Shown here: in pieces, positions 1 through 64,000 of the stretch
Layout of the letters: each line of letters starts with the position of its first letter
Position numbering within the stretch: the first letter of the stretch is position 1
From: Aplysia californica
Taxonomy: Eukaryota
Length of the DNA: 64,000 nucleotides
Assembly: GCF_000002075.1 (NCBI RefSeq)
Contig: NW_004797322.1
Span: 102,386-166,385 of the forward strand
Direction: 5' to 3'
Position numbers and translations under genes: made by a program
The notes under the pieces: model-generated
Seen by the model: the letters and a program-made list of their open reading frames with translations, nothing else
What the model was told of the DNA's origin: nothing
Databases searched by the model: none

Positions 1-26874: not shown

Positions 26875-27385
26875 GATACTTTTACTTTTTTACTTTGGTA
26901 TCCGTAGGATGTCGAAGGGAGGTGCCTCCGAGGTGCAGGTTTCAGTCCTATGCTAGGCGTGTAGCGTCTCGTCTGTACCGTGATGTCATTCCAGGACCTT
27001 TTTTAACCCTATCCAGCTAGGTCTTTCTTTCCTCCTAGCCCGGTTCATGGGTGCTAGCCGCTAGTTGTTTCCGGGGCATTCTGGTTAGATGTCTGAACCA
27101 ATTGACTCATTGACGCTCTATGACTATGAACGTTATTACTGGTGGTATTCCGATTCCGATTTGAAGGCGTATGGTCTTTTTCCTTTTATGCGGTATCTTC
27201 TGGTGACGTTGATGGTTTTGCGGAGACACCTCATTTCGCATGCATTGAATATGTAGCCTATTCTTTCTTGTGCCGTGTTTAGAGACAATGTTTGACACTG
27301 GTATGTTAATGTTGATATGAAGATGCTATTGATGAGCTGGGATTTCACTTTAGTTAGGGTGTTCTTGTGACTGAGCACGGGTGCT
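26875..27385 (-). mobile_element. RTE-like LINE 3' fragment
   Basis: SIFISTLTYQCQT...ACEMRCLRKTINVTR; same tail as the other RTE copies. Confidence 0.75.
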
Positions 27386-27584
27386 TGCTGCACACCCTTG
27401 CTTGAGTTAGCCACAATTTCCTCATTTCGGGAACACTTCAGCTCATGGTTGCGGACCACGCCCTTCGACTTGTGAACTTTTCGTGCCGCTTGGATACACA
27501 AGGAATACCACTGAAAGTCGTGGTCTTATCAAGTCCGGACAGTTCTTTTTACGATGCGGATTTGACGAGGAGTGCAAATAACTT

Positions 27585-28500
27585 AAAATAACATGTAAAA
27601 TTTTGAACAATGTAATTTACAATTTTCCATACTTTATAAAATCAAGGATTCTGTTGGGATCAACGACGGAAAACAGGTCTTGCAGTTTTTTGCATCTAAA
27701 ATATTTCCTTCGGGTGTCTTCGAAGTCTAGACATTCTGTTAAAATGTGTCTAATGCCAATGGTAAAACCTGTGTCGCACCCGACACAAAACGGCTTCTCT
27801 TCTCCCTGGCCTGAAGTAGATATTTGTGTCAGATGCGTATTCGAGTAAAAATGACTTTGTCTCTTCTGGAGAGGCCCGAAAGTTTTCGTGGACCCAGTTT
27901 GGGCTTATGTTGTGAAGTTTGTTGTTTATTTGTTTTTTCCAATGACTCTCCCACATACTGGAGGTGTAGTTTTTTACTTTATTTTTAGAGTCAGTGGTAG
28001 AGTGTTCGTCGTCGATCCCAACAGAAAGGACAAGGATTCCTTCGCCAGGAGGTCCACTTGCTCGTTTCCTTGGATGCCCACATGGCTTGGAAGCCATGCG
28101 AACACGATACTTTTCCCGGTTTCAGCCAAAGCGTGTAATATTTGTTGTAACCTAACTATTTTTGGGTGTGTAGGTTTTAAGCGAGGTAATGTAAGACAAA
28201 GAGTCAGATAGGATAAGAAAAGATTTGTTAGGAGAATTTTCTACTTCTACGGAGTCCAGTGCCATGTCAATGTTGTTTTGGAATTTGTTTATGGTGTCTG
28301 GGTTTGTTCTGCAAATACAGTCGTGTGCTGGGTTCTCTGGTGTCGAGCTTTGTATTATAATTGAAATTTTGTATTGTAGTTGTAGTGAGAGTTGTGTGCG
28401 TCTGACGAGTGATGGCATGTTTGCCTCGGCCTGGAGGCTCTCCACTGGAGAAGTGCGGAAAGCCCCCAGTACAGGGTGAGACGGAGTCCTTAGCTTTGTT
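27585..28500 (-). mobile_element. I-group (Nimb-like) LINE RNase H fragment, degenerate
   Basis: LGAFRTSPVESL, ILSDSLS, AWLPSHVG; paralogous to the 47 kb and 56.7 kb copies. Confidence 0.8.
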
Positions 28501-28682
28501 AACTTTGTACTGGGTCTAGCATCTTCAGGATGTGGGGTTTTGCCGATCCATAGACCTGACAGCAATAATATATAATTATTATCAGATCTATAATTGTTAA
28601 AATGTACTATACCCGAATCATCATTACTAAAGGTAGTGGTATTGGTAGAGAGGAGGTAGCAGCAGCAGCGGTAAAAGTAAAT

Positions 28683-28799
28683 TGTAGTAGTAGTAGTAGT
28701 AGTAGAAATAGAAGTAGTAGTAGTAGTAGTAGTAGAAATAGAAGTAGTAGTAGTAGTAGTACGACGAGTGGTAGTAGTAGTAGTAGGAGTACAGTGGTG

Positions 28800-28839
<40 letters not shown>

Positions 28840-28860
28840 GAGGAGGAGGAGGAGGAGAGG
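28683..28860. repeat. Compound (GTA)/(GTG)/(GGA) microsatellite
   Basis: Direct repeats. Confidence 0.9.
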
Positions 28861-29229
28861 GTCAGCAAAAAAGCACTCGTCAGACTAAAAATAATAGCGC
28901 CAAACAAAAAGAGAAAACACATACACACACAAAACGCTTTGCATCACTGAAAAAATACTTTATTTTGATTTTTTAAAAACATCAACAGTCATCCTACCAA
29001 GACCAAGGTCTACAACTCAAATTCAAAGTTAAATTGGATTTACAATCACAAATGTACAATTTTATGACACCTCTCATTATACTCAATATAAATTAATTTA
29101 ACATTTTGTATAGTAACCAAGAGACAGGAAGAAGTGAACCCAATGGAGTCTTTAGTCCCCTCTCTAGCTTCAACAGCATAAAGTCTGCCTCGACTATCAA
29201 GCATGGGTGAAAGTACTGACAGTGACAGG

Positions 29230-30650
29230 TTAAAAAAAACTTGGTGTCAGACAGCCCTCTCTGCTGAGGTGGAGGAAGAACTTGTAAACCATCTCCTTGT
29301 CTGTGCTGACTACGGCATACCCCTTGAGAAAAGTGACGTAAAACTTATTGTGAAACAGCATTTGAGGAGTACTGAGCAGACAGTTTCCGTCTTTAAAGAC
29401 AACACACCTAGTGATGACTGGGTCAACCAGTTCATTAAACGTCATGAAGTGCTGTCAAACAGGATGTGCCAAACTATAAAGAGGGCAAGGGCTGTGGTCA
29501 ATCCAGAGGAGGTGAAGTATTTTGATAATTCAAGACTTCTTTGGATGCTGTGCCATTAGGCAATATTCTGAACAATGATGAGACAAAATTTAGCGGATGA
29601 ACCGCGGAGGAAGAAATGCATATTATATCTAGGAGGGGCGAGAAATACCCAGGAAGGGTGATACATTTTTCAAAGGGTAACATTTCAGTAATGTTTGCAG
29701 GCACTGCAGATGGTGAAATGATGACTCCATTTGTTGTATACAAAGCCACACATTTGTGAGAATCTTGGTGCAATGGGGGACCTAAAGGAACAAGATTCAG
29801 CAGAAGTAAGAGTGGGTGGATGGATGGAGAGAACTTTGAGGAATGGTCTTTAACAATCGTTGTGCCCAGGGCTCGTCGGCGAGAGGGTCCGAAAGTCATC
29901 ATCGGAGACAACCTCAGCTCCAACCTTAGTGGTCCAGTGATAGATAAGTGCGGTGATCATAACATCCGGGTCGTCCTCCTGCCCCCCAACAGCACGGACA
30001 AATGTCAGCCATTGGATGTATCGTTCTTTGGCCCTATGAAAAATGAAAAGGGAGTGGCAGAAGGTTATGGAGCAACACAAGATGTCTCACCCAACATCAA
30101 CTTCTTTAGGTAGTATTTCCATGTCTACTCTCAAAAAGCTAATATGAGAGAATGGGAATGAAGATGCCCCACAACCTAATCTCTGGATTCCACGCATGTG
30201 GTATCGCACCGCTCAACGCTGATGCGGTGTTGAAAAAAAATCCAGCTGCTACTCAGGGAGAGAACGAACGGAGGGTGGGGAGGGTATCCGAGGCAGTTCT
30301 CGAGTACCTACAAAAGTTCAAGTACTCACCAAGAGGCAAGCAGACACCTCGTGGATCCCGCAAATCGAGCCTGGGAAGTCGGTAACAGCAGCAGATCTTC
30401 AAAGTGCTTCTCGCCCATCTTCTAGCGACACCAGTGCTGCTTCATCTGCTACTGGTGCCTCTGCCAGTGCCGCCTCACCAACAGCCTTACCCACAGCTTC
30501 ACCTGTTTGTGAACCTGCCAGTGCCAGTGCTAGTGAGTCTGGCCATTCTGACGAGAACATCAGTGAGGACAGCGACGAGGAATGGCAGCCTCCCAGAAAA
30601 GCACCAAGAAATCTGGTCACTGACTTTTAAGATCAATATGCCTGGTTAAT
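29230..30650 (+). pseudogene. pogo/Tigger (CENP-B HTH + DDE_1) transposase relic
   Basis: TALSAEVEEEL...FKDNTPSDDWV..F..RH; NNDET; SGWMDGENFEEW; IIGDNLSS; LPPNSTDKCQPLDVSFFGP; ISGFHACGIAP. Multiple frameshifts. Confidence 0.88.
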
Positions 30651-31084
30651 GAAGCAGTACATTTCTTGCTCTTTTTTTATGCTCTATAGACTTTGTAATT
30701 TTGTATGCTTGATGTCTAAATCAGGAGAAACGGCCAACCTGTCTTTTCTGCTTACATGTACCTTTACCGGTACCATTTGGTTTTCTATGCTTCGATTTAG
30801 ATGCACCGGCAGGTATGTATGTGTGTGTGAAGGGAGGGGGGGAAAGAAAGAGGGATAGAGAGGGCGGAAATGGGAGAGGAAAGAGAGACAAAGAGAGAGA
30901 GAGAGAGGGAGAGAGAGGTAGGAGCTGCTTATTGTATTATTTATCAATTTACTTTGACTCAATAGCTTTGAAATTATGAATTGCTTAGCTTCATTTTTTT
31001 CTCATTTGTGATTAGTTTCATTGATTTTTGTTTGGGTCTATTCTTATAACAGTGGATCTCTCACCTATGCTAATCCATGCAAAG

Positions 31085-31315
31085 TATAGGGTTTTACGGC
31101 GCTCGCAACTGCTAAGGCCATATGAGCGCGCGAAACACAAGTTGTTTACTTCCGCAAAAGTTCGCTGCACGATTGGTTAACTAATTTATTCTAAAATGCT
31201 AAAATGTTAAAATATTAAAATTGAGTGTAAATATATTTGTGATTTAAAACAACTCTTATAAGTAACAATAACAATTTTAGATAGTACGTTTTCATTTTAC
31301 AATTTGCCATAAAGG
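31085..31315 (-). mobile_element. I-group LINE 3' UTR fragment
   Basis: Closely similar to 47060-47295 and 56525-56760; ends IGLYGKL-like on the - strand. Confidence 0.8.
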
Positions 31316-33660
31316 CCAAGATCTTTTGCTGAAGATGAGAATCTCGTTGCAATAGAAGATATTTTGCCCGATGAGTCCCATGACCCTGAATCGACATCTA
31401 CATTTGATGAGACATCAAATGAAATTATTATCAATCTGAAGAAAAAACTGTGTGCGGAAAGAGCCAAGAACTGGCGTCTGAAGAAAAAAATGAAAAAACC
31501 TACTTGTGCTGAAAAAACAAAAAAGGCCGACACAACCTTCACTGAGGACATGAGTACTTTAAGTGCTTTGCTAGATAAATATCTGCCCAAACATGCTCAG
31601 AACTTTGTCCTGTCCCAAGTATGTATGAGCAAGCTTGGTAAGAATGCTCGTAGGTGGAAATACCATGAAAAGAGTTTTGCTCTGTCAATATACCATGCAA
31701 GCAGAAAAGCCTACCGCCTCCTACAGCAAGTCTTTCACCTGCCCAGTCCTAAGACTTTAACTAAGTCGGTGAAAAATGTGAACATCCACCCAGGAATAAG
31801 TGAAAACATGCTAAAACTATTTAAGATCAAAGTAGACGCAATGTCTGAGCAGGAGAAGGTTTGCGCTATCATGTTTGATGAAATGTCTATTCAGCAAAGT
31901 GCGGTGTATGATCCTTCGGGGGATTTGGTGGAAGGTTTTGAGGATTTCGGAGTCCTTGGAAGATCTCAGCATCAGGCAAACCACGCCCTTGTCTTTATGA
32001 TTCGTGGCTTAACCATGAAGTGGAAACAGCCTATCTCTTATGCCTTATCAAAAGGACTCACTAAACACAAAATGTTAACTACTTTGACTGTAGATGTCAT
32101 TAAAAAAGTGTTAGAAATTGGGCTGATCCCAAAAGTGTTAGTATGTGACCAGGACACAAACAATCGTGCCGTATTTCATCAACTTCGGGTGACGACAAAA
32201 GAGCCGTATTTCATCTTGATAGGTCACAAAATTTTCTGTTTGTATGATGACCCTCCTCATTTAATATAATAATAATAATAATAGATAGCATTTGTATAGC
32301 GCATATCCCCGCTCAACAGCAGGCTCTATGCGCTTTACACTATATTATTACCCCAGCAGACCATAGAACACTCCGAAACATTCTCAGCTTCCCGGGAAGC
32401 ATACAGTGCGAGCAGCCGATTAAGCGCTCAAACACTAACAAACTGACAAGATCTTTCGCTGTCTATAGCCGGGTACCCATTCCCACCTGGGTGAAGTGAG
32501 GAAAATTCGTGTAAAGTGCCTTTCCCAAGGACACAACGTCGGGCCCTTGACGGGATTCGAACCCACGACCTTACGGTTGCGAGTCCGAGAGCCTAACCAC
32601 TAGGCCACCGAGTGTACGCAACAACATGAAGAGGACAGGCTTTGAGGTTGGTGGAGAAGATGTCTCCTGGAAATACATTGAAGAATTTTATTCAATGGAT
32701 TCGAAGCAGAGTGTCAGAATGGCACCGAAACTTACCAACCGCCACATTCGGTTGCCTGCCTTTGCTCACCTCAGCGTCTCGCTTGCGACACAAGTACTAA
32801 GCCACACAGTCGCTGCAGGAATTAACTCCATGATGCCCATGGGAGCGCTACCACAAGAAGCCAGACACACAGTCAGTTTTATTAAGCAGTTTGACAAGCT
32901 ATTTAACTGTTTCAACAGCAGGTCTCTTTCGAGCAGTGGTCCGCTGAGACATGCTATCACACCTGGCTCACAACATGTCAAGTTCCTTGAGCAGATAGCA
33001 CTCTGGTTGGAGACAGTAAAATAAAAAAATAAAACTGGCACACTACCATGTATCGAAGGCTGGAAACTCTCTGTAAATTGTTTGTTACAGCTGTGGGAAG
33101 AGCTCAAAGCAGTACACAACTTCCATCATCTAGTCACCAGTAGACTAAACCAAGACTGTTTGGAGAATTTGTTTTCCATCATTAGAGGAAAAGGAGGACA
33201 CCGGTTCAACCCGGATGCTAAGAATTTCAGGAGCAGCCTCAGGCAAGTGATGGTGAACTCAGTCATGGTTGCAGGAGAGCGGAAAAATTGCAAAGACGAC
33301 CTGGATGCATTTTTGTTCAACATTGAACATATCACCAGCAAAGGAGCTCCCAGCACTGTGAGGACTAGGTTACAACAAGATGTGCCCAAGCAACTCCAGC
33401 AAGCCATGATAACAACCCCAGAAACTGTTTTCACGCAATCTGAAGAGAACATATTGGCATACATTGGTGGCTATGTATCCTCCAAACTTCGGCCCATCCT
33501 CTGCGAGAGCTGTGTGAATCTTGTTTCCTCAAACAAAGATGCTTCCAATGTGACCACACCTTTCTGCTAGAGAAAAATTTTGACTATGCCAAAGTTGGTT
33601 TACAAGCACCATCTCCAGCTCTTCAGCATCTTCTCTCCACTATGGAAGACTCTCTTCTTC
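31316..33660 (+). pseudogene. P-element (THAP9-like) transposase, 5'-truncated and interrupted by a SINE
   Basis: AYRLLQQVFHLPS, IMFDEMSI, ANHALVFMIRGL..KWKQP, VCDQ, DPPHLI/SVRNN, APKLT, VSLATQVLSHTVA, FDKLFNCFNS, RLNQDCLENLFSIIR..GG...NP, YIGGY. Internal stop near 33022. Confidence 0.92.
32266..32610 (-). mobile_element. tRNA-derived CORE-type SINE with L2-like tail
   Basis: On - strand: GGTGGCCTAGTGGTTAGG (A box), GGTTCGAATCCC (B box), TGTGTCCTTGGGAAAGGCACTT..CCAGGTG..AATGGGTACC (CORE-like), GTAAAGCGC...GCGCTATACAAATGC(TAT)n. Confidence 0.88.
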
Positions 33661-33669
33661 TATCACAAA

Positions 33670-33860
33670 CTGCTCGGTCGCGATAATGCGTACAAAAAAA
33701 ACAACTTCAGTACAGTTGGACATTGAAAATGCAGAAACAGGTGTGCTTGCCTGCACTGTCCTCCACAATTTTGTTCTGCAGCGAGAGTCAGAGGCTGTTG
33801 CAGACCACGAGCAGTGGGAGCGGCATCCACTCTCCCACGACCAGGCTTCAGGGGTCGGCC
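33670..33860 (+). pseudogene. Harbinger (HARBI1-like) transposase C-terminal fragment
   Basis: ENAETGVLACTVLHNFV matches the ACxxLHNF motif. Confidence 0.5.
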
Positions 33861-36059
33861 ACAAGCCTATGCTACATTGGTGCAGGATAAGTTTAATAAC
33901 TTTTTAAATGTCCTTTGGCAATACTAAGGTGCAATGAATTTGAAAGCACAAGTTTTGGATGATTTTGCTTGCTTGTTTGTTTATATTAAGTTGGTTTATT
34001 TGTCTCATGTCCCTTTTTCGGATGCCATATCAGCCATCTTAACAATTCAATCGCCCTCAATTTTTATCTTCCTTCCAAGTAAGAATCAAGCAAGAATTTG
34101 TCTTCAACCCTTCAACAAGATCAGGTGACTACTCTTTTGAAGGCGGAGACCTACAGCAACCCCCCCCCCCCCCCACAAGTCATTTTATAGGAGTTTCTTT
34201 GAATACTCTGCTGAAATGGTGAAGGAAATGGACAAAGAAGTGGCCATTGTGGCAATATCAGAAATTCATTCCACAAAGGTTAAATATTCATCGGAACCCT
34301 CACAATAATTTCCCTATCCTTCCCTCTTTTTCTGTCTTTTTTCTGTGTTGTGTGGACAGGTCTGTCAAGGTAAAAATCTACACATTCATAATAATGCAGG
34401 GAGATACGATAAAGAGAATACGTCAAAATCATCTCCCGATATTTCAAAAACGAAAACAATAGAAAACTTTAGCGTGGACACATGTGTTTGTACATCAACA
34501 TACCTTTCACGTTTTTATTTCATGTTTTACAAGTGCTCAATGTGGCCACCACCGACAGCACGGACAACATCAAGCTGATGAGAGTTCCTCCTGATCACGC
34601 AACAGGATGTCTGGTATGGGATGGGACGCCTCAATCTAGTGGTTTGTTTTTCGATTGTTGGTCCAACTGAAGACAACAGGAGATTAACAGGCAATAAAAT
34701 GGTGCAACTGGTCACAATACGCTACACGAGATTTGAAGAGGGAGGGAGAGCCAGTGTTGGGCACACTACACTACAAAACAATACCCCCCATGTGCAGGGC
34801 TAAAGAGGGGTGGGGGTGTGTCTTCCTCTCTCTCTCTCCACTGTCTGTAAATCTGGAAAAGCAAAAAGAGAGTTTTTAGAAATGGAGGTGCAGTAAAGCA
34901 TTCGGAAAGAGCATTGTACAAAAAGGAAAGCATTAAAATAACAACGTACTTTAGCTACCAAGGGGCGATATATTCTTCTCACTTGTCATGGTCAAAGTTT
35001 ATTGAAAACCTATGTTGTAAAGTAGCAAGGCTCACTTCCAGAGCAAGGTGGTCAGGTAAAAGATTATGAGCACTTGGACTTTGTACGGTTGTGAAGTACG
35101 AGGTATGAAGAAATATATGACAAAACAGAGCAGGTGCACTTAAAATTCTGGATTTTGTTTGAGTGAACCCCAAAAATGGCTTTTCATTCAATATCAAAGG
35201 AGATGGGAAAATGGCAGAACCATAAAAACGTTCAAAATGTTGTAACTTCGAATTTTATAATCTCGGTATCAAATTAATCCGAAAAACAAGCTCTCGCAAA
35301 GTAAATCATTTTCACAGTTCTAAGCATTGGGTGAAACTTTGGGTTTTGGGGTGTCTACATTGATGTAGTTGAGAGCCTGGGCGACGAGGAAATTCAGCTT
35401 CCCGTCAAACCCTGTCATTTCTCACCATCTAAAATTGTTGGACGGGAAAAAGGAAAAGGACGTCATAACCAAGTGTGACTCAACAAAAAACAAGAATAGC
35501 AGCCAGGGGAGAAAGAGATCTCCTCACGTGTGCCCTGCTCGCCTACATGGTAACAGTTTTGCTATTTATACCACAGGTATTCTAGTCCCTGCGGAATATA
35601 AGGAAACTGTGCTACAGTTTATTGAACTTTACCGAATGCTAGCCGTCTTGTGGAAAGTGAAATAAAAAGAGTATAGTATAGTAACAAGTAAAGAAGAGAG
35701 CTCGCATACTCAGCATATTGCGCCCTAAACCTTATGGTTGAAACTGGCAAAAAACTCTTTGTAGTACCTTACCTGTACAAAGAGAATGTCTTTTATATAT
35801 TAAATATATATATATGGGTTTCTCTTTCTCTACGTTTAAGTGTATGGGTGCGATCCACCCATGTTGTCAGGAATCAGATAAAATCATTTTTTCCTATATG
35901 TGGACTATACGGGTGTGATCCACCCATGTTGTCAGGAATGTGATGGGAAATATGTTGTCAGGGATAGGGTTAAGAAACTCCAAGACCAAGTTTTTAAGGA
36001 ACCATCACTTCCTTTTCATTTCCATCATGGCTGGCTTGAGGGCAGGTAAGATTGTGTTC

Positions 36060-37338
36060 TTGTCATCGGTTTTTATACTTGAAGCAAGCAACCCCATCGG
36101 CTTAATATGAAGCGAGTGACCCTTCAGATCTCTTGACATCTGTGTGTGCTGTGACATTTATCGATTGAAGTGGTTATATTTTACATATATTATATCTAGA
36201 AATTTCAATTGTCTCCACTGTTGGGTCCAGCCATCACATGATCTCACATTGTTTTCCAAGATGTCCATCATGACAATAACGAAGGTTCTTGTCATTGGTA
36301 TCGAGCAACCCTAGATTATTCTAAAATATCTCATAATTACTTGTTTCTAAACCCATGTGAACCTATATATATTCAATTATTATTTCATGTGGTGAATTCC
36401 AATTGGTGCCATAGTAATAGTCACGATGTTCAGAGGTTAAGGATCACTGCCATTGTTGGGGTTGCTTGCTGTTTATTTCTACAATCTAGGGTATGACAAT
36501 ACTGAAGGTTCTTGTCAGTGGTAGCTAGCGACCCTAAATCGGATAAAACGTCTCATAATATTGGTTATAAAGTGATGTGGATGTGATACTCATCTTTTTT
36601 TTGGATTTGATGAATTCCAATTGGATCTGTAATAATTTTCAAGTTGTTCAGGATTAAGGATCAGTGAACTTAGGGGTTGCTTGCTCTTTATTTTCTTAGA
36701 TAAAAATTATGACAACAATGGAGATTATTGTCAGTGGTAGCCAGCAACCCTAGATGAGATAGAATATTTCATATTAGAGGTTCTAAAGTGATATGGACTG
36801 TTAACATAACATTTGTTTAAAGTAATTAATTTAAATTTGTGCCGTCATAATTGTTTTTGTTGCTCTGAATGCAGGATCACTGAAATGTAGGGGTTGCTTG
36901 CTCATTGTTTTCTTAGGTAAAATTATGACAACAATGGAGATTATTGTCAGTTGTAGCCAGCAACCCTAGATGAGATAGAATTCCCGTATTATTGGTTCTG
37001 AAGTGGTGTGGACCTTAAATTTAATGTTTATGACATATAATGAATTCAAATCAGTGCCATAGTAATATCTCTGTCGTACAGGATTAAGGGTCACTAGATA
37101 GCAGGGGTCACTTGTTTATAATTTTCTTATGACAAGAACTCTCTTGTCATTAGTAGCTGGTAACCCTAGGTGAGATGGAATGTCTCATATAAACTATTTG
37201 GGCCTTATTAATTCAATTAGGACTTCAATATAGTGAATCCCCATGGGTGCCACAGTAATATTCTTGTAGTGTAGGATTTGGGATCATGTAAGAATGGGGT
37301 TGCTTGCTTCGCTTTTATGAAATCTGGTTCGATGACAA
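36060..37338. repeat. Intronic tandem array of ~203-223-bp units with hairpin-forming junctions, closed by inverted repeats
   Basis: ATGACAA recurs at 36270, 36493, 36709, 36925, 37129 and 37332. Each unit has TTGTCA, GCAACCCTA, TGAATTCC, GGATCACTG and GGGGTTGCTTGC variants. Perfect 17-bp IR at 36081-36097 / 37294-37310. Confidence 0.9.
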
Positions 37339-40300
37339 CGTATAACTTCATCATTCAACATTAGTGACAATGTATTTTCTAAGTGACATAAATTGTCATA
37401 AACTTTCTAATTTGTACTTTTATTTTTTAATTTTCACCCTGTATGATTTTAAAATGGGACACAAAATGAAGCAGTGTTGTCCTTAAAACAGGAATTGGAA
37501 ACTGATTATTATAGACTGCTTGTGGATACAACCATAGGGGAGGACATTGAAGTTATACAGTGTGATCCACAAAACAGCCCAGTCAAACTAAACTACCTTT
37601 TGGTTTAGCTTGCCTCATGATGTCCATACTTGATGTGTTAGTTGTCAAATTTGTCAGATATTTGGTTTCTTTTTACACCTTTACGATAATGACAGCAAGT
37701 TGTCTGAACTTCATTTTGATAGATTTAAAACTCTTAAATAGCATCAACTAAGCACACTGCCCTATCCTCTTTATTTCAGGGCTGAGGCCTCCAAAAGAGA
37801 AGGTAGTCCTACCACCCAAGCCTAAACAGTCAAGAAGCAATGCCGAAAAATGCCAAGCCTTTCGTGAACGGCTGAAGCAGGATGAAGTCAGGTGTAAAAT
37901 TGCCAAGGAGAAGAAGGAGGACAATCTCCTTTATCGTCTCAGCCGAACCCCTGAGCAGAAAGACCTGTTGAGAGAAAAGGCCAGACTCCGCCAGCAGAGG
38001 CGAAGGTAAGAGCTGTCCGTTTCAAATTGTCTTTAGAATTTAAAACCTTAAGCTTTAATGCCCACATTCACATGGTTTCTACTTTTCAAAAAGTGCTTTT
38101 AGTTTAATGTTGTGTGTTCCTTTCCTTGCTAGAGTTCCAAGTTTGATTCCGCCGGGGGATCATTTGTATTTTTCCTGCACAGCCATGCAGATGGGACGGT
38201 CTTTGGTGTGGTTGACATTTTTATACAGTATTTCATTGGGATCCCCAAATTATAGTCAAGCCTCATTATACCACCAGCCCTGCTTACCGCCATGTTTTGC
38301 CAATGTACGAAAAGGAACGCCTCTATAGTATTTGGGCCTTTATACTGCCGTCCGCCAACTGTGAGTTGTACTGTAAGTAATAAATAAATGTAAATTTGCC
38401 CCGTTGTACAACCAGCAATTTGGCTGTCAGAAGAACACTACACATGACGCATGACACCCACACAGCAGCTGCTTGATAATCTCTTTCAAATACACATCTC
38501 TGCAAGATCTGCCTATTTTAAGCATCAATTGACTCCTGATGAATTTATTTTATTCTGAATACAAATTTATTTTGCAATTGTCTTCTAATCTACTTCATGA
38601 AACTGAAACGATCTTAATGTCGATAGTGCTAGAAAAGGGATTCCAGTAACCCTTTTCAAATGCTTTTAGGATCGCAGTTCCCAGTGCGGCATGTGTATGG
38701 AACCCCTAAACAAAAAGCCAAATTATTAGACAAAAGCTGTAAGAATCCTGTGCTCTCATTTAATTAATTACTACCTCTCATTATAATCTGTGGTGTGAGA
38801 GAAGCCAAAATCCTGGTGGATTTATCACATTATTGTGTAGTTGATTAATTTTTTTTTTTTAATGTTAATGTCACAGGGCAGAACTAAAGAAGATCCGAGC
38901 TGAGAGCAATGGCCAACTCCCTCAGACTACCCCTGGGAAAAAGAAAGAGGAACCAAAGAGTCCATTCGTGACTAGGAAACAGGCTCAGTTGGCGGCTGCC
39001 AAAAAAGAGAAAAACCGACTTAGTCAGCAGGTGAGATCCTGTTTTTTTAAATTTTAAAAGCTATTATAAAATTGTGAATTTGCTTGTATTGGTTTTAAAA
39101 TCTCAATTTAAAAAAAAGAATTTCAACAGTTTTGTTTGGGGAATTTGATATAGTGCCAAGTTTGACCTAGTCTTTTGTTTAGATTGATTTTTATTTAATT
39201 TATATCTTTTTTTTTTTTTAGGAATATAGTAGGGAAAGTTCTCAATGAAAGATTTTCAGTGTTTGTACAGCAGAAATCTAAATATAACAGGGATTGTAGA
39301 ACCAGAGTAAAATCCCTGTTTTATCTGGTCCCCCAAGGCAACAGTCAGGAAGAGAAAAACAAGCGGGAATTTGAAAAATCATTGTTATAATTCAACAAGA
39401 TCCGTATAAAATTAGGTAGAGTCTGTCACAAGTGGTTTCAGCTCTATAAACTAGGTAGCGTAAACTCGGTGGCGGGGAGCGGTGCGGCGCTGGCCGGGTG
39501 GGCGCTGTTTTTTTGCCATTATAACGGCAGATCATGTTTGAAGCAATAAAATACTATTTGCAATGATCTCACAGTCTTGAAAAAAATTAGGCTCTATGTT
39601 ATAGGGGTTGTATTCTTTTAATGTGATGTTTGGTGCCCTTGGTACTTTTTTATTACCTGTCAAACATCGGGTTGAAGCCAGTTAGCGACTTAAGCAAATA
39701 TGATTATATTAAAAACAGCTGCCATTTTCTTAAAAATTGACTGAGAGGTTAAAGAATGGTATGGAAATTCTCAGATATAGGCCTTTCATATGGTACACAT
39801 AAATTTGTCATACAGCTACTTTGAAAATTTAGTTTCTGGTCTATATAAACATTTTATGAGAAAAAAAACAATTTCTTGAGAATTTTTACCCCTGGTGGTA
39901 AGCACAAGTTTGAAATAAAGCTCTTTGTACTCCTTTTTTTGGGGGGTGTAAAATAGAAAAGACGTGCCAACATGAGTGCACAGAAGAAGAGGAGGGAGCT
40001 GGAGAAACAGAGGGACCGGTACCGGAGGCAGCAAGAGAGGCGACAGGCAGAGGCACCACAGCCACGTAGCAAAAGAGCTGGGGGCATTGTTCGGGCGCTG
40101 TTTTCCCTTAAGGAAAAAATTTAATTTTCAAGAAATAAGTTTTCCCTCTGGAAGTCTGATTTCTTGAAAAAACTACTGAAACAGAGGGATGTAAGTATGG
40201 TGAAGGACTTAAGTTCTTATTATAATAGGGGCACTGCATGTTCTTTTGGGGTTCCCCATTTTTTGGAAAGAAATGCCATTGATTTTCCTGGCAAGAAAGG

Positions 40301-41682
40301 GTCAGTAGACCAAAAAAAGGTCCTGACCAAATCAATGGTAGTTCTTTTCAAAGAATTAAAAAAAACCCACCCCAATGTAAAGATATCCTTCGCTACTTTT
40401 AAGCGAAGAAGACCCCAAAGTATTTCTCTGTCTTCCAGCAGGAAGTTTCTTCAATGTCTCTGCGAAAGATGCACAAATGTCATGCTCCTTATGGAGGTAT
40501 TAAATAAAGAAATATCAAATAGAATTACCTCCATTGAGGCTCTTGTGGAGCAGACTCTCTGCCAGAATGTGGAGAGAATGTGTATTGAGCGACAATGCCC
40601 GAACTGTGGGGTTAATTCTCTTATACAGTCCATAAAAGGTAACATAGAGGATCTCACTGTCGTTCGAAAATGGTCGAAGTGGGAGAAGAGTGAAAAGGCC
40701 TCAAAAGACCTAGTCTTTCACGAGAGCCCCCTCAGTGAGATCCTCTCATTACTAGAGAAAAGTGTTCATGAGATTGCCAAGCACTTAAAAGTCGCAGAGT
40801 GGCAGAGAAAGCAATACCAATCTCTTAAATTCTCTTTGCCCCGGGGTCATGCTATGTGCACTGTGGACTTTGCTGAAAATTACTTGTGTAAATTTCAGAA
40901 CGAAGTCCAGAGTGCACATTGGTCTTACAGGCAGGTTTCTGTACATCCATGTGTTTTTTTTTAATAAATGTAATGAGGCAGACTGTCACAAAATTATCAC
41001 AGAGTATATAGTGTTTTTGTCTGATGAGCTCAGACATGACTCTCATTTAACTAAACATATTCTTCGTCGTTGCATTGAGAGGATGAAAGAAAAGGGTATT
41101 GTTGCCCTTCACTTTTTCAGTGACGGCTGTAGCAGCCAGTATAAAAGTAGGTACACCTTTCTGCATCTGTCTCAGCTGCAGGAAGAATACCAAAATATGA
41201 CAATCACCCGTCATTTTTTTGGGTCCAACCACGGAAAGAGTCTGTGTGACTCATGTGGTGGGGTGGTTAAGAATGCCGCCACAAGGGCAGTACTTTCTGG
41301 ATCTCATATTATCCAGAGTGCTGAACAGATGTTCAACTTTTGTAACGAGCACCTCAGCATTGCTCAAGACAGTACTTGTTGTCATTTGGAGAGTGTACGG
41401 TCTTTTGATCTTATCAATCCAAGTAACATAGAACGTGTGGAAACTGGTTCACTTCAGCCAGTTAAGGGAACTCAAACTATTCACAGTTTGCGTTTTCCGT
41501 CCACAGGGTCCTTAGAGACCAAGCTATTATCATGCTTTTGTGAAGTCTGCCCCATTGGGGAAAGGGGTGTGTGTGTAAATGAACCTTTTACGGGAGAGTG
41601 GTGTCAGCAAAAGATTGTGCGTGTGCGTAAACAAAAGAAAAAGAAATCTGTCAGTCAAGCCGTTTTGCCTGTTGTCCCTGTC

Positions 41683-41871
41683 GTCCCTGTTCAGTGTGAC
41701 ATTGTCCCTGTTCAGCGTGACATTGTCCCTGTTCAGTGTGACATTGTCCCTGTTCAGTGTGACATTGTCCCTGTTCAGCGTGACATTGTCCCTGTTCAGC
41801 GTGACATTGTCCCTGTTCAGCGTGACATTGTCCCTGTTCAGCGTGACATTGTCCCTGTTCAGCGTGACATT
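41683..41871 (+). repeat. 9 x 21-bp coding minisatellite (VPVQ[C/R]DI)
   Basis: GTCCCTGTTCAG(T/C)GTGACATT repeated nine times in frame. Confidence 0.97.
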
Positions 41872-43129
41872 GGTGTAGCTGACTCATCATCAAGGGGTGT
41901 TTATTTTGCCTCTTTGCGGGCCAAATTAACCAAGTGCAACACATTTGAGCAGTTGCAGTCTGTCTGTAGGTCAGCTTCAGCAGAGATGTCTCTGTACCCA
42001 ATGCCAGTAGTGGCACCAAAACGAGTTATAGATGTCGGCATTGTGGATGCAATTGCTTTGAGTCTTGTCCCCGACTACTTGAAGCCTTTACACCCTGTTC
42101 TCACCATAGCCGATGGGAACTGTGTTCCAAGAGCTTTTAGCCTCTTAGCCTTTGGTGACCAGGATCACCACAAAGAACTTAGGTGTAGGATAGTCATGGA
42201 GCTTGCCTTGAACTCTTTTGATTACTTGTGTCTGAGTTCCTCAGATTTGAATTTGTTACATGTTCTCTCTGATCACCACTGTGGTGATATCAAAGAAACC
42301 TTTGAAAGAGAGACTGTACACATTGCCCGAAACTCTGTGTACATGGGCATGTGGCAGATTATGGCAGCTTCCAATGTTCTGGGAGTGAATGTTTTTTCAG
42401 CCTTTCCTCAGAAGAGTATGAAAGTTTACCAGTCTTTTTTCTCCCGTAGACTAGTACCTCGGGGCACAGCAGTTGATACTACCATTGCTATTTTGTGGTC
42501 TGCAACAAAAGAGCACAATGAATTAATGTCTGATGAGCACTGGACAGCAAAACCATGTGGTCCCTCTTATGGGGTTGACAAGGTTTGTTGACGTAGACTC
42601 TGACCTTTGTTAAAATCTATCAAAGATCATCATGTACGGCAGAAATAGCCCTTGAAGTATTTTCATCATATCTTGGAGACCACAAAAGAGCATCGTTGTA
42701 TAAGTGGGAAATTTTTAGAACATTTTTACTCCGTATTTCACTGTTTTAACAGTTGGTTTTTATATTCTCTTCTCGTCTCTTCCTGTTTCCTTAAATTTAA
42801 ATTTGACAGGGGTTTTGTTGTGGCCCCCACATTCCCTGTTGTATCAGGTTTCAGCTGTTGCTTTAATTTGCAACGTATACCCTTTAGGCCTATGAGCCAT
42901 TAAATGCTTGGCAATCTCGTGTTGTGTTAATGATTTATAAGTTGTACACTGAGACAAAACCGTACTAAATGAGAAAGGTGCACCATTATGAAAGTGGAAC
43001 GAACTCAGTTGCCTGAAAAGGGTAGTTTGAGCATGTGTGGCCTAAATAAGCTAAACCCCCCTCCCTTACCTCATTTAGGCCATATGTGGCCTAAATAAGC
43101 ACTCCCTATATATATATATATATATGTAC

Positions 43130-43790
43130 AATTTTTACTCCTCACCGTCACTGTTAGCGACTCTCCAGGGTGGGTGCACCGACTGGTGCTGTCGGCACTG
43201 CTGTCGAGAGTCCACGTGTGAACCTTTTGAGCACAATTCACACAAACAATACTGCGCACAAGCGCATTTGCACGAAAGATGCCTCAGGTGGGTACAGGTC
43301 AGTGGACTAACTCGGCATCGCGGAGAACTACAACACACTTATGGGTGGTGTGGACCACTTCAATCAAGTTTTAATAAAAAATTACACCCATCCCCATCAC
43401 AACTACAAATGGTACCACGCCCTGTACCACTACCTGAAAAACATCTGCTCGAAGGCCGCAACGTCAAGGTGCAATGATGGCCATCTGCAAAAGATTTTCG
43501 AAAGTTGGCGGTGGACGTCCTGATTCAACCCCATATTATGGTACAGCAACAGACCGGGAGACTCCAATCAATGCTGTCGATTGGCTAAATACTGCAAAAT
43601 TCGGACACTTTCCAGCAAAGTCTGCCGACCCTAAACACCGCCAGTTGACATAGTCTGTGCATCAATCAAGAAACAGGCTCCATGTCGTCATTATTGTCTG
43701 ACGTTCAACATTGCACTGTGTGCTGAAGACTTTCCGCATTTACTGCATGGCAAAAGACTTCAGGAAGCAAGGCACCAGCATGCTAAGTTA
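43130..43790 (+). pseudogene. piggyBac transposase C-terminal fragment
   Basis: YNTLMGGVDHFNQ...Y...KWYH; degenerate Cys-rich tail (RHYC..FNIALCAED). Confidence 0.7.
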
Positions 43791-43879
43791 AATGTCTGTG
43801 ATTCCATGATGTTCACTGTACACTTTGACCGTGCTGTTGTTGAGATTTCCATGCTGGACAGCAACAGGAACCCACTAGA

Positions 43880-44100
43880 ACAGCAGAGAATGGATGTTAG
43901 TTAGCCCATCCCAGAGGAAGAAATGAAAGTATTTTTGGGAATCTGTACACGTCTATTGTTGACTTGCCTTTCAGGGGTATGTACTGGGCACCACAAACCA
44001 GACAGGCTAAGCAGACGTGGTTGACAACACGACAGTAAATCATTTCGAAGAGATATTTTCTCTGTTGCATCTGAATGACAATGTCCTCATGCGTAGCAGA
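43880..44100 (+). pseudogene. piggyBac transposase core fragment
   Basis: EEMKVFLGI...MYWAP...FEEIFSLLHLNDN (RFxxIxxxLHFNDN-type motif). Confidence 0.6.
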
Positions 44101-44199
44101 GGGGGCACCCAAACTTTTTGTGTGTGTTGAGTTTGAGTTCTTTCTGTCTTTAAAGCTGAAGCAAGTAAAAATATGAATGAACTTTGAAAAATAAGTTTG

Positions 44200-44395
44200 G
44201 AATACCCATCGTTAGACAGAGATAAATTAGAAGGAAAAACTTTGGAAATAGGTGTCATCCAAGTACATGCACCAATATCAAAGCATGACAATGAGGAAGT
44301 AGATAAATTTTATGAAGACATTGATAAGGCGATCTAACAACTAAAATCTCAGGAAGTAAAGCTAGTCATAAGGGATTTTAATGCGAAAGTAACGC
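44200..44395 (+). mobile_element. RTE LINE AP-endonuclease fragment
   Basis: IQVHAPISKHDNEEVDKFYEDI...DFNAKV. Confidence 0.7.
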
Positions 44396-47054
44396 AGCGA
44401 ACAACTCACAGAACGGTGCAGGGAAAATAATTTCATGATTTCAAACACCTGGTACGAACACCCCCTGCCCAAAAAGACAATACACTATATTTTTGTGTGT
44501 AGGGAAAGCCAACAGTGCACAAAAGTCAAAGCTACAGATCAGGAGTGAGGAAGAGCAATATATGGAGGAATAAAAAACTGTTCTGCTCGAGATCAAGAGA
44601 CACGGTACAAAGAATATTTCATAAAAAAGTTGCGACATGTCTTTCTTTACGATAGGGAAAAGTGAACTTATTACAACAGCTAAAGGCAACGGTGCATGCG
44701 AAGTACAGCAAGTCCTGAGAGCCAAGACACAATTATCAGATAAAGTTTGCTCAATTAAAATACTCAACAAATTACATTTCAAACTTCATCAGCCAAGATT
44801 TTGCAATTCCCACATAAGTAGGCCTACCTGTAGTACAAAAGAGCAAAAATGGCCCTCCAAAAAGTACAAGTCTCAGGTAATTTAGGCCCTGTTTGTATTT
44901 CATTTGAATACTTCAGACACAAAGAAAATTTGCATTCTTAGACCTTTTCTAACAGACCAAGATGAACCCTGTTGCTTTAAATTTCAAAACTACACATGGA
45001 ACTAACTAAGCCAATAAACCTTACTTAGTCTTTCAAATAGACTACTGCTTGGACTTTTAGAGCTTACAGACTCTCAATCGCCCACAAAGCCCGTCTAAAA
45101 AACAAAAAGGTGGATCTATTCCTTAATAACTAATGTGCCCCCAAAAAATGTAAAAATTTCTTTTTAATTAAAAAAAAAAACGCAAGGAGATCTGATTAAA
45201 TTCAAGTTTATGGAGGCAGGAAAAGAAACGGTGCTGCAGATCTATGTAACCAATTAAGTGAACCAGTGCAGTTTTTGGGTGTAATCAAACTTCAACAAAT
45301 CTGACTTCACAACAGCAGCACTTTGTGGTCAGTTGCTGATATCCAAGGAACCAAAAACTCCCTTTACCATGCATGACATGAGGAAACATACACTACACTG
45401 ATAATTTTTGGTACTCCCACTGGAACTCCAGTAATGTTCTAGTTCTGTTCCACATGTCTTTCCAGAGCAGCAAATTCATGGGTTGTGAAGAGGAGATCGA
45501 CCAACTTCCCTCCATCCGAAGCAAATGACGTGATGGGTTCATGGCATATATTGATCGAGGGGAAATCTCAAAATCTGGCAACAGATTTGCTCTCTAGCTT
45601 TTTAACGCTGATTACAAGATCTGTGGAGCCAGACTCACAACACCAAGACATTTGCCCTTTACTTTTTCTTCTTCACCCACAGGTGAATCTTTTAACTCAT
45701 TTTAAGAAAATCTACAAGCACTGTCAAACCTTCCTTGCCTAAAAACAGAATCTGCCTAGCTGTGCCTTCATATAGGACTAAATAGCTTTTTAAAAAACAA
45801 TGTAAAAAAAAACTATTCAAAACAATTAGTCGGATACAAAGGTGGGTCTTTCTTTTTCTTTTCGGTTCCATCAAAAGCGGGCTGCTGTGAAATACAAACA
45901 GGGCAGAAATTCTGTCTACTGAGGTTGACATTCTCTGGCCTCTCCTATATATATTGTGGTTGAGCAAACGTTTTCTGACCTAATATTTATGGTGTGTTAA
46001 CATTTTCCACTTCAAATTCAGTTTTGTGTTGGGGCTCCTGATACGACAACAAATAAAATTAAAGCAAAAGGGACGCCGTTTCACTTATCAGTTGGAAACT
46101 TATCTATAAAAAAAATGTTTTATTCTGTTCAGGGAACAACTCTCTCTCTCCACACCAGAGACACGAGCACAGGTCACGAAATTAACTTTTAAAATCTCAG
46201 AAAAGATTTCGACATTCTGCTCAAGTCTACATTTAAACTCCCACCCAGACCCTCTTCTAACCATGCCCACTACAATTCTTTTGGGGGGGAAATGGGATTA
46301 CTTCTTTCACATCAACAAGACAGCTGGAACATCATTAAATGAAAACCTGGGAAGGACGAGCAGACTCCAGAATTTTACCCTTTGCACATAAAAGGAAAGA
46401 AGAGCTGGTCAATACAGCAAGGAAAAGTGGGGCTTTTTTTAGGAAAGCAGCTGTGACCCTCAACGAGACAGTACTGTAAGAGACTTCTTAAAATAAAAAA
46501 GAGGTGTTTTTATGCACCCATAAACTCACTTTAGATCATTTAAGAGTGTGGGCTTGTTTCCGATCATGCCTGTCAGGGTAACACGGGCTGAGAGTGAGCG
46601 GGATACAACATCCCATAAACAAAGACAGAGATACTCGATTAAGATTTCCTTTTATGCATGTGACACCTACTACAACACAACGCTGGTCTGTGACTGCCAA
46701 TAGAACAGGGGCATATAAATAGACCCACTACCTTGTCTGTAGGAGGTGTAACCCCTTCAATGACGAAGTGTTGCACATGGACCCCAACCCTCTGGGATCC
46801 GTGTGCGACACTCACTTTGGTGTATCTTCCTTTTCTCCTTCCTTCTTTCTTTCTCCTTCTATCTTTCTTCCCACCGCTGACCTCATGTGCAGCAAAAAGA
46901 GAGGTCACCCATCCCACAGAGTGGGCGCCTTGTTGACCGTGAGGTGCGACCCGTGCGGAGGGAAACCGGGCACCTGGCGGTTGAGGTAAGATCAGTCTAC
47001 GGACTGTCCCTCACCAACACACCTCTTTGGCCCAGGTGTTCCTCTTATGTATGT

Positions 47055-48620
47055 ATAGTATAAGGTTTTACGGCGCTCGCAACTGCTAAGGTCATATGAG
47101 CGCGCGAAACACAAGTTGTTCACCTCTGCGAAAGTTCACTTCACGACTGGCTAACTAATTTACTTTAAAATGCTAAAAAGTTAAAATATTCAAATTCGGT
47201 GTAAATACATTTGTGATCTAAAACAACTTTTAAGTAACAATAAATTTTTTAAATAATATCAAATTCACTCTACAACTCGCCATAAAGGCCAATGGCCTTT
47301 ATAAAATTTAAAATTCTGCTGGGAACAACGACGGAAAAAATATCCTGCAATTTCTTGCATTTATATTTCCTTCGGATCTCTCCAAAGTCTAGACATTCTG
47401 TTAAAATGTGTCTAATGGTAAAATCTGTGTCGCATCCGACACAGAACGGCTTCTCATCTACCTGTAGGAGGTATTTGTGGGTCAGGGCCGTGTGTCCGAT
47501 GCGCAATCGAGTAAAAATGACTTCGTCTGTTCGGGAGAGGTCCGAAGGATTTCGCTGTTTCAGTTTGGGTTTTATTTCATATAGTTTATTATTTTTCTGG
47601 TTTTCCCAGTGGCTCTCCCACAGACTGGAGGGGTACTTTTTTACTTTATTTCTAAAGTCAGTCTGTGGGAGAGTGTTTGTCGTTGATCCCAGCAGAAGGG
47701 ATGAAGCTTTCTTCGCCAGGTCGTCTACCTGCTCGTTTCCTCGAAAGCCCACATGGCTGGGTATCCATGCGAACATGATGTTTTCCCTGTTTCGGATAGT
47801 GTATGAATTTTCTGTTGTAGCCTAACTATTTTTGGGTGTAAGAGTGTGTAGTTTGTGAGTGAGGTGATGCAAGACAGAGAGTCAGAAAGGATTAGGAAAG
47901 ATTTGTTTGGAGAATTTTCTACGGAGTCCAGTGCCATGTCAATGGCAGTGGCCTCTGCAGAGAAAATGGAGGCTTCAGGATGGAGTCTCCTCTGGTGTGT
48001 ACTGTTGGGAGATAGGGTAGTGGCGCCCACTTCATTGTCTTTTTTGGAGCCATCTGTGAAGATGAGCTCCGCACCGGGGTATTTATCTATCTGTGAAGAT
48101 GAGCTCCGCACCGGGGTATTTATCTATCTGTGAAGATGAGCTCCGCACCGGGGTATTTATCTATCTGTGAAGATAAGCTCCCTTCTGCAGACGAAGCAGT
48201 GGGTCTATTTATATCCCCCCGACCCACTGGGGGTACTGTGAAGATGAGCTCCGCACCGGGGTATTTATCCATCTGTGAAGATGAGCTCCGCACCGGGGTA
48301 TTTATCTATCTGTGAAGATAAGCTCCGCACCGGGGTATTTATCTATCTGTGAAGATGAGCTCCGCACCGGGGTATTTATCTATCTGTGAAGATGAGCTCC
48401 GCACCGGGGTATTTATCCATCTGTGAAGATGAGCTCCGCACCGGGGTATTTATCTATCTGTGAAGATGAGCTCCGCACCGGGGTATGTATCTATTGGTTT
48501 TTTGTATTCTGCTTTAAAAGTTTTGGTGTTTGTGCTTTCTTTGTTGTGTGTGGTCAGCTGCAAGTCTACTTTTGCCTTGGTGAGGTGCCATGGAGGGAGG
48601 TCGGGGAAAAGAAATTGTAT
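47055..48620 (-). mobile_element. I-group (Nimb-like) LINE 3' part with RNase H domain
   Basis: IFTDGSK, SIFSAEATAI, ILSDSLS, WIPSHVG.RGNEQVD.LAK, TRLRIGHT..TH, CVGC..TIRHILTEC; 3' UTR with the shared tail. Confidence 0.92.
48056..48493. repeat. ~11 x 37-bp minisatellite inside the LINE RNase H region, with one 57-bp interruption
   Basis: GTGAAGATGAGCTCCGCACCGGGGTATTTATCTATCT at 48056, 48093, 48130, 48167 (partial), then 48238 through 48460. Confidence 0.95.
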
Positions 48621-49159
48621 CATTGCCTATAGGCTCGAAAGAAAGGAAACGGCTCATGATCCTCCTACAAAATGCAGGAAATCACGAGCATAACTGTGAG
48701 GTAAGGAATTTTTGTTGCTGAATGGCCCTAATTCTTTCAAAATCAACAATTTTTGGTATGCAATAACTGAGTTTGGTCAATTTATTTTCATGATAGGTAT
48801 TTACTGAAGTTTTCTCACATCCCTATTGTTCTGAAATCTATTTTCTTAATAAGAACATGATCAAGGGCATATTAAAAATTTGTGGCTCCCATCTTCAGGT
48901 AAGTTCATTTGTTATCATAAGTATGAGATTGTGCATTGCTACATCAGGTCAAGTCAGAGAATAAAGAGATTGTCCCAAAGTTATTAAAGTTAAAACCTTG
49001 ATACTCCATCTGGTCTTACTTGGTTGTTCAACTTAAAGCTGGTGTTTTATTTTAAAAATTATCTATGTGTGTGTGTGTGTGTGCCCAAGTTCGTACGTGT
49101 CTGCCTGCACAAAAATATTTTTGTTATTGACTGAGGTTTCAATATGCTCCTTCTTATCC

Positions 49160-50410
49160 AGGTTTTGAGGAATGGTTGTGGGGAAATCACGGTAAGCAGG
49201 CAACCCACCATCCAAGAAACTTCCAGGCCTGAATTGTATCTCCCTTGCACAGAATGCAAAGCATGGATTTTTAAAAAAAGCCTCAGCCTACATTCCAAAA
49301 CATGTCCTGCTGGAACTCTGACAAAAATTTCTAGAGAAACAGCAGGATGCCGCAATCACCTTTCCTTCAGCTGGATTCTGATGAGGGTGAAATTGAAGAC
49401 ATCATCTCCAAAATGAAAGAAACCAACAAAAACCCAAGACTTCATCAGATCTGCATGCATGATGTACCCGTCCAGAAAATTCTGCAGAGGGCTTGTCCAC
49501 AAATTAGGACCTTTGGAGGAGCAGCGTCGTAAAGACAAAGACAACATCAGAACGAAAGTTAGGGCAGTAGGTAGACTTGTAAGACTGAATGAAAAATCAA
49601 ATCAGGATTTGGACTTGTCAGCTTTACTCAAACCAACACATTTCCGGCTGATAGTAGAAACAGTGAGAGACATGGGCCTGGGTGTGGTACTGAAATGACA
49701 CTGAGATCTAGCACATCAGCTAGTCCAGTTTGGACTTTAATACACCCTTTTGGACATTAAGTACGCTATAAATCATCAGAGGTGGAGCACTCGGTCCCCT
49801 TGAGGGGCACCAGAAGGTTAAAAATGTCTCCAAAATACCACATGGAATAATTATGTCAAAGTGGCAACCCACGAGCCTCTTGCTGACAATGAGAAAGTTG
49901 GAGCGCTGAAGAGTGAAGGAATTTTTATGGCCAATATGAAACGTCTTGAATCAGACAAAAGTGCCCCACTTATTAGAGAAAGAAGCCAGGGTGTTGCTGA
50001 TACTGTTTTGTGCTCTGGATGTAGGGTTTTTTATGATGCTAAAAGCATCTTTAAACACAAACGGCTATGTGAAAAAAATGCGTCAGACCTTTCAAAGACA
50101 ATAAAGTTGAATGAATTGTCAGGTAATGCAACTCTAGCTGGAGTTGATGGTGACTTCAAAGAAAACATTCTAGATAGGTTCAGAAAGAATGAAGTGGGAG
50201 AGATTTGCAGGACAGATTTTGTGACACTTCTATTTGGGAAGAAACGGAGGGTAAGTCCGTTAAAAGGAAAGAGCAAGTATTACAATATCAGAAATGAGGG
50301 TTCTAGCGAATCTAATTTTGATATTTAGACAGGAGTGTGGTGATGGGAAAGCATCTGGACATGACATTTTAGATTACAGATGGTTTGATTTTCTGGAAAA
50401 TGCAATATAA
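49160..50410 (+). pseudogene. Two tandem fragments resembling the N-terminal region of animal tyrosine-recombinase (Crypton-like) element proteins
   Basis: VLRNGCGEI...YLPCTECKAWI.K.SLSLHSKTC; IRTKVRAVGRL..LLKPTHF..IVETVR; second copy EGIFMAN..LIRER..LCSGCRVFY...IFKHKRLC. No catalytic recombinase part seen. Confidence 0.5.
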
Positions 50411-50439
50411 AAAATGTGTGCAAAGGACTGTGGGCAGGT

Positions 50440-51225
50440 AAAGGCTGGATTGAAGGTTACCAAGAGCTCACCCCGAGGACACTGATGTCGCTGGGAAAGG
50501 AGCGAGCCCTCATGACTCCCCCAAACGTGGAAAGATGGTTTTGCGACCTGAAAAGCCATGTGGATTCTCAGGACCCCACCTTTCTATGTGACCCATCTTG
50601 CATTTTCAATGCGGATGAGAGCGGATTCAGTTTTGATCCCAAGTCGAGAAAGGTGTGTTTCATAAATTATATAAATGTTGTATCCTTTAAAGGTAGATCA
50701 ACTGATATTTAGATTGTTAATTCATTATAACTGCTGAATCAGCCTGGTTACATCTACTTTGAGCTCAAAAGGATCTGCTTCAGCTATGAACTCACTCTAT
50801 TTAACATGAACTTGTCGCTAAATATGATAAATTATACATTCTCTGTTTTATCAGAAATATTGCATTATGGAAACTATTCGGATTTAACTGCAATAATAAA
50901 TTTAGTTCACATTAAACTGATGCCCATGTAAGAGCAAACTTCTTCACGCCAAATACTTATCGGTTCATAAGATAATTGAGCTCGACTTTTAGCGTTATTA
51001 AAGGGAAAGCTTAAACTTTAACGCTGTATTCCCTTAGGTGATAACGTGGAAAGGGGTGAAGACAGTTTACACAGTGTCAGCGAATATGAAGACACGGATC
51101 AGGTCACAGTGTTGGCCAGCATGAATGCTGCGGGGTTTTACCTCTACCTTCACTGTTGATCTACACTTACAAAAGGTTACCCGAAAAGAACCTGTAGGAA
51201 GATTTCCCTGAGGTTTTGCTGCAGG
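50440..51225 (+). pseudogene. Intron-containing pogo/Tigger transposase fragment (intron 50653-51037)
   Basis: IFNADESGFSFDPKSRK|VITWKGVKTVY...QVTVLASMNAAG; GT-AG, phase 0. Confidence 0.75.
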
Positions 51226-51859
51226 TCAGAAAATTAATAAGTTGTCCAGTGACGTTTTTTTAATTAGTTTTGTTTTTAGTTTAGTAACCGGTAACCCATT
51301 TGCAACCCAAAATAGGTCATGTAAGTGCCAAAGATTAGAAGCGTTACAAGAGAGTAACGAACATTTAAAAAGAAGTAGGAGAGAAAAGGATGTTTGATAT
51401 GAAAGAAGGAGCAAACCACACTAGAGCATCCGCCAACCAGCCACTACATCTACGCTTTTCTAGAATTTAAGATGATGAATTGTTTCAGCTGTCCAGTGAG
51501 GCTTTTTTTACATTTCAAGATAATGAAGTGTTATACTTTTTTTTTAAAATACTCTTAAATAGTATATAAATGCCATAAAAGACAGTGTCCTGCAGCCTCC
51601 ATACTGTAGACAAAGAAATTAAACGTACAAACTTAAAAATGTTCTTTCACAAGTGGATGTTCTGGTGCATAATACATAGCTTAAATACTCCTGCGGGTAT
51701 CTGACAACGGCTGGATCACCTCAGACATTGACCCTGAACAAAGAAAGCCGTATTTCTATCACGTGACCGGGAACTCTCGAACATTCCATGTTCCTGTAGT
51801 CACATGACGGACGTCTTCGAGTACACAGCTGGTCTGGACTTCTACGCGGAACGGTAAGT

Positions 51860-53195
51860 GCACAAGGTGGCTAAGGCACATTTGCAGACCTCAGCCTCAT
51901 GCCTGGTCTTCATGTCCAGCGAGCCTTCTATGGCAGCGAACACGGTAAAGGTGAGGCTGATGTTTTTTCTAAACTGATTGCCGCAGCAGTCAAGGGCGGG
52001 AGGAACTTCAGGGACGCAAAGTATCTGTTCGACTGGGCCTCCGAATTCCACTCAAAAGGGGATGGAATGAGCAGGCACTCATTCTTCCTCATTCCTGTCG
52101 GGGATGTTCCAAGGAAGAGACCACGGTCTGAAATTTCAACAGTGCCTGGTATGACCTGTTTGTTTTTTTGTTTGTCAGTTTAATTTTTGTTCCCATAATC
52201 TTTCACCACTCTGTCTTTCTATATCATCTTTACTGGTGTACCCATTTTGTCTCATGCACATTTTTCAGGTACAAGAAAAATGCACCAGGTGGAAAGGCTG
52301 GATGATTATATTATTCGGAGTCGGCAGCTGGCATGCTTCTGTTGTGCCTGCAGAACAGGGTTGACAGCATGTTGCATCAACAAAGAAATTGTTGGCGCCT
52401 TCACCACGCACAAGCTGAAAAAGAGGTAAGCTTTATGAGGCAACATCTGTAATCTATCTTTGAATTGCCAGCATGTGTGGTTCACACTTTCTATCTGTGT
52501 TTAAGGGAGAAGACTGTGCATAGTTTGTAATTATCTCCACAGCTCCACTGTGCTGGATGATGCAATGTTGGAGGACCCAGAGGAAGCTGCTGTAATTTTA
52601 AATTTGGCGTAACTGTACTTCAATATATTTTGGAAATGTGTATTCATACCAGATATATGCAACTTTTGAACATTTATTGAGCATGTAGAATGTTCTGTTT
52701 GTACCTTGTCTAACCTGTGGGTTCTTTTTCTTTTTTTACAGCTTCCGTGTGGGCGATTATTTACGCTGGACAGCGTCTATGGGTAAGAAGACTAAAACTT
52801 ACAATGTCCTGGTAAGCATTGATTATAGTTATAATTGGAAGAAGACATAAACTGCAATACGTTACAATTAGCACTGCATTCAAAATAAACCAAATGTTAG
52901 AGTGAGAACGGTCTATGAATTGAAATGAAATAGTCTTACCGTAGGAGTGACTTGCAACGTTGACAAATGGTTTCGTGACTTTGGTGTTCACAGGTCCTTG
53001 AAGTGATCGAACCAGGCCATACCTACCACGTCTCTTGCATGCGGCAAAAGCAGGAGAGCAGCAGCAAACAAACTAGAGATGCCTGGTTCTTTCCGGAAAT
53101 TGCTGACTTGACAACATTGACAGTGGGGGTGGACAATTTGAAAAAACTTGGAAGACCCCCACTTTCAACCTCACAAATCCCTATATTTTTTAATT
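51860..53195 (+). pseudogene. Sola2-type transposase 3' half, intron-containing
   Basis: FYGSEHGKGEAD, VPG|TRKMHQV, RQLACFCCAC..CIN; C-terminal VGDY..VYG / VLEV..YHVSCM...WFFP. Confidence 0.7.
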
Positions 53196-53550
53196 AATTA
53201 AAGCTTTCCTGTGATTTTAATTGCTTATGCTTTTTGTCTTTAATTACTAGTCATAATGATGCATGGTTTGTGTTTTTATCTGTTTAAAAAGGAATTTACG
53301 AGCATGTCTAATAACCCGTCCGACTCACCATGAAAATGTTTTAATTACTCAATTACTCTTCTTCTGAGACATATTATGCTCCTCTCCAAGGAGTAGTGTA
53401 AACAGTATTCTCTTTTTTATCACACACACTTATTTGATATACATTTCCCATTGATTTTCTATGTTTACATCATGGAGTATTTTTTGAGAAATAACGGTCC
53501 AAATGATATTTTTCCAATTTTCAGGGGAGATAACCCAATAATTAAATATA

Positions 53551-54345
53551 CAGTAAAACCTGTGTAAGACGGTCACCCATTGTCAAGGAGAAAAGTGGCC
53601 GTATAAGACAGGTGGCCGTCTTAGGCAGGACTGATCAAAACGAAATAAAAACAACCATTCCCATCTGAGGTCCCAATCGAAAGTAGCCTCATTGTTGTTG
53701 TTTTTGTTGTCGTTGGTTTGTACATGTATTTTGTTTGTTATTTTGTTGCGGATTTTGTGCAAAGGTGACAATAAAACGAAATGTATCAGACGAGGAAGAC
53801 CGAGTGCCATGTTAAAACAAACACATTTGTCGCCACCACTCGGAGAACGAGCGACGCTTCTGTGATGGGTTCATGTTGACGTCCTTTTTTACTTTGTTAC
53901 AGAGTGGGTAAACAGTGACCACTCATCTCCCTTAAGATTTGTGTACGAGTTTTGGGCGGGGCTTATGGGTTATGAGGGATCACATGCTTACCTCACCAGC
54001 TGCTGAAAATTGGTACCCATTGGTCAACAATGGGAGAGGCCTACGCAACATGACCGGTTGGAGGGACTACCTAACAACGACAGGTGATTGAATTATGACG
54101 GCTCACCCACAACGCCAGGGGCCAATGCACAATTGACGACAAAACGTAATGGAGTCACTATAAGGTGGCCGTCTAAGACAGGTGTTATATTACTTAGTGT
54201 GATAGGGGTTGTGTGTTAAAATATGGTGGCCGCGGCCGCGTTGGACAGGTGCCCGTTTTACACAGTTAAATTATATAGAAAAAACGCAAGGGGGGAAATG
54301 GAAAGTGGCCGCTTGTACAGGTGGCCGCCAGGGCAGGTCCGACTG
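53551..54345. mobile_element. Tigger/mariner-type MITE
   Basis: TA|CAGTAAAACCTG ... CAGGTCCGACTG|TA; repeated subterminal GGTGGCCG(TCT) motifs. Confidence 0.8.
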
Positions 54346-54504
54346 TATTTATTTTGCCTCTAAATTGACCATTTTCAGGTTAATTTTCATAAAAACTTGT
54401 AATCTTATACATTTTAAATTGCTTTTTAATATTATGAAGAACTCAGGGATGTTTTGCCTTTTGTTTGACAATTACAGATATTATTATTCGTTTCGTTTTT
54501 CGTT

Positions 54505-54878
54505 TTGTAAAGTGTTTTACGGCGCTCGTAACTGCATAAGGTCATATGAGCGCGCGGGACACACCCAATATTTTCAGATGGTAGGAAATTTTGAATTTTG
54601 CCCGGGTGGCGGCCGAAGCCTACTCTTATCGATTTTAGACCACCAAGGGATCTTTAACGTGCGCAACTTGCACACAGGCCCTCCGAGATTTTTCGCCCTT
54701 GTCCGAGAAGGCTAGGTGTAGATCTTTCCTACCAGAAGATCAGGGGTGTGGCTGAAAGACAGCAGTAAGAAGAAGCGAAGGAGTAGCAGTAGAAAGGCTG
54801 CAGAAAGAATCAGGAGCCCAGAAGGCAAAGGAGGTGAGGGGGTTGGGGCAGAAAGAGGAGACGAAAGCAGACGACACT
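54505..54878 (-). mobile_element. 5'-truncated copy of the Deu/Nin SINE
   Basis: Closely similar to 7430-7800. Confidence 0.88.
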
Positions 54879-55734
54879 TTGTTTTAATTTGTATATATTT
54901 TATGTTGTCTTACATTGGAAATTTTCTGTTAAGTATGAAAGGATGGAATTTCCCAGTTAGCTGATGGATTTACCCCGCCGGTAAGATTTCTCCCAAATAA
55001 GTAAAAATTAATTTTTCAAACAAAACAGTTGAGGAATAACAAAAACATAACCAGTAAACTTTAGGTAGGGAAGAGGCGGGAGAGTTGAGCTGGGAGGCGA
55101 GTTGATCCACCCCTCCTATCTCTTTAATACGGCTAGCTGCTGTATTGTAAATAGCCTCCCTTACAAGCACATCCCTTTCCCAGAGTCGTGTGTCAGACGT
55201 GAGAAGCTCATGACCATTGTGTTTAATCTAGATACAGAACATTGATTTGGGAACTGAAAAGTAAATTTCTAGGTAAGTTGCATTCTTTCTCATCTTGTGT
55301 GTATGAATACTGCAACCTAGATTTTGGACATGTCCTGCTGTAGACTGTACACTTTCTCACTCTGACTGCTGGAGTTTTAATTGTTTGTGGTTCCAGGAAG
55401 GCCTGTGTTAGGTCTAAAAATAGATCATCCCCCCCATAAGGTGAAGTTGTGCCAGTTTGAAAAGGAGGGTTGAGCCAGGTGGCTCAACTCTCTCATATCA
55501 CAGGAGAGAACTTCTGGTGCCTATTTTCCATAATTCAGCCTGTTGGTGCGACAACTGGGCTACATTATTGAATGAACTGAATCTGATCGGATTTTATTTC
55601 AATTAGATCTAGTCTAGTAGTTGCCACTTTAAGATTGCATAATATCAATGAATTGTAAGACTTTTTTCTACAGAATTGGTGCTAACACATTCAATTTTAA
55701 ATGAACTTTCCTCTGTTTTCTTTATTGCAGGACC

Positions 55735-56512
55735 ATGCCTAGAGTCTACAAACGGACAAGCACAAAAGGCACATCAAAAGATGTTCTGGAAAGAGCTCAA
55801 CAGCGGGTTCATGATGGTGCAAGCATACGAGCCTCGGTGAAAGAGTTCAATATTGATCGGATGACATTGGCACGATTTATCAAGAAACAGACAGCTGAAC
55901 CAGATGCCAGTTTTGGATATATGTCAATTGCAAAGTGAGGAACATGATATTTGCACCTCACATGGAGCGTGACCTTTCAGATCATGTCAACCAGCTGGCA
56001 AAAATGTTTCACGGCCTGTCGAAGGAAAAGGTGCTTCAGCTTGCATACAAGTTTGCCACTGCTAAAAGTAACAGAGTGCCATCATCCTGGACAGTCAACG
56101 AGAAAGCAAGACAGGATTTCTGGTTGTCCTTTTAAGAGAGAAATGGACTTGCAATCAGGTCACCAGAGGTCACATCTCTGGCCAGAGCAAGTGCCTTCAA
56201 TCAGCACACAGTGGGTGAATTCTACGAAAACCTTTCCACAGTGATGGATTGCTACAAATTTTCTCCAAATGACATCTATAATTTGGATGAAACAGGTGTC
56301 CACACTGATCAGGACCCAGGCTATGTGGTCTCAGAACGTGGGATCAAGCTAGTTGGATCTGTCACCTCAGCAGAAAGAGGAGAGCTTGTCACACTTGTGT
56401 ACACAACAAATGCAGCAGGATCTGTGATACCTCCCATGTTCGTTTTCCCTAGGGTGAACTTCAGAGAGCATTTCTTGCGTGGTGCACCTAATGGCTCCAT
56501 CGGATGGGCGAG
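55735..56512 (+). pseudogene. pogo/Tigger transposase 5' half (psq-type HTH, CENP-B HTH, start of DDE_1), cut by a LINE
   Basis: MPRVYKR...SIRASVKEFNIDRMTL; FHGLS...LAY; IYNLDETG; SAERGELVT..NAAG..IPPMFVFPR. Confidence 0.88.
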
Positions 56513-56514
56513 AA

Positions 56515-57780
56515 GTAGTAGTAGTAGTATAGGGTTTTACGACGCTCGCAACTGCATAAGGTTATATGAGCGCGCGAAACACAAGTTGTTTTCATTCCCA
56601 ACAGTTCACTGCACGGTTGGTTATCTTTTGGAGTTTTAAATGCTAAAATATTAAAATTCGGTGTAAATATATTTTTAATTTAAAACAACTTTTTAAAATA
56701 ACAATAAAAATTTTTAATAGTACAATTTCACGTTATAATTTGCCATAAAGGCCAATGGCCATCGTAAAGTTCAAAATTCTACTGGGACCAACGACGGAAA
56801 AAATGTCTTGCAATTTCTTGCATTTATAATATTTCCTTCGGATCTCTCCAAAGTCTAGACATTCGGTTAAGATGTGTCTAATGGTAAAATCTGTGTCGCA
56901 TCCGACACAGAACGGCTTCTCATCTCCCTGTAGGAGGTATTTGTGGGTCAGGGCCGTGTGTCCGATGCGCAATCAAGTAAAAATGACTTCGTCTCTTCTG
57001 GAGAGGTCCGAAGGATTTCGCTGTTCTAGTTTGGGTTTTATAACATACAGTTTATTGTTTTTCTGTTTTTCCCAGTGGCTCTCCAACAGACTGGAGGTGT
57101 ACTCTTTGACTTTATTTCTAAACTCAGTCTGTGGGAGAGTGTTTGTCGTTGATCCCAGCAGAAGGGATGAGGCTTTCTTCGCCAGGTCGCCTACCTGCTC
57201 GTTTCCTCGGAGGCCCACATGGCTAGGTATCCATGCGAACATGGTGTTTTTTCCTGTTTCGGATAGTGTGTGAATTTTCTGTTGTAGCCTAACTATTTTT
57301 GGATGTAGGAGTGTGTAGTTTGTGAGGGAGGTGATGCAAGACAGAGAGTCAGAAAGGATAAGGAAAGATTTGTTAGAAGAGTTTTCTACGGAGTCCAGTG
57401 CCATGTTATTTGGTTGGGTTATTTTGAGGGGGTAATTTGGTGGGATATATACTTGTCTGTGGAGTGTGTTGTTGTCGGTGTAGATGGTGGTACCACCGGA
57501 AGCAATCTGGTTCTCCGCGTGAATGTGATGGTACGCAGTAAATCCTCTTAAGTCTATGGTTGAAGCCGGGGCAAATTTTGTTTCTTGAATACAGGCCACC
57601 CGTGGGCACAGTGTGGCCTGTAAATGTTGCAATACTGCAATGGAAGGTCGGATTCCGCCGGCATTCCATTGCAGGACCGCCATTATATCTTTTTAGCTTT
57701 GATTTTGGAGCTCATAGGCCCCGGCTGTTATTTTGTTTGGACAAGAAGATGGTGATTTGGAATGATATTTTATGGCATTT
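56515..57780 (-). mobile_element. Internally deleted I-group LINE (ORF2 start joined to RNase H and 3' UTR)
   Basis: ORF2 ATG at 57683: MAVLQWNAGG..CIQETK..SGG (AP endonuclease), joined at ~57405 to MALDSVEN..ILSDSLS..WIPSHVG. Tail ends in (TAC)n. Confidence 0.9.
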
Positions 57781-57969
57781 TTTTTTCTAAAATCTTTAAT
57801 AACTTGGTTTAGTGTTCTTGATTTCACGGAAATTAATTCCAAGTTGATTTAAATCTAATTTTGTCTAAATCTAGTTCATATTCGGATAGATCTAGAATCT
57901 AGATGATACTCCATTGCTTTACTTAATTTCAAATATATCCCATTATATTTGCTGCACTGTCCATTTTAG

Positions 57970-60900
57970 ATGCCTTCCAATTCCACCCAACTTCGCCTGA
58001 GAAGTATGCAGCTCATCTTGAGAAGGAAAGACTGAGATCCAAAGCGAGACGAGATGCGAAGAAGGCTAAATGGGAAACCGAGCCCCACACAAGAGCTATG
58101 ATAGCTCTGAAAAGGAGAAGGAAAGGGAGCAGAGAAGGTTTGTTTGTGTGCACAAGACATAATTAGCAACTCATTCAAATCTACTTTTGTGAATTTTTAG
58201 CTGGAGCAGATTTTTCTACAGCCAGCGGCAAACATTAAACAACTCAATCCCAGCACCCTTTTTCATGTACAGGTGATGATGTAAAATGTTTTTGTTTTTT
58301 CAGCAGACACATGGACAAACAATTTAATTTGTATTTGAATTGTTGGTCACTATTTTCAGACACTAGTACCATTTTGTCATCTCCAGGATTCGAATGAAGA
58401 GAATGGCACAGAGGAGAAGAGCTGAAGAAAGGAGGGAGCTGCGTGACTGCAACAACTCAGTGGATGAGGACAGGCCAAAGAAGAAACCGAAGGACATGAC
58501 TGAGGAGGAGAGACGAGCCCATGTTAATGAGCTCAGGCGCCAATCCAGAGCTCGTCAGAACCCCCAGAAAAAAAGATGGGCCAAAGTGAAAAATGCAGAA
58601 TATCAGAAGCAGTACAACAGAGAAAGGCAAAAGGCTTCGTCACAAACACAGCCTGCTACCACTGCCCCAGTGGCCCAGCCTCAACCAGCCCCAGTGTTCG
58701 CCTCATCCCCACCTTCCACCACAGCCCCAGGGTCGCCTCACCCCCACCTTACACCACAGCCCCAGTGTTCGCCTCACCCCAGCCTCGCCCGGCTCCGGTG
58801 TTCGCCGCCTCACCCCCACATTCCACCACAGCCCCAGTGTTTGCCTCGCCCGGCCCCTGTGTTCGCCACGCCCCACCCCGGCGTTTGCCTCGCCCCAGCC
58901 TCGTCCGGCCCCAGTGTTTGCCTCACCCCCACCTTCCACCACAACCCCAGTGTTCGCCTCGCCCGGCCCCTGTGTTCGCCTCGCCCAAGCCTTTGCCTCA
59001 GCAGTGTGTTCCTCCCCCCATCTTCATCCTGTCACTACCCCAGTATTTGCCTCCTCACCCCTCAACGCTCTGGACTCATCAACATCAGTCCCCAGACAGT
59101 CCCCGCTTCCTGTAACATCAGCTGCACCGCCCTCAACAACTCCCATAAGGGCGAGTAAAACAATGAGGAACTTATCATCGAATATTAAATCGGACATTAA
59201 AAAGAGAGTGAGAACCCCTGAGGAGTACGGCGATGTTGTGCGACACCTGGCGACTCCCAGGACGTCAGAAAAGAGGAGGGCCCTACTTTCTGTAGGGGTA
59301 CAGCAGCACCTCGGTAGGCCATTACAACCTGTGCCTCAGCAGAAGGTACAGCCCAGTAGAAGGAAGCGTGCACCATCACTGGTTCAGACTCGAGCTTTCC
59401 GTGATGGGCAGGTAACGACTTTCAGTATTTCTTTTCACCTTTTCATTCGTACGTATATACATATATATGAAAGTTATTACTACCAATCTAAGTGGGGTCC
59501 TACTTTTGTGTGTCTAGGTATGTTTTTTTTCTGCCCATTCATTGATGGGCATCCAGCAATACTTTTGTGAAATGACCTTTGATGTTTTGAAAAGCATTTC
59601 AGTATTTGAAGACAAAACTTGACTGTCACATACACTGCACTTCACTTTGAATGAAGTTTTCAAATGGAATTTTGTCATCAATAATCATTTCAATGGATTG
59701 TCCATTGTTAAAATATTTACATCATAATTTATCCGCAGGCTTTCTATCTGCGGCAGAATGTGGCCAGAGTTTTGCTTCATAAGAGGTATGCCATGAAGGC
59801 TGGCCCAGGGCGCATCATGCTGATGACGCTAAAAGAGGCCTTCATTTTGCTCAAGGTACGTATTTTAGGAAACCTCTCTACATTTGATCTTCTTCTTTAT
59901 TAGCTATTGGTTATTATTTCAGAAGGCAGGCGTTTCTGAACAAAAACTTTTGGTCTCTTACATCAAATCAAGAATTCATATATTATTGTCTATATTATGT
60001 GAAAACATTTTGTTCAAGTAATAATGCCATTTTATTATTTTGGTTTGCTTTCAGAAGGAGAACCCAGATGCCGCAGTTGGATTCACCAAATTCACCACCC
60101 TCCACCCAAAGACAGTCCGACTGATTGGGCAAGGAACACCGGAGACATGTGCGCGCATGTACTGCCTCAATGTCCGGCTAAAAATAGAGGTCCTCAATCG
60201 AGTGATGGTTCGCAATCTAGAAGATTTCCGGATGCCGCCTGAAACTCGATTGTTGGACCTTTTATTGTGTGCTAAAGAAGCAGGCAATGACTGGCACCAC
60301 CCTGCTTGCCTAGAAGGTATGTTTTGTTGTGTCATTCATTGTAACTCTTATTGCAAGTCGCCTGTCAGACAAGAATTTTAACAAAGGAAAGGATATTCTT
60401 AACTGCCTATTTATATATTTCACAACTTTGGTTACAGGAAAATGCAGTAAGTGCCAGGATCCCCCGAACTTCCTGCAAGGACAGTTTGGCCGTTATGGGG
60501 CCACCATCACTCCCTGGCAGCATTGGGAGCGCATCTCCAAGGAGAGGAGGATGAGACTTGAACTTTTGTCCAAGCAAGGGACTCTGGAGTAAGTTTCTTA
60601 TGAGCTGAATTATTTTGAGCCCAATTTTCCAGGTCCTGTTTTATTCATTTATTGTAGAAAGCACTGAAGTATTATGAAAGGTTTTGATGCTTTAAAGATA
60701 TTTGCAGGTAACCATGGTAATGTTCAACCTCTATAGTTTCTTGTTTGGACCTTCAGCTGAGATGTAAAACCACTTTCTAGGAAGGGTGGAAAATAAAATA
60801 CACATACTCCCTTTCATTTTGAAAATGACATGAAATAGTTAAGTATAATGTCCTCTCCCACAACACTGAAAGCAGTATTAACTTAGCTCGATTGATGGTT

Positions 60901-61715
60901 TATTATTTCAACCATATTCCACTTTCTTTGACAGGGAACTCCTGCAGGAGTTCATTAGAAAGGACCTCCCCCAGCCAACCCAGGGAAACACCTTTGTGCG
61001 CCACCTCCACACCTTCTTTTGGCAGCACCGCCAGTACTGCCATCTGAAGGACACCCTTCAGGCAGACGAAGCAATCATGGTGATGGACTTTGCCGAAAAT
61101 AGGAATGCCTCATATACCGTTGAGGTGAAGAGTGCACATTTCGGCAAGTCTCAGATCACCATGCATCCCATCGTCTGCTTCTACCGAAGTGGTGAAGGAC
61201 TAGAGAGGCACAGCATGGTTTTCATGTCAGACGAAATTTGTCATGATTACCATGCTGTGCACCATTTCACTGTGATGTCCTTGGAGGCTTTGGCCAAGGC
61301 AGTACCCACTGTACAAAAAATGTACATTTTCAGTGATGGCTGTGCTGGCCAGTACAAAGGAAAGGGCACCTTTGCTGACCTTAGCCTGTACACTGGTAAG
61401 AAAATATTTTCATCGGTTGTGCAGTGTTATCCTGCTCTCTGTCTTTTTTATGTTGTTGGCTTTTTTTTTCTTCAATATAAAATTATGCCCTTTTTGTTAA
61501 TAAGTACCCACATCTCGTATACACATGACTTATGGTGTACTCTGTGCCCCTAATTCATTACAACATTGAGATATTTCAGGTACAGTTCTACTGTTTTCCC
61601 TTCTCAGGTCAAAAGATACAGCGCGTTTTCTTTGGGTCAGAGCATGGCATGGGAAAGGGGAGGCTGACGGTGAGACTGGGGTCATCAACCAGGCTGTGGA
61701 CCGGGCGGTCATCTC
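57970..61715 (+). pseudogene. Intron-rich Sola2-type transposase, 3'-truncated
   Basis: Charged N-terminus; Pro-rich repeats 58660-59050; VGFTKFTTLHPK, CARMYCLN, DFAENR..VKSAHF..QITMHP, SDEICHD, FSDGCAGQYK, FFGSEHGKGEADG. About six GT-AG introns (e.g. 61396-61607). Confidence 0.82.
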
Positions 61716-62250
61716 TTGTTCTTTTTCTTCCAACATTGCAACCATTTCCTGTCCGCTCATCAGGTCTGGAAACTTGACGGTTTTCCTAATCTTTGTCCAG
61801 GGGCATCTAATGGATGGTATTGTTTTCAGAGGATCTTGTCTAGGAGTTGCTGTCAATGTCAAAACTTGTGGTGGACTTGCAAGTTCTTGGAAATAAAGTT
61901 TCCACAGCTTAAAAAGGTCATCTCCATCTGTCCCTTCTTCCAGAAGCTGGAAATATAGCTGCAACGTCTGTTCACTCACTTGGTTGCAGATCATTGAGTA
62001 TTTCCTCAGTGTGTCTGAAAGTCCAGATGGTGTAGTTTGAGATGAAGTTGTTGGATGAGGCTGAGAGCTGGTGATTGACTGTACAATCACTGCGGTGGTC
62101 TCAGGAGTGGGAATGGAGGTGGGTGAGCAGGTGACTGACTCGTTTATTGCTGCAGATGGTGAAGGAGACTCAGATTCAGATGGGAGGATGACAGTACAGG
62201 ATGTGGAGCCGAGTTCACCACACAGTTTTTATATTGTAATGCTCACTATC
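61716..62250 (-). pseudogene. Probable pogo-type transposase C-terminal fragment
   Basis: LLEEGTDGDDLFKLW and LMSGQEMVAMLEEKEQ resemble tails of DDE_1 transposases; weak. Confidence 0.35.
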
Positions 62251-62254
62251 TTTT

Positions 62255-63915
62255 GGGTGTGGAATCAGCTTGTCAGGCTGCTCTCAAGAAAACAGAGGAG
62301 AATCAGACCCTTGGGCGTGACTGCCTGGACGCTTACGCCAGATATTGTGAGTCTGCACCTGCAGCATACAGAGTCATCCGACACACTGCTGATTTGTTGA
62401 GACCACGTGGAGATGAAAAGTGTGGGTGCCGAGAGGAGTGGCTTGCCTTCTGTTCGAAAAAAGGCTTCAAATCTCCAATAACAAGTTTCAGGTGCAACAG
62501 ATTCAATAATGTATTTGAAAATGCTCTTGCCATTAGCATGCACAAAGATAAAATATTGTTGTTTTTTGAGCGCTACTGCACAACATCCAATTTAAAAATT
62601 AGGAGTGTCATCGCAGATCTCCAAGACTCAGATTTGATGGGACTGGTTGCAGTGTTGGCGTACTTGTCTATTGTGTTCACCACACCGTATTGGAAGTATA
62701 TGCAGAGTAACAAGTCCTATTCTACTTTCCCTGTTGTTGTACACATTTTTAGCCAGTTGTGATAATGTTGATACAGTTCAGGCCAGTGGTCTCAATTTTC
62801 TTCAAGAACAACTTTCTTCATCTGAAGTTGAAGCAATGAGTACGGTGGCTTCATCATTTGTAAATTCTACATCTGCTGCAGTGTTGTCGCCTATTGTGCA
62901 GGGTATTTTACAAACTACTCAGACTCAGTTGTCTGATTTCATGGAAGGAGGAAAGTACCACATCGATTCTCTGAGTCCAGAAGTTTCTTCATTGCTTAGC
63001 TGTTGTCCTTAAATTAATTTAATCGGTGAACATGCATTTGGAGACTTGGACTTTGACTTACACAGGAGCAGGCACAGTTCTCTTCATCACCGTTCGACCC
63101 TTCACATTGTGAAGCGAAATAAGACAATGGATTGGATTGCCAGCAAAGAGGAGGAGGAACAGAGAAGGCTGTTAACTGAGGCAAGAAAGGGAGGGGCACT
63201 ACTGAAGGCAAGGCACAAGAGGCAGGAAGAGATTTTCAAGCTTAAAATTAAAGAAAAGATCGAACTGAATGAAATGAAGAAAAAGAAGAAAGAGGCAGAA
63301 GAAGCAGAGAGAAAGAAAAATATTCTGGATAATATTATGAAAAATGGTTTGTGCAGGAGTAGTGGAGATGTGGAGAAATTAGTAAAAAAGAAGGGTGCAC
63401 TGTCAGCACTGCAAAACCAGCTAAAATACCACAAATATATAATTGGGGTTAAAGGTTTAAAAGTGACTGGCAACACAGAAGAACTGCTGTGTAGATTAAA
63501 GTCTTTCCTGCAAGATGGTTCTTGTAAAGATTTGGAGCCACCTCATAAAAGACGAAGGATTGAGGACTCAGAGGTGTCAGTGGAGGAGGATGAAGAGGAA
63601 TCTCCTCTGCAAGCTGAACCATTTAAGTTCAGTGTGCAAGGTCAGTGGGTCGCTGTGTTTTATGACCAGTCCTTTTACATCGGCCAAGTCACTGACGTCG
63701 AAAATGAGACTGAGGCAACAGTTAAATTTTTAGCACCAACAAAACTGCGCCAAGATGTGTTCAAGTGGCCGATGTGCGATGACATTGCCAATGTGTCAGC
63801 ACAATTTGTATTTCGGTGGGACTTGGATATGCTACCCATGGGCACAGACCTCCGGACTTGGCGTGCAGCGGATATTGAAGTCATCAGATCGGCATACATG
63901 TCACTGAAGGCTTAA
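62255..63915 (+). pseudogene. hAT-like (RNase H-fold) transposase 3' part with a C-terminal beta-barrel-like domain
   Basis: RCNRFNNVFENA, NLIGEHAFGDLD, KRNKTMDW, coiled-coil, ALQNQLKYHK, GQWVAVFYDQSFYIGQV..VKFL..FKWP..DD. Frameshift ~62760 and stop ~63010. Confidence 0.55.
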
Positions 63916-64000
63916 AAGGATGCTCACCAGGTCACCGTCGCCCAAGTGTGCATGATAACAAGGTCTGTACATTGTTTAAAGTCTTGTCTTTAAAAGTCCT

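What the first reader, a model, noticed from the sequence alone, without database searches (positions are those of the whole stretch)
36270..37338. Array of ~215-nt units with repeated multi-stem hairpins inside intron 1 of the transposase
Seen: six ATGACAA anchors at periods of 223, 216, 216, 204 and 203 bp. The unit middles have diverged strongly, but each junction keeps two nested stems: outer TAGGGGTTGCT(T)GCT / AGC(C)AGCAACCCTA and inner ATGACAA / TTGTCA. Junctions 3 and 4 also have a small side hairpin (TTTATTT..AGATAAA in junction 3), giving a three-way-junction layout. Variation is partly structure-preserving: junction 2 has GTTGC/GCGAC (G-U), junction 5 has GTCAC/GTAAC (a G-C to A-U swap plus one mismatch), and its inner stem extends to ATGACAAGA/TCTTGTCAT. 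Inference: a conserved-structure, variable-spacer array co-transcribed with the transposase. It could be a polycistronic small or structured RNA cassette, or an array of inverted transposase-binding sites or cruciforms.
Basis: partly seen in the sequence, partly recalled or inferred. Interest (0 to 1): 0.85.

Follow-up and report, generated by a model that had tools for sequence, protein, structure and literature searches.

The report
Nucleosome-spaced binding-site lattice in transposons
The apparent hairpin RNA array is more likely a DNA-level ruler: a family of animal cut-and-paste transposons lines its ends and first intron with short inverted motifs set one nucleosome apart and in helical register, which suggests that the element encodes its own chromatin layout.

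Summary
The array is real (36060-37338; anchor periods 223/216/216/204/203 exact), but the RNA-cassette reading is not supported: no Rfam hit, no junction-specific covariation (permutation p>=0.47 in six elements), G-U 22 versus A-C 15 (p=0.32), and units arose by tandem duplication (63% alignable). Eleven related Sola2/vertnin-like elements carry the same bipartite RTGAC-based motif, some in intron 1, some upstream of the ATG, most near the right terminal inverted repeat, in both orientations. Geometry is conserved while spacer sequence is not. Spacers are 137-140 bp (21/26) with cross-element identity equal to shuffled. Junction gaps come in 10-bp steps (1-2/11-12/21-22/31). The last motif lies 153-156 bp from the right TIR core (7/8 elements). 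Spacers carry a 10.4-bp WW/SS periodicity in nucleosome phase (z=-3.8; 9/9 elements; held-out p=0.002). Best model: protein-binding sites, probably for the transposase, in the linkers of positioned nucleosomes. Geometry is shown; nucleosome occupancy and the binder are inferred. No RNA data were available. The window copy is decayed (no TIRs, frameshifts). Five literature searches found no description; the scan had noted this only on this same stretch.

The parts
36027..36045 (+). Transposase exon 1 (19 nt, ATG); in relatives it sits inside a 141-144-bp interval between two motifs
   Evidence: same 19-nt exon in L056, L057, L058; interval sizes
36060..36094 (-). Lone reverse motif D0 just after the 5' splice site; complementary to the last forward motif
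   Evidence: (I7); conserved position in L054, L056, L057, L058, L067
36095..36276 (.). Most diverged unit: spacer plus decayed forward motif (only the inner site at 36270-36276 remains)
   Evidence: WW phase still present
36289..36311 (-). Reverse motif, 23 bp
36312..36458 (.). Spacer, 147 bp (one helical turn longer than the 138 class)
36459..36534 (.). Junction: forward motif 41 bp, 12-bp gap, reverse motif 23 bp
36535..36673 (.). Spacer, 139 bp, WW in nucleosome phase (coefficient -6.8)
36674..36750 (.). Junction: forward motif 42 bp, 12-bp gap, reverse motif 23 bp
36751..36890 (.). Spacer, 140 bp, WW coefficient -10.2
36891..36966 (.). Junction: forward motif 41 bp, 12-bp gap, reverse motif 23 bp
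36967..37104 (.). Spacer, 138 bp, WW coefficient -2.9
37105..37166 (.). Junction: forward motif 31 bp (one turn shorter), 8-bp gap (off-rule), reverse motif 23 bp
37167..37296 (.). Spacer, 130 bp (carries a deletion; off length and off phase)
37297..37338 (+). Last lone forward motif, about 440 nt before the 3' splice site
   Evidence: same layout in L056, L057, L058, L067
37780..38005 (+). Exon 2: basic, charged helices; 42-68% identical to exon 2 of relatives
38877..39030 (+). Exon 3
39957..42591 (+). Exon 4: DDD-type RNase H transposase core, 21-bp coding tandem repeat, OTU-like domain; frame breaks near 40955 and 42550

Best explanation
The array is an expanded part of a DNA-level lattice built into Sola2/vertnin-like transposons. 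Each motif is a 12-14-bp outer site (consensus GTCAC-NN-GTGAC, drifting by family) plus an inner RTGAC site set 0, 1 or 2 helical turns away. Motifs are separated by about 140-150 bp of sequence-free but length-fixed DNA that carries nucleosome rotational signals. Most likely each spacer wraps one nucleosome with its dyad near the midpoint, and an element-encoded dimeric protein (the transposase) binds the phased sites at entry/exit and linker DNA. This would fix a nucleosome right up to each TIR and over exon 1, serving end recognition or synapsis and autorepression. Intron 1 is where the unit can be duplicated without disturbing coding sequence. The hairpins are a by-product of head-to-head sites. 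SHOWN: motif, its distribution, spacing, 10-bp quantisation, WW/SS phase. INFERRED: nucleosome occupancy, identity of the binder, function.
For: Motif at left end, intron 1 and right end across related elements. Array spacers 137-140 bp in 21/26; cross-element identity 0.503 versus shuffled 0.504. Right end layout: reverse motif, 147-150 bp, forward motif, 142-144 bp, reverse motif, then 153-156 bp to the TIR core in 7/8 elements plus L067. Left TIR core 370-373 bp before the first motif in 4/4; the offset from L054/L067 located the TIRs of L056 and L057 that BLAST had missed. Motif lengths cluster at 22-24, 30-33 and 40-42; junction gaps at 1-2, 11-12, 21-22 and 31 (period 9.9, p about 0.0015 on distinct values). 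WW best period 10.5, p=0.004; peaks at +/-5, 15, 26 from the midpoint with SS in antiphase, z=-3.8, 9/9 elements negative. The 142-144-bp interval is negative in 8/8 at 25-38% ungapped identity; the terminal interval is periodic, p=0.002. Held-out elements L062, L063, L067: WW-SS p=0.0023; L067 reproduces the spacings. Family-specific drift of the outer site suggests co-evolution with an element-encoded protein (inference; precedent from my own knowledge of CACTA and hAT subterminal sites).
Against: No chromatin or binding data. WW phase is weak in the L067 intron spacers (-0.6, +8.6, -1.0, -7.3, -1.7) and absent across exon 1. Spacers are about 30% GC, which is not strongly nucleosome-favouring. 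138 bp is shorter than 147, so the outer site overlaps the core edge. Units within one array are not independent, and motif borders were curated by hand. No recognised DNA-binding domain was found in the N-terminus. The conserved TGAC core could be a host-factor site. D0 and the last arm match best or tied-best in 3 of 5 arrays.
Confidence: 0.58

Rival explanations
1. Same nucleosome lattice, but the sites are bound by a host factor that recognises TGAC half-sites (TALE-homeodomain, bZIP or similar), recruited to set chromatin and expression of the element.
For: The RTGAC core is constant across families while the transposases are only about 40-60% identical. TGACA and ATGAC are known host half-sites (own knowledge). 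No clear DNA-binding domain found in the transposase N-terminus.
Against: The outer site differs by family. Fixed distances to both TIRs point to the transposition machinery.
Confidence: 0.16
2. The 140-150-bp intervals are tight DNA loops or wraps around a transposase oligomer, not around histones; the WW periodicity reflects bending anisotropy.
For: Helical quantisation and WW/SS phasing fit any tightly bent DNA.
Against: Interval length matches the histone core in every orientation class, and unit periods of 193-226 bp match nucleosome repeat lengths.
Confidence: 0.1
3. Structured intronic or UTR RNA: repeated hairpins processed into small RNAs, or a long-range D0-to-last-arm stem that loops out the array and tunes splicing.
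For: Junctions fold with z about -3. D0 pairs 17-18 bp plus 9 bp with the last arm at probability 0.9-0.98 and sits 14 nt from the donor in several elements. The plus strand folds better in 5/6 introns.
Against: No covariation, no G-U bias, no Rfam match. Spacing is independent of orientation, loop lengths come in 10-bp steps, lone same-direction motifs have no partner, and motifs lie at fixed distance from the TIRs. A secondary RNA effect on splicing is not excluded.
Confidence: 0.11
4. Neutral satellite-like tandem expansion inside a transposon, like the 140-180-bp internal repeats of oyster Helentron elements.
For: Units arose by tandem duplication and copy number varies from 0 to about 10; precedent in PMC7492417.
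Against: Length is held at 137-140 bp after spacer sequence has decayed to near-random identity (L057 0.50, L061 0.49), and the same geometry holds at non-tandem terminal positions.
Confidence: 0.05

Closest known systems
Subterminal transposase-binding repeats (CACTA/En-Spm TnpA sites, hAT/Ac subterminal motifs, Sleeping Beauty IR/DR) - from own knowledge
   Same: Short motif repeated at both ends, in head-to-head and tail-to-tail orientation, family-specific, running into the 5' transcribed region.
   Different: Here sites are bipartite, quantised in helical turns, and separated by constant nucleosome-length spacers with WW/SS phasing; they extend as an expandable array in intron 1. I know of no such rule for those families, and searches found none.
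Satellite-like internal arrays of mollusc Helentron/HINE elements (PMC7492417)
   Same: Short tandem arrays of roughly nucleosome-sized monomers carried inside a mobile element in molluscs.
   Different: Those are sequence-homogeneous repeats in non-autonomous rolling-circle elements; here geometry and a short motif are conserved across families whose spacers are unrelated, in autonomous DDD elements.
Dscam-type docking-site/selector competing RNA stems (PMC6071210 abstract)
   Same: One arm just after a splice donor is complementary to several downstream arms.
   Different: No alternative exons are evident in the units, no covariation, and the motif also occurs outside the intron.
CRISPR-like or TIGR-like repeat-spacer guide arrays - from own knowledge
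   Same: Conserved repeats with constant-length, variable spacers next to a nuclease-fold gene.
   Different: Spacers are paralogous duplicates (56-69% identity in the window), match nothing else in the genome, and the same intervals occur singly at the element ends.

Membership tests
Sola (Sola2-type) DNA transposon | DDD-type RNase H transposase | tested here: met
   Conserved D367, D452 and D494 (numbering of P0004) in alignment A1; strand/helix order of the model fits an RNase H core. Foldseek top hits covered only the OTU domain.
Sola (Sola2-type) DNA transposon | Terminal inverted repeats and 4-bp target-site duplication (feature from memory; the defining paper was not held) | tested here: inconclusive
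   Met in relatives (L058: 24-bp TIR with ATAT duplication; L054: ACAT duplication). Not found in the window copy, which is truncated.
Sola (Sola2-type) DNA transposon | Sequence placement in Sola2 rather than Sola1 or Sola3 | not testable with these tools
   No Repbase or Sola profile available; Pfam has no Sola domain (PMC5751038). Most relatives begin GAG, two begin GAC. Public names are 'vertnin'.
Known structured RNA (Rfam) | Match to a covariance model | tested here: not met
   No hit overlaps the array at E<=10.
Conserved RNA structure | Partner-specific covariation and G-U strand bias | tested here: not met
   Permutation p>=0.47 in register A and >=0.24 in register B; G-U 22 versus A-C 15, p=0.32.
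Conserved RNA structure | Discrete expressed RNA | not testable with these tools
CRISPR/TIGR-like guide array | Unrelated spacers acquired from targets | tested here: not met
   Spacers are mutually homologous and have no other genomic match.
Subterminal transposase-binding repeats | Motif at both element ends, linked to the family | tested here: met
   (in relatives; the window copy keeps only the intron part).
Subterminal transposase-binding repeats | Bound by the element's own protein | not testable with these tools
   Needs EMSA or ChIP.
Nucleosome-positioning DNA | About 147-bp interval with 10.4-bp WW/SS antiphase periodicity about a dyad | tested here: met
   weak in L067 intron spacers.
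Nucleosome-positioning DNA | Actual histone occupancy | not testable with these tools
   No MNase or chromatin data.
Independent satellite or MITE | Many copies outside the element | tested here: not met
   One full array and one 280-nt fragment in the genome.

The most novel reading that the evidence does not exclude
This transposon family is built to be recognised as chromatin: its transposase reads phased sites on both sides of self-positioned nucleosomes, assembles its end complex on a nucleosomal substrate that ends at the TIR, silences or licenses its own promoter nucleosome, and uses its fused OTU domain to remove ubiquitin from nearby chromatin proteins.
Probability: 0.25. Interest if true: 0.88.

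Novelty: new variant of a known kind. Interest (0 to 1): 0.72.

Why it matters
How cut-and-paste transposases find and pair their ends in chromatin is largely open; nucleosomes are usually treated as obstacles or target features. Here a family appears to conserve nucleosome-length spacing, helical phase and rotational signals across sequences that no longer align. That gives sharp tests (5-bp versus 10-bp insertions, MNase dyads at predicted positions) and a natural example of motif-plus-nucleosome grammar under selection. It also points to the likely DNA motif of the transposon relatives of vertnin, offers a reason for the fused OTU domain, and warns that inverted binding-site lattices can mimic conserved RNA hairpin arrays.

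Tried and rejected
Rfam: nothing over the array. H/ACA, C/D, hammerhead, SECIS and pre-miRNA readings: required boxes are not consistently present and loops are quantised. Covariation in both registers and G-U bias: negative. TIR search in the window: none; both flanks carry other repeats. A bZIP-like motif in exon 2 was only a recalled resemblance: Pfam gave nothing and the model shows plain charged helices. A distant Ptychodera relative (L068) lacks the motif. A loose genome-wide TIR-plus-motif pattern was uninformative. One PubMed id from memory was wrong and the Sola paper is not held. Spliced exons were not joined for any search; exon 2 was used alone. N stretches in L067 were left unfilled.

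Full report
Observation. The six anchors lie at 36271, 36494, 36710, 36926, 37130 and 37333, with periods 223, 216, 216, 204 and 203 as reported; TRF gives period 216. They lie in intron 1 (36046-37779) of a four-exon transposase gene. Four junctions have both nested stems; the first lacks its outer 5' arm and the last lacks its 3' arms. A lone reverse arm (D0, 36060-36097) follows the splice donor and matches the last arm at 17/17 nt. The middles align at 63-64% identity, so the units arose by tandem duplication. The genome holds only this array and one 280-nt fragment at 86% identity.

The element. The protein has a conserved DDD-type core and a C-terminal OTU-like domain (Pfam weak; Foldseek hits to OTU deubiquitinases for a full-length relative). 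Relatives have 20-24-bp TIRs and 4-bp target duplications (L058 ATAT, L054 ACAT), consistent with Sola as I recall it; the subgroup could not be tested. The window copy has lost both TIRs, has frame breaks near 40955 and 42550, and is flanked by unrelated repeats at 35793-35975 and 42922-43126.

Relatives change the picture. DNA around homologues shows arrays in intron 1 of L056, L057 (Elysia crispata), L061 and L067 (Elysia marginata), with different primary sequence but the same layout: a lone reverse motif after the donor, junctions of forward plus reverse motifs, and a lone forward motif 390-480 nt before exon 2. L058 (Babylonia) and L054 have few or no intron junctions. The same motif also lies upstream of the ATG and downstream of the stop codon, and L058 and L059 carry junction arrays at the right end. 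The motif is an outer 12-14-bp site (consensus GTCAC-NN-GTGAC, drifting by family) plus an inner RTGAC site.

Geometry. Between back-to-back motifs in arrays the free DNA is 137-140 bp in 21 of 26 cases, although spacers of different elements are no more alike than shuffled sequence (0.503 versus 0.504) and spacers within L057 or L061 average 0.5. At the right end the order is reverse motif, 147-150 bp, forward motif, 142-144 bp, reverse motif, then 153-156 bp to the TIR core in 7 of 8 elements (L054 is the exception at 116); L067 repeats this. Same-direction neighbours are 141-151 bp apart in most cases (164-165 after the doubled D0 motif), and exon 1 sits within one such interval. On the left, the TIR core is 370-373 bp before the first motif in four elements; the offset taken from L054 and L067 located the TIRs of L056 and L057. 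Motif lengths cluster at 22-24, 30-33 and 40-42 bp, and junction gaps at 1-2, 11-12, 21-22 and 31 bp (best period 9.9; p about 0.0015 counting distinct values per element). Spacing is therefore nucleosome-sized whatever the orientation, and variation comes in whole helical turns. Both properties belong to double-stranded DNA, not to RNA loops.

Nucleosome signal. In 19 spacers the best WW period in a 6-20 scan is 10.5 (p=0.004 against phase-randomised controls). WW peaks at about 5, 15 and 26 bp from the midpoint and SS is in antiphase, the pattern known for nucleosomal DNA (own knowledge): z=-3.8 over 36 intervals, negative mean in 9 of 9 elements. The 142-144-bp terminal interval is negative in 8 of 8 elements at only 25-38% ungapped identity; the interval before the TIR is also periodic (p=0.002). 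Held-out elements L062, L063 and L067 give p=0.0023 for WW minus SS, though WW alone is weak in the L067 intron. In the window, five of six spacers follow the phase; the deleted 130-bp one does not. Caveats: units within an array are not independent and motif borders were curated by hand.

RNA test. Rfam has no match. Arms are no more complementary to their own junction partner than to others (p>=0.47 in six elements), nor in the alternative register (p>=0.24). G-U and A-C mismatches are 22 and 15 (p=0.32). Junctions fold on both strands. One residual point favours RNA: D0 and the last arm pair strongly in the window and are best or tied-best partners in three of five arrays. That may be history, since these two arms are the pair left in array-less elements, or a secondary effect on splicing.

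Mechanism. Most likely each spacer positions a nucleosome and a dimeric protein binds the phased half-sites at its entry/exit DNA. The fixed distances to both TIRs and the family-specific drift of the outer site favour the transposase; the constant TGAC core leaves room for a host factor. Likely roles are end recognition or synapsis in chromatin and control of the promoter/exon 1 nucleosome. The intron array is an expandable extension of that lattice, with copy number from zero to about ten. Occupancy, binder and function are inferred. The N-terminal exons model as long charged helices with no recognised DNA-binding domain.

Comparison and novelty. It works like the subterminal binding-site arrays of CACTA, hAT and Sleeping Beauty elements (own knowledge) and resembles in unit size the satellite-like arrays inside oyster Helentrons (PMC7492417). 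It differs from both in conserving geometry rather than sequence. Literature searches found no description. The scan's earlier notes cover only this same stretch. A distant Ptychodera relative lacks the motif, so the demonstrated range is this mostly molluscan clade. Verdict: a real feature, not an RNA cassette, and a new variant of subterminal repeats with an apparently undescribed nucleosome-scale design; interest 0.72. Spliced exons were never joined for a search, and masked stretches were left as they are.

Noticed in passing
window 41683-41872: Nine copies of a 21-bp unit inside the transposase ORF, encoding a 7-residue repeat in the linker before the OTU domain; relatives P0024 and P0022 have other short repeats at the same place.
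   Followed up: no
window 35793-35975: Multi-copy repeat (about 180 bp, two 37-bp direct repeats 65 bp apart, ending in a TA run) inserted just upstream of the ATG; at least 10 near-identical copies elsewhere.
   Followed up: partly
window 42922-43126: Very high-copy repeat end followed by a TA run (837 first-look candidates), where the right end of the transposon should be.
   Followed up: partly
window 31364-33570: Broken P-element-type transposase; a 344-bp piece is 99% identical to DNA next to the only other array fragment (L002, contig C1173).
   Followed up: partly
window 18572-19843 (-): Uninterrupted 423-aa ORF with transglutaminase core and PAW domain (peptide:N-glycanase-like); possibly a retrocopy or a large exon.
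   Followed up: no
window 12-1343 (+): Vanin/biotinidase-family ORF.
   Followed up: no
window 11732-12748 (+): Tc1/mariner-type transposase ORF.
   Followed up: no
window about 61215-61388: Weak second match to the same transposase family (39% over 56 aa).
   Followed up: no
L068 14049-15060 and 6805-7190, 13497-13870: Ptychodera relative: diverged array of about 145-bp period containing the octamer ATGCAAAT downstream of the gene, and a different GTAAC/GTTAC-type motif at both sides of the gene at 163-349-bp spacing; possibly an analogous lattice.
   Followed up: no
L058 7456-15921: Complete element with TIRs and target duplication inside an intron of an ArfGAP gene in Babylonia; a good template for experiments.
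   Followed up: partly
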